Shown here: positions 1 through 64,000 of the stretch, piece by piece
Layout of the letters: the number at the start of each line of letters is the position of its first letter
How positions within the stretch are numbered: position 1 is the first letter of the stretch
Assembly: GCF_003019035.1 (NCBI RefSeq)
Contig: NZ_CP027447.1
Direction: 5' to 3' (one strand)
DNA: 64,000 nucleotides
Source: Escherichia coli
GTDB taxonomy: Bacteria > Pseudomonadota > Gammaproteobacteria > Enterobacterales > Enterobacteriaceae
Notes under the pieces: generated by a model
What the model was told of the DNA's origin: nothing
The model's input: only the letters and a program-made list of their open reading frames with translations
Databases searched by the model: none
Position numbers and translations under genes: made by a program

Positions 1-453
1 GAAATTTTTGCTTATCGAAAACAAAATAAAAAACAGCACGCCTGCTGCAAGTAAGTCTTGCCCGGAGCCGGGTGTTGAGCGGAAATATTCATTGACCAGA
101 AGTGCAAGGCTGGCCAGTTGAAGAATAACCTTGCCAACAAGACCGCGAACGAAAAACTGTTTCACCCTTTCTGTTGACCAGAAACAGGGGTTTTTCAAAA
201 CTTCACGTTGTTCCTCAGCTGGAAAACCATGGATGTAAACGATCCAGTGTGAGTTTTCGGTTAGTGTGAGTGCTGTTCCTGTTTCATTGAGACGGTGTAT
301 GCGCATTGATATAGCAACGGGGAAAACGATGCCGATAAAAACGATGTAAAAAAATGGGGCAGAAATACCAAATGAGGCAAGAACAATGCAAAGCAATGCG
401 ATAAGTAGCATTATGACTTTGGTAAAGAATGGCGAGAATAGCTGATAATTCAT
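1..453 (-). CDS. hypothetical integral membrane protein, N-terminal part only (gene runs off the left edge)
   Basis: Own translation of minus strand from ATG at 453-451: MNYQLFSPFFTKVIMLLIALLCIVLASFGISAPFFYIVFIGIVFPVAISMRIH..., open for about 150 codons to position 1; strongly hydrophobic; absent from ORF track because no stop lies inside the window. Confidence 0.4.
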   Translation of the reverse strand, partial: MNYQLFSPFFTKVIMLLIALLCIVLASFGISAPFFYIVFIGIVFPVAISMRIHRLNETGTALTLTENSHWIVYIHGFPAEEQREVLKNPCFWSTERVKQFFVRGLVGKVILQLASLALLVNEYFRSTPGSGQDLLAAGVLFFILFSISKNF

Positions 454-543
454 TGCAAGATCCTTTTGTTATGAAGGCAGGCAATGTATCACTGGTCATT
501 AACGACCACTATGTATGGGTGATTTTTTCGGATTTCATAAAGC

Positions 544-564
544 AAAAAGCCCGCCGAAGCGAGC
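544..564 (-). terminator. intrinsic terminator at the 3' end of the tRNA operon
   Basis: On the minus-strand RNA: GCUCGC-UUCG-GCGGGC hairpin (one G-U pair) followed by a U-run, immediately after glnX. Confidence 0.5.
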
Positions 565-574
565 TTTTTTAATG

Positions 575-649
575 TGGCTGGGGTACGAGGATTCGAACCT
601 CGGAATGCCGGAATCAGAATCCGGTGCCTTACCGCTTGGCGATACCCCA
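575..649 (-). tRNA. glnX: tRNA-Gln (anticodon CUG)
   Basis: 75-nt match to the tRNA-Gln sequence on the minus strand, ending in CCA; anticodon loop reads CUG; first gene position in the conserved operon order. Confidence 0.9.
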
Positions 650-686
650 ACTGGGTGCACTTACAAGGTAAGCGTCTTGAATAAAT

Positions 687-761
687 TGGCTGGGGTACGA
701 GGATTCGAACCTCGGAATGCCGGAATCAGAATCCGGTGCCTTACCGCTTGGCGATACCCCA
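687..761 (-). tRNA. glnV: tRNA-Gln (anticodon CUG)
   Basis: Identical 75-nt copy of the preceding tRNA-Gln(CUG). Confidence 0.9.
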
Positions 762-809
762 ACAAATTGGTTTGTGAATTTGCCGAACGCATTCGACACA
801 TTCAGAATT

Positions 810-886
810 TGGTGGCTACGACGGGATTCGAACCTGTGACCCCATCATTATGAGTGATGTGCTCTAACCAACTGAGCTACGTAGCC
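810..886 (-). tRNA. metU: elongator tRNA-Met (anticodon CAU)
   Basis: 77-nt minus-strand sequence GGCUACGUAGCUCAGUUGGUUAGAGCACAUCACUCAUAAUGAUGGGGUCACAGGUUCGAAUCCCGUCGUAGCCACCA. Confidence 0.9.
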
Positions 887-901
887 AGATTGTTTCTTCG
901 A

Positions 902-976
902 TGGCTGGGGTACCTGGATTCGAACCAGGGAATGCCGGTATCAAAAACCGGTGCCTTACCGCTTGGCGATACCCCA
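902..976 (-). tRNA. glnW: tRNA-Gln (anticodon UUG)
   Basis: 75-nt tRNA-Gln with anticodon loop reading UUG on the minus strand. Confidence 0.9.
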
Positions 977-1009
977 ATAACCGGGCGGTGAACCGCTTAC
1001 TCGAAGAAG

Positions 1010-1084
1010 ATGGCTGGGGTACCTGGATTCGAACCAGGGAATGCCGGTATCAAAAACCGGTGCCTTACCGCTTGGCGATACCCC
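1010..1084 (-). tRNA. glnU: tRNA-Gln (anticodon UUG)
   Basis: Identical copy of the tRNA-Gln(UUG) gene. Confidence 0.9.
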
Positions 1085-1108
1085 ATCCGTACAACGCTTT
1101 CTGGTGAA

Positions 1109-1193
1109 TGGTGCGGGAGGCGAGACTTGAACTCGCACACCTTGCGGCGCCAGAACCTAAATCTGGTGCGTCTACCAATTTCGCCACTCCCGC
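1109..1193 (-). tRNA. leuW: tRNA-Leu (anticodon UAG)
   Basis: 85-nt class II tRNA on the minus strand with long variable arm; anticodon loop UUUAGGU. Confidence 0.9.
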
Positions 1194-1201
1194 AAAAAAG
1201 A

Positions 1202-1278
1202 TGGTGGCTACGACGGGATTCGAACCTGTGACCCCATCATTATGAGTGATGTGCTCTAACCAACTGAGCTACGTAGCC
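1202..1278 (-). tRNA. metT: elongator tRNA-Met (anticodon CAU)
   Basis: 77-nt sequence identical to metU; first gene of the operon (promoter lies at higher coordinates). Confidence 0.9.
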
Positions 1279-1610
1279 ATCTTTTTTTTCGCGATACCTT
1301 ATCGGCGTTGCGGGGCGCATTATGCGTATAGAGCCTTGCAGCGTCAACCTCTTTTTCAAGGAAAATTGCTCGAAAGTGACTGTTTGGTTAGGTTGCGAAC
1401 AGCGTGGCGCTATATTCGTCAATTATTGTTTACTTTGTGTTTTTTCCCCACCCTACAGCCATTCTTTTGTCATACAGGATGAAATTCGGAATTCAACAAT
1501 AGTGGTGGGAAATTAATCTATGAAATACTGGCCCGTTGCAACAGGACAGGGCAGGGATCGCTACGCCTGCATCTCTGCTACCACTTCAGGCGATTTATTG
1601 AGGGAATACT

Positions 1611-2048
1611 ATGCTGCGTTTTATGACGGCGCTGATGGGTGCGTTATTACTTATGCAATCTGCGTTTGCCGATACGGTCAAACCGGAAATCGGTAAATAT
1701 GTTTTTGGCTATCGTGGGCAGGAAGGCGCTGTGGTGTGGATGATGCGGATAGGGCCGAAAGCCTCTAATGAAGCCCTCATTCAGGTATCGCATGTTGATA
1801 ATGACATCGATGGCCAGATTTTTCGCTGTAAAGTGAAAGCATTACAGGAAGGTGAAAAATCCTATACCGCCGTAATTAAGGGCAAATCTTTTGAGTTATT
1901 ACGCCTGAAAGAGGGGAATGGCAGCCTGCATATTCCGGATGAGCAGGCGACCTGGTCGGTGGCCTACAGTGATGAATTGTCAAACAGTGATGTGGCAAAC
2001 CCGGAACATTTCCTTACTGCATATCAGAATCAACAAGCACCTCAATAA
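1611..2048 (+). CDS. hypothetical small secreted (periplasmic) protein, 145 aa
   Basis: ORF with GAGGGA Shine-Dalgarno 7 nt upstream of ATG; N-terminal signal peptide MLRFMTALMGALLLMQSAFA followed by DT; followed by a strong hairpin terminator; not recognised by me as a named gene. Confidence 0.55.
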   Translation: MLRFMTALMGALLLMQSAFADTVKPEIGKYVFGYRGQEGAVVWMMRIGPKASNEALIQVSHVDNDIDGQIFRCKVKALQEGEKSYTAVIKGKSFELLRLKEGNGSLHIPDEQATWSVAYSDELSNSDVANPEHFLTAYQNQQAPQ

Positions 2049-2051
2049 CTG

Positions 2052-2081
2052 AAACAGCCCCGGATTTTACCGGGGCTGTTT
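2052..2081. terminator. bidirectional hairpin terminator between convergent ORF 1611-2048 and asnB
   Basis: AAACAGCCCCGG-ATTTTAC-CGGGGCTGTTT perfect inverted repeat flanked by A- and T-runs. Confidence 0.6.
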
Positions 2082-2089
2082 CGCATTTC

Positions 2090-3754
2090 TTACTTGTACG
2101 CCGACTGGTGAACACCAACCGCACGACCAGATGGATCGTCCATTTTTTTGAACGCTTCATCCCATTCGATCGCTTTAGCGGAAGAACACGCGACGGAAGG
2201 ACCGCCCGGCACGCACTCAGCGGCGCTCGGAAGCGGGAACAGTTCTTCAAAGATCTCGCGGTACAGATACGCTTCTTTGGACGTCGGCGTGTTGTACGGG
2301 AAGCGGAAGCGGGCAGTTTCCAGCTGTTGATCAGAAACCTGCTGCGCCGCCACTTCTTTCAGGGTGTCGATCCAACTGTAACCGACGCCATCGGAGAACT
2401 GCTCTTTCTGCCGCCAGGCCACGCTTGCGGGCAGATACGCTTCAAAACATTCACGCAGGATGTGTTTTTCCATTTTGCCGTTACCGCACATTTTATCCTG
2501 TGGGTTAATGCGCATCGCCACGTCGAGGAATTTTTTGTCGAGGAACGGAACGCGTGCTTCCACGCCCCAGGCTGACATCGCTTTGTTGGCACGCGCGCAG
2601 TCATACATATGCAGGGCCAGCAGTTTACGCACCGTCTCTTCATGCAGTTCTTTGGCATTCGGCGCTTTGTGGAAGTATAGATAACCGCCAAACACTTCAT
2701 CAGATCCTTCACCGGACAGCACCATTTTAATGCCCATCGCCTTGATCTTACGCGACATTAAATACATCGGTGTTGAAGCGCGGATTGTCGTCACGTCATA
2801 GGTTTCGATGTGGTAAATCACGTCGCGGATGGCGTCCAGACCTTCCTGTACAGTGAAGTGAATTTCATGATGCACAGTGCCCAGATGGTTTGCCACTTCC
2901 TGGGCTGCCTTCAGATCCGGTGAACCCGGCAGACCTACAGCAAAGGAGTGCAGCTGCGGCCACCAGGCTTCAGAGCGTTCCTGATCTTCCACGCGACGGG
3001 CTGCGTATTTCTTGGTGATCGCGGAAATAATTGAGGAATCCAGGCCACCAGATAGCAGCACACCGTAAGGCACATCAGACATCAGATGGCTTTTAACGGA
3101 TTCTTCCAGTGCCTGACGCAGCTCGTTTTTGTCGGTCACGTTATCTTTCACCGCATCGTAGTCGAACCAGTCGCGATGATAATAAGAACGGATTTCGCCG
3201 TCCTGACTCCACAAATAGCTCCCCGCCGGGAACTCTTTAATCGTGCGGCATACCGGCACCAGGGCTTTCATTTCTGAGGCCACATACAGCTGACCATGTT
3301 CGTCATAGCCCATATACAGTGGGATGATCCCCAGATGGTCGCGACCAATCAGATATGCATCTTTTTCGCTGTCGTACAGGGCAAAGGCAAACATGCCCTG
3401 CAAGTCGTCAAGAAATTCCGGCCCTTTTTCCTGATACAGCGCGAGGATCACTTCGCAGTCAGATCCGGTCTGGAACTGATAACGATCGCCATATTCAGCG
3501 CGCAGTGCCTGGTGGTTGTAGATTTCACCGTTTACCGCCAGTACGTGGGTTTTTTGTTGGTTGTAGAGAGGTTGCGCCCCCGCGTTAACGTCAACAATTG
3601 ACAGACGTTCGTGGGCGAGAATGGCGTTATCGCTGGCATAAATACCGGACCAGTCCGGGCCACGATGACGCATCAGGCGTGACAGCTCGAGGGCTTTCTT
3701 CCGCAGCTCAACTGCGTCTGTTTTGATATCGAATACGCCAAAAATTGAACACAT
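2090..3754 (-). CDS. asnB: asparagine synthetase B (glutamine-hydrolysing)
   Basis: Translation begins MCSIFGVFDIKTD (N-terminal Cys nucleophile), 554 aa; track ORF extends upstream to an earlier in-frame ATG, trimmed here. Confidence 0.95.
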   Translation of the reverse strand: MCSIFGVFDIKTDAVELRKKALELSRLMRHRGPDWSGIYASDNAILAHERLSIVDVNAGAQPLYNQQKTHVLAVNGEIYNHQALRAEYGDRYQFQTGSDCEVILALYQEKGPEFLDDLQGMFAFALYDSEKDAYLIGRDHLGIIPLYMGYDEHGQLYVASEMKALVPVCRTIKEFPAGSYLWSQDGEIRSYYHRDWFDYDAVKDNVTDKNELRQALEESVKSHLMSDVPYGVLLSGGLDSSIISAITKKYAARRVEDQERSEAWWPQLHSFAVGLPGSPDLKAAQEVANHLGTVHHEIHFTVQEGLDAIRDVIYHIETYDVTTIRASTPMYLMSRKIKAMGIKMVLSGEGSDEVFGGYLYFHKAPNAKELHEETVRKLLALHMYDCARANKAMSAWGVEARVPFLDKKFLDVAMRINPQDKMCGNGKMEKHILRECFEAYLPASVAWRQKEQFSDGVGYSWIDTLKEVAAQQVSDQQLETARFRFPYNTPTSKEAYLYREIFEELFPLPSAAECVPGGPSVACSSAKAIEWDEAFKKMDDPSGRAVGVHQSAYK

Positions 3755-4010
3755 AACCTTCTCCGTTAACCTGGTATTTGTTGCTTGTTGTGTTTGCTTG
3801 TTTAAAAAAATGCCGCAAAGCAGCACTGTGCGCAAGCGATTTGGCGGTGGAAAAATAAAAAACGTAATGGCGATTGCTGATTTGTGAAAAAGGATAGGGT
3901 GTGGTGACGTATTTATTGATGGATCGATAATTTTGGGCGGGTTTTATTGAATAGGATGATTTTAATGATGGCTAAAAATAAGAAACCACGCCCTGAGGCG
4001 TGGTTGCTAT

Positions 4011-4763
4011 TCAGATAACGTCGATTTCAGCGACCGACGGGTAAATCCAGCTTGGGCGGAACGGCATACTGTCGATATCGTCGAGCGACGAAACACCAGA
4101 AAGCACCAGAATCGTCTCCAGACCCGCCTGGAAGCCCGCCAGAATATCGGTACGCAGGTTATCGCCGACAATCACCGTTTCTTCCGAATGCGCCTGCATT
4201 TTGTTTAATGCCGCGCGGATGATCCACGGACTCGGCTTACCAACATAGAACGGTTTACGTCCGGAGATTTTTTCGATGCCTGCACACAACGCGCCACAGG
4301 CCGGATAAAAACCGCGCCCGTGGGTGTCCGGGTTGGTGGCGATAAAGCGTGCACCGTTAGCGACGAAATAGGCTGCTTTATGCATCATGTCCCAGTTGTA
4401 GGAACGCGTTTCGCCAACAATCACGAAATCAGGGTTCACATCGGTAATAGTGAAACCGGCTTTGTACAGTTCATGAATCAGTGCGCCTTCGCCCACCACA
4501 TACGCTTTCTTGCCTTCCTGGCGACGCAGGAAATCGGCGGTCGCCATTGCAGAGGTATAAAACACGCTGTCAGGTACATCGACACCGGCAGTGGCAAAGC
4601 GGTTCGCCAGATCTTGCCCGGTCTGCGAAGGATAGTTGGTCAGCAACACCAGCGGCAGGCCTTTATCCATAATCCCGTGCAAAAATTCCGCTGCACCCGG
4701 TACGGCGACGTTATCGTGCATCAGCACGCCGTCGATATCGCAAATTACATTTTTAATGGTCAT
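4011..4763 (-). CDS. nagD: UMP phosphatase, HAD superfamily
   Basis: 250 aa starting MTIKNVICDIDGVL (HAD DxDGV motif); conserved position after nagC. Confidence 0.9.
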   Translation of the reverse strand: MTIKNVICDIDGVLMHDNVAVPGAAEFLHGIMDKGLPLVLLTNYPSQTGQDLANRFATAGVDVPDSVFYTSAMATADFLRRQEGKKAYVVGEGALIHELYKAGFTITDVNPDFVIVGETRSYNWDMMHKAAYFVANGARFIATNPDTHGRGFYPACGALCAGIEKISGRKPFYVGKPSPWIIRAALNKMQAHSEETVIVGDNLRTDILAGFQAGLETILVLSGVSSLDDIDSMPFRPSWIYPSVAEIDVI

Positions 4764-4810
4764 GGACTACCCAGAATATTGACAACAATAAGCGCCACTA
4801 TAAAAGCACA

Positions 4811-6031
4811 TTAATTTTCCAGCAAATGCTGGAGCAAAATACCGTTGAGCATGGCGCGTTTTACCAGCGCAAAAGCGCCGATTGCCGAGCGGTGATCCAG
4901 CTCAGAACGTACCACCGGCAGATTAGTGCGAAACGCCTTCAGCGCCTGGGTATTAATGCAGCTTTCAATAGCAGGGAGCAGCACTTTATCGGCTTCGGTG
5001 ATTTCACCAGCAATAACAATTTTTTGCGGATTAAATAAGTTGATAGCAATGGCGATGGTTTTACCCAGATGACGACCGACATACTCAATCACTTCCGAGG
5101 CCAGGCTATCGCCTTTGTTCGCGGCTTTGCAGATAGTTTTGATGGTGCAGTCGTCCAGTGGCACACGGCTCTGGTAGCCCTGCTTTAACAGATTCAACAC
5201 CCGTTGTTCAATGGCAGCGTTGGCGGCGATAGTTTCCAGGCAGCCAAAGTTGCCACAGTGGCAGCGTTCACCCAGCGGTTCGACCTGAATATGGCCAATT
5301 TCACCGACGTTGCCGTTGCGCCCGATAAAAATTCGCCCGTTAGAGATAATCCCGGCCCCGGTTCCACGATGGACACGCACCAGAATGGAGTCTTCGCAAT
5401 CCTGACTTGCACCGAAGTAGTGCTCTGCCAGCGCCAGACTGCGGATATCGTGGCCGACAAAACAGGTCACTTTAAAACGTTCTTCCAGTGCTTCTACCAG
5501 CCCCCAGTTTTCTACCTGAATATGCGGCATGTAATGAATTTTGCCGCTGTCCGGGTCAACAAGTCCTGGCAGGATCACGGAAATGGCGATCAGCTCGCGC
5601 AGTTTGCGCTGGTAGCTATCAATAAACTGAGCAATGGCGTTAAGCAGGGCATGTTCCAGCGTCTGCTGGGTACGTTCCGGCAGCGGGTAATGTTCTTCTG
5701 CCAGCACTTTGCTACTAAGATCAAACAGAGTGATGGTGGCGTCGTGACGACCAAGCCGTACGCCGATTGCGTGGAAATTGCGGGTTTCGGTGACGATAGA
5801 GATAGCGCGGCGGCCCCCGGTGGAGGCCTGCTGATCAACTTCTTTGATCAGCCCGCGTTCGATAAGCTGACGCGTAATTTTGGTTACGCTGGCGGGGGCA
5901 AGCTGACTTTGCTCGGCAATCTGAATCCGCGAGATTGGTCCGTACTGGTCAATCAGGCGATAAACCGCCGCGCTGTTAAGCTGTTTTACGAGATCAACAT
6001 TACCTATCTGAGCTTGTCCGCCTGGTGTCAT
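4811..6031 (-). CDS. nagC: N-acetylglucosamine repressor, ROK family
   Basis: 406 aa, N-terminal HTH plus ROK sugar-kinase-like fold; nag operon context. Confidence 0.9.
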   Translation of the reverse strand: MTPGGQAQIGNVDLVKQLNSAAVYRLIDQYGPISRIQIAEQSQLAPASVTKITRQLIERGLIKEVDQQASTGGRRAISIVTETRNFHAIGVRLGRHDATITLFDLSSKVLAEEHYPLPERTQQTLEHALLNAIAQFIDSYQRKLRELIAISVILPGLVDPDSGKIHYMPHIQVENWGLVEALEERFKVTCFVGHDIRSLALAEHYFGASQDCEDSILVRVHRGTGAGIISNGRIFIGRNGNVGEIGHIQVEPLGERCHCGNFGCLETIAANAAIEQRVLNLLKQGYQSRVPLDDCTIKTICKAANKGDSLASEVIEYVGRHLGKTIAIAINLFNPQKIVIAGEITEADKVLLPAIESCINTQALKAFRTNLPVVRSELDHRSAIGAFALVKRAMLNGILLQHLLEN

Positions 6032-6039
6032 ACTTTCTC

Positions 6040-8048
<2,009 letters not shown>

Positions 8049-8380
8049 TATTCACCTCAATAAGTAAAATGTAAGCCGTTGGCGGATTAGGCATCTTTAA
8101 GCGTAACCTGGATTTGCGCAGACAGGCGTCAATCCGACCTGATTTTTTGAATGATAAAATAAGTTTTCTGGTTTAGCCAGTAAAAGGGAGTGATGATAAC
8201 GATATTTGGTGACAAAACTCACAAAAGACACGCGTTTAATTTGCGATACGAATTAAATTTTCACACACTCTGTAGCAGATGATCTAACAATCTGATTACA
8301 GAACATCGGCAGTACAATTTGCAGCAAAATAAAAATACGGCTTTAAACGAGCCAAATAGGGTTCTCGTAGGGGGAATAAG
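8049..8380. promoter_or_regulatory. divergent nagB / nagE promoter region
   Basis: 332-bp AT-rich intergenic region between divergently oriented nagB and nagE; in this family it holds CRP and NagC operators, but individual sites were not mapped here. Confidence 0.5.
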
Positions 8381-10327
8381 ATGAATATTTTAGGTTTTTT
8401 CCAGCGACTCGGTAGGGCGTTACAGCTCCCTATCGCGGTGCTGCCGGTGGCGGCGCTGTTGCTGCGATTCGGTCAGCCAGATTTACTTAACGTTGCGTTT
8501 ATTGCCCAGGCGGGCGGTGCGATTTTTGATAACCTCGCATTAATCTTCGCCATCGGTGTGGCATCCAGCTGGTCGAAAGACAGCGCAGGTGCGGCGGCAC
8601 TGGCGGGTGCGGTAGGTTACTTTGTGTTAACCAAAGCGATGGTTACCATCAACCCAGAAATTAACATGGGTGTACTGGCGGGTATCATTACCGGTCTGGT
8701 TGGTGGCGCAGCTTATAACCGTTGGTCCGATATTAAACTGCCGGACTTCCTGAGTTTCTTCGGCGGCAAACGCTTTGTGCCGATTGCCACCGGCTTCTTC
8801 TGCCTGGTGCTGGCGGCCATTTTTGGTTACGTCTGGCCGCCGGTACAGCACGCTATCCATGCAGGCGGCGAGTGGATCGTTTCTGCGGGCGCGCTGGGTT
8901 CCGGTATCTTTGGTTTCATCAACCGTCTGCTGATCCCAACCGGTCTGCATCAGGTGCTGAACACCATCGCCTGGTTCCAGATTGGTGAATTCACCAACGC
9001 GGCGGGTACGGTTTTCCACGGTGATATCAACCGCTTCTATGCCGGTGACGGCACCGCGGGGATGTTCATGTCCGGCTTCTTCCCGATCATGATGTTCGGT
9101 CTGCCGGGTGCGGCGCTGGCGATGTACTTCGCAGCACCGAAAGAGCGCCGTCCGATGGTTGGCGGGATGTTGCTTTCTGTTGCTGTTACTGCGTTCCTGA
9201 CCGGTGTGACTGAGCCGCTGGAATTCCTGTTCATGTTCCTTGCACCGCTGCTGTACCTCCTGCACGCACTGCTGACCGGTATCAGCCTGTTTGTGGCAAC
9301 GTTGCTGGGTATCCATGCCGGCTTCTCTTTCTCTGCGGGGGCTATCGACTACGCGTTGATGTATAACCTGCCGGCCGCCAGCCAGAACGTCTGGATGCTG
9401 CTGGTGATGGGGGTTGTCTTCTTCGCTATCTACTTCGTGGTGTTCAGTTTGGTTATCCGCATGTTCAACCTGAAAACGCCAGGTCGTGAAGATAAAGAAG
9501 ACGAGATCGTTACTGAAGAGGCTAACAGCAATACTGAAGAAGGTCTCAATCAACTGGCAACCAACTATATTGCTGCGGTTGGCGGTACTGACAACCTGAA
9601 AGCCATTGACGCCTGTATTACTCGTCTGCGCCTGACCGTGGTTGACTCAGCTCGCGTCAACGATGCGATGTGTAAACGTCTGGGGGCTTCTGGGGTAGTG
9701 AAACTGAACAAACAGACTATTCAGGTGATTGTTGGCGCGAAAGCGGAATCCATTGGCGATGCAATGAAGAAAGTTGTTGCCCGTGGTCCGGTAGCCGCTG
9801 CGTCAGCTGAAACTGCTCCGGCAACTGCCGCGCCTGTAGCAAAACCGCAGGCTGTACCAAACGCAGTATCTATCGCGGAGCTGGTATCGCCGATTACCGG
9901 TGATGTTGTGGCACTGGATCAGGTTCCTGACGAAGCATTCGCCAGCAAAGCGGTGGGTGACGGTGTGGCGGTGAAACCGACAGATAAAATCGTCGTATCA
10001 CCAGCCGCAGGGACTATCGTGAAAATCTTCAACACCAACCACGCATTCTGCCTGGAAACTGAAAAAGGCGCGGAGATTGTCGTCCATATGGGTATCGACA
10101 CCGTAGCGCTGGAAGGTAAAGGCTTTAAACGTCTGGTGGAAGAGGGCGCGCAAGTAAGCGCAGGGCAACCGATTCTGGAAATGGATCTGGATTATCTGAA
10201 CGAAAACGCCCGCTCGATGATTAGCCCGGTGGTTTGCAGCAATATCGACGATTTCAGCGGCTTGATCATTAAAGCTCAGGGCCATGTCGTGGCGGGTCAA
10301 ACGCCGCTGTATGAAATCAAAAAGTAA
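8381..10327 (+). CDS. nagE: PTS N-acetylglucosamine-specific EIICBA component
   Basis: 648 aa; membrane EIIC domain followed by EIIB and EIIA domains. Confidence 0.95.
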   Translation: MNILGFFQRLGRALQLPIAVLPVAALLLRFGQPDLLNVAFIAQAGGAIFDNLALIFAIGVASSWSKDSAGAAALAGAVGYFVLTKAMVTINPEINMGVLAGIITGLVGGAAYNRWSDIKLPDFLSFFGGKRFVPIATGFFCLVLAAIFGYVWPPVQHAIHAGGEWIVSAGALGSGIFGFINRLLIPTGLHQVLNTIAWFQIGEFTNAAGTVFHGDINRFYAGDGTAGMFMSGFFPIMMFGLPGAALAMYFAAPKERRPMVGGMLLSVAVTAFLTGVTEPLEFLFMFLAPLLYLLHALLTGISLFVATLLGIHAGFSFSAGAIDYALMYNLPAASQNVWMLLVMGVVFFAIYFVVFSLVIRMFNLKTPGREDKEDEIVTEEANSNTEEGLNQLATNYIAAVGGTDNLKAIDACITRLRLTVVDSARVNDAMCKRLGASGVVKLNKQTIQVIVGAKAESIGDAMKKVVARGPVAAASAETAPATAAPVAKPQAVPNAVSIAELVSPITGDVVALDQVPDEAFASKAVGDGVAVKPTDKIVVSPAAGTIVKIFNTNHAFCLETEKGAEIVVHMGIDTVALEGKGFKRLVEEGAQVSAGQPILEMDLDYLNENARSMISPVVCSNIDDFSGLIIKAQGHVVAGQTPLYEIKK

Positions 10328-10335
10328 TCTTCTTT

Positions 10336-10410
10336 ATGCCTGATGCGACGCTTGAGCGTCGCATCCAACAATGACAAGCGGTGGAGATCTTCTCTGCCGC
10401 TTTTTTTTTC
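10336..10410 (+). terminator. REP-like hairpin plus T-run after nagE
   Basis: GATGCGACGC-TTGAG-CGTCGCATC palindrome followed by GCCGC and a run of nine T. Confidence 0.5.
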
Positions 10411-10529
10411 ATCAATCATCCCCATAATCTCAGTGAGATTTTCGATTTTCACTAACTAACAGTTGTCAGCCTGTCCCGCTTATAAGATCATACGCCGTTA
10501 TACGTTGTTTACGCTTTGAGGAATCCACG

Positions 10530-12194
10530 ATGAGTGAGGCAGAAGCCCGCCCGACTAACTTTATTCGTCAGATCATCGATGAAGATCTGGCCAGTGGTAA
10601 GCACACCACAGTACACACCCGTTTCCCGCCAGAGCCGAATGGCTATCTGCATATTGGCCATGCGAAATCTATCTGCCTGAACTTCGGGATCGCCCAGGAC
10701 TATAAAGGCCAGTGCAACCTGCGTTTCGACGACACTAACCCGGTAAAAGAAGATATCGAGTATGTCGATTCGATCAAAAACGACGTAGAGTGGTTAGGTT
10801 TTCACTGGTCTGGTAACGTCCGTTACTCCTCCGATTATTTTGATCAGCTCCACGCCTATGCGATCGAACTGATCAATAAAGGCCTGGCGTACGTTGATGA
10901 ACTGACGCCGGAACAGATCCGCGAATACCGTGGCACCCTGACGCAGCCGGGTAAAAACAGCCCGTACCGCAACCGCAGCGTTGAAGAGAACCTGGCGCTG
11001 TTCGAGAAAATGCGTACCGGCGGTTTTGAAGAAGGTAAAGCCTGCCTGCGTGCGAAAATCGACATGGCGTCGCCATTTATCGTAATGCGCGATCCGGTGC
11101 TGTACCGCATTAAATTTGCTGAACACCACCAGACTGGCAACAAGTGGTGCATCTACCCGATGTACGACTTCACACACTGCATCAGCGATGCGCTGGAAGG
11201 TATTACGCACTCTCTGTGTACGCTTGAGTTCCAGGACAACCGTCGCCTGTACGACTGGGTGCTGGACAACATCACCATTCCTGTTCACCCGCGCCAGTAC
11301 GAATTCTCGCGCCTGAATCTGGAATACACTGTGATGTCCAAGCGTAAGCTGAACCTGCTGGTGACCGACAAGCACGTTGAAGGCTGGGATGACCCGCGTA
11401 TGCCGACCATTTCCGGTCTGCGTCGTCGTGGTTACACTGCGGCTTCTATTCGTGAGTTCTGCAAACGCATTGGTGTGACCAAGCAGGACAACACCATTGA
11501 GATGGCGTCACTGGAATCCTGCATCCGTGAAGATCTCAACGAAAATGCGCCGCGCGCAATGGCGGTTATCGATCCGGTGAAACTGGTTATCGAAAACTAC
11601 CAGGGCGAAGGCGAAATGGTTACCATGCCGAACCATCCGAATAAACCGGAAATGGGCAGCCGTCAGGTGCCATTTAGCGGTGAGATTTGGATCGATCGCG
11701 CCGATTTCCGCGAAGAAGCTAACAAGCAGTACAAACGTCTGGTGCTGGGTAAAGAAGTGCGTCTGCGTAATGCTTACGTCATTAAGGCAGAACGCGTGGA
11801 GAAAGATGCCGAAGGCAATATCACCACCATCTTCTGTACTTATGACGCCGACACCTTAAGCAAAGATCCGGCAGATGGTCGTAAAGTGAAAGGTGTTATC
11901 CACTGGGTGAGCGCGGCACATGCGCTGCCGGTTGAAATCCGTTTGTATGACCGTCTGTTCAGCGTGCCGAACCCTGGTGCTGCGGATGATTTCCTGTCGG
12001 TGATTAACCCGGAATCGCTGGTGATCAAACAGGGCTTTGCTGAACCGTCGCTGAAAGATGCGGTTGCGGGTAAAGCATTCCAGTTTGAGCGTGAAGGTTA
12101 CTTCTGCCTCGACAGCCGCCATTCTACGGCGGAAAAACCGGTATTTAACCGCACCGTTGGGCTGCGTGATACCTGGGCGAAAGTAGGCGAGTAA
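10530..12194 (+). CDS. glnS: glutaminyl-tRNA synthetase
   Basis: 554 aa starting [24 protein letters not shown] motif (HIGH at [12 protein letters not shown]). Confidence 0.95.
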
Positions 12195-12205
12195 GTTTAC
12201 GTTGT

Positions 12206-12282
12206 CGGATAGAGCGTTCACGCCGCATCCGGCAAAAAATAGCAAACAAACCCAAACGCCGCGCTCCGCGGCGTTTTTTTTC
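12206..12282 (+). terminator. REP element plus intrinsic terminator after glnS
   Basis: REP-like CGGATAGAGCGTTCACGCCGCATCCGGCA, then AACGCCGCGCTCCGCGGCGTTTTTTTT hairpin with T-run. Confidence 0.6.
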
Positions 12283-12634
12283 TGCTTTTCTTCGCGAATT
12301 AATTCCGCTTCGTAATTTATTCATAAAGCAAATTTAAAATTACAAATCATAATTAAATAAAATGTAACCGCTTTCATCTTGCTGGAAATTCACGCATTTT
12401 TTCTTCAACACACCTTTCAACTACAACTTAAGCCTTGTAACAAAAATCATCAAAATATGTGCGGTTGCTCATGTTCTTACATTCTGGTTACAGAAAGAGA
12501 TTGATAATTCGCGTCGCGAAAAATAGTCTGTTCCTGTAGTCAGCGAGACTTTTCTCAACGCTACTTTTTTAATTTTTATTTTTTTCGCTGTTCACCTTTG
12601 GTGCAGCAATTTATACGTCAAAGAGGATTAACCC

Positions 12635-14041
12635 ATGCGTGCGTTTAGTGGCAAACGTAGTACGCTGGCGCTGGCTATCGCCGGTGTTACAGCTATGTCG
12701 GGCTTTATGGCAATTCCGGAGGCTCGCGCCGAAGGATTCATCGACGATTCAACCTTAACCGGCGGTATCTATTACTGGCAGCGTGAACGCGACCGTAAAG
12801 ATGTTACCGACGGCGATAAATACAAAACCAACCTTTCTCACTCCACCTGGAACGCCAACCTCGATTTTCAGTCCGGTTATGCTGCTGATATGTTCGGCCT
12901 TGATATTGCCGCGTTTACGGCGATTGAAATGGCGGAAAACGGCGACAGCTCTCACCCGAACGAAATCGCGTTTTCAAAAAGTAATAAAGCCTATGACGAA
13001 GACTGGTCCGGCGATAAAAGCGGTATAAGCCTGTATAAAGCGGCGGCTAAATTTAAATACGGTCCGGTGTGGGCGAGGGCAGGTTACATTCAGCCAACTG
13101 GTCAAACGCTGTTAGCGCCGCACTGGAGTTTTATGCCAGGCACCTATCAGGGGGCGGAGGCCGGGGCGAATTTTGATTATGGCGATGCTGGTGCGTTGAG
13201 TTTCTCCTACATGTGGACCAACGAATACAAAGCACCGTGGCATCTGGAAATGGATGAGTTTTATCAGAACGATAAAACCACCAAAGTTGATTATCTACAC
13301 TCCCTTGGGGCGAAGTACGACTTCAAAAATAACTTCGTACTGGAAGCGGCGTTTGGTCAGGCCGAAGGGTATATCGATCAATATTTTGCCAAAGCCAGCT
13401 ACAAATTTGATATCGCCGGTAGCCCGTTAACCACCAGCTACCAGTTCTATGGTACGCGCGATAAAGTTGACGATCGCAGCGTCAACGACCTTTACGACGG
13501 CACTGCCTGGCTGCAAGCGTTGACCTTTGGTTACCGGGCGGCTGATGTAGTGGATTTGCGTCTGGAAGGCACCTGGGTTAAAGCCGACGGTCAGCAGGGA
13601 TACTTCCTGCAACGTATGACTCCAACCTACGCTTCCTCGAACGGTCGCCTGGATATCTGGTGGGATAACCGTTCCGACTTCAACGCTAACGGCGAAAAAG
13701 CGGTCTTCTTCGGTGCGATGTATGACCTGAAAAACTGGAATCTTCCAGGCTTCGCCATCGGCGCTTCCTACGTTTACGCATGGGATGCTAAACCCGCTAC
13801 CTGGCAGAGCAATCCGGATGCGTACTACGACAAAAACCGGACTATTGAAGAGTCTGCCTACAGCCTGGATGCGGTCTACACCATTCAGGACGGTCGCGCC
13901 AAAGGCACGATGTTCAAACTGCACTTCACCGAATACGACAACCACTCCGACATCCCAAGCTGGGGCGGTGGTTACGGCAACATCTTCCAGGATGAGCGTG
14001 ACGTGAAATTTATGGTAATCGCACCATTCACCATCTTCTGA
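12635..14041 (+). CDS. chiP: chitooligosaccharide outer-membrane porin
   Basis: 468 aa with signal peptide, beta-barrel ending in C-terminal F; long AT-rich 5' leader (12290-12634), which in this family is an sRNA-regulated UTR. Confidence 0.9.
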
Positions 14042-14090
14042 TGCCCGACGCGGCAGGTTTTATGCCTGCCGCACGTTTGAGGAATTTGCT

Positions 14091-14417
14091 ATGAAAAAAC
14101 TGATTCTCATCGCCATAATGGCATCGGGGCTGGTAGCTTGTGCGCAATCAACCGCGCCACAGGAAGACAGTCGTCTGAAAGAGGCATACAGCGCCTGTAT
14201 CAACACCGCACAAGGTTCGCCAGAAAAAATTGAAGCCTGCCAGAGCGTGTTAAACGTGCTGAAGAAAGAGAAACAACATCAGCAGTTTGCCGACCAGGAA
14301 AGTGTCCGCGTACTGGATTATCAGCAGTGTCTGCGCGCAACGCAAACCGGAAATGATCAGGCGGTGAAAGCCGATTGTGATAAGGTCTGGCAGGAAATTC
14401 GCAGTAATAACAAATAA
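14091..14417 (+). CDS. chiQ: small lipoprotein co-transcribed with chiP
   Basis: 108 aa; lipobox LVAC after signal peptide. Confidence 0.85.
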   Translation: MKKLILIAIMASGLVACAQSTAPQEDSRLKEAYSACINTAQGSPEKIEACQSVLNVLKKEKQHQQFADQESVRVLDYQQCLRATQTGNDQAVKADCDKVWQEIRSNNK

Positions 14418-14455
14418 GTGAGAGCTGTAACTCTCGCTTTTCTTATTTCCCTTGC

Positions 14456-14483
14456 ATAAAAAAGCCAACCCGCAGGTTGGCTT
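14456..14483. terminator. bidirectional terminator between chiQ and fur
   Basis: AAAAAAGCCAACC-CGCA-GGTTGGCTTTT hairpin. Confidence 0.6.
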
Positions 14484-14500
14484 TTCTCGTTCAGGCTGGC

Positions 14501-14947
14501 TTATTTGCCTTCGTGCGCGTGCTCATCTTCGCGGCAATCGCCTTCGGCACAGTGACCGTAAAGATAGAGACTGTGGTTAGTCAGGCGAATGCCATGTTTT
14601 GCGGCAATTTCACGCTGACGCGCTTCGATGGAATCATCACTAAATTCGATTACCTTGCCGCAGTCGAGGCAGATCAGGTGATCGTGGTGATGTTGCTGTG
14701 TCAGTTCAAATACGGATTTACCGCCTTCAAAATTGTGGCGGGTGACGATACCAGCGTCGTCAAACTGGTTCAGTACGCGATATACCGTAGCCAGACCAAT
14801 TTCTTCACCCATATCGATCAGACGTTTGTATAAATCTTCCGCACTGACGTGATGGTTGTCCGGCTCCTGAAGAACTTCCAGGATTTTTAAACGAGGAAGC
14901 GTTACTTTCAGGCCAGCTTTCTTTAGGGCGGTATTGTTATCAGTCAT
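14501..14947 (-). CDS. fur: ferric uptake regulator
   Basis: 148 aa starting MTDNNTALKKAGLKVTLPRLKILEVL, C-terminal HHHDH and CxxC metal sites. Confidence 0.95.
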   Translation of the reverse strand: MTDNNTALKKAGLKVTLPRLKILEVLQEPDNHHVSAEDLYKRLIDMGEEIGLATVYRVLNQFDDAGIVTRHNFEGGKSVFELTQQHHHDHLICLDCGKVIEFSDDSIEARQREIAAKHGIRLTNHSLYLYGHCAEGDCREDEHAHEGK

Positions 14948-15026
14948 GCGGAATCTGTCCTGTTACTAAGCGGTTCACTTCATTAGAAGAAGTGACAGAA
15001 TTTGCTCTTGAGATAATGCGTATCAT
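14940..15026 (-). CDS. uof: uof, 28-codon upstream ORF translationally coupled to fur
   Basis: Own translation MIRIISRANSVTSSNEVNRLVTGQIPHD; its stop overlaps the fur start (ATGACTGA); a Fur-box-like palindrome GATAATGCGTATCATTAT (15012-15029) overlaps its start. Confidence 0.7.
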   Translation of the reverse strand: MIRIISRANSVTSSNEVNRLVTGQIPHD

Positions 15027-15235
15027 TATAGAATTGCCACGCCTAAATGAAAACCACAAGTCCCTGGCAAATATTGTTAATAAAAACGTGGCACAGCTTA
15101 CATTTACAACGGCAAGGCCACTTGAACACCGGGACATTGTACAGGTACAACAGCAAAAGTTACAAATTTGTAGCAATTATTTTGATTGGCATTATCTATT
15201 AATACGGCGTAGACATGAGTCTACGCCGCATCACA

Positions 15236-15766
15236 TCAGGCATTGAGAATTTCGTCGAGATGCAGCTCTTCAGAAATTTGTTTAACCCATTTTTCTACAC
15301 GTTCAGCGGTCAGTTCCGGCTGACGATCTTCGTCGATAGCCAGACCGACAAAGTGGTCATCATCAGCCAGACCTTTTGACGCTTCGAAGTGGTAGCCCGC
15401 AGTTGGCCAGTGACCAACGATAGTTGCGCCGCGCGGTTCAATGATGTCGCGGATGGTGCCCAATGCATCGCAGAAGTATTCTGCGTAATCTTCCTGGTCG
15501 CCACAACCAAACAGCGCAACCAGTTTACCATTAAAATCAATCTCTTCGAGAGTCGGGAAGAAGTCATCCCAGTCACACTGCGCTTCGCCGTAATACCAGG
15601 TTGGGATGCCCAGCAGCAGAATGTCATAAGCTTCCAGATCTTCTTTGCTGCTTTTTGCAATGTCATGGACATCGGCAACGTCTTTACCAAGCTGTTTTTG
15701 AATCATTTTTGCGATATTTTCGGTATTACCGGTGTCGCTGCCGAAAAAGATGCCAGTGATAGCCAT
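15236..15766 (-). CDS. fldA: flavodoxin 1
   Basis: 176 aa starting [20 protein letters not shown] (FMN-binding loop); track ORF extends upstream, trimmed to this start. Confidence 0.9.
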
Positions 15767-15905
15767 GAGTGAAATAACCTCTTGAAACTTATTGAAATGG
15801 GGGTGGAAAATTGCCCACGGATAAAGGCAATCATAGCAGAACAGGCAGTCTTGCGGAATCAGCAAACGAGCAGGACTGCACACTGTGCTACATGAAAGTG
15901 GAAAT

Positions 15906-16199
15906 TTAAACGATGCCCTGACTACGCAGCGCCTCCAGTTGCTGCATTAACATCTCTTCGATCAGTTCGCTACGGCTCATATTGCGCGACTCCGCCAGCT
16001 CGTTCAGTGCCTCGACAGCTTCCGCGTTCAGCTTCAGTTCGACACGCTTAAGGCCACGTACTTTGTCGCGTTTTAGTTGGTTGCGTTTATTAATACGCAG
16101 CTGTTCATCGCGCGAAAGCGGATTAGTTTTCGGTCGTCCCGGTCGACGCTCGTGCGCGAACAGATCTAATGTCGTACGGTCCGTTTGTTCTTTGGCCAT
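15906..16199 (-). CDS. ybfE: small CopG-like DNA-binding protein
   Basis: 97 aa from [14 protein letters not shown]; conserved position downstream of fldA. Confidence 0.75.
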
Positions 16200-16338
16200 G
16201 ATCTTGGTGACTTCGGGGGAAACAATCAGCCAGGCCTCTGCCCGGATGGATAGCGCGCCATAATACATCAGCGCGATGAGTCACGCCAACGCCCGCGCGC
16301 GGAAAGCGACGCGGACGCTGGGTTTTTAATCAGTTACG

Positions 16339-17103
16339 TTAGTCATTGAGATAGCGACGGATAGCGCGTAATACCGCATCCGGTTTTTCAGCATGGACCC
16401 AGTGACCCGCGCCAGCAATCACATGCGCTCGTGCCTGTGGAAATTGTGTCAGTAAATCATCACGGTACTGCTCGCTAACATACGGAGAATTGCCGCCTGG
16501 GATAAACAGGGCAGGGTGATCCCATGCCGGGATTTTCTCCCAACCCACAATATGCGGATACTGATCCCACAATACTGGCACGTTAAAGCGCCACTCCCCG
16601 TCAACAAAAGATTTCAACAGAAACTGAATCACCCCTTCTTCATTAAGATGCTGGCGCATTATTGCCGCTGCTTGCTGGCGTGTTTGTGCGTCTGATTCAC
16701 TGACTGCGTTGATGGCCGCGAAAATCTCATCATGACGGCGTACGTGATAGTCGACCGGCGCAATATCAATCGCCACCAGCTTGTCAATGCGATCGGGGGC
16801 TAGTGCAGTAAGAGCCATTACCGCTTTACCGCCCATGGAGTGACCGATAAATGTTGCTTTGTCGATCTGCTGTGCATCCAGGGTATCAACAAGATCCTGC
16901 GCCATCGCCGGGTAATTCATTACCGGATCTCTCGGTGAAAGACCGTGGTTACGCATATCAACCTGGATGATATTGTGATCGTTTACCAGATCGCGAGCCA
17001 GTACGCCAAGGTTGTCGAGGCTGCCAAACAGACCATGGACAAGAACGATGGGAGAATTATTGTGCTGGTTTTGTGCAGTTTGCGCGCGGATATTCAATTT
17101 CAT
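16339..17103 (-). CDS. ybfF: alpha/beta-hydrolase esterase
   Basis: 254 aa with GHSMGG nucleophile elbow. Confidence 0.9.
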   Translation of the reverse strand: MKLNIRAQTAQNQHNNSPIVLVHGLFGSLDNLGVLARDLVNDHNIIQVDMRNHGLSPRDPVMNYPAMAQDLVDTLDAQQIDKATFIGHSMGGKAVMALTALAPDRIDKLVAIDIAPVDYHVRRHDEIFAAINAVSESDAQTRQQAAAIMRQHLNEEGVIQFLLKSFVDGEWRFNVPVLWDQYPHIVGWEKIPAWDHPALFIPGGNSPYVSEQYRDDLLTQFPQARAHVIAGAGHWVHAEKPDAVLRAIRRYLND

Positions 17104-17287
17104 GGCAAAGTTCTTTTTTTCGCGTTGTCGGGTTAGGGTATTATGTTGACCATTGTGCCACAGGGCTGCAACAAATAAGGTTTATTCCGAGTTTTTCTGC
17201 AAGCCAGGCTTGACGCTATCCGCTGCCGGGATTTATTCATATACTCCTGGCGACTTGTATTCAGCTAAGACACTGCACTGGATTAAG

Positions 17288-17833
17288 ATGAAAACGATTG
17301 AAGTTGATGATGAACTCTACAGCTATATTGCCAGCCACACTAAGCATATCGGCGAGAGCGCATCCGACATTTTACGGCGTATGTTGAAATTTTCCGCCGC
17401 ATCACAGCCTGCTGCTCCGGTGACGAAAGAGGTTCGCGTTGCGTCACCTGCTATCGTCGAAGCGAAGCCGGTCAAAACGATTAAAGACAAGGTTCGCGCA
17501 ATGCGTGAACTTCTGCTTTCGGATGAATACGCAGAGCAAAAGCGAGCGGTCAATCGCTTTATGCTGCTGTTGTCTACACTATATTCTCTTGACGCCCAGG
17601 CGTTTGCCGAAGCAACGGAATCGTTGCACGGTCGTACACGCGTTTACTTTGCGGCAGATGAACAAACGCTGCTGAAAAATGGTAATCAGACCAAGCCGAA
17701 ACATGTGCCTGGTACGCCGTATTGGGTGATCACCAACACCAACACCGGCCGTAAATGCAGCATGATCGAACACATCATGCAGTCGATGCAATTCCCGGCG
17801 GAATTGATTGAGAAGGTTTGCGGAACTATCTAA
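17288..17833 (+). CDS. seqA: replication initiation negative regulator SeqA
   Basis: 181 aa from [33 protein letters not shown]; co-oriented with and 25 bp upstream of pgm. Confidence 0.9.
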
Positions 17834-17858
17834 AACGTTGCAGACAAAGGACAAAGCA

Positions 17859-19499
17859 ATGGCTATCCACAACCGTGCAGGCCAACCTGCACAACAGAGT
17901 GATTTGATTAACGTCGCCCAACTGACGGCGCAATATTATGTACTGAAACCAGAAGCAGGGAATGCGGAGCACGCGGTGAAATTCGGTACTTCCGGTCACC
18001 GTGGCAGTGCAGCGCGCCACAGCTTTAACGAGCCGCATATTCTGGCGATCGCTCAGGCAATTGCTGAAGAACGTGCGAAAAACGGCATCACTGGCCCTTG
18101 CTATGTGGGTAAAGATACTCACGCCCTGTCCGAACCTGCGTTCATTTCCGTTCTGGAAGTGCTGGCAGCGAACGGCGTTGATGTTATTGTGCAGGAAAAC
18201 AATGGCTTCACTCCGACGCCTGCCGTTTCCAATGCCATCCTGGTTCACAATAAAAAAGGTGGCCCACTGGCAGACGGTATCGTGATTACACCGTCCCATA
18301 ACCCGCCGGAAGATGGTGGTATCAAGTACAATCCGCCAAATGGTGGCCCGGCTGATACCAACGTCACTAAAGTGGTGGAAGATCGTGCCAACGCACTGCT
18401 GGCCGATGGCCTGAAAGGCGTGAAGCGTATCTCCCTCGACGAAGCGATGGCATCCGGTCATGTGAAAGAGCAGGATCTGGTGCAGCCGTTTGTGGAAGGT
18501 CTGGCCGATATCGTTGATATGGCGGCGATTCAGAAAGCGGGCCTGACGCTGGGCGTTGATCCGCTGGGCGGTTCCGGTATCGAATACTGGAAGCGTATTG
18601 GCGAGTATTACAACCTTAACCTGACCATCGTTAACGATCAGGTCGATCAAACCTTCCGCTTTATGCACCTCGATAAAGACGGCGCGATCCGTATGGACTG
18701 CTCCTCCGAGTGTGCGATGGCGGGTCTGCTGGCACTGCGTGATAAGTTCGATCTGGCGTTTGCTAACGACCCGGATTATGACCGTCACGGTATCGTCACT
18801 CCGGCAGGTTTGATGAATCCGAACCACTACCTGGCGGTGGCGATCAATTACCTGTTCCAGCATCGTCCGCAGTGGGGCAAAGATGTTGCCGTTGGTAAAA
18901 CGCTGGTTTCTTCTGCGATGATCGACCGTGTGGTCAATGATTTGGGCCGCAGGCTGGTGGAAGTGCCGGTAGGCTTCAAATGGTTTGTTGATGGCCTGTT
19001 CGACGGCAGCTTCGGCTTTGGCGGCGAAGAGAGCGCAGGGGCTTCCTTCCTGCGTTTCGACGGCACGCCGTGGTCCACCGATAAAGACGGCATCATTATG
19101 TGTCTGCTGGCGGCGGAAATCACCGCTGTCACCGGTAAGAATCCGCAGGAACACTACAACGAACTGGCAAAACGCTTTGGTGCGCCGAGCTACAACCGTT
19201 TGCAGGCAGCTGCGACTTCCGCACAAAAAGCGGCGCTGTCTAAGCTGTCTCCGGAAATGGTGAGCGCCAGCACCCTGGCTGGTGACCCGATCACCGCGCG
19301 CCTGACGGCAGCACCGGGCAACGGTGCTTCTATTGGCGGTCTGAAAGTGATGACTGACAACGGCTGGTTCGCCGCGCGTCCGTCAGGCACAGAAGACGCA
19401 TACAAAATCTACTGCGAAAGCTTCCTTGGTGAAGAACATCGCAAGCAGATTGAGAAAGAAGCGGTTGAGATTGTTAGCGAAGTTCTGAAAAACGCGTAA
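17859..19499 (+). CDS. pgm: phosphoglucomutase
   Basis: 546 aa; active-site TPSHNP motif. Confidence 0.95.
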
Positions 19500-19514
19500 A
19501 CACATTTAATAAGA

Positions 19515-19544
19515 AAAAGGGCGGTCAGAAGATCGCCCTTTTTT
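19515..19544 (+). terminator. pgm intrinsic terminator
   Basis: AAAAGGGCGGTC-AGAA-GATCGCCCTTTTTT. Confidence 0.7.
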
Positions 19545-19554
19545 ACTTATGACT

Positions 19555-19653
19555 GCCTGATGCGCTACGCTTATCAGGCTTGGGAAGATGGTGCAATGTA
19601 TTGAATTTGCTCTATTTTGTAGGCCGGATAAGGCGTTCACGCCGCATCCGGCA
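19555..19653. repeat. BIME: two REP palindromic units
   Basis: GCCTGATGCGCTACGCTTATCAGGC and GGCCGGATAAGGCGTTCACGCCGCATCCGGCA. Confidence 0.75.
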
Positions 19654-19703
19654 TGAACAACGAGCGCTTTGCCAACAAACTGAATAGCTCAAGGGAATTC
19701 AAA

Positions 19704-20198
19704 ATGAAGACCAAAAGGAGTCTGGTCGTCAGAGTGGCATTAATTACCGCCACACTACTGCTGACAGCATGCGCCCAACCTGAACAATCATCATTAGCTG
19801 GTGACTGGTTACTGACCCCTAAAGATAAAACCAGAGGATTAACGGGGAGCATTGCGGTAAATATTGCGCCTTCCCGGTGTAAGACAAATTGCCGTGGCGA
19901 TAACTTACCTGATAATACCCGCCGCTGGCAGTTGTCAGGCGGGAACGAAAAAGAACTTACTTATCTTCATGATATGTCAGCACAAGAAAAGACCGGTTTA
20001 AATCCTGAATGGCAATGCTACACCTCATTTTTTATGGGGATTTGCCAGGGTAAGCCCGGCACTCGACCGATAGTTAATGAGGATTATGTCAGCGAAAGCG
20101 GATTTTTTGGCTCGATGATGCATGTAGGGATTATTGAGTTGCGACGCTGTCAGTCAGAAAATTGCCAGCAAGAATTGAAAGCGATAAACACACATTAA
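19704..20198 (+). CDS. ybfP: lipoprotein
   Basis: 164 aa from MKTKRSLVVRVALITATLLLTAC (lipobox LTAC). Confidence 0.8.
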   Translation: MKTKRSLVVRVALITATLLLTACAQPEQSSLAGDWLLTPKDKTRGLTGSIAVNIAPSRCKTNCRGDNLPDNTRRWQLSGGNEKELTYLHDMSAQEKTGLNPEWQCYTSFFMGICQGKPGTRPIVNEDYVSESGFFGSMMHVGIIELRRCQSENCQQELKAINTH

Positions 20199-20238
20199 AA
20201 TAGCGAGTCCGGGAATGAAACCCGGACCTGAACATGTC

Positions 20239-20889
20239 TTATTGCGTGATTGTTTCTTTCATTTGATACTGCATTTCCCAGAGTTCAGTAAGCGAAATAA
20301 CTTTTCTTGTTCTTGCTTCTTCACATTGTACCCATAAGAAAGGGTAGAAAGTGAAGGCTTCCGTTGCCGATAATTTTATTACGTCTTCTTGCCATTGCGG
20401 CCAGCGTACATTTTCATAGAAGGTATCTAAATCACCGGATAATGCCCACTGAAGAAACTCAGAATATCCAACCTCCAGACTTTCCCAATTCAGCGTATCT
20501 GGCGCAAAATAATAAACGCAGCCAGTATCTTCCCCAAGATCGCCACCATTAAGAGCAAAAATTCCCCCTGCGACATCATCGGCGATGGGTAAAGCCCGCA
20601 CGCTTGCGAATTCAGGGCGTTGTGTCCAACTTGCTGGATCTCGTGGTAACCGGGGGTGACCAGAGCCTGCTATGCGTAACCAACCGTTATCAATCAGCAG
20701 ACCTCCGGAGCCATAGACAAGCGCACCCATCGGTGATTTTGTTGTAACCTGTAATTGATAAAGTGCGGTTTCGGCTAAATCTTTATTAACCGGTAAGAGT
20801 TCGGCATGGTTTGTGGCTTCTTTTAACCAATTCTGGATTATTGGCCAGGCTGAATCTTCAGTATTTACTAACTGACTCACTTCACGCAT
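20239..20889 (-). CDS. ybfG: DUF2625-family protein (ybfG-like), apparently intact
   Basis: About 216 aa if started at MREVSQL, which has an AAGGAG Shine-Dalgarno; the track ORF continues to an upstream ATG with a poor RBS. Confidence 0.6.
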   Translation of the reverse strand: MREVSQLVNTEDSAWPIIQNWLKEATNHAELLPVNKDLAETALYQLQVTTKSPMGALVYGSGGLLIDNGWLRIAGSGHPRLPRDPASWTQRPEFASVRALPIADDVAGGIFALNGGDLGEDTGCVYYFAPDTLNWESLEVGYSEFLQWALSGDLDTFYENVRWPQWQEDVIKLSATEAFTFYPFLWVQCEEARTRKVISLTELWEMQYQMKETITQ

Positions 20890-21011
20890 CGCTACTTGCT
20901 CCTTGTGTGCTACGGTGTCATTTATGATGAGGCATTGTATGGGACATTTTTTAAATATTAAGTTCCTTATATTTGAATAAAAAATGACTTTATCCATACA
21001 TTGCCACTTTT

Positions 21012-21156
21012 TTCAAAGCATAAACCGATACCCAATACCGGTTTCAGTAATGAAATGGCGGGGCGGACGAGATCCTGTTCCAGTTTTTGTCGCAAATGCC
21101 TCATATAATTACGCAAATAGTTGCTGTGTTCGACCGCGTTTGGACCCTACACCTGC
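21012..21156 (-). pseudogene. duplicated 3' fragment of kdpE (last ~47 codons plus stop), frameshifted
   Basis: About 92% identical over 145 bp to 25347-25491 (kdpE 3' end), first 50 nt identical, one 1-nt indel; seen by direct comparison. Confidence 0.75.
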
Positions 21157-21197
21157 CGGATGCGGCATAAATAACGAACTCTTTGTCAACAAACAGA

Positions 21198-21226
21198 AAG
21201 GGCGATCATTCAATCGCCCTTTTTTA
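21198..21226. terminator. hairpin terminator downstream of potE
   Basis: AAAGGGCGAT-CATTCAA-TCGCCCTTTTTT. Confidence 0.6.
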
Positions 21227-21237
21227 TTTCGCTTTTT

Positions 21238-22557
21238 TTAACCGTGTTTATTTTTCAGTTCAAAGCGTGGAGATACCAGACCATACAGTGTCCAACCAAG
21301 GAAGGTCACGATGGAACCGTACAGCATGGCTTCTTCCCCGGATGAGTACAGCGCATAGAAACTGTACATCGCACCAACAAAGGCAACAAAGTTTGCTACT
21401 TTCGCTTTTGACGGTGGCACATTGGCGACCTGCTGAATAATGACTAACGCCGCCATCGACAGAATATACGGGATGATATTGGTCACCACGGCCAGGTTAA
21501 CCAGCACGTTGAACTGGCTGTTCAGTGACGGGCTAATGGTCATCAGTGCCAATCCACTCTGAATAATCACAATGGTCAACATTCCCTGAACCGGTGCATC
21601 CACTTTGGTTACACGGGAGAAAATTTTAGGGAAGTAGCCTTCATCAGATGAAGATTTAAACACCTGGGCAATGGTGAACTGCCAGCCAAGCAGTGAACCG
21701 CAGCAGGACATCACCATCAGCGCCATAATGACTTTACCCACTTCCGGCGTGAACATCTGTGCGAAGGCCAGGCCAAATGGTGCCGTTGAATTTGCCAGCT
21801 CCATATTGGGCACAATCCCGGCAATCACGTTGGTGGAGACGATATAAATCACTGCCGCACCTAACGTACCGCCAAGGACTGCTATTGGCACGTTACGTTC
21901 CGGGTTTTCCACTACTTCGGCGTTGGCACAGGCAGACTCCAGACCGAGGAAAGCCCACAACGTCATGGCGATGGAGGAACCTACAGCGCTAAAGAACGGT
22001 ACATGATGAGGGTTCCATGAGTTAGCGTACAGCGTCGGGCTAAACCAGAACCAGCCGATAATGCACAGACCGACGACCGGAATAATGACCCCCCACACAG
22101 TAATGCTACTGATTTGCCCGGTAATGCGCGCACCACCAAAGTTAGCCACGGTACAAATCCACAGCACTCCGATGGTCGCAAGACCAATCTGCACTGGCGA
22201 CAAACTCGCGCCGAGCAGTTCGGTGCCGTAACCAACCGCCGAAATAGCAATTGCGACGTTAGCAATCAGCAGCGAGACACCGTAGGTGTAGTTCGCCATA
22301 AAGTTACCGGATTTACCGAAAGCATACTCGGCATAACCGCCCATACCACCTGATTTACGGCTGAACATGCCGCATTTTGCGAATGCCCATGCCAGCGCCA
22401 TTGAGCCTACGGCAGTCACCAACCAGGAGATTATTGAGATTGTCCCAACTTCGGCAAGCTTTGTCGGCAGCATGATGATACCGGAGCCCATCATGTTGAC
22501 CATCGTCAGTATGGTTAACTGAACGACGCCCATTTTGTTCGATTTAGCCTGACTCAT
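21238..22557 (-). CDS. potE: putrescine:ornithine antiporter (APC family)
   Basis: 439 aa, 12 TM; overlaps the speF stop. Confidence 0.95.
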   Translation of the reverse strand: MSQAKSNKMGVVQLTILTMVNMMGSGIIMLPTKLAEVGTISIISWLVTAVGSMALAWAFAKCGMFSRKSGGMGGYAEYAFGKSGNFMANYTYGVSLLIANVAIAISAVGYGTELLGASLSPVQIGLATIGVLWICTVANFGGARITGQISSITVWGVIIPVVGLCIIGWFWFSPTLYANSWNPHHVPFFSAVGSSIAMTLWAFLGLESACANAEVVENPERNVPIAVLGGTLGAAVIYIVSTNVIAGIVPNMELANSTAPFGLAFAQMFTPEVGKVIMALMVMSCCGSLLGWQFTIAQVFKSSSDEGYFPKIFSRVTKVDAPVQGMLTIVIIQSGLALMTISPSLNSQFNVLVNLAVVTNIIPYILSMAALVIIQQVANVPPSKAKVANFVAFVGAMYSFYALYSSGEEAMLYGSIVTFLGWTLYGLVSPRFELKNKHG

Positions 22558-24752
22558 AATTTTTCCCCTTTCAACAGGATGCTTTGCGCATCACGAGGCT
22601 TGATGACATAGCACCAAACTTGCTTACGACCATCATGTTCTTCGATATAGACACCCTGAAGCTCCGGTGCAAAACCTGGCAGCAGGTTGATCCCTTCTTC
22701 CAGAGCGCTGAAGTAACGCAGAACAGCACCACCCCAGATTTCACCCGGAACAACACACAGCACACCCGGAGGATAAGGAAGCGCACCTTCTGCAGCGATA
22801 CGGCCTTCTGCATCCGGCAGACGAACCAGCTCCACTTCACCGCGTAAATAGGCGTAGTTGGCTTCTTGTGGATTCATGCTGACACGTGGGAAGTGTTCCT
22901 TACGAAACATCTCTTTTTGCAGTTGTTTCACGTTGTGACGGGCATACAAATCATGCATTTCCTGACACAACTGACGCAGGGTATAACCGGTGTAGCGCTC
23001 TTCATGCTGTTTGTAGATGGAAGGCAGTACTTCTGATAATGGCGCGTCGGACTCAAGCAGTTTTTCGAAGCGTACCAGCAGAGCAGCAAGTTGCTGAAGT
23101 TTGGCCATATCTTCTGCCGGAGTCAGCAGAAAGAGGATGGAGTTAAGATCGCATTTTTCCGGCACTACGCCATTTTCGCGCAGGAAGTTAGCAAGAATCG
23201 TCGCGGGTACACCGAACGCTTCATATTCGCCGTTACGTGCATCAATACCTGGGGTTGTCAGCAACAGTTTGCACGGATCGACAAAGTATTGATTCTCTGC
23301 ATAGCCTTCAAAAGAATGCCAGTGCTCACCTGGTACAAACTGGAAGAAGCGCAGATCAACCGCAATTTGCGCTGTTTCATACGACTGCCAGGGTTTACCA
23401 TCCACCAGTTCAGGTACGAATGGACGAATATGCTGACAGTTATCGAGGATCAGTTTGCGGGCATTAATGCCATTTACCACACAATCCATCCACATATTAC
23501 GACCGCTGACACCTTCATGCATTTTGGCGTTGATATCCAGTGCGGCAAACAGCGGATAGAACGGGCTGGTGGAGGCATGCATCATAAAGGCGTTGTTCAT
23601 GCGTTTGTGCGGTACATAACGCTGTTGCCCTTTGATATGGCTGTCTTTTTTATGGATTTGTGAAGTCTGGGAAAAACCAGCCTGCTGTTTATGCACAGAT
23701 TGCGTAACCAGAATACCCGGATCGTTCTCATTAAGATCCAGCAACAGTGGTGAACAGTCCGCCATCATCGGGATAAACTGCTCATAGCCGACCCATGCGG
23801 AGTCAAAGAGGATGTAGTCACACAGATGACCAATTTTATCCACCACCTGACGGGCGTTATAAATCGTACCGTCGTAAGTGCCTAGCTGAATAACGGCGAG
23901 GCGGAAAGGACGCGCCTCTTTTGCCCGCTGCGGTGCGACTTCTGTAATCAGTTCGCGCAGGTAATTTTCTTCGAAGCAGTGGGCATCAATACCACCGATA
24001 AAGCCATACGGGTTGCGTGCGGTTTCCAGATAAACTGGTGTTGCGCCAGCCTGTAGCAACGCTCCGTGGTGATTAGATTTATGGTTATTACGGTCAAACA
24101 GCACCAGATCCCCCGGTGTTAACAGGGCGTTTAAAACCACTTTGTTAGAAGATGAAGTGCCATTTAGAACGAAGTATGTTTTATCGGCATTAAACACTTT
24201 TGCCGCATGTTGCTGTGCAATGCATGGCGCGCCTTCGTGAATCAGCAGATCGCCCATTGCCACATCCGCGTTGCACAAGTCAGCACGGAACAGCGCCTCA
24301 CCAAAGTATTCCACAAACTGATTCCCCGCCGGATGGCGACGGAAAAATTCGCCGCCCTGATGACCGGGGCAATCAAACGCGCTGTTACCCTGATTGACAT
24401 AATCGACCAGTGCGCGGAAGAAGGGCGGGCGCAGTTGAGTTTCATAATGGCTGGCTGCGGTTTCTAACTGACGACCATAAAATTCTCGTCGCGATTCGCA
24501 ATTCTCAAAGACACCCGAAATACGGGGCAAATACTCTGCGGGTACACGTTCTTGATTTTCAGTAGCAATAAATACCGGGATGCCATAACCCGTGGCATCG
24601 ATTTCATCGAGTTTTCCGCGTGTAACATCGTTGAGCGATAAAACTATTGCCGCCACATCGATATTACTGTTTTCATTAATATAGATACATTCTCGCTGCG
24701 TGGTAAAACAGTCCGGGCAAGAATCACTAACCGCAATTTTTAATTTTGACAT
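22554..24752 (-). CDS. speF: inducible ornithine decarboxylase
   Basis: 732 aa from MSKLKIAVSDSCPDCF; fold-type I PLP decarboxylase. Confidence 0.95.
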   Translation of the reverse strand: MSKLKIAVSDSCPDCFTTQRECIYINENSNIDVAAIVLSLNDVTRGKLDEIDATGYGIPVFIATENQERVPAEYLPRISGVFENCESRREFYGRQLETAASHYETQLRPPFFRALVDYVNQGNSAFDCPGHQGGEFFRRHPAGNQFVEYFGEALFRADLCNADVAMGDLLIHEGAPCIAQQHAAKVFNADKTYFVLNGTSSSNKVVLNALLTPGDLVLFDRNNHKSNHHGALLQAGATPVYLETARNPYGFIGGIDAHCFEENYLRELITEVAPQRAKEARPFRLAVIQLGTYDGTIYNARQVVDKIGHLCDYILFDSAWVGYEQFIPMMADCSPLLLDLNENDPGILVTQSVHKQQAGFSQTSQIHKKDSHIKGQQRYVPHKRMNNAFMMHASTSPFYPLFAALDINAKMHEGVSGRNMWMDCVVNGINARKLILDNCQHIRPFVPELVDGKPWQSYETAQIAVDLRFFQFVPGEHWHSFEGYAENQYFVDPCKLLLTTPGIDARNGEYEAFGVPATILANFLRENGVVPEKCDLNSILFLLTPAEDMAKLQQLAALLVRFEKLLESDAPLSEVLPSIYKQHEERYTGYTLRQLCQEMHDLYARHNVKQLQKEMFRKEHFPRVSMNPQEANYAYLRGEVELVRLPDAEGRIAAEGALPYPPGVLCVVPGEIWGGAVLRYFSALEEGINLLPGFAPELQGVYIEEHDGRKQVWCYVIKPRDAQSILLKGEKL

Positions 24753-25009
24753 TTTCCAACTCTTTATTTTTGGTAATAGCAGGTCCTCAATTTCTCGAAT
24801 GAGAAATCGATCGTGCCGGAAAAAAAGCAAAGTTACCCTGCTGATAAATTAATCAGAAGTTTGCTTTTTTCAGAATGCAGAAACCCTTATCAGTCCGGTG
24901 GCTGATAATACAAGGGTTAACAGAGAATGAGCACTGCGGAATACAGGCATATGCCTGTAATACAGAGAGTCAGGAAGACCTGTACGCTGAAGTGCCCTTA
25001 GTCGGTAGA

Positions 25010-25114
25010 CTAACGGGCATTGAAGAAGTGAAAGTCGAAGCTATTGCGATGAGCAAACTTCATAATATGAGTTGTCCGCCTTATATGGGGCATAGTGCGG
25101 CTGTTATTTTCCAT
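25010..25114 (-). CDS. speFL: speFL, 34-codon leader ORF upstream of speF (ornithine-sensing ribosome-arrest peptide in this family)
   Basis: Own translation of minus strand: MENNSRTMPHIRRTTHIMKFAHRNSFDFHFFNAR; not in the track (below 60 aa). Confidence 0.8.
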   Translation of the reverse strand: MENNSRTMPHIRRTTHIMKFAHRNSFDFHFFNAR

Positions 25115-25285
25115 TTAATTTACCTTTCCTGATGTGAATGAAGGTGAAGGTATTCTATCCAGGAAATACGGTTGAACTGTGAAGGTGATCAATAAAAAAT
25201 GATCAATCTTAATTTATTTAATGATGAGCTTTTTACTCAGTAATATAAAATATTGAATTGTTATTTTTGTGTGTTGTTTAAGATA

Positions 25286-25313
25286 AAAAGCCGTATTTAT
25301 TATTACGGCTTTA
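25286..25313 (-). terminator. kdp operon terminator
   Basis: AAAGCCGTAATAATAAATACGGCTTTTT on the minus strand, 35 bp after the kdpE stop. Confidence 0.6.
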
Positions 25314-25347
25314 ATTAATAAAAGGCAGGATGTATTAAAATTAATAT

Positions 25348-26025
25348 TCAAAGCATAAACCGATACCCAATACCGGTTTCAGTAATGAAATGGCGGGGGC
25401 GAGCGGGATCCTGTTCCAGTTTTTGTCGCAGATGTCCCATATAAATACGCAAATAATGGCTGTGTTCGACCGCGTTTGGCCCCCACACCTGGTTAAGGAG
25501 CTGGCGCTGGGTGAGCACTTTTCCGGCATTGTTGAGCAGCACCGCCAGCAGGCGAAACTCAATCGGGGTGAGATGCACCTCTTCCTCACCGCGATGGATC
25601 ACGCGGGCGGCTAAATCGACGGTCACATCGGAAAATTTCACCAGCGGATCGGGCGCGGTGGTGGCGGAGTGGCGGCGTAAAGCGACGCGCAGACGGGCCT
25701 GCAATTCGCCAATGCCAAACGGCTTACTCAGGTAATCATCCGCTCCGGCATCCAGCGCGGCGATTTTGTCGCTCTCTTCGCTGCGTGCGGAAAGCACAAT
25801 CACCGGCACCGCGCTCCACTGGCGCAGGTCGCGGATAAACTCAATCCCATCACCATCGGGCAGGCCGAGATCGAGAATAATCAAATCTGGCTTACGGGTT
25901 GCCGCTTCCAGCAAGCCGCGTTGCAGCGTTTCGGCCTCAAAGACGCGCATCCCGTCGCCCTCCAGCGCCGTGCGCAGAAAGCGACGAATAGCCTGTTCAT
26001 CTTCAACAATCAGAACGTTTGTCAC
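25348..26025 (-). CDS. kdpE: response regulator KdpE (OmpR family)
   Basis: 225 aa; receiver domain with D52-type site, winged-helix C-terminus. Confidence 0.95.
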   Translation of the reverse strand: MTNVLIVEDEQAIRRFLRTALEGDGMRVFEAETLQRGLLEAATRKPDLIILDLGLPDGDGIEFIRDLRQWSAVPVIVLSARSEESDKIAALDAGADDYLSKPFGIGELQARLRVALRRHSATTAPDPLVKFSDVTVDLAARVIHRGEEEVHLTPIEFRLLAVLLNNAGKVLTQRQLLNQVWGPNAVEHSHYLRIYMGHLRQKLEQDPARPRHFITETGIGYRFML

Positions 26026-28706
26026 ATATCCTCATGAAATTCTTCAAGTTCAGGGGCTATTTGCTGGGGAAGTGTAACACGAAAACAGGCACCACCTTCC
26101 GGTCGGTTGAATGCGGTAATGGTGCCGCCGTGTACATCCACAATCGCCCGACAAATTGCCAGCCCAAGCCCGACGCCCGGCACTGCCGACTCTTTATTCC
26201 CGCGGGCAAACTTATCGAATATCGTCTGCTCCTGGCCTGGCGGAAGACCGGGGCCGTTATCCCAGACATCCAGTTGTAGATTTTCGCCCTCAACGTGGGC
26301 ATCGATACCAATTTCGGCCTGCGCACCCGCGTATTTCACCGCGTTCTCCAGCAGATTAATCAGCACCCGTTCAAAGAGTGGCCCGTCAACGTGGATTAAG
26401 GTCAGCGGCTCTGGCAGAGAAAGATTGATGGGCGACGATAAACCCGGTTCCAGCATTTGCAGCGCGCTGCCGACCACTTCTTCCAGCGTTAACCACTCTT
26501 TCTTCAAATTAAAGCCGCCGGACTGAATTCGCGCCATATCCAGTAGATTATTCACCAGTCGGGTCGTGTTCAGCACATGCTGGCGAATCTCGCTGGCCTG
26601 GCGGGCGTGGGGCGATCCTTCGCTTGCCAGATCGAGCGTTAAGATTTCTGCCTGACCGAACAGCACCGTAAGCGGCGTGCGTAAATCATGCGAAAGTGCC
26701 GCCAGCAGGGCATTGCGGATCTGTTCTCGTTCGCTTGCCATCCGCGCCTGTTCTTCGCTGGCGGTCAGCGTCAGCCGCTCAAGGGCATTGGCGACTAACA
26801 GCGTAAACGTCTCCAGCAGGCGCTGCTGTTCCGGGATCATCAATTGACGCAGATTCCCCGGTTCCACCACCACCAGTCCGTAGGTTTTCTCGCCGCTTTT
26901 TAGCGGCAAAATCTGGTACGGTACACCGGGTAACGTGTCGGTGCCCGCGCCCGCAGGCAGGCCTTTATCAAAACTCCACTGCGCGATGGCATCGTCCCAC
27001 GGCGTCATTCCTTGCGGATGTGTTAACGGCTGCAATTTACCGTTGTCATCGGGTAACAGCACCTGACTGCGGGCATGAAACGTGGAGGCAATAAATTGTT
27101 CGCTGGTGGCGGCGATGTCCTGCGGACTGCGGCCCACAGCCAGAGCTTTCGACATTTCATATAAGTGCCGTGTGCGTTGCTCGCGGTAACGGGCTACCCG
27201 CGCCTGATAACGCACGCCAGCAGTAAGGTTCCCGATCACCAGCCCGACGGTTAACATCACCGCGAAGGTCAGCAGATATTGCACATCAGAGACGGCGAGC
27301 GTGCCGCGTGGGGCGATAAAAAAGAGATCGAAACTCACTACATTAATGACGGTGGCGACCACCGAAGGCCAGCGTCCATAAAATAGCGCCACCACCACCA
27401 CGCCAAGCAGATACAGCATCACCAGGTTGGCGGCATCAAACGCCATCAGCCACTGCATGGCAATTAAGGTGATAACGGCGCATAACGCGGCGGCAACCAC
27501 GCATCCCTGAATCTGTACCCGCCACTTGTCTTTAAAAGAGCGGCTATCCGGCGCGTTGTTAATCGTGCGGGCGGGTGGGTCATCAAGCGCGACCAGCACC
27601 TGATCGAGATCGGGGGCGATACGCGCCAGTCGGTCAGCAAACGTTTCCCGACGCCACCAGCGGCGCGAGGCCGGGCGACCGAGAATAATCTTGCCGAGAT
27701 TATGTTCACGGGCATAACGCACTACCGCTTTCTCTTCCGCTGGATCAGAAAGTGTTGCCGTCTCCGCGCCCAGCTCCTGCGCCAGACGTAAGGCGCTGAG
27801 AATTGCCCGACGTTTTTTCTCCGGTAAGCGATGCAGGGCAGGGGTTTCAACATACACCGCGTGCCAGACACTGCCCAGGCGCGAGGCCAACCGCGCCGCC
27901 GCGCGGACCAGTTTCTCACTGCCGGTGTTATGCCCGATGCATAAAAGGATCGCGTCGCGCGTGTGCCAGACTTTCTCTTCGCCAGGATGCCCCCGCCAGG
28001 CGCGCATTTGCTCATCTACGCGATCGGCAGTACGGCGCAGTGCCAGTTCGCGCAGGGCGATCAGATTGCCTTTGCGAAAAAAATGTTCAATGGCGCGCTC
28101 CGCCTGCCCGGCAATATAGACTTTGCCTTCTTTCAGCCGCTGGCGCAGATCGTCCGGGGGCAAGTCCACCAGTACTACGTCGTCGGCGGCATCAAAAAAA
28201 GGATCGGGCACGGTCTCCCGTACCTGAATTCCGGTGACGCCGCTGACCACATCATTCAGACTTTCCAGATGCTGAACGTTAACGGTAGTGAAAACATCAA
28301 TGCCAGCTTCCAGCAGCTCCTCAATGTCCTGCCAGCGTTTGGGATGACGAGAACCTGGCGCATTACTGTGCGCCAGTTCGTCCATTAAGATCAGTGCCGG
28401 ACGGCGGGCGAGGGCGGCATCGAGATCAAACTCGCTGATGTGCCGCCCACGGTACGCCTGGCGTTTTAACGGCAGAACAGCCAGCCCTTCCAGCATTGCG
28501 GCGGTATCTTTCCGCCCGTGGGTTTCTACCACGCCAACCACAATATCCAGCCCTTGCGCCCGCAGTCGCTGGGCTTCCGCCAGCATCGCCCAGGTCTTCC
28601 CGACGCCTGCGCAGGCACCGAAGAAAACTTTCAGCTTCCCCCGATGCGGCGCGGCAGTTTGTTCCAGCAGACGATCGGGGTCGGGACGTAAGGGTTCGTT
28701 ATTCAT
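26022..28706 (-). CDS. kdpD: sensor histidine kinase KdpD
   Basis: 894 aa from [14 protein letters not shown]; Walker-[10 protein letters not shown], Usp domain, four TM helices, HisKA/HATPase. Confidence 0.95.
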
Positions 28707-29271
28707 CAAGCTTATCCAGCGCCAGATTGAGTTCGACAATGTTGACGACCGGCTGGCCGATATAGTTCACCAGCGGTTGTTGGCTGTATTTTGCGATCAG
28801 TTGCGTGAGCTGTTCAACGCTGAGATTACGCGCTTTCGCCACGCGTGGGATCTGCCAGGCCGCCGCTTGCGGGGTGATGTTATTGTCCAGCCCGCTTGCC
28901 GACGCCGTCACCAGTTCAACCGGAACGCTCGTGCTGGCGTCCGGGTTAGCGGCCCGTAATGCGGCAACGCGTGCGGCTATCTGTTTATCCAGCTCCGGGT
29001 TACTGACTGCCAGATTGCTCCCGCCAGAAGCCTGTGGATTATAGGGCATTTCTGCTGTTGCCGACGGGCGACCATGAAAATAGCCGTTGCCGGTAAAATT
29101 TTGCCCGATTAATGCCGAACCGCGCACCGTATCACCTTCACGAATCAATGAACCGTTGGCCTGCCAGGGAAACCACCATTGCCCCAGTGCGGTGGTCAGC
29201 AGCGGGTAAACGCCGCCAGTAATCAATAACAGAAAGAGAAATGTCGATAATGCCGGACGTAATCCACTCAT
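28699..29271 (-). CDS. kdpC: K+-transporting ATPase subunit C
   Basis: 190 aa from [25 protein letters not shown]. Confidence 0.9.
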
Positions 29272-29279
29272 GGTAAACC

Positions 29280-31328
29280 TCACACCAGACCGCAAACGGT
29301 TAGCAGTAAATCAATGACTTTGATACCAATAAACGGCACCAGCAGCCCACCCAGACCGTAAATCCATAAGTTACGGCGCAACATGGCAGAAGCGGTAAGC
29401 GGTTTATAACTCACGCCTTTTAACGCCAGGGGAATCAAAAAGACGATAATCAAGGCGTTGAAAATCACCGCACTGAGAATGGCGGAGTCGGGCGAATGCA
29501 GGCGCATGATGTTCAGCGCATTTAACTGCGGATACGTTGCCGCGAACGCCGCCGGAATAATGGCGAAGTATTTCGCCACATCGTTGGCAATGCTGAAGGT
29601 GGTCAGCGAGCCACGGGTCATCAGCATCTGTTTGCCAATATGTACCACCTCGATCAACTTGGTCGGGTTGGAGTCGAGATCCACCATATTGCCCGCTTCT
29701 TTCGCCGCCTGAGTACCAGAGTTCATCGCCACCGCGACATCTGCCTGCGCCAGCGCCGGAGCATCGTTGGTGCCGTCGCCGGTCATCGCCACCAAACGGC
29801 CTTCCGCCTGATACTGACGAATCAATGCCAGCTTGGCCTCCGGTGTCGCTTCGGCGAGAAAATCATCGACACCCGCTTCCGCAGCTATCGCGGCGGCAGT
29901 CAGACGGTTATCACCGGTAATCATCACCGTTTTAATGCCCATTTTACGCAGCTGGGCGAAGCGCTCTTTAATACCGCCTTTGACGATATCTTTCAGCGCA
30001 ATAACGCCCAGCACACGAGAACCTTCCACCACCACCAGCGGCGTAGCTCCCTGACGCGCAACCTGATCGACTTTTTGATCAACATCGGCAGGGAAGTGAC
30101 CACCGTTAGCCTCAACATGGCGGCGAATGGCATCGACAGAACCTTTACGGATCATGCGGTTGTCGATGTTGATCCCGCTCATCCGGCTTTGCGCAGTAAA
30201 CGGTACAAAGGTGGCGTGAAGCGACTGCACATCGCGCTCACGCAGGTTAAAACGCTGCTTGGCGAGGATCACAATACTGCGGCCTTCCGGCGTTTCATCA
30301 GCCAGCGAAGCCAGTTGTGCGGCGTCAGCCAGCGTTTTTTCATCCACGCCCTGCGCAGGGATAAACTCCGACGCCTGACGGTTACCAAGTGTGATGGTGC
30401 CGGTTTTATCCAGTAGCAGAACGTCAACGTCACCTGCCGCTTCAACTGCACGTCCGCTGGTGGCAATCACATTCGCGCCCAGCATCCGACTCATCCCGGC
30501 GACGCCAATCGCTGACAACAGGCCGCCAATAGTGGTTGGGATCAGACAGACCAGCAGCGCCACCAGTACCGTTACACTCACTGCATTACCGCCCCACGCG
30601 GAAAACGGCCATAGCGTGGCGGTTGCCAGTAAAAAGACGATAGTCAGGGCAATCAGGAGAATGGTCAGGGCAATCTCGTTCGGCGTTTTGCGTCGCTGTG
30701 CGCCTTCCACCATTGCGATCATCCGATCCAGAAATGTCTCGCCGGGGTTAACGCTGCACTCAATCACCAGCCAGTCAGAAAGAATACGCGTGCCGCCAGT
30801 GACGGAGGCAAAATCGCCGCCGGATTCACGGATCACCGGTGCCGATTCCCCGGTGATGGCGCTTTCATCGACCGATGCGCCCCCTTCAATGACTTCACCA
30901 TCGCAGGGGATAATATCGCCAGCTTCTACCAGCACGATGTCACCTTTACGCAGTTGAACGGCAGGAACTTTGTCCGCCGCAGCGCCATATTTCGGCTCAC
31001 GCAGCTTGCGGGCAAAGGCAGTTTTTTTCACCCCTTTCAGACTGTTGGCCTGCGCTTTACTGCGGCCTTCTGCCAGCGCCTCGGCGAAATTAGCGAACAG
31101 TACGGTGACCCACAGCCAGCCGCTAATTGCCGCGCTAAACAGCGCATTGCCAGGCATCGCCCCGCTTGCCATCGCGATGCTAATACAGGTGGTCAGCAGA
31201 CTGCCGATCCAGACGATAAACATCACCGGATTGCGCCATTGCGCCTGCGGGTTTAATTTTTTCACCGCTTCTTTCAGCGCCTGAACGACAAGTGTTGGTT
31301 CGAATAGCGCCAGTTGTTTACGACTCAT
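29280..31328 (-). CDS. kdpB: K+-transporting P-type ATPase subunit B
   Basis: 682 aa; DKTGT phosphorylation motif and [11 protein letters not shown]. Confidence 0.95.
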
Positions 31329-31350
31329 ATTCAGTGCTCACTCAATATCA

Positions 31351-33024
31351 TCAGGAGAGATATTCCGCCACCGGACCAAGCGCCAGGGCAGGGATAAAGG
31401 TCAGTGCGCCAACCAGCAACACGGTGCCGATTAACAGGCCAACAAACAGCGGGCCGTGCGTTGGCAATGTGCCGGAGCTGGCGGGTTGGCTCTTTTTACT
31501 CACCAGCGAACCGGCAATTGCCATCACCGGGATAATCACCCCGAAGCGCCCGACAAACATGCACAACGCCAGTAAACAGTTCCAGAATGGAGAGTTGGCG
31601 CTTAATCCGGCAAAGGCGCTGCCGTTGTTGTTAGCGGCGGATGACACGGCGTACAGCACTTCGCTAAAACCATGCGGGCCAGGGTTGAGCATGGCGCTAC
31701 GTCCGGCGTCGGTCATCATTGCCAGCGCCGCGCCCATCAGCACCAGCGTCGGGGTGACCAGAATCGCCAGTGCAGTCAGTTTCATCTCGCGTACGTCGAT
31801 TTTTTTACCCAGATATTCCGGTGTACGACCAATCATCAGCCCGGCAATAAACACCGCCAGCAGGACAAACAGCATCATGCCGTAAAGGCCGGAACCGACG
31901 CCGCCGAATACCACTTCACCAATTTGCATCAACCACATCGGCACCATGCCACCAAGAGCGGTAAACGAATCATGCATCGCAATCACCGCGCCGCAGGAAG
32001 CCGCCGTAGTCACGACCGCAAACAGGCTACTGACCAGCACGCCGAAACGGCTCTCTTTACCTTCCATATTGATGCTGCTGTCCGCGCCGAGCGCCAGCAG
32101 ATGAGGATTACCCTGAACTTCTGCCCACATCACTACGCCTACGCAGATGACAAAAATCACCGACATCGCCCACAGCAACATGCGCCCCTGGCGACGATCG
32201 CCCGCCACTTCACCAAAGGCAAAGCACAGCGCTGTTGGGATCAAGAAAATCGCCAGCATTTGCACGAAGTTGGTCAGTGCGGTTGGGTTTTCAAACGGAT
32301 GCGACGAGTTGGCATTAAAGAAGCCACCGCCGTTAGTACCGAGCATCTTGATCGCTTCCTGAGAAGCTACTGGCCCCATTGGTAACAGCTGTTGCGCTCC
32401 TTCAATGGTCGTCACAGCCTGATAAGGCTGAAAGTTTTGCAGTGCACCTTGTTGAATAAAAAACAGTGCGATCAACAATGCCACAGGGGCTAACACCCAT
32501 AACGTGATGCGTAGCAGATCGACCCAGGCATTACCGAGCGTGCTCATGCTCTGGCGGGTAAACGCACGGATGAGGGCAAAAATCACCGCAATCCCGCTGG
32601 CGGCAGAAAGAAAGTTTTGCACCGTTAAGCCCGCCATCTGGCTGAAATAGCTCAACGTGGTTTCACCGCTATAAGATTGCCAGTTGGTATTCGTGACAAA
32701 GCTGACGGCGGTATTGAGCGCCAGATCCCACGACAGCCCCGGCAACTGCTGTGGATTAAGCGGCAAATAGTGCTGACCGAGCAACATAAAAAACAGCACC
32801 GCCAGCCCCAGCATATTCAGGCCAAGAATGGCTGAGAGATACTGCTTCCAGTTCATCTCGCGGTCAGAGACGCCAAGCGCGCTAAAGAGTACGCGTTCAA
32901 CGCCCGTCGTACCAGGAAGAGGAATATCATTAATCAGCCGCGCCAGCCCGCTGCCTAAAGGACGTGCCAGCACCATTAACACCAGTAAAAACGTGGCGAT
33001 CAGTAAGAACCCTTGCGCAGCCAT
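31351..33024 (-). CDS. kdpA: K+-transporting ATPase subunit A
   Basis: 557 aa from [16 protein letters not shown]; track ORF begins at an upstream ATG, trimmed. Confidence 0.9.
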
Positions 33025-33101
33025 CAGAACGCCTCCGCATTGATCAGGGCATAAACCAGATAACCCAGTAATAAAAACACCAGCAACACGCCTGCACTCA
33101 C
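33024..33101 (-). CDS. kdpF: kdpF-like small hydrophobic peptide, 25 codons, GTG start
   Basis: Own translation (V/M)[29 protein letters not shown] 6 nt upstream of GTG; stop overlaps the kdpA start. Confidence 0.5.
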
Positions 33102-33173
33102 AGTGCACCTCCAGTGGCCGAAAAGTGATATCGGAAGGGTAGAATTCTGGCTGCAAAGATTTCGCAAAAATCT

Positions 33174-33203
33174 GCGGGCGGGGTGTAAAAAAAGTATAAA
33201 AAT
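33174..33203 (-). promoter_or_regulatory. KdpE operator of the kdpFABC promoter
   Basis: Minus strand reads CATTTTTATACTTTTTTTACACCCCGCCCG, matching the KdpE-protected site as I recall it. Confidence 0.65.
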
Positions 33204-33413
33204 GGCAAAAGCCATGATTTAACTGATGGTTAGTATTAATTTAACTTTTGTGTAACTTAATTACAGTGTGAATGTAAATAAACCATCAATAAGCAAAAAT
33301 AAGTGGTCGGATGAGTAGTAAAATTACACAAAAGGCGGTACTATTTTCATCAGATAAACAAATTCATTTTTCCGGTGCCATTCACCGGGTAGATACAACA
33401 GGGGGAGAAAAGT

Positions 33414-33620
33414 ATGGAACTTTACAGAGAATATCCTGCATGGCTTATCTTTTTACGCCGTACTTATGCGGTTGCAGCGGGCGTTCTGGCGCTGCCTTTC
33501 ATGCTTTTCTGGAAAGACCGCGCCCGCTTTTACAGCTACCTGCACCGCGTCTGGTCGAAAACCAGCGAGAAACCGGTGTGGATGGATCAGGCCGAAAAGG
33601 CAACTGGTGATTTTTACTGA
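33414..33620 (+). CDS. ybfA: DUF2517 small protein
   Basis: 68 aa [20 protein letters not shown]... Confidence 0.8.
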
Positions 33621-33642
33621 TTGCTGAGTTCTGAATACATTG

Positions 33643-33675
33643 AAAACCGCCAGCGGAAACGCTGGCGGTTTTTTT
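33643..33675 (+). terminator. ybfA terminator
   Basis: AAAACCGCCAGCG-GAAA-CGCTGGCGGTTTTTTT. Confidence 0.7.
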
Positions 33676-33863
33676 GTATCAGGAAGATGTTCAGAGGAAT
33701 ATTTAGACACCGTTATACCAATCGAAACATATATTCATAAAACATATATAAATATTTTCCTAATTGTTTCTATCTGACGGATATCTCACTTAAGGCTTTC
33801 TTATAAATCTGTAGGGTTTCGCCTGTCAGCAGACAAATAACCCGATAAAACAAGGATGAGCAG

Positions 33864-36800
33864 ATGAGCGGAAAACCGGCGGCGCGTCAGGGCGACATGA
33901 CGCAGTATGGCGGTAGCATTGTTCAGGGTTCAGCCGGGGTACGTATTGGTGCTCCCACCGGCGTGGCCTGTTCGGTGTGCCCCGGCGGGGTGACGTCCGG
34001 CCATCCGGTCAATCCGCTGCTCGGTGCGAAGGTCCTTCCCGGCGAAACCGACCTTGCCCTGCCCGGCCCGCTGCCGTTCATCCTCTCCCGCACCTACAGC
34101 AGTTACCGGACAAAAACGCCCGCGCCGGTGGGGAGCCTCGGCCCCGGCTGGAAAATGCCCGCGGATATCCGCTTACAGCTGCGCGATAACACACTGATAC
34201 TCAGTGATAACGGCGGCAGGAGCCTGTATTTTGAGCACCTGTTTCCCGGTGAGGACGGTTACAGCCGCAGCGAGTCACTCTGGCTGGTGCGCGGCGGCGT
34301 GGCGAAACTGGATGAAGGTCACCGGCTGGCCGCACTCTGGCAGGCGCTGCCGGAAGAGCTTCGCCTGAGTCCGCATCGTTATCTGGCGACGAACAGTCCG
34401 CAGGGGCCGTGGTGGGTACTCGGCTGGTGTGAGCAGGTGCCGGAGGCGGATGAGGTGCTGCCCGCGCCGCTGCCGCCGTACCGGGTACTGACCGGGCTGG
34501 TGGACCGCTTCGGGCGCACACAGACGTTTCACCGTGAGGCTGGCGGTGAATTCAGCGGCGAAATCACCGGCGTGACGGATGGTGCCGGGCGTCACTTCCG
34601 GCTGGTACTGACCACGCAGGCGCTGCGGGCAGAAGAGGCCCGGCAGCAGGCCATTTCCGGCGGGACGGAACCGTCCGCTTTTCCTGATACCCTGCCGGAC
34701 TACACGGAATATGGCCGGGACAACGGCATCCGCCTGTCCGCCGTGTGGCTGACGCACGACCCGGAATATCCGGACAACCTGCCAGCCGCGCCGCTGGTAC
34801 GCTATGGCTGGACGCCACGCGGCGAACTGGCGGCGGTGTATGACCGCAGCGGCACACAGGTGCGCAGCTTTACTTACGATGATAAATACCGGGGCCGGAT
34901 GGTGGCGCACCGTCACACGGGCCGGCCGGAAATCCGTTACCGTTACGACAGCGACGGGCGGGTGACAGAACAGCTAAACCCGGCAGGCTTAAGCTACACG
35001 TATCAGTATGAGAAAGACCGCATCACCATCACCGACAGCCTGGACCGCCGTGAAGTCCTGCACACGCAGGGCGAAGGCGGGCTGAAGCGGGTGGTGAAAA
35101 AGGAACACGCGGACGGCAGCGTCACGCAGAGTCAGTTTGACGCGGTGGGCAGGCTTAAGGCACAGACGGATGCCGCAGGCCGGACGACTGAGTACAGCCC
35201 GGATGTGGTGACGGGACTCATCACGCGCATCACCACGCCGGATGGCAGGGCATCGGCGTTTTACTATAACCACCACAGCCAGTTAACGTCAGCCACCTGG
35301 CCTGACGGGCTGGAAATACGCCGGGAATATGATGAATCCGGCCGTCTGATTCAGGAAACCGCCCCTGACGGCGATATCACCCGCTACCGTTATGATAATC
35401 CACACAGTGACTTCCCCTGCGCAACGGAGGATGCCACCGGCAGCCGGAAAACCATGACGTGGAGCCGTTACGGTCAGTTGCTGACCTTCACCGACTGTTC
35501 CGGCTACCAGACCCGTTATGACCATGACCGCTTCGGGCAGATGACGGCGGTGCACCGCGAGGAAGGCCTGAGCCAGTGCCGCGCATACGACAGCCGTGGA
35601 CAGTTAATTGCGGTGAAAGACACGCAGGGCCATGAAACGCGGTATGAATACAACGCCGCCGGTGACCTGACCGCCGTCATTGCCCCGGACGGCAGCAGAA
35701 ACGGGGCACAGTACGATGCGTGGGGAAAGGCCGTCCGTACCACGCAGGGCGGGCTGACCCGCAGTATGGAATACGATGCTGCAGGACGGGTCATCCGCCT
35801 GACAAACGAAAACGGCAGCCACACCACCTTCCGTTACGATGTACTCGACCGGCTGATACAGGAAACCGGCTTTGACGGCCGCACACAGCGTTACCACCAC
35901 GACCTGACCGGCAAACTTATCCGCAGCGAGGATGAGGGGCTGGTCACCCACTGGCACTATGACGAAGCAGACCGCCTCACGCAGCGCACCGTGAATGGCG
36001 AAACCGCAGAGCGGTGGCAGTATGACGAACGCGGCTGGCTGACAGGCATCAGCCATCTCAGCGAAGGGCACCGGGTGACGGTGCATTACAGGTATGATGA
36101 GAAAGGCCGCCTGACCGGTGAGCGCCAGACGGTGCATCACCCGCAGACGGAAGCACTGCTCTGGCAGCATGAAACCAGACATGCGTACAATGCGCAGGGG
36201 CTGGCGAACCGCTGTATACCGGACAGCCTGCCCGCCGTGGAATGGCTGACTTATGGCAGTGGTTACCTGGCAGGGATGAAGCTGGGTGACTCGCCCCTGG
36301 TGGAGTACACCCGCGACCGCCTGCACCGGGAAACGCTGCGCAGCTTCGGCCGTTATGAACTCACCACCGCTTATACCCCTGCCGGGCAGTTACAGAGCCA
36401 GCACCTGAACAGCCTGCAGTATGACCGCGATTACACCTGGAACGACAACGGCGAACTCATTCGCATCAGCAGCCCGCGCCAGACCCGGAGTTACAGCTAC
36501 AGCGACTCCGGCAGGCTGACCGGCGTTCACACCACCGCAGCGAACCTGGATATCCGCATCCCGTATGCCACGGACCCGGCAGGTAACCGCCTGCCCGACC
36601 CGGAGCTGCACCCGGACAGCACCCTCAGCATGTGGCCGGATAACCGTATCGCCCGTGACGCGCACTATCTTTACCGGTATGACCGTCACGGCAGGCTGAC
36701 GGAGAAAACCGACCTCATCCCGGAAGGGGTTATCCGCACGGATGATGAGCGGACTCACCGGTACCATTACGACAGCCGGCACCGGCTGGTGCACTACACG

Positions 36801-38063
36801 CGGACACAATATGCAGAGCCGCTGGTCGAAAGTCGCTATCTTTACGACCCGCTGGGCCGCAGGGTGGCAAAACGGGTGTGGCGGCGTGAACGGGACCTGA
36901 CGGGCTGGATGTCGCTGTCACGGAAACCGGAAGTGACCTGGTACGGCTGGGACGGCGACCGGCTGACCACGATACAGAACGACAGAACCCGCATCCAGAC
37001 GATTTATCAGCCGGGGAGCTTCACGCCACTCATCAGGGTCGAAACTGCCACCGGTGAGCTGGCGAAAACGCAGCGCCGCAGCCTGGCGGATGCGCTTCAG
37101 CAGTCCGGCGGCGAAAACGGTGGCAGTGTGGTGTTCCCGCCGGTGCTGGTGCAGATGCTCGACCGGCTGGAAAGTGAAATCCTGGCTGACCGGGTGAGTG
37201 AGGAAAGCCGCCGCTGGCTGGCATCGTGCGGCCTGACGGTGGCGCAGATGCAAAACCAGATGGACCCGGTGTACACACCGGCGCGAAAAATCCACCTGTA
37301 CCACTGCGACCATCGCGGCCTGCCGCTGGCGCTTGTCAGCACGGAAGGGGCAACAGAATGGTGCGCAGAATACGATGAGTGGGGCAACCTGCTGAATGAA
37401 GAGAACCCGCACCAGCTGCAGCAGCTCATCCGCCTGCCGGGTCAGCAGTATGATGAGGAGTCCGGCCTGTATTACAACCGCCACCGCTATTATGACCCGC
37501 TGCAGGGGCGGTATATCACTCAGGATCCTATTGGGCTGAAGGGGGGATGGAATTTTTATCAGTATCCGTTGAATCCGGTTCAGTATATAGATTCAATGGG
37601 ACTGGCATCAAAATATGGACACTTAAATAATGGCGGATATGGAGCGAGACCCAACAAACCGCCTACGCCCGATCCAAGTAAATTGCCAGACATAGCGAAA
37701 CAATTAAGACTGCCATATCCTATTGACCAGGCCAGTAGTGCGCCTAATGTTTTCAAAACATTCTTCAGAGCATTAAGCCCTTACGACTACACACTGTATT
37801 GCAGGAAGTGGGTAAAACCAAATCTGACTTGTACGCCACAGGATGATCCCCAGTATCCAGGGATGGATACAAAGACAGCAAGTGATTACCTGCCACAGAC
37901 AAATTGGCCAACAACTCAATTACCACCAGGATATACTTGTGCAGAACCCTATTTATTCCCAGACATTAATAAACCCGATGGGCCAGCAACAGCAGGGATA
38001 GATGATTTGGGTGAAATTTTAGCTAAAATGAAACAGAGAACATCGAGAGGAATAAGAAAATGA
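33864..38063 (+). CDS. rhsC: Rhs-family polymorphic toxin (N-terminal PAAR-like region, YD-repeat shell, DPIGL core end, ~175-aa variable C-terminal tip)
   Basis: 1399 aa; PAARQGD motif at residues 5-11; GC-rich repeat core; DPIGL at 37523-37537; sharp GC drop after it; located after ybfA as rhsC is in K-12. Confidence 0.9.
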
Positions 38064-38629
38064 AAAGAATTTTGTTCTTTTTGCTGATGATATTTGTTAG
38101 TTTTGGTGTTATAGCTGATTGCGAAACACAAGCTAAAGATCAAGATTGCTTTACCATTTTCACTAAGGGTACTATTTTTTCCGCGTTTCCTGTCTTAAAT
38201 AATAAAACCATATGGAGATGGTATCAGAATGAGGACATAGGTGAGTATTATTGGCAAACAGAACTTGGTATATGTAAAAATAACAAATTCACACCAAGCG
38301 GGGCGAGACTCTTAATTCGCGTCGGATCACTACGCCTTAATGAAAATCATGCAACCAAAGGAACGTTGCAGGAGTTGCTAAATACAGCAGAAAAAACGGC
38401 GTTTCTCGGCGATCGGTTTAGAAGTTATATAAGAGCGGGTATCTATCAAAAAAAGAGCAGTGATCCAGCTCAGTTGTTGGCAGTCCTTGATAATTCAATC
38501 ATGGTTAAATATTTTAAAGATGAGAAGCCAACTTATGCTCGAATGACAGCACATCTCCCGAACAAAGATGAGTCTTACGAATGTTTAACAAAAGTACAGC
38601 ATGAACTGCTTCGTAGTGAAGAAAAATAA
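38060..38629 (+). CDS. predicted cognate immunity protein of the Rhs tip (signal-peptide bearing)
   Basis: 189 aa; start overlaps the rhs stop (ATGA); N-terminal [19 protein letters not shown] hydrophobic signal; AT-rich like the toxin tip. Confidence 0.55.
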
Positions 38630-38797
38630 AATCTCTTCCTGAGAAAATAAATTAACTATTCGAAAAAATATGTTCTTAATGGGTATCCAGGTACACCAGA
38701 AGGTCGATTTGGAAAAATGGATTCCGATGGTAAGAATATCATATATTCTGAATGTAATGTTTTACCCACAACTTTTGAGATTCGATAGGTGTAGAGC

Positions 38798-39100
38798 ATG
38801 AGAAACTCACTAATATTACTTATTATGATATTGTTTACAATATCACACTCAGTATTTGGAAAAGAAAATTCAGTGGAAATTTTAGTAAATAGTCGTGAAA
38901 TGGCTTTGGAATTATCATATGTTTACATTAAATATGTATACGGGAAAGAAAAAGCAGAATTTCAGAAACCATATAGTATTACAGATGACAATAATTGTTG
39001 GAAAATCGAGGGAAAACAACCGAAGACGTTAGGAGGAAATTTTACAATACTAATAGCGAAAAAAGATGGGCAAGTGTTGAATGTAATACACACAAAATAA
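38798..39100 (+). CDS. small secreted protein, likely orphan immunity protein
   Basis: 100 aa with signal peptide MRNSLILLIMILFTISHSVFG; AT-rich; lies directly after a start-less toxin-tip-like reading frame (38651-38788). Confidence 0.45.
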   Translation: MRNSLILLIMILFTISHSVFGKENSVEILVNSREMALELSYVYIKYVYGKEKAEFQKPYSITDDNNCWKIEGKQPKTLGGNFTILIAKKDGQVLNVIHTK

Positions 39101-39279
39101 TCCACTGTACAGTCGATTCAAATATTTTACCAAGGTGTGTTTTGTAACAATTTTGTGTACAATATGACTCTACATATCGACGAAAAAACCACTTGATTTG
39201 ACAGGAACACATTCAAAAAAATTTCTTTATTCATTTCAGGAGCGATTTTCATCTGTTACTTGAAGTATCTGTGAGATTA

Positions 39280-39645
39280 AGTGACTCCCCCTAACGTCGT
39301 ACTAAATAGTAATTACTGTCCATACCGGGAGCAGTATTCGGCGCTCCCCACATGCAGCAGAATAACCGCATCAGCGAAGATGTATTGTATTTTTACTATC
39401 ACAATGTGTACGGACGGTTTATGGAAAAGAATGAAAATTAGATACGCGATGGGGCGGCAGGTTACACGGTTATCACTACGATAGCCAATACTGGCTGGTG
39501 CATTACCGCCGTGAACAATAGGACGCCGTACTGCTGGAAATTTCTTACCTTTATGACTCCCCGCGCCGCCGTATTGGGAAACGGGAAGCAATCAAGATGA
39601 GGCTGATATAATGTGCGGAATGCCTGAGTATTTTTAGAATAGGGG
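39280..39645 (+). pseudogene. decayed fragment of a divergent Rhs core
   Basis: GC-rich island in an AT-rich stretch; frames read YHYDSQYWLVHYRREQ* and LYDSPRRRIGKRE, resembling the core segment [12 protein letters not shown]...[12 protein letters not shown] of the intact rhs, with stops and frameshifts. Confidence 0.5.
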
Positions 39646-39651
39646 GGTAAT

Positions 39652-40053
39652 ATGTTTGATAGAATATATCTTGGTGATCGAGCAATAAAAAAAATTGAAT
39701 TTTATTTATGGACTAAACAAATTAGAATTCAGGTTAATTTAATCTCAAGGATAGCCTATGGTACAACAGAATGGAATTTTTATGATAATGAAGACTTAGA
39801 AGATGGTTATTTGGTATTTTCAGATGTTAGTTTCTTCAATATAACTCCTAATGGCTCTATTCCTGATGATTATATAATTTCAATAATTACAGATAATGTC
39901 AATGTTGAATATTTTGAATCAACTATAGTTGCAGTTGGACAAATTCCAAATACAAATTCTGGAGACATTGATAATATTGGTGAGTGTCAAATTTTCATCA
40001 GGTATAAACACAGCTGGATTGAGAATAAATTCAAAGAAAAAATAATTGAATAA
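39652..40053 (+). CDS. hypothetical cytoplasmic protein, possible orphan immunity protein
   Basis: 133 aa; GGGGGG Shine-Dalgarno; very AT-rich; sits immediately after the decayed Rhs fragment. Confidence 0.45.
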   Translation: MFDRIYLGDRAIKKIEFYLWTKQIRIQVNLISRIAYGTTEWNFYDNEDLEDGYLVFSDVSFFNITPNGSIPDDYIISIITDNVNVEYFESTIVAVGQIPNTNSGDIDNIGECQIFIRYKHSWIENKFKEKIIE

Positions 40054-40145
40054 CCATGTTATGTATAGACATTTTAGATGGAACGAACCAGAGGAAGGCA
40101 TGCCTCCGACTTGGGTTATATGGGCACGGAGTTTTAGTGTAGTGA

Positions 40146-40400
40146 ACTCAACGACGCAAACCGAATAACCTGCCGCTGGCGCTTATCAGCACGGAAGGGG
40201 CAACAGAATGGTGCGCAGAATACGATGAATGGGGCAACCTGCTGAATGAAGAGAACCCGCACCAGCTGCAGCAGCTCATCCGCCTGCCGGGTCAGCAGTA
40301 TGATGAGGAGTCCGGCCTGTATTACAACCGCCACCGCTATTATGACCCGCTGCAGGGGCCAGGGAAAGATCACGTAACGCTGCTTTTTTGTACTAAATAA
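40146..40400 (+). pseudogene. start-less orphan Rhs core-end fragment with alternative 13-aa tip
   Basis: 40170-40358 is nearly identical to 37319-37507 of the intact rhs ([63 protein letters not shown]), then diverges to [13 protein letters not shown]; in-frame stop at 40143 and no start codon. Confidence 0.7.
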
Positions 40401-40503
40401 TTCGCATTTTATGTTTAAAAATTGAGATATTCCTCATTACCTAAAGCTGTTTTTCATTGCTTATACATGATCAAATACTCCTTACATAATTAAGGAGAAC
40501 AAA

Positions 40504-41352
40504 ATGGAACTTAAAAAATTGATGGAGCATATTTCTATTATCCCAGATTACAGACAAGCCTGGAAAGTGGAACATAAATTGTCTGATATTCTACTGTTGA
40601 CTATTTGTGACGTTATTTCTGGTGCAGAAGGTTGGGAAGATATAGAGGATTTTGGGGAAACACATCTCGATTTTTTAAAACAATATGGTGATTTTGAAAA
40701 TGGTATTCCTGTTCACGATACCATTGCCAGAGTTGTATCCTGTATCAGTCCTGCAAAATTTCACGAGTGCTTTATTAACTGGATGCGTGACTGCCATTCT
40801 TCAGATGATAAAGACGTCATTGCAATTGATGGAAAAACGCTCCGGCACTCTTATGACAAGAGTCGCCGCAAGGGAGCGATTCATGTCATTAGTGCGTTCT
40901 CAACAATGCACAGTCTGGTCATCGGACAGATCAAGACGGATGAGAAATCCAATGAGATCACAGCTATCCCGGAACTTCTTAACATGCTGAATATTAAAGG
41001 AAAAATCATCACAACTGATGCGATGGGTTGCCAGAAAGATATTGCAGAGAAGATACAAAAACAGGGCGGTGATTATTTATTCGCTGTAAAAGGAAACCAG
41101 GGGCGGCTAAATAAAGCCTTCGAGGAAAAATTTCCGCTGAAAGAATTAAATAATCCAGAGCATGGCAGTTACGCAATGAGTGAAAAGAGTCACGGCAGAG
41201 AAGAAATCCGTCTTCATATTGTTTGCGATGTCCCTGATGAACTTATTGATTTCACGTTTGAATGGAAAGGGCAGCCATGGACAGAAAATATCTGGCGTCA
41301 GTCCTTGCGGGGAGCGTGCTTTCGTAATTTTGCCCTGCTACAACAGGATTAA
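40504..41352 (+). mobile_element. ybfD: H-repeat-associated (ISAs1-family) transposase gene, internally deleted derivative (ybfD-like)
   Basis: 282-aa [35 protein letters not shown]... running into an out-of-frame tail; a 16-codon frame (41277-41327, [16 protein letters not shown]) that I recall as the C-terminus of full-length H-repeat proteins lies in another frame. Confidence 0.7.
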
Positions 41353-41412
41353 CTTCACAAACATCATTTGCCAACGTCTACACTTACTCCTGTTAATATC
41401 TCAGGAGCAGTA

Positions 41413-41922
41413 ATGAATCAGCAACGATTTGATGAAAGCACTCTAATCCGTATCTTCGCGCTTTATGAGTTACATCGACTGAAAGAACATGGCTTAACGC
41501 GCGGGGCACTCAACGATTATCACAGCCGCTATAAACTCGTCTTTCTGGCCCATTCCCAGTCCGAGTACCGCAAACTTGGCCCGTTTGTGGCTGATATTCA
41601 CCAGTGGCAAAATCTGGATGACTATTACAACCAGTACCGCCAACGCGTAATTGTTTTGCTTTCTCACCCTGCCAACCGGCGTGATCATACTAACGTTTTG
41701 ATGCACGTTCAGGGTTATTTTCGCCCTCATATTGATTCCACAGAACGCCAGCAGCTGGCTGCGCTTATCGACAGTTATCGCCGTGGCGAGCAACCACTTC
41801 TTGCGCCGCTGATGCGTATCAAACACTATATGGCGCTTTATCCTGACGCCTGGCTTTCAGTGCAGCGTTATTTCGAACTTTGGCCGTGTGTGATTAACTT
41901 GCGCCATTCAGGAGTTTTATGA
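41413..41922 (+). CDS. ybgA: DUF1722 protein co-transcribed with photolyase
   Basis: 169 aa from MNQQRFDESTLIRIF; AGGAG Shine-Dalgarno; stop overlaps the phr start. Confidence 0.85.
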   Translation: MNQQRFDESTLIRIFALYELHRLKEHGLTRGALNDYHSRYKLVFLAHSQSEYRKLGPFVADIHQWQNLDDYYNQYRQRVIVLLSHPANRRDHTNVLMHVQGYFRPHIDSTERQQLAALIDSYRRGEQPLLAPLMRIKHYMALYPDAWLSVQRYFELWPCVINLRHSGVL

Positions 41923-43337
41923 CTACCCATCTGGTCTGGTTTCGCCAGGATTTACGTCAGCACGATAATCTCGCGCTGGCTGCCGCCTGCCGCAATTCGT
42001 CTGCGCGCGTGCTGGCGTTGTATATCGCTACACCACGCCAGTGGGCGGCGCATAACATGTCGCCGCGTCAGGCTGAACTTATCAATGCTCAACTGAATGG
42101 GCTACAAATCGCGCTGGCGGAAAAAGGCATTCCTTTGCTGTTTCATGAAGTGGATGACTTTGCCGCCAGCGTCGAAATAGTTAAACAGGTGTGCGCGGAA
42201 AATCGTGTTACCCATCTGTTTTATAACTATCAGTATGAGGTGAATGAGCGGGCGCGGGATGTGCAGGCTGAGAGGGCGCTGCGTAACGTGGTGTGTGAAG
42301 GATTTGACGACGGCGTGATCCTGCCGCCGGGGGCGGTGATGACTGGCAATCATGAGATGTACAAAGTCTTTACGCCATTTAAAAACGCCTGGCTTAAACG
42401 GCTGCGAGAAGGGATGTCGGAGTGCGTCGCTGCGCCAAAAGTACGTAGTAGCGGATCGATAGATCCCGCGCCATCCATTACGCTGAATTATCCTCGTCAG
42501 CCTTTCGATACTGCGCATTTCCCGGTGGAAGAGAAAGCGGCGATTGCGCAATTACGCCAGTTTTGCCAGAACGGTGCCGGAGAGTATGAGCAACAGCGAG
42601 ATTTCCCTGCGGTAGAAGGCACCAGCCGTTTGTCCGCCAGCCTGGCAACGGGCGGGTTATCGCCTCGCCAGTGTTTGCATCGCCTGTTGGCGGAACAGCC
42701 GCAGGCGCTGGACGGTGGGGCCGGTAGTATCTGGCTTAATGAGCTGATCTGGCGCGAGTTTTACCGTCATCTGATAACGTATTACCCCTCGCTGTGTAAA
42801 CATCGTCCGTTTATTGTCTGGACCGACCGCGTGCAGTGGCAGAGCAATTCCGCGCATTTAAAGGCCTGGCAGGAAGGCAAAACGGGATACCCGATTGTTG
42901 ATGCTGCCATGCGTCAGCTTAACAGCACTGGCTGGATGCATAACCGGCTACGGATGATTACAGCCAGTTTTTTGGTGAAAGATTTATTGATCGACTGGCG
43001 CGAAGGTGAGCGATATTTCATGTCGCAGCTGATTGATGGTGATTTGGCAGCCAATAACGGTGGCTGGCAGTGGGCCGCTTCAACCGGAACCGATGCAGCG
43101 CCGTATTTTCGTATTTTTAACCCGACAACCCAGGGCGAGAAATTTGACCGCGAAGGCGAGTTTATCCGCCAGTGGCTACCGGAACTGCGCGATGTGCCAG
43201 GGAAAGTGGTGCATGAGCCGTGGAAGTGGGCGCAGAAAGCAGGTGTGACGCTGGATTATCCGCAACCGATAGTTGATCACAAAGAGGCAAGGCTGCGAAC
43301 GCTGGCAGCGTACGAAGAAGCGAGGAAAGGAGCCTGA
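41919..43337 (+). CDS. phr: deoxyribodipyrimidine photolyase
   Basis: 472 aa; photolyase N-terminal and FAD-binding domains (WREFY, GWMHNRLRM motifs). Confidence 0.95.
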   Translation: MTTHLVWFRQDLRQHDNLALAAACRNSSARVLALYIATPRQWAAHNMSPRQAELINAQLNGLQIALAEKGIPLLFHEVDDFAASVEIVKQVCAENRVTHLFYNYQYEVNERARDVQAERALRNVVCEGFDDGVILPPGAVMTGNHEMYKVFTPFKNAWLKRLREGMSECVAAPKVRSSGSIDPAPSITLNYPRQPFDTAHFPVEEKAAIAQLRQFCQNGAGEYEQQRDFPAVEGTSRLSASLATGGLSPRQCLHRLLAEQPQALDGGAGSIWLNELIWREFYRHLITYYPSLCKHRPFIVWTDRVQWQSNSAHLKAWQEGKTGYPIVDAAMRQLNSTGWMHNRLRMITASFLVKDLLIDWREGERYFMSQLIDGDLAANNGGWQWAASTGTDAAPYFRIFNPTTQGEKFDREGEFIRQWLPELRDVPGKVVHEPWKWAQKAGVTLDYPQPIVDHKEARLRTLAAYEEARKGA

Positions 43338-43378
43338 TAAAACGCAGCGAGCGTTTTATCAGGTATGGTGCTGGCCTA

Positions 43379-45043
<1,665 letters not shown>

Positions 45044-45130
45044 TTAATATGTCAAAAGATTGGCTATCGACGAACAGGCGAGGTAACGCTATGTTAACGG
45101 TGTAGCTATCAGAATACGGAAGGCGCGAAG

Positions 45131-45874
45131 ATGAAAAACACCGAACTGGAACAACTGATTAACGAAAAACTGAACAGCGCGGCGATTAGTGATTATGCGC
45201 CGAATGGTTTGCAGGTGGAAGGCAAAGAGACGGTGCAAAAAATTGTTACCGGTGTCACCGCCAGCCAGGCTTTGCTCGATGAAGCGGTGCGTCTGGGCGC
45301 GGATGCGGTCATTGTGCATCATGGCTACTTCTGGAAAGGTGAATCTCCGGTCATTCGCGGAATGAAGCGTAACCGTTTAAAAACGTTGCTGGCGAATGAT
45401 ATCAACCTGTATGGCTGGCATCTGCCCCTGGACGCGCATCCGGAGCTGGGTAATAACGCACAACTGGCGGCGTTACTGGGGATCACGGTCATGGGCGAAA
45501 TTGAGCCGTTGGTGCCGTGGGGCGAACTGACCATGCCTGTGCCGGGACTGGAACTGGCCTCCTGGATTGAAGCGCGTCTGGGACGTAAGCCGTTATGGTG
45601 TGGCGATACCGGACCTGAGGTGGTCCAGCGCGTTGCCTGGTGCACGGGCGGCGGGCAAAGTTTTATCGATAGCGCCGCGCGTTTTGGCGTGGATGCTTTT
45701 ATTACTGGCGAAGTTTCTGAACAGACCATTCATTCAGCCCGCGAGCAGGGATTGCATTTTTATGCTGCGGGTCACCATGCCACTGAACGTGGTGGTATTC
45801 GCGCGTTGAGCGAGTGGCTGAATGAAAATACCGATCTTGATGTGACCTTTATTGATATTCCTAATCCTGCATAA
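45131..45874 (+). CDS. ybgI: Nif3-family metal-binding protein
   Basis: 247 aa. Confidence 0.85.
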   Translation: MKNTELEQLINEKLNSAAISDYAPNGLQVEGKETVQKIVTGVTASQALLDEAVRLGADAVIVHHGYFWKGESPVIRGMKRNRLKTLLANDINLYGWHLPLDAHPELGNNAQLAALLGITVMGEIEPLVPWGELTMPVPGLELASWIEARLGRKPLWCGDTGPEVVQRVAWCTGGGQSFIDSAARFGVDAFITGEVSEQTIHSAREQGLHFYAAGHHATERGGIRALSEWLNENTDLDVTFIDIPNPA

Positions 45875-45896
45875 CGAATAATCAGAGGGATCGAAA

Positions 45897-58982: not shown

Positions 58983-60200
58983 ATGAGTAGCGTAGATATT
59001 CTGGTCCCTGACCTGCCTGAATCCGTAGCCGATGCCACCGTCGCAACCTGGCATAAAAAACCCGGCGACGCAGTCGTACGTGATGAAGTGCTGGTAGAAA
59101 TCGAAACTGACAAAGTGGTACTGGAAGTACCGGCATCAGCAGACGGCATTCTGGATGCGGTTCTGGAAGATGAAGGTACAACGGTAACGTCTCGTCAGAT
59201 CCTTGGTCGCCTGCGTGAAGGCAACAGCGCGGGTAAAGAAACCAGCGCCAAATCTGAAGAGAAAGCGTCCACTCCGGCGCAACGCCAGCAGGCGTCTCTG
59301 GAAGAGCAAAACAACGATGCGTTAAGCCCGGCGATCCGTCGCCTGCTGGCTGAACATAACCTCGACGCCAGCGCCATTAAAGGCACCGGTGTGGGTGGTC
59401 GTCTGACCCGTGAAGATGTGGAAAAACATCTGGCGAAAGCCCCGGCGAAAGAGTCTGCTCCGGCAGCGGCTGCTCCGGCGGCGCAACCGGCCCTGGCTGC
59501 ACGTAGCGAAAAACGTGTGCCGATGACTCGCCTGCGTAAGCGTGTGGCAGAGCGTCTGCTGGAAGCGAAAAATTCCACCGCCATGCTGACCACGTTCAAC
59601 GAAGTCAACATGAAGCCGATTATGGATCTGCGTAAGCAGTACGGTGAAGCGTTTGAAAAACGCCACGGCATCCGTCTGGGCTTTATGTCCTTCTACGTGA
59701 AAGCGGTGGTTGAAGCCCTGAAACGTTACCCGGAAGTGAATGCGTCTATCGACGGTGATGATGTGGTCTACCACAACTATTTCGACGTCAGTATGGCGGT
59801 TTCTACGCCGCGCGGCCTGGTGACGCCGGTTCTGCGTGATGTGGATACCCTCGGCATGGCAGACATCGAGAAGAAAATTAAAGAGCTGGCAGTTAAAGGC
59901 CGTGACGGCAAGCTGACGGTTGAAGATCTGACCGGTGGTAACTTCACCATCACCAACGGTGGTGTGTTCGGTTCCCTGATGTCTACGCCGATCATCAACC
60001 CGCCGCAGAGCGCAATTCTGGGTATGCACGCTATCAAAGATCGTCCGATGGCGGTGAATGGTCAGGTTGAGATCCTGCCGATGATGTACCTGGCGCTGTC
60101 CTACGATCACCGTCTGATCGATGGTCGCGAATCCGTGGGCTTCCTGGTAACGATCAAAGAGTTGCTGGAAGATCCGACGCGTCTGCTGCTGGACGTGTAG
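58983..60200 (+). CDS. sucB: dihydrolipoyllysine-residue succinyltransferase (E2)
   Basis: 405 aa; lipoyl domain, Ala/Pro linker, catalytic DHRLIDG motif. Confidence 0.95.
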
Positions 60201-60222
60201 TAGTTTAAGTTTCACCTGCACT

Positions 60223-60253
60223 GTAGACCGACGTGGATAGGGTGTCGGTCTAC
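60223..60253 (+). other. perfect 10-bp stem-loop in the sucB-sucC spacer (possible mRNA processing or stability element)
   Basis: GTAGACCGAC-loop of 11-GTCGGTCTAC; no following T-run, so not a classic intrinsic terminator. Confidence 0.4.
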
Positions 60254-60293
60254 GGTTTAAAAGATAACGATTACTGAAGGATGGACAGAACAC

Positions 60294-61460
60294 ATGAACT
60301 TACATGAATATCAGGCAAAACAACTTTTTGCCCGCTATGGCTTACCAGCACCGGTGGGTTATGCCTGTACTACTCCGCGCGAAGCAGAAGAAGCCGCTTC
60401 AAAAATCGGTGCCGGTCCGTGGGTAGTGAAATGTCAGGTTCACGCTGGTGGCCGCGGTAAAGCGGGCGGTGTGAAAGTGGTAAACAGCAAAGAAGACATC
60501 CGTGCTTTTGCAGAAAACTGGCTGGGCAAGCGTCTGGTAACGTATCAAACAGATGCCAATGGCCAACCGGTTAACCAGATTCTGGTTGAAGCAGCGACCG
60601 ATATCGCTAAAGAGCTGTATCTCGGTGCCGTTGTAGACCGTAGTTCACGTCGCGTGGTCTTTATGGCCTCCACCGAAGGCGGCGTGGAAATCGAAAAAGT
60701 GGCGGAAGAAACTCCGCACCTGATCCACAAAGTTGCGCTTGATCCGCTGACTGGCCCGATGCCGTATCAGGGACGCGAGCTGGCGTTCAAACTGGGTCTG
60801 GAAGGTAAACTGGTTCAGCAGTTCACCAAAATCTTCATGGGCCTGGCGACCATTTTCCTGGAGCGCGACCTTGCTCTTATCGAAATTAACCCGCTGGTTA
60901 TTACCAAACAGGGCGATCTGATCTGCCTCGACGGCAAACTGGGTGCTGACGGCAACGCACTGTTCCGCCAGCCTGATCTGCGCGAAATGCGTGACCAGTC
61001 GCAGGAAGATCCGCGTGAAGCACAGGCTGCACAGTGGGAACTGAACTACGTTGCGCTGGACGGTAACATCGGTTGTATGGTTAACGGCGCAGGCCTGGCG
61101 ATGGGCACCATGGACATCGTTAAACTGCACGGCGGCGAACCGGCTAACTTCCTGGACGTTGGCGGCGGCGCAACCAAAGAGCGCGTAACCGAAGCGTTCA
61201 AAATCATCCTCTCTGACGACAAAGTGAAAGCCGTTCTGGTTAACATCTTCGGCGGTATCGTTCGTTGCGACCTGATCGCTGACGGTATCATCGGCGCGGT
61301 AGCGGAAGTGGGTGTTAACGTACCGGTCGTGGTACGTCTGGAAGGTAACAACGCCGAACTCGGCGCGAAGAAACTGGCTGACAGCGGCCTGAATATTATT
61401 GCAGCAAAAGGTCTGACGGATGCAGCTCAGCAGGTTGTTGCCGCAGTGGAGGGGAAATAA
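60294..61460 (+). CDS. sucC: succinyl-CoA synthetase beta subunit
   Basis: 388 aa from [18 protein letters not shown]. Confidence 0.95.
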
Positions 61461-62329
61461 TGTCCATTTTAATTGATAAAAACACCAAGGTTATCTGCCA
61501 GGGCTTTACCGGTAGCCAGGGGACTTTCCACTCAGAACAGGCTATTGCATACGGCACTAAAATGGTTGGCGGCGTAACCCCAGGTAAAGGCGGCACCACC
61601 CACCTCGGCCTGCCAGTGTTCAACACCGTGCGTGAAGCTGTTGCTGCTACTGGCGCTACCGCTTCTGTTATCTACGTACCAGCACCGTTCTGCAAAGACT
61701 CCATTCTGGAAGCTATTGATGCAGGCATCAAACTGATTATCACCATCACTGAAGGCATCCCGACGCTGGATATGCTGACCGTGAAGGTGAAACTGGATGA
61801 AGCGGGCGTTCGCATGATCGGCCCGAACTGCCCGGGCGTTATCACTCCGGGTGAATGCAAAATCGGTATCCAGCCTGGTCACATTCACAAACCGGGTAAA
61901 GTGGGTATCGTTTCCCGTTCCGGTACACTGACCTATGAAGCGGTTAAACAGACCACGGATTACGGTTTCGGTCAGTCGACCTGTGTTGGTATCGGCGGCG
62001 ACCCGATCCCTGGCTCTAACTTTATCGACATCCTCGAAATGTTCGAAAAAGATCCGCAGACCGAAGCGATCGTGATGATCGGTGAGATCGGCGGTAGCGC
62101 TGAAGAAGAAGCGGCTGCGTACATCAAAGAGCACGTTACCAAGCCTGTTGTGGGTTACATCGCTGGTGTGACTGCGCCGAAAGGCAAACGTATGGGCCAC
62201 GCGGGTGCGATCATTGCCGGTGGGAAAGGGACTGCGGATGAGAAATTCGCTGCTCTGGAAGCCGCAGGCGTGAAAACCGTTCGCAGCCTGGCTGATATCG
62301 GTGAAGCACTGAAAACTGTTCTGAAATAA
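61460..62329 (+). CDS. sucD: succinyl-CoA synthetase alpha subunit
   Basis: 289 aa; start overlaps the sucC stop. Confidence 0.95.
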
Positions 62330-62430
62330 ATATCTGTAATAAGAAATAGCCCTCGCCGCTTCCCTCTACAGGAATGGCGAAGGGCTGTCGGTTTCGACAT
62401 GGTTGGCCATCATATGATGGCCTTTTTTAT
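62330..62430 (+). ncRNA. sdhX: sdhX-type sRNA (RybD) in the sucD 3' UTR with shared terminator
   Basis: 3' UTR contains GCCCTCGCC...GGCGAAGGGC stem and terminal GGCCATCATATGATGGCC hairpin plus TTTTTT; position matches the known 3'UTR-derived sRNA. Confidence 0.5.
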
Positions 62431-63824
62431 GCCTTAAACGTTAACCACGGTCGAAATCTGACCGCAGGTTGAATTAATCCGGCTTCTTGTTGGGCTTCGA
62501 TAACCGGACCAATATCTTTATAAGCCGCTGGCGCTTCTTCAAGACGTCGTTCTTCGCGCAATGTGACGCATTGCCACGGCAGCGTTGACTCTTCAGTCGC
62601 GCTTGAGCGCATGGCCTGCCGACGCTGGCTGCGTCCTGCTCCGTGACTGCAAGACCACAGCCACTCCGGGTTGCCGCAACCAACCGCAAGCCACGAATAA
62701 TCACCCATGGAACCGGGGATTAACGCCAGATCGCCCGCGCGTGCCGGTGTTGCACCTTTGCGATGAATATTCATTTCATGCTCGTGAAGGATGATGTTAT
62801 GCGGCACATCCACCACCAGATGTGAATCATCCTGATGAAATAAATCGGCAAAACATACGCGAACCATTTCCGCAATGGTCACGCGATTTAACCATGCGTA
62901 ACGCGCCGCCATTCCCATCGCTTGTAGATATTCCTCCGCCAGTCCGCCTGCCAGGCCATATAACCCGCTTTGTGGATGTTTATGTCCGGTGGGCCATTCA
63001 GCACGGGCGCGATCCATCCAGCGTCTTCCGACGTAAAAGCCAACATCTCGCGATCCACTGTGGATCATCACCACAATATCGCCCGTTTTCAGCCCTTGTT
63101 GCCAGGCAACATGGCGATCAACCACGCTATCAACCACCTGAAGTTCAATAAAATGATTACCTGAACCCGGCGTACCAAGACAAGGATCGCGGAGTAATGG
63201 GCGGTCCGTTACCAGCAGGGCGGGTGGGGCATAACGCGAATGACTGTTATGCTCGTTAAGCCCAATGCAGCGGTCAATCTCTTGTACCATTCGGGGGATA
63301 TTCGTGCGTGTCCAGAGACCTGCTGATGGCAAGGCTGACATGCACTCTGCCGGTCCGTCATCAAAAAGCGCGGTGAACGCCTGTGCGGATAACGGAACAT
63401 CGCGCTCATTTTGCAGTAGCACTTGCGTTAACCGCTGAGCGATGACGTCTTTATTCGCTTCGGCTTGCTCAAGTGTTAATCCGGTCGTCAGCAGCCGCAT
63501 GCCACAAGAAATATCGGTGCCGATGGCCGCAGGAATGACTAAATCCGGCGTAGAGGCGACTACCGCGCCAACGGGGACGCCATTGCCGGGATGAAAATCT
63601 GGCGTCGCACAGGTCTGGCGTACGTAACCTGGATGGTCTGGTATCTTCACTTCTGCAAAATCAAGCAGTTGTGTCACTGCTTTTTCTTCCAGCGGCAGTT
63701 CGTCCGGCAGCAGTACGTGGGCACTGGCTCCTGATGGACGACATAATGAAACAATATTGTTGGCGCGGGAAAGTTGGATCCCTTTGCGCAGAAAGGCTTT
63801 ATCAAGCCTTGAAAGATGATGCAT
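62427..63824 (-). CDS. RtcB-family RNA ligase paralog, 465 aa, with N-terminal extension
   Basis: Family motifs seen in the translation: IPAAIGTDISCGM, GTPGSGNHFIE, IHSGSRDVG, IPGSMGDYS, CSHGAGR, AYKDI; longer than the 408-aa canonical enzyme as I recall it. Confidence 0.85.
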   Translation of the reverse strand: MHHLSRLDKAFLRKGIQLSRANNIVSLCRPSGASAHVLLPDELPLEEKAVTQLLDFAEVKIPDHPGYVRQTCATPDFHPGNGVPVGAVVASTPDLVIPAAIGTDISCGMRLLTTGLTLEQAEANKDVIAQRLTQVLLQNERDVPLSAQAFTALFDDGPAECMSALPSAGLWTRTNIPRMVQEIDRCIGLNEHNSHSRYAPPALLVTDRPLLRDPCLGTPGSGNHFIELQVVDSVVDRHVAWQQGLKTGDIVVMIHSGSRDVGFYVGRRWMDRARAEWPTGHKHPQSGLYGLAGGLAEEYLQAMGMAARYAWLNRVTIAEMVRVCFADLFHQDDSHLVVDVPHNIILHEHEMNIHRKGATPARAGDLALIPGSMGDYSWLAVGCGNPEWLWSCSHGAGRSQRRQAMRSSATEESTLPWQCVTLREERRLEEAPAAYKDIGPVIEAQQEAGLIQPAVRFRPWLTFKA

Positions 63825-64000
63825 AACGCTGTCCTGAAATATAGACGTTAAACAACCCCCTTTATTGCGAGGGTAATTTTGTCTTTCCGGTCAGCAGCCA
63901 GCAAAAGGGAAAGAAAACGCGCGTAGTGTATGCAGCAATGACGATCAATACAAGATAAAAAAGACTATTAACAAACGGGGGTGTTATAAAAGGGGTCAGT

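Follow-up and report, generated by a model that had tools for sequence, protein, structure and literature searches.

The open reading frame at 40146-40400 of the window (the 64,000-nucleotide stretch of Escherichia coli contig NZ_CP027447.1 that was analysed as a whole) consists of a start-less piece of an Rhs core end fused to the left end of an insertion sequence (IS), the H-repeat ISEc1. This piece is probably, with a likelihood of about 85%, what remains on the left side of an orphan rhs toxin module which was split by transposition of the H-repeat. The interval had been described in an initial annotation as an orphan core-end repeat ending in a 13-residue alternative tip and abutting the H-repeat. 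The genes, the core pieces, the shared block and the IS parts located below are on the + strand of the window.

The rhsC locus of the window

The locus is E. coli rhsC, with the gene order kdpA-kdpF-ybfA-rhs-...-ybfD-ybgA-phr. The main rhs gene is an intact reading frame of 1399 aa (33864-38063), recognized from the list of open reading frames, the locus order, the blastn comparison with K-12 and a Pfam RHS match (PF03527, 9e-12). According to blastn, positions 33000-37601 are 95.4% identical to K-12 rhsC, while 36558-38671, that is, the 3' ~1.5 kb of the main gene and the next gene, are 97.3% identical to K-12 ybfO and ybfC; K-12's own rhsC tip and ybfB are absent from the window in the same comparison. 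The main gene therefore looks like what is expected of a productive tip swap between main gene and orphan, or else K-12 gained a tip in front. In SCU-301, the closest genome (L001, 2568-6764), the main rhs gene is frameshifted, whereas that of the window is intact.

The main gene is followed by a putative immunity gene of the YbfC type for the main tip (38060-38629, 189 aa), which is 97% identical in nucleotides to K-12 ybfC and has no Pfam hit, and then by an orphan immunity gene of the NTF2 fold (Imm-NTF2-2, 38798-39100; Pfam PF15631, 2e-20), which is also the name given by PGAP in SCU-301. Just upstream of the latter, 38672-38788 reads by eye as the 3' remnant of a toxin tip, ending in ...GYPGTPEGRFGKMDSDGKNIIYSECNVLPTTFEIR and a stop.

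Further downstream, 39580-40168 is a block shared with the rhsA and rhsB arrays of other strains, as seen from its homology to the rhsB locus of strain D8 (L009) and the rhsA locus of the O55:H7 strain RM12579 (L010). It comprises the terminal ~58 nt of a tip (39580-39637) from a toxin, homologous to the ends of the full rhs genes in L009 and L010, a DUF6258 gene (39652-40053; Pfam DUF6258, 1.4e-24) and a 115-nt spacer (40054-40168), also homologous to both. The 39101-39579 region, between the NTF2 gene and this block, has no homology to K-12, L009 or L010; it is unannotated, and YD-repeat-like peptide remnants can be made out in it by eye.

The orphan core-end fragment

A repeat search of the window reveals a 191-nt direct repeat of 99% identity, with one copy within the main core (37319-37509) and the other directly behind the spacer (40169-40359), at a spacing of 2850. 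Such a repeat is far beyond chance, since the sole other direct repeat in 33000-42000 is a single 42-nt pair at 71%. The MAFFT alignment shows that 189 of the 191 nt are identical, the two mismatches (repeat positions 17 and 61) being both G>A. The near-identical, start-less core repeat that had been reported is thus confirmed, with coordinates right to within 1-2 nt; the alignment that had been proposed as a check, 40170-40358 against 37319-37507, covers this repeat of 99% identity, and the much lower value that had been named as counter-evidence is not seen.

The second copy is an orphan fragment which ends after ...YYDPLQG. It had been taken for the last ~190 bp of the core; it is indeed a copy of the core end, but it stops ten codons short of it. 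These last ten codons, through which the main gene runs on (37510-37539, placed by sequence and alignment), include the DPxGL boundary motif; Rhs proteins share little beyond this motif, where the variable C-terminal region sets in abruptly (PMC3150448).

The translation of 40146-40400 shows that the frame of the fragment opens right behind a TGA at 40143-40145, and the listing of reading frames contains no ORF of at least 40 aa that starts with ATG, GTG or TTG in this frame. Its homology to the Rhs core is also seen with Pfam (PF03527, 2.8e-7, over the cut-off of the family). A scan for promoters and terminators near the fragment returns weak consensus matches only. In strain SCU-301, PGAP annotates exactly the interval corresponding to 40146-40400 as a pseudogene, [quoted passage not shown], followed by ybfD, an incomplete ISAs1 family transposase. 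The fragment is a non-coding pseudogene piece without function as a gene, and its pseudogene status is already known from the RefSeq annotation as an Rhs pseudogene. The last core base before the IS in SCU-301 (L001, 9060) is G instead of C, giving CAGGGGG followed by CAGGG.

The fragment resembles the orphan rhs-CT/rhsI tips (K-12 ybfO-ybfC, yibJ-yibG and ylbH, Salmonella STM0292; Poole et al. 2011, PMC3150448; Koskiniemi et al. 2014, PMC3967940) in that it is a start-less, 5'-truncated core end, nearly identical to the main core, which lies downstream of the main rhs gene, points the same way and can recombine with the main core. Unlike these modules, it has no PxxxxDPxGL motif and no variable toxin domain, its frame running 13 codons into IS DNA before a stop; no cognate immunity gene lies directly downstream, where only the remnant of the IS transposase and ybgA are found. 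Recombination would therefore give a dead Rhs and not a new toxin. The homology is also shorter, 191 nt in the window compared to 522 nt at 95% between main and orphan copies in Salmonella, for which recombination has been shown experimentally (PMC3967940).

The supposed tip is the end of an H-repeat

Comparison with H-repeat copies places the beginning of the element at 40360, inside the interval 40146-40400 and not after the "tip", so that the H-repeat does not merely abut the reported feature. H-repeats adjoin the Rhs elements of E. coli on their right side (yhhI, ydcC and ybfD/ybfL/ybfQ in K-12), and were reportedly described by Hill's group in 1993.

The 13 residues that had been read as an alternative tip are encoded by the last core base and the first 41 nt of the IS, its left inverted repeat. 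As seen from the translation and from other H-repeat left ends, 40360-40400 is the left-end part of the IS read in the Rhs frame, up to a TAA stop at 40398-40400. Indeed, K-12 H-rptC1 and H-rptC2 start with CAGGGAAAGATCACGTAACGCT(A/G)CTTTTTTGTACTAAATAATTCG, which is the sequence of the window from 40360 on. The same left end, identical or nearly so, is present at unrelated flanks, in K-12 C1 and C2, at the yafV locus of BL21 and in five E. whittamii contigs; the H-repeats of K-12 RhsB and RhsE have the same left end with a variant interior. Since the sequence from 40360 onward equals H-repeat left ends at non-Rhs sites, the "tip" belongs to the IS. The fragment has no alternative tip: what was read as one is the ISEc1 left inverted repeat in the Rhs frame.

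The left flank of K-12 H-rptC1 was compared with the window as a possible deeper truncation of this array; its last ~40 nt before the IS do not align. Neither the RhsB nor the RhsE H-repeat of K-12 shows a junction between core and IS, their left flanks being non-core DNA. A match at the BL21 yafV locus that starts 8 nt upstream of the IS was considered as a possible core fragment and discarded as a gapped, chance-like match (CAGGGG followed by CAGGG).

The element itself is a defective H-repeat (H-rpt/ISEc1, ISAs1 family) of 978 bp instead of 1291 (40360-41337), as judged from the K-12 H-rptC1, C2, C3, RhsB and RhsE copies and from the PGAP name, "ISAs1 family transposase ybfD". Its terminal repeats, IRL CAGGGAAAGATCACG (40360-40374) and IRR CGTAATTTTGCCCTG (41323-41337), located by comparison with other copies, begin with CAGGG, are complementary at 12 of 15 positions and have the same ends as the 1291-bp copies of K-12. 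The 1291-bp element encodes an intact DDE transposase of 378 aa; the window has a truncated, ybfD-like ORF of 282 aa (40504-41352), with DDE_Tnp_1_assoc (5.6e-33) and part of DDE_Tnp_1 (2.2e-18).

The K-12 ybfD copy is the same element as that of the window, next to ybgA, with the same CAGGG... inverted repeats. The internal deletion of the window IS (GAATGGAAAGG joined to GCAGCCATGG) and its right flank are common to the ybfD copy of K-12 and BL21, which lacks the first ~22 nt and lies in tandem behind another H-repeat. The arrangements differ: K-12 has three tandem defective H-repeats whose left flank is non-core DNA downstream of ybfC, while the window has a single, apparently hybrid copy, whose left end is complete and adjoins the Rhs core end directly. 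Sliding-window identity between the window IS and nine other copies gives a mosaic pattern, in which no crossover could be located.

Intact orphans in other strains

The uninterrupted form of the orphan was searched for with a synthetic query, made of the orphan left flank and core end joined to the next 61 nt of the main gene, and was found in 68 genomes. The comparison across strains that had been suggested therefore does yield genomes in which this orphan has kept a full tip and is followed by an immunity gene. Positions 39580-40359 are 99.6% identical to L009 and 98.6% identical to L010, in both cases directly behind a full rhs gene. Both have the DUF6258 gene, the spacer and the left boundary of the window (...AACCGAATAAC joined to CTGCCGCTGG). 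The homology ends exactly at 40359: D8 and O55:H7 continue through the core end into a tip. The D8 orphan is identical to that of the window over all 191 nt, and goes on with DPIGL, a toxin tip of the Tlde1-type family and then Imm57; the O55:H7 orphan has a yibJ-like tip, followed by yibG.

The reciprocal half and a probable target duplication

A second query consisted of the IS right end joined to CTGCAGGGGC and the rest of the core end. The IS right end followed by CTGCAGGGGC and GGTATATC... is found as one continuous match in ~100 genomes. In strain FDAARGOS_497 (L155), the junction reads ...CGTAATCTTTCCCTG joined to CTGCAGGGGCGGTATATCACTCAGGATCC... (also given as ...CGTAATCTTTCCCTG joined to CTGCAGGGGCGGTATATCACTCAGGATCCGATTGGGCTGAAGGGG...), and is followed by a tip with a Tlde1 domain (PF10908, 1e-7) and by Imm57 (PF15596, 1.4e-44). 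The first residues of this tip are nearly the same as those of the D8 tip.

The ten nucleotides before the IS in the window, CTGCAGGGGC (40350-40359), would be the left copy of a 10-bp target-site duplication, as the same 10-mer stands directly behind the H-repeat right end in L155, where it runs on as GGTATATCAC... Its presence both to the left of IRL in the window and to the right of IRR in L155 is the 10-nt overlap expected of a target-site duplication. The single insertion is reconstructed from two different types of genome: in the 5,426-genome collection, a single IS copy with the two halves on either side is not found, the matches being in several pieces.

The IS copy of the window has no target duplication around it, its left flank being CTGCAGGGGC and its right flank CTACAACAGG. 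Among the other full H-repeat copies examined, none has one either, save an H-repeat inserted in a yncI-like gene (L064, 421-1730), which is surrounded by an intact 10-bp duplication, GCGTTAAACA, an independent case showing that H-repeats make duplications of this length. The K-12 copy found at the left flank of L064 has a different right flank.

It is improbable that the truncation results from an adjacent deletion promoted by the IS, in which an H-repeat already present on the right of the array would have removed DNA leftwards to 40359 by intramolecular transposition. This mechanism would account for the precise IS end, the lack of a target duplication at the window copy, the many different junctions between Rhs and IRL, and the fact that the reach of the truncation varies (40359 in the window, 40242 in BL21) while the left boundary of the orphan is common. 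In an adjacent deletion, however, the removed DNA is lost and no reciprocal product is formed, whereas ~100 genomes carry IRR joined to CTGCAGGGGC with the core end, the Tlde1 tip and Imm57; the overlap is moreover 10 nt long, as expected of a target duplication, and the BL21 junction, which involves a different H-repeat variant (of the GATCATCAGAAGTTCAC type), is a separate event.

A proposed history

Splitting of an orphan by transposition is thus the preferred reading, and it agrees with the earlier suggestion of truncation by the H-repeat followed by a deletion, which is supported by the intact orphans and by the reciprocal half found in other genomes. The order of the events is what we infer from these forms. 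The ancestor would have been an orphan of the D8 type, with the DUF6258 gene, the 115-nt spacer, ~220 nt of core end through DPIGL, the Tlde1-type toxin and Imm57. An H-repeat would have transposed into the core end of this orphan, after ...LQG and ten codons before its end, with duplication of CTGCAGGGGC, thereby cutting off the last core codons, the toxin and the immunity gene from the left part.

In the simplest scenario, the inserted IS then recombined with an older, internally deleted H-repeat beside ybgA (ybfD), which would have deleted the right half and separated it from the left one. One hybrid copy would remain, with a full left end and with the internal deletion and right flank of ybfD. 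That the window IS is such a hybrid is suggested by the occurrence of the matching right CTGCAGGGGC in other genomes.

The array of BL21 and the left boundary of its orphan are those of the window, but its IS junction differs: it lies at 40242 instead of 40359, 117 nt apart, and involves another H-repeat variant (GATCATCAGAAGTTCAC type), in the form ...GGCAACCTGC joined to CAGGGAAAGATCATCAG... Since the variant differs, the BL21 junction is an independent event at the same fragment. In BL21(RP) (L008, 4428-9323), the main rhsC gene is missing and phoE/proBA adjoin a 90-bp RHS remnant; the orphan core fragment is 74 nt only, followed by a full ISEc1 and a tandem ybfD copy.

Recombination with the main gene

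The only activity of the fragment is as a stretch of 191 nt that is homologous to the main core and directly oriented to it. RecA-type recombination across the repeat would delete 2850 bp, with the main toxin tip and three immunity genes, and leave a toxin-less Rhs. Such a form exists in nature: the main core of strain 2012C-4502 passes directly into the junction and the IS, and the tip, the ybfC-type, the NTF2 and the DUF6258 genes are gone. The same fusion is present in two metagenome contigs (L123 and L139). In all three, repeat position 17 is main-like and position 61 is orphan-like. This pattern is compatible with a crossover between the two positions, for which it is weak evidence; an A at position 61 is common in other cores.

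In L123 (514-10397), the fused core and a full-length H-repeat are followed by a second rhs gene, which is 78% identical. Complete genomes related to the window strain have the H-repeat of this contig at a vgrG-rhs locus, where its left flank is different. The contig may thus be chimeric, misassembled through the IS, or may reflect a real rearrangement.

The junction between core and IS is present in 286 genomes and the left boundary of the orphan in 298. [quoted passage not shown] This order of events is unlikely, as the fused form is found in 1 of 5,426 complete genomes compared to ~285 that have the orphan form, the tip family and the immunity gene of the right half (Tlde1-type, Imm57) are those of the D8 orphan, whose 191 nt are those of the window, and the fused strain is closely related to the window lineage at the rhsC locus.

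The initial annotation saw in such repeats substrates for recombination that swaps tips onto the main gene. The natural recombinants bear out the first part of this idea; the second does not apply here, because the orphan lacks the last ten core codons, with DPxGL, and has no toxin to donate, so that recombination cannot swap in a tip. The fragment is still a recombination substrate, but a dead end, which yields a truncated, toxin-less Rhs and the loss of immunity genes. For it to be a working orphan module, whose short C-terminus would be swapped onto the main Rhs purposely, as a switch-off allele or a decoy, is highly improbable. The 13 residues come from the terminus of the IS, whose DNA is conserved at non-Rhs sites, and DPxGL, the toxin domain and a downstream immunity gene are all missing; recombination onto the main gene does happen in nature, but the recombinant is rare, and PGAP calls the fragment a pseudogene.

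A possible target preference of the H-repeat

A second subfamily of Rhs cores has its own orphan core-end fragment, ~75% identical to the core end of the window. In strain 13E0725 it belongs to the rhsE locus, and in two other strains it is found at other loci. This fragment is intact in L012 (3034-3609), and two H-repeat junctions are seen in it: the IS left end is joined after ...DPIG in L011 (3034-3152), and after ...GQG in L005 (4977-5076). The latter junction, CAGGGAC followed by CAGGGAAAG, falls at the same codon as that of the window, CAGGGGC followed by CAGGGAAAG.

One scan each of a collection of species genomes and of a metagenome collection gave 48 distinct H-repeat left flanks (L013-L154). 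GGG occurs within the last 10 nt of 17 of these 48 flanks, compared to 8.5% of the control windows taken from them (binomial p 2e-7), and CAGG within the last 10 nt of 8 of them, compared to 4.1% of controls (p 6e-4); the test was post hoc, being chosen after the pattern was seen, and the flanks are not phylogenetically independent. The right flanks show no enrichment of a mirror-image, CCCTG-like motif. Partial tandem copies of the IS tip are present before the real left end in some contigs, CAGGGAAAGATC three times in L069 and once in L083, and CAGGGAA in L097.

It is conceivable, though rather doubtful, that the H-repeat prefers to join its left end to G-rich, CAGGG-like sequences akin to its own tip, the conserved LQG/GQG codons (CAG GGN) of Rhs core ends then being a recurrent hot spot. 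A literature search on the target preference of ISAs1 elements returned nothing relevant.

Implications

It would be wrong to annotate the ORF at 40146-40400 as a short Rhs tip, since it joins a core fragment to the end of an IS. The feature is ordinary, and its importance beyond correct annotation is slight. The locus would nevertheless serve as a worked example of the decay of an Rhs array, in which an IS splits an orphan and recombination between IS copies scatters the halves. It also illustrates that a leftover core repeat can delete an active toxin together with immunity genes. If the target preference were true, it would help to explain the old association between Rhs elements and H-repeats in mechanistic terms: the IS would be a recurrent disarmer of Rhs toxins, and also a portable right-hand homology arm, moving orphan arrays among the rhsA, rhsB and rhsC loci.

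Follow-up and report, generated by a model that had tools for sequence, protein, structure and literature searches.

Internal deletion in the ybfD H-repeat of an Escherichia coli RhsC island and probable retention of the ancestral ybgA-phr promoter core

The H-repeat of Rhs elements (H-rpt) is described as a unit of 1291 bp, of which RhsC contains defective copies. The last H-repeat of RhsC in Escherichia coli K-12 is ybfD (b0706, 'H repeat-associated putative transposase YbfD'), located directly 5' of ybgA-phr, while the copies yhhI (RhsB) and ydcC (RhsE) are intact, each with 1291 bp and a product of 378 aa. Members of the ISAs1 family have short and imperfect terminal inverted repeats of about 14-22 bp. 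Outward-facing or hybrid promoters arising from insertion-sequence ends are known for IS1, IS2, IS10 and others. In this study, a 64,000-nt stretch of E. coli DNA (contig NZ_CP027447.1, hereafter the window) was analyzed, in which an H-repeat copy occupies the same position as K-12 ybfD. The two share the 313-bp deletion junction, the right terminal repeat and a 75-nt spacer. K-12 ybfD carries an extra W254* (TGG-to-TAG; 253 aa) and many private substitutions, whereas the window copy reads to 282 aa. In K-12, a tandem junction with ybfL and ybfQ has left ybfD without a left terminal repeat; the window copy keeps this repeat and abuts an Rhs core fragment. The yhhI and ydcC copies are 96% identical to the window copy over the retained 978 bp and share its terminal repeats, 5' leader and start codon, but the DDE domain of the window copy is missing its C-terminal third. 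Positions 40380-41420 are 100% identical to loci annotated at NCBI as 'ybfD: ISAs1 family transposase, pseudo, missing C-terminus', with ybgA as the next gene. The features of the element are as follows.

40360..41337, + strand: H-repeat (ISAs1 family, ISEc1-type) with a 313-bp internal deletion, from BLAST against the 1291-bp K-12 H-rptB
40360..40377, + strand: left terminal inverted repeat CAGGGAAAGATCACGTAA, complementary to the right end at 14/18 positions
40462..40490, + strand: promoter-like site TATACA-17-CATAAT, 5' of the transposase ORF, from a consensus scan only
40504..41352, + strand: truncated, frameshifted transposase ORF of 282 aa, with its stop 15 nt past the element end
41271..41274, + strand: deletion junction GGAAAGGGC/AGCCATGG, with the breakpoint between 41272 and 41273 made ambiguous by a shared GC
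41277..41327, + strand: out-of-frame last 16 transposase codons (41277-41324) and the original stop, ATGGACAGAAAATATCTGGCGTCAGTCCTTGCGGGGAGCGTGCTTTCGTAA
41320..41337, + strand: right terminal inverted repeat, pairing with the left end and containing the counterpart of the ybgAp2 -10

The intact H-repeat unit, from CAGGGAAAGATCA through TAATCTTGCCCTG, was measured at 1291 bp. The window copy begins at 40360 with the repeat CAGGGAAAGATCA, at the position where the K-12 yhhI and ydcC copies begin to resemble each other, and ends at 41337 (...TTTTGCCCTG), giving 978 bp against the 1291 bp of the intact copies. The original prediction had placed the element at 40430-41412, which is 70 nt short on the left and takes in 75 nt of non-element DNA on the right. 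The terminal inverted repeats at 40360-40377 and 41320-41337 are of the kind expected in the ISAs1 family; an inverted-repeat finder did not return them because their longest exact run is 5 nt. No target-site duplication was found at the element flanks (...CTGCAGGGGC and CTACAACAGG...), and no direct duplication around the intact K-12 H-repeat copies either. Since the intact copies also lack it, the missing duplication is weak evidence against ISAs1 membership. The window copy is not a complete ISAs1 element of ~1.2-1.5 kb with one intact transposase ORF, being 978 bp long and frameshifted. Judged from its sequence, the feature is the already known ybfD locus, a decayed H-repeat copy that forms the last part of the RhsC island. 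It is classed as a defective, not an active, member of the ISAs1 family (H-repeat, ISEc1-type) that cannot encode an active transposase.

BLAST and ungapped comparison aligned positions 1-913 of H-rptB with 40360-41272 of the window (96.5%) and positions 1216-1291 with 41262-41337. Against the two intact K-12 copies, this corresponds to a single 313-bp deletion (312+1 nt) in which element positions ~914-1226 are missing. A GC microhomology is present at the breakpoint, within the imperfect repeats GAAAGGGC / GAAAAGC. An internal deletion of a few hundred base pairs had been proposed from the sequence alone, and both alignment and profile coverage bore this out: comparison with the full-length yhhI and ydcC copies leaves one internal gap, not zero. 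Because 313 = 3x104+1, the reading frame shifts past the deletion. The ORF at 40504-41352 has 256 authentic codons, through G256 of YhhI/YdcC (378 aa), followed by 26 out-of-frame codons, in agreement with the earlier description of ~250 normal codons before a frameshift. Transposase codons 257-360, which make up the C-terminal third of the DDE domain and include the conserved HWHVENKLHWRLD segment, are gone. The coding sequence for the last 16 residues of a full-length protein was rightly reported as present but out of frame: the ATGGACAGAAAATATCTGGCGTCAGTCCTTGCGGGGAGCGTGCTTTCGTAA remnant corresponds to YhhI residues 363-378, and its frame offset, (41277-40504) mod 3, is 2. The ORF product belongs to the ISAs1 transposases by family profile, scoring 291.6 bits with NCBIfam NF033564 (transpos_ISAs1; cut-off 70), but it covers only profile positions 1-229 of 314. 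Pfam PF13808 (DDE_Tnp_1_assoc) is matched in full and PF01609 (DDE_Tnp_1) over 3-139 of 200, whereas YhhI covers the NF033564 and DDE_Tnp_1 profiles in full.

The junction is common to K-12 and nine other sampled alleles spread over the identity range. It lies at ORF nt 765 in K-12 and in the seven or eight further alleles with a locatable ORF start, and an IS1-disrupted allele also contains the junction sequence. Additional lesions are present in 9/10 other alleles (K-12 included), as Y16*, Q18*, E65*, R236*, W254* or an IS1 insertion; the window allele is among the few without an additional stop. The ybfD locus is accordingly classed as an old pseudogene, apparently decaying independently in separate lineages and predicted to yield no functional transposase. 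Its spread was surveyed in 5,426 complete E. coli genomes with a 246-bp probe that covers the deletion junction, the right end of the element and the beginning of ybgA. The tail and the ybgA flank occurred together in one place in 3410/5426 complete genomes; from evenly spaced sampling of the ranking, ~3,000 of these carry the deleted allele and ~400 an O157-type full-length copy. The O157-type copy is a full-length H-repeat that itself has a stop and differs in its flanks on both sides. As an undeleted ortholog of the window copy, the O157:H7 H-repeat was rejected, since 281 bp of the left flank seen in the window are missing there and the right flank measures 82 nt vs 18 nt in the window. 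A different route to the loss of most of the H-repeat is seen in OkiPb01694, in which the symE toxin gene (locus L006, 3649-4010), on the opposite strand, adjoins a ~55-bp remnant of the H-repeat right end with the same flank to ybgA as in the window.

The window is a segment of the E. coli chromosome. The gene order in the window is asnB, nag genes, glnS, fur, pgm, potE-speF, kdpEDCBAF, ybfA and the Rhs element, followed by ybgA-phr, dtpD, ybgI, pxpBCA, nei, gltA, sdhCDAB and sucA. Over window positions 30000-50000, the closest complete genome is that of SCU-301 (99.9%). The boundaries of the island and the DNA abutting the H-repeat involve two features.

33643..33675, + strand: ybfA intrinsic terminator AAAACCGCCAGCG-GAAA-CGCTGGCGGTTTTTTT, after ybfA (33413-33619), at the left edge of the core genome
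40169..40359, + strand: orphan Rhs core-end fragment abutting the H-repeat left end, ~99% identical to the main rhs gene (37319-37509) in the reference strain

The RhsC accessory island extends over ~33676-41374 (~7.7 kb), bounded by the T-run of the ybfA terminator on the left and by the ybgA -10 box on the right, in the same ybfA-ybgA locus as K-12 rhsC, as expected for the distal accessory region of RhsC. Within it the rhs core gene (33864-38063) comes first, followed by ORFs downstream of it, genes for an NTF2-fold immunity protein and a DUF6258 protein, the Rhs core fragment and the H-repeat; orphan modules and the 37-nt spacer also belong to the island. Window positions 37319-37509 return a reciprocal match to the position of the orphan fragment in the reference strain. 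In PGAP annotation, a sequence identical to the orphan fragment is called 'RHS repeat-associated core domain-containing protein, missing N-terminus'. The 191-bp Rhs core end appears to occur as two direct copies, one within the main rhs gene and the other at the left of the H-repeat. Such a direct repeat is a recombination substrate that could swap toxin tips. The cassettes at the ybfA-ybgA site vary among E. coli strains and include Rhs with H-repeat, the symE remnant and CDI-immunity genes.

Between the last base of the element (41337) and the ATG of ybgA (41413) there are 75 nt. The original prediction, which had the element ending within ~60 bp of the ybgA start and fused directly to its ribosome-binding site, does not hold in this respect, as the intervening DNA includes a proximal 38 nt of ancestral ybgA 5' sequence. 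The gap and the operon contain the following features.

41338..41374, + strand: island-derived 37-nt spacer CTACAACAGGATTAACTTCACAAACATCATTTGCCAA, shared with K-12 and OkiPb01694 and partly with O157
41375..41412, + strand: ancestral ybgA 5' region of 38 nt, conserved in five E. coli structural alleles and six outgroup loci
41379-41384, + strand: -10 box TACACT with C at -13, assigned to ybgAp1
41387-41392 and 41402-41407, + strand: CTCCTG/CAGGAG inverted repeat
41403-41407, + strand: Shine-Dalgarno (SD) sequence AGGAG
41413..41922, + strand: ybgA, encoding a 169-aa stand-alone DUF1722 protein (Pfam PF08349, E = 4e-35), its stop overlapping the phr start
41919..43337, + strand: phr/phrB, deoxyribodipyrimidine photolyase, by annotation

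Five E. coli structural alleles were compared: the window, K-12, O157 (full-length H-repeat), OkiPb01694 (~55 bp of H-repeat, symE) and PK8275 (no Rhs, with a CDI-immunity gene upstream). The only sequence common to all five is the 38 nt before the ATG (41375-41412). The 37-nt spacer was not found in the Rhs-less PK8275 or in Citrobacter, and its last 5 nt may already be core sequence. In the six outgroup loci (three from Citrobacter, one from Trabulsiella and two from further Enterobacterales), the gene order is kdpA-kdpF-ybfA-ybgA-phr without an island, and the ybfA terminator lies within about 10-20 nt of CTACACTTA (~10 nt in Citrobacter). In all six, CTACACTTA is located 29-32 nt 5' of the ATG, and the ATG, SD and CTACACTTA box of E. 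coli align base for base with those of the outgroups. A Leminorella locus with a different neighbourhood has the variant CTACACTCT at a similar distance from the ATG. Because the -10, SD and ATG are conserved in outgroups without the island, the island is placed as an insertion between the ybfA terminator and the ybgA-phr -10 box. By this comparison, the conserved -10, leader and SD are older than the island, and ybgA-phr was not deprived of its promoter by the element.

The conserved leader also contains a potential hairpin, CTCCTG-N9-CAGGAG (41387-41407), between the ybgAp1 -10 and the ATG, which would pair with the SD. It is weak in E. coli (z -1.4). One Citrobacter locus (L009) has a compensatory CTTATC/GATAAG hairpin (dG -14.3, z -2.7) and locus L010 has a 7-bp version (dG -15.1, z -4.6), while the other outgroups have no hairpin. 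Since the 5' arm overlaps the expected start of ybgAp1, the hairpin would form only in transcripts begun upstream.

Two promoters of ybgA are already known. In a preprint on sigma-38 modelling, ybgAp1 and ybgAp2 are among 78 RegulonDB sigma-38 promoters with starts from transcription initiation mapping, and both were placed here by the modelled -10 coordinates (NC_000913.2) in its supplementary files. The modelled -10 of ybgAp1 (738191) falls at window position 41380, in the conserved TACACT box, and that of ybgAp2 (738137) at 41326, in the right terminal repeat of the H-repeat. At 41377-41385 the window and K-12 both read TCTACACTT, a sigma-38 -10 that fits the CTAcacT type and has C at -13. 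TTCACA, the -35 region of ybgAp1, is separated from it by a 19-nt spacer and consists of island DNA, through which the island could still alter the strength of this promoter. The -10 of ybgAp2 reads TAAATT in K-12, where it overlaps the transposase stop codon, TAATTT in the window (41325-41330) and TAATCT in intact H-repeats; given the difference from K-12, ybgAp2 may be weaker or inactive in the window. A consensus sigma-70 scan of 40200-42000 returned nothing in the 75-nt gap, and the 19-nt spacer of ybgAp1 lies outside the rules of that scan. Promoter-like sites in the region are no more numerous than in shuffled sequence, and the one at 40462..40490 is a possible source of read-through transcription. 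On the + strand, the stretch from the transposase ORF to ybgA has no predicted terminator-like site. As for expression, ybgA and phrB of O157 Sakai, which has a different island flank, are reported to rise together ~4-5 fold on entry into stationary phase; a study of RpoS regulation included ybgA in its assays; and H-repeat mRNAs of K-12 are detectable and are induced in long-term stationary phase.

Taken together, these results are very probably best explained by ybfD being an H-repeat that suffered a 313-bp loss next to an operon, ybgA-phr, that keeps its ancestral core promoter. An ISAs1-family H-repeat that once measured 1291 bp lost 313 bp, with breakpoints in short imperfect repeats. The deletion may have arisen once, through illegitimate recombination or replication slippage, and then been inherited and spread; the deleted copy, present in many E. 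coli lineages, has since decayed by different nonsense mutations and an IS1 hit. Island DNA replaced only what lay upstream of the ybgA -10, leaving CTACACTTA, the 5' leader, the SD and the start codon in place. Transcription of ybgA-phr would then start mainly at the sigma-S-type ybgAp1, with possible additional transcripts from ybgAp2, a second sigma-S start, and from unterminated read-through of the transposase promoter.

Other readings of the truncated copy were considered. The direction of the change could be reversed, with the short form original and a 313-bp insertion in the 1291-bp copies. The formal symmetry of the alignment is all that speaks for this, while the 313 bp encode ISAs1 profile positions 230-314 and DDE_Tnp_1 positions 140-200, and their absence puts the conserved last 16 codons into another frame, so that this order of events is effectively refuted. 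It is also highly improbable that the truncated ORF (253-282 aa) has been kept because its product still works, either as a transposition inhibitor or as a domesticated DNA-binding factor. The 282 codons are uninterrupted in the window and carry the N-terminal DDE_Tnp_1_assoc domain with a partial DDE domain, more than half of E. coli genomes carry the locus, and mRNA is detected in K-12. In addition, dN/dS over the first 256 codons ranged from 0.11 to 0.29 among window 40504-41271, K-12 ybfD, yhhI, ydcC and the O157 copy, and was 0.21 for a pair of copies sharing the deletion; such values are below the expectation for pseudogenes or a long-dead gene. However, a domesticated truncated transposase was rejected on account of the independent stops or IS1 insertion in 9/10 other alleles, and PGAP labels the alleles pseudogenes. 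The low dN/dS is explicable by gene conversion from intact H-repeats and probably reflects divergence before the deletion together with gene conversion among H-repeat copies.

The remaining alternative to a retained core promoter concerns the operon and follows the original prediction, by which ybgA-phr may depend on element-internal or read-through promoters. In its strong form, the operon was cut off from its native promoter and depends substantially on ybgAp2 or on read-through from the transposase promoter. Several observations point in this direction: the modelled ybgAp2 -10 within the right terminal repeat, the lack of a predicted terminator from the ORF to ybgA, the island origin of everything 5' of about -15 of ybgAp1, and the transcription of K-12 H-repeat genes with their stationary-phase induction. 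Against it, the CTACACTTA -10, leader and SD are kept across Enterobacterales and in E. coli PK8275 and OkiPb01694, which are cited as lacking the H-repeat. Moreover, a sigma-38 start has been mapped for ybgAp1, and the -35 region usually matters little for sigma-S promoters; in O157, despite its other flank, ybgA and phrB are still induced together in stationary phase; and the SD-sequestering hairpin would form in the very transcripts begun upstream. Substantial dependence on the element is thus considered unlikely. The idea of an element-internal promoter was partly right, and already documented, in that ybgAp2 lies in the terminal repeat and no terminator is predicted before ybgA; the loss of the operon's own promoter did not stand, because the ancestral one is kept.

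With the ancestral core promoter retained, a milder influence of the island is conceivable. The island edge is only 4-9 nt 5' of the conserved -10, and a hybrid promoter, in which a mobile upstream half together with the H-repeat ybgAp2 drives photolyase, would make stationary-phase photolyase and YbgA strain-specific according to the island allele. This proposal is tentative and rather doubtful. If true, stationary-phase levels of YbgA and photolyase would be set by whether a strain carries the deleted or the full-length H-repeat, the symE remnant or the CDI-immunity cassette; variable mobile DNA directly 5' of the ybgA -10 could in this way cause strain differences in photolyase expression. 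The locus resembles known insertion-sequence-end promoters in that the modelled ybgAp2 -10 lies in a terminal repeat and faces the operon, and in that the upstream half of ybgAp1 is inserted DNA. Unlike those cases, ybgA keeps an ancestral -10 and leader, and the element has no known activation of a silent gene. Nothing here is new in kind, as ybfD is annotated as an H-repeat remnant in K-12, NCBI flags it as a pseudogene and RegulonDB lists two ybgA promoters. The useful outcome is a clarification, namely that the promoter of the photolyase operon was not removed by the element.

The first gene of the operon has a history of its own. RudS genes, which encode fusions of TudS/DUF523 and DUF1722, adjoin photolyase genes (PMC11417400). 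Most relatives of the stand-alone YbgA are likewise TudS-DUF1722 fusions. The ybgA gene corresponds to the DUF1722 half, and in other Enterobacterales the gene between ybfA and phr is longer, with TudS-like N-terminal sequence and the same -10, leader and ATG. Unlike RudS, YbgA of E. coli lacks the entire TudS part, a loss that is internal to the gene and does not stem from the island or the H-repeat. A 5' truncation of ybgA by the island was rejected, as the ATG, SD and -10 of E. coli are orthologous to those of Citrobacter and of the long TudS-containing gene; likewise, the resemblance of an upstream STLTPVNI to the Citrobacter N-terminus STRIPVGI is due to chance, according to DNA alignment. 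The product encoded between ybfA and phr has 169 aa in E. coli, 158 in Trabulsiella, 184-189 in Citrobacter and 259-282 or more in other Enterobacterales, and the Citrobacter product keeps only MS(T/K)RIPVGIHTC before DUF1722. Comparison of these genes suggests that E. coli ybgA is an in-place reduced TudS-DUF1722 (rudS-like) gene, with stepwise loss of the desulfidase domain beside the photolyase gene.

Elsewhere in the window, comparison with DETEC-S792 gave 100% identity across ybfD (40380-41420) and about 97.4-97.7% elsewhere (~47 kb). Relative to that genome, ~4.7 kb between abrB and gltA is missing at window position ~50618, including most of the ybgO-ybgP-ybgQ fimbrial operon.

Follow-up and report, generated by a model that had tools for sequence, protein, structure and literature searches.

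SdhX, its terminator and a convergent RtcB-family gene at the end of the sdh-suc operon of Escherichia coli

Where an operon runs up against a gene on the opposite strand, does a single hairpin end the transcripts of both? The question is raised by the end of the sdhCDAB-sucABCD operon in the stretch of DNA analysed here (the window, 64,000 nucleotides of E. coli contig NZ_CP027447.1). A first-pass annotation of this DNA placed an sdhX-type small RNA (sRNA) after sucD and supposed that its terminator hairpin is shared with a convergent RtcB-like gene, so that readthrough from either side would generate RNA antisense to the neighbour.

The sRNA and the terminator of the operon

By alignment with K-12 and by gene order, positions 62330-62430 are the known E. 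coli sRNA SdhX, with which the succinate dehydrogenase/succinyl-CoA operon ends. The sdhX-type sRNA proposed for this place is thus confirmed, since it stands in the right position after sucD and the stretch is identical to the K-12 MG1655 ncRNA sdhX (b4764, 765050-765150) at 99 of 101 positions, without gaps. The two mismatches are A62412, which lies in the loop of the terminator, and A62429, directly past the T-run; K-12, where sdhX is annotated directly downstream of sucD, has G at both. Upstream of sdhX the window carries sucA, sucB (odhB), sucC and sucD, the last ending in TAA at 62327-62329. Farther upstream, the corresponding locus of E. coli SCU-301 has sdhA and sdhB annotated, and a comparison of 2000 nt (62001-64000) shows this locus to be 100% identical to the window. 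Rfam scans of window positions 55000-64000 and of locus L002 7900-10500, with E up to 1 and 5, returned 0 matches, so the assignment rests on the K-12 alignment and synteny. The operon end comprises:

61460..62329, plus strand: sucD, last gene of sdhCDAB-sucABCD (open reading frame list; annotated sucD in the identical SCU-301 locus)
62330..62430, plus strand: sdhX (SdhX/RybD), 3'UTR-derived sRNA, equivalent of K-12 b4764
62348..62386, both strands: long imperfect hairpin in the 5' part of SdhX (-22.0 kcal/mol on the plus strand, -23.4 on the minus strand)
62387-62398, plus strand: 4-bp mini-hairpin predicted by folding
62393..62403, plus strand: SdhX seed TTCGACATGGT (core CGACAT), located by sequence with the seed definition of PMC6393394
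62405..62422, both strands: terminator stem-loop GGCCATC-ATAT-GATGGCC (GGCCATCATATGATGGCC), a perfect palindrome with a 7-bp stem (-11.5 kcal/mol)
62423..62428, plus strand: T6 run (TTTTTT) from the terminator scan, terminator of SdhX and of the sdh-suc operon and Hfq-binding 3' U-tail

The seed of SdhX was defined by Miyakoshi et al. as UUCGACAUGGU with the core CGACAU, located immediately 5' of the terminator stem, and it pairs with the start region of ackA (PMC6393394). The window holds an exact match to it at 62393-62403, just 5' of the stem. Loss of seed conservation had been named by the first-pass annotation as an observation that would speak against its proposal; in the comparison with K-12 sdhX, the seed is intact. 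Release of SdhX by RNase E processing, binding of Hfq, and repression of ackA and other mRNAs have been published for K-12 and Salmonella (PMC6393394). By analogy, the sdhCDAB-sucABCD transcript of the window strain would end at the intrinsic terminator 62405-62428, and RNase E would free from that 3' end an Hfq-binding SdhX whose seed would repress ackA and other mRNAs.

Folding of the 104-nt plus-strand RNA gives -41.3 kcal/mol (z = -5.6 versus dinucleotide shuffles), and the 7-bp GC-rich stem of this RNA, followed by U6, has the make-up of a Rho-independent terminator. K-12 Term-seq data (Adams et al. 2021, PMC7815308, supplementary file 1) contain a strong plus-strand 3' end at 765148, with scores of 19842 and 34704 in the two entries shown. 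This K-12 position, at which the U6 run ends, corresponds to window position 62428, the middle base of the RtcB stop codon, which is the 3' end expected for SdhX in the window strain.

A natural disruption of sdhX is present in E. coli FDAARGOS_944 (L006 ~4203-5000, at about window position 62402), where an IS1 element lies inside the seed after ...TTCGACATGG. The seed is there split from the terminator, and mngR lies beyond IS1.

An accessory RtcB-family gene at the edge of a variable segment

On the right-hand side, the junction is made up of the following features:

63824..62427, minus strand: RtcB-family open reading frame (ORF) of 465 aa ending in ...WLTFKA, with its coding part at 62430..63824 (ORF list, Pfam)
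62429..62427, minus strand: RtcB stop codon TAA, the reverse complement of T62427 T62428 A62429
62429..62433, both strands: boundary between the conserved sdh-suc/sdhX core and a variable right side (alignments)

The first-pass annotation had the terminator meeting the RtcB stop codon, and the contact proves even closer than described: the stop codon overlaps the final two T of the sdhX T-run, an overlap of 2 nt. Between the sucD and RtcB stop codons lie 97 nt. Were 62429 to carry the K-12 base G in place of A, the RtcB ORF would be 72 codons longer.

Judged by its sequence, 63824..62427 encodes a genuine RtcB-family protein, a predicted solitary RNA ligase paralogue. Residues 63-464 match Pfam RtcB (PF01139, E = 1.6e-95); a 501-nt stretch is identical (100%) in SCU-301, where RefSeq annotates an 'RtcB family protein'; and in alignment with Thermus TTHA1785 and P. 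horikoshii RtcB, the motifs DISCG, GSGNHF, HSGSR, PHN and SHGAGR find their counterparts. From the roles assigned in published structures, we take these motifs to be the metal-binding Asp, Cys and His residues and the histidine nucleophile of HGAGR. Membership in the subfamilies of the E. coli rtcBA RtcB or the prfH-linked RtcB2 was considered and rejected: NCBIfam scores fall under the equivalog cut-offs (205 vs 407 bits for K-12-type RtcB, 168 vs 272 bits for PrfH-linked RtcB2), and the partner genes are missing, with rtcA, rtcR and prfH absent beside window-type RtcB, whose neighbours are sucD and hutU. The protein belongs to the same PF01139 fold family as E. coli RtcB and RtcB2 and keeps the metal-binding and histidine-nucleophile motifs, but at 465 aa it is nearer to the long form of Thermus and archaea, and its gene is solitary.

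Of 5426 complete E. coli genomes, 300 carry RtcB (full-length in 289). Its neighbours are either sucD and the divergent hut operon (window type) or mngB and a LysR gene (strain 6EVA). In one species-representative scan, its relatives outside Escherichia were found in betaproteobacteria and Gilliamella at 57-63% identity, with the exception of one 'Citrobacter' metagenome bin at ~96% DNA identity. Because it is patchy in E. coli and, that bin aside, its relatives outside Escherichia are betaproteobacterial or from Gilliamella, we regard RtcB as an accessory gene that was probably acquired horizontally. The 757-nt gap between RtcB and hutU (window 63825-64000, on into L002 9626-10382) is very AT-rich, and 6EVA-type genomes share with it no more than the ~108 nt nearest RtcB (to window 63932); in the RtcB upstream region, promoter-like matches are no commoner than in shuffles and an Rfam search gave no match. 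Past this gap, window-type genomes carry a histidine-utilisation cluster (L002 10383-16501) consisting of hutU, a permease, hutD, hutI, hutG and an ammonia-lyase, and no such cluster was found in the K-12 sucD-cydA interval compared (L007, L016). The RtcB homologue of Snodgrassella alvi (L014 4001-4255) has an in-frame stop after 84 codons, which may mark a pseudogene or, the assembly being from a single cell, an error of sequencing.

Queries of 133 nt spanning the junction, run against the 5426 complete E. coli genomes, found sdhX joined to mngR in 3883 (~72%), to the RtcB 3' end in 994 and to a TPR gene in 547, and these three classes together cover 5424 of the 5426. RtcB sequence beyond a remnant is joined to sucD in 156 of the 994 RtcB-junction genomes, and about 838 keep the decayed remnant only, for example O157:H7. 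The relics kept in these genomes next to the sdhX terminator, as seen in O157:H7 strain 2149 (L003 5233-5329), are a 45-nt piece from the 3' end that carries a 1-nt insertion and an internal piece of 57 nt (window 62427-62472 and 62644-62700), and a LysR-cobO-fumarase-dicarboxylate transporter cluster follows.

In alignments, all three junction classes part within ~4 nt of the T-run; homology to the RtcB of 6EVA, or of cryptic-clade Escherichia (L009), begins at 62432, and homology to K-12 stops at ~62433. Because the three neighbour types diverge there, the sdhX terminator marks the left edge of a chromosomal segment that varies across E. coli and has three alternative contents. The convergent mngR stop begins 5 nt past the T-run in K-12 and BL21, which in K-12 is 2 nt past the annotated sdhX end. 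Since K-12 mngR adjoins the same terminator, a stop codon abutting it is peculiar neither to RtcB nor to the window strain. K-12 and the window strain thus share the sRNA (99/101), its seed, its terminator, its place after sucD and a convergent stop codon near the T-run. They differ in that RtcB replaces mngR, in that 2 nt of the RtcB stop fall within the T-run and the mngR stop begins 5 nt beyond it, and in A62429 (G in K-12), which creates the RtcB stop codon.

Two origins of this stop codon are conceivable. It could have been borrowed from the T-run through a deletion that fused RtcB to the terminator: the last RtcB codon in the window is GCA (Ala), and RtcB of 6EVA and of cryptic-clade Escherichia (L009) ends in ...TFKG-TAA with its own symmetric terminator, shared with mngB. 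This origin is weakened because distant RtcB homologues mostly end in ...TFKA*, as window RtcB does, and because the K-12 mngB 3' end and its flank are no simple derivative of the 6EVA arrangement. Alternatively, RtcB could have arrived with GCA-TAA and have abutted the sdhX terminator from the start.

Termination on the minus strand

The proposal of a shared terminator stands in one part and fails in another. A palindromic hairpin does lie between the convergent genes, and at 62405-62422 it has equal energy on both strands, but the U-run that would complete a terminator is present on the plus strand only; past the hairpin, the minus strand reads AACCAUGUCGAAACC (AACCATGTCG), with no U-run. 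A canonical two-way intrinsic terminator (A-run 5' and T-run 3' of the hairpin) was therefore rejected for this site, whose plus strand has TTTTTT and whose minus strand has no such run. Strain 6EVA carries between convergent mngB and RtcB a symmetric terminator, aataatTTCAGGCCATCttcgGATGGCCTGAAattgtt (L004 5885-5920), with A/T-rich runs on both sides. The 6EVA site is a textbook two-way terminator, whereas the site in the window is one-sided.

A separate hairpin (62386-62348, -23.4 kcal/mol), the reverse complement of the SdhX 5' hairpin, forms on the minus strand ~18 to ~40 nt past the terminator stem and leads into a U-rich tract:

62347..62338, minus strand: U-rich tract AUUUCUUAUU, directly after the minus-strand hairpin and ending 8 nt from the sucD stop

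On its sequence, 62386-62338 is a candidate intrinsic terminator for RtcB and, in K-12, for mngR. It is not a textbook example, with a long imperfect hairpin and a tail starting with A. By hairpin energy it comes second among 507 minus-strand sites of the 64-kb window that combine a hairpin with a T-rich tail, in a scan that admitted all hairpin lengths and gives a loose ranking, with many sites inside coding sequences at -18 to -22 kcal/mol. Elsewhere on the minus strand of the window, a 40-nt sequence that can fold into a hairpin occurs in two identical copies with one and the same T-rich tail (GACCCGGCAGGCGGATGAGCTGCTGCAGCTGGTGCGGGTT TCTTCATTCA), at ~37402-37445 and ~40252-40295; these repeats, 2850 nt apart, point to a duplicated gene segment there.

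K-12 data bear on both strands. The curated Term-seq list (PMC7815308) contains no minus-strand 3' end near sdhX, which is probably uninformative, since expression of mngR was probably too low under the conditions used. On the plus strand, a K-12 Rho termination region at 765604 (+) lies antisense to mngR; because its downstream counting window takes in the mngA start, it is compatible with plus-strand readthrough in K-12 and no proof of it. The further expectation of the first-pass annotation, that plus-strand readthrough would be antisense to the neighbour, agrees with this region.

The reading that we favour, and consider likely, is of an sdhX locus with a terminator (62405-62428) that serves the plus strand only, set at the edge of a variable segment, with RtcB ending at a separate minus-strand site and the two 3' ends overlapping by ~90 nt. 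It builds on the observed identity and coordinates of sdhX, on the junction statistics and on the K-12 plus-strand 3' end; the minus-strand end site, and any antisense consequence, we infer from sequence. The accessory RtcB ORF reaches the segment edge and draws its stop codon from the last two T of the T-run and the next A. The 62405-62422 hairpin would work one way, and RtcB transcripts, if made, would pass through it and most likely end at 62386-62338, in the reverse complement of the SdhX 5' hairpin and its U-rich tract; alternatively, Rho or polymerase collision would end them. The intergenic region would then consist of two face-to-face terminators, each stop codon a few nt from the U-tract of the other, and the 3'UTR of the RtcB mRNA would be antisense to SdhX with full complementarity. 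We prefer this arrangement because the tail of the 62405-62422 hairpin on the minus strand has no U-run and a stronger hairpin with a U-rich tract lies beyond.

If the 62405-62422 hairpin were truly bidirectional, perhaps with head-on polymerase collisions, neither side would produce antisense RNA. A perfect palindrome between convergent genes invites this view, and bidirectional terminators are common in E. coli (306 of 704 convergent pairs), do without canonical intrinsic features and reportedly do not look like intrinsic terminators, as far as the work of Ju et al. 2019 is relayed in bioRxiv 10.1101/2022.10.23.513370 and 10.64898/2026.03.23.713779, so that for the hairpin in the window sequence rules do not decide against two-way use. 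The minus-strand tail AACCAUGUCGAAACC, however, has no U-run, and the RtcB/mngB terminator of 6EVA, with its symmetric A-run, hairpin and T-run, looks different from the site in the window. Moreover, judging by the extent of ribosome footprints, the 5' arm of the stem would be covered by a ribosome that terminates at the UAA, 4 nt upstream. On balance, we judge a two-way hairpin quite unlikely. Slightly less doubtful, if still unlikely, is that RtcB transcription ends Rho-dependently well inside the sucD antisense and so leaves a long RNA antisense to the 3' end of sucD: no ribosomes translate the RNA past the stop codon, both downstream hairpins fall short of a textbook terminator when read on the minus strand, and Rho commonly ends antisense transcription, with many antisense Rho regions in the K-12 list, but the -23.4 kcal/mol hairpin with its U-rich tract makes a reasonable intrinsic site.

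A different kind of explanation holds that the juxtaposition is a neutral by-product of an insertion/deletion hotspot and has no regulatory effect, with RtcB poorly expressed and the two transcripts rarely meeting. We find this fairly probable, given one boundary common to three alternative neighbours, a decayed remnant as all that is left in most RtcB-junction genomes, relatives that outside Escherichia are betaproteobacterial or from Gilliamella, and an AT-rich upstream region with promoter-like matches at shuffle frequency. Neutrality is compatible with face-to-face terminators rather than opposed to them.

Known counterparts and possible consequences

The locus holds a known sRNA in an ordinary convergent-gene arrangement. 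Bidirectional or overlapping terminators of E. coli, to the extent that Ju et al. 2019 is represented in the same two preprints, likewise combine a convergent pair, a short gap, a palindromic hairpin and an expected overlap of 3' ends; here, in contrast, one side is a characterised Hfq sRNA, and the U-run is on one strand only. CpxQ and NarS (PMC6393394, PMC7038943) are also processed mRNA 3' ends that use the intrinsic terminator of their operon, with no difference in kind from SdhX. Already established, then, are the sRNA itself, the use of an operon terminator by 3'UTR-derived sRNAs, overlapping convergent termination (hundreds of pairs) and the abutment with mngR in K-12. What is specific here is small: another accessory neighbour, a 2-nt overlap of stop codon and U-run, and a stop that depends on A62429.

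Face-to-face terminators would have one consequence for the sRNA. Because the locus leaves the convergent mRNA no space for a separate 3'UTR, its antisense tail would cover nearly all of SdhX, including the seed. That this tail, on the mRNA of RtcB or of the far more widespread mngR (~72% of genomes), acts as a cis-encoded sponge for SdhX or as an RNase III substrate is very unlikely in our estimation. If it were true, switching on the accessory gene would leave less active SdhX and lift the repression of ackA, or abundant SdhX would destabilise the mRNA of its neighbour. Literature searches on mngR with SdhX and on mngR with the sucD terminator found nothing.

This strain carries a different gene downstream than K-12 does, and its SdhX is intact, seed and terminator included. 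The arrangement otherwise matters little; the point of some interest is that convergent transcripts antisense to SdhX could modulate a regulator of acetate metabolism.
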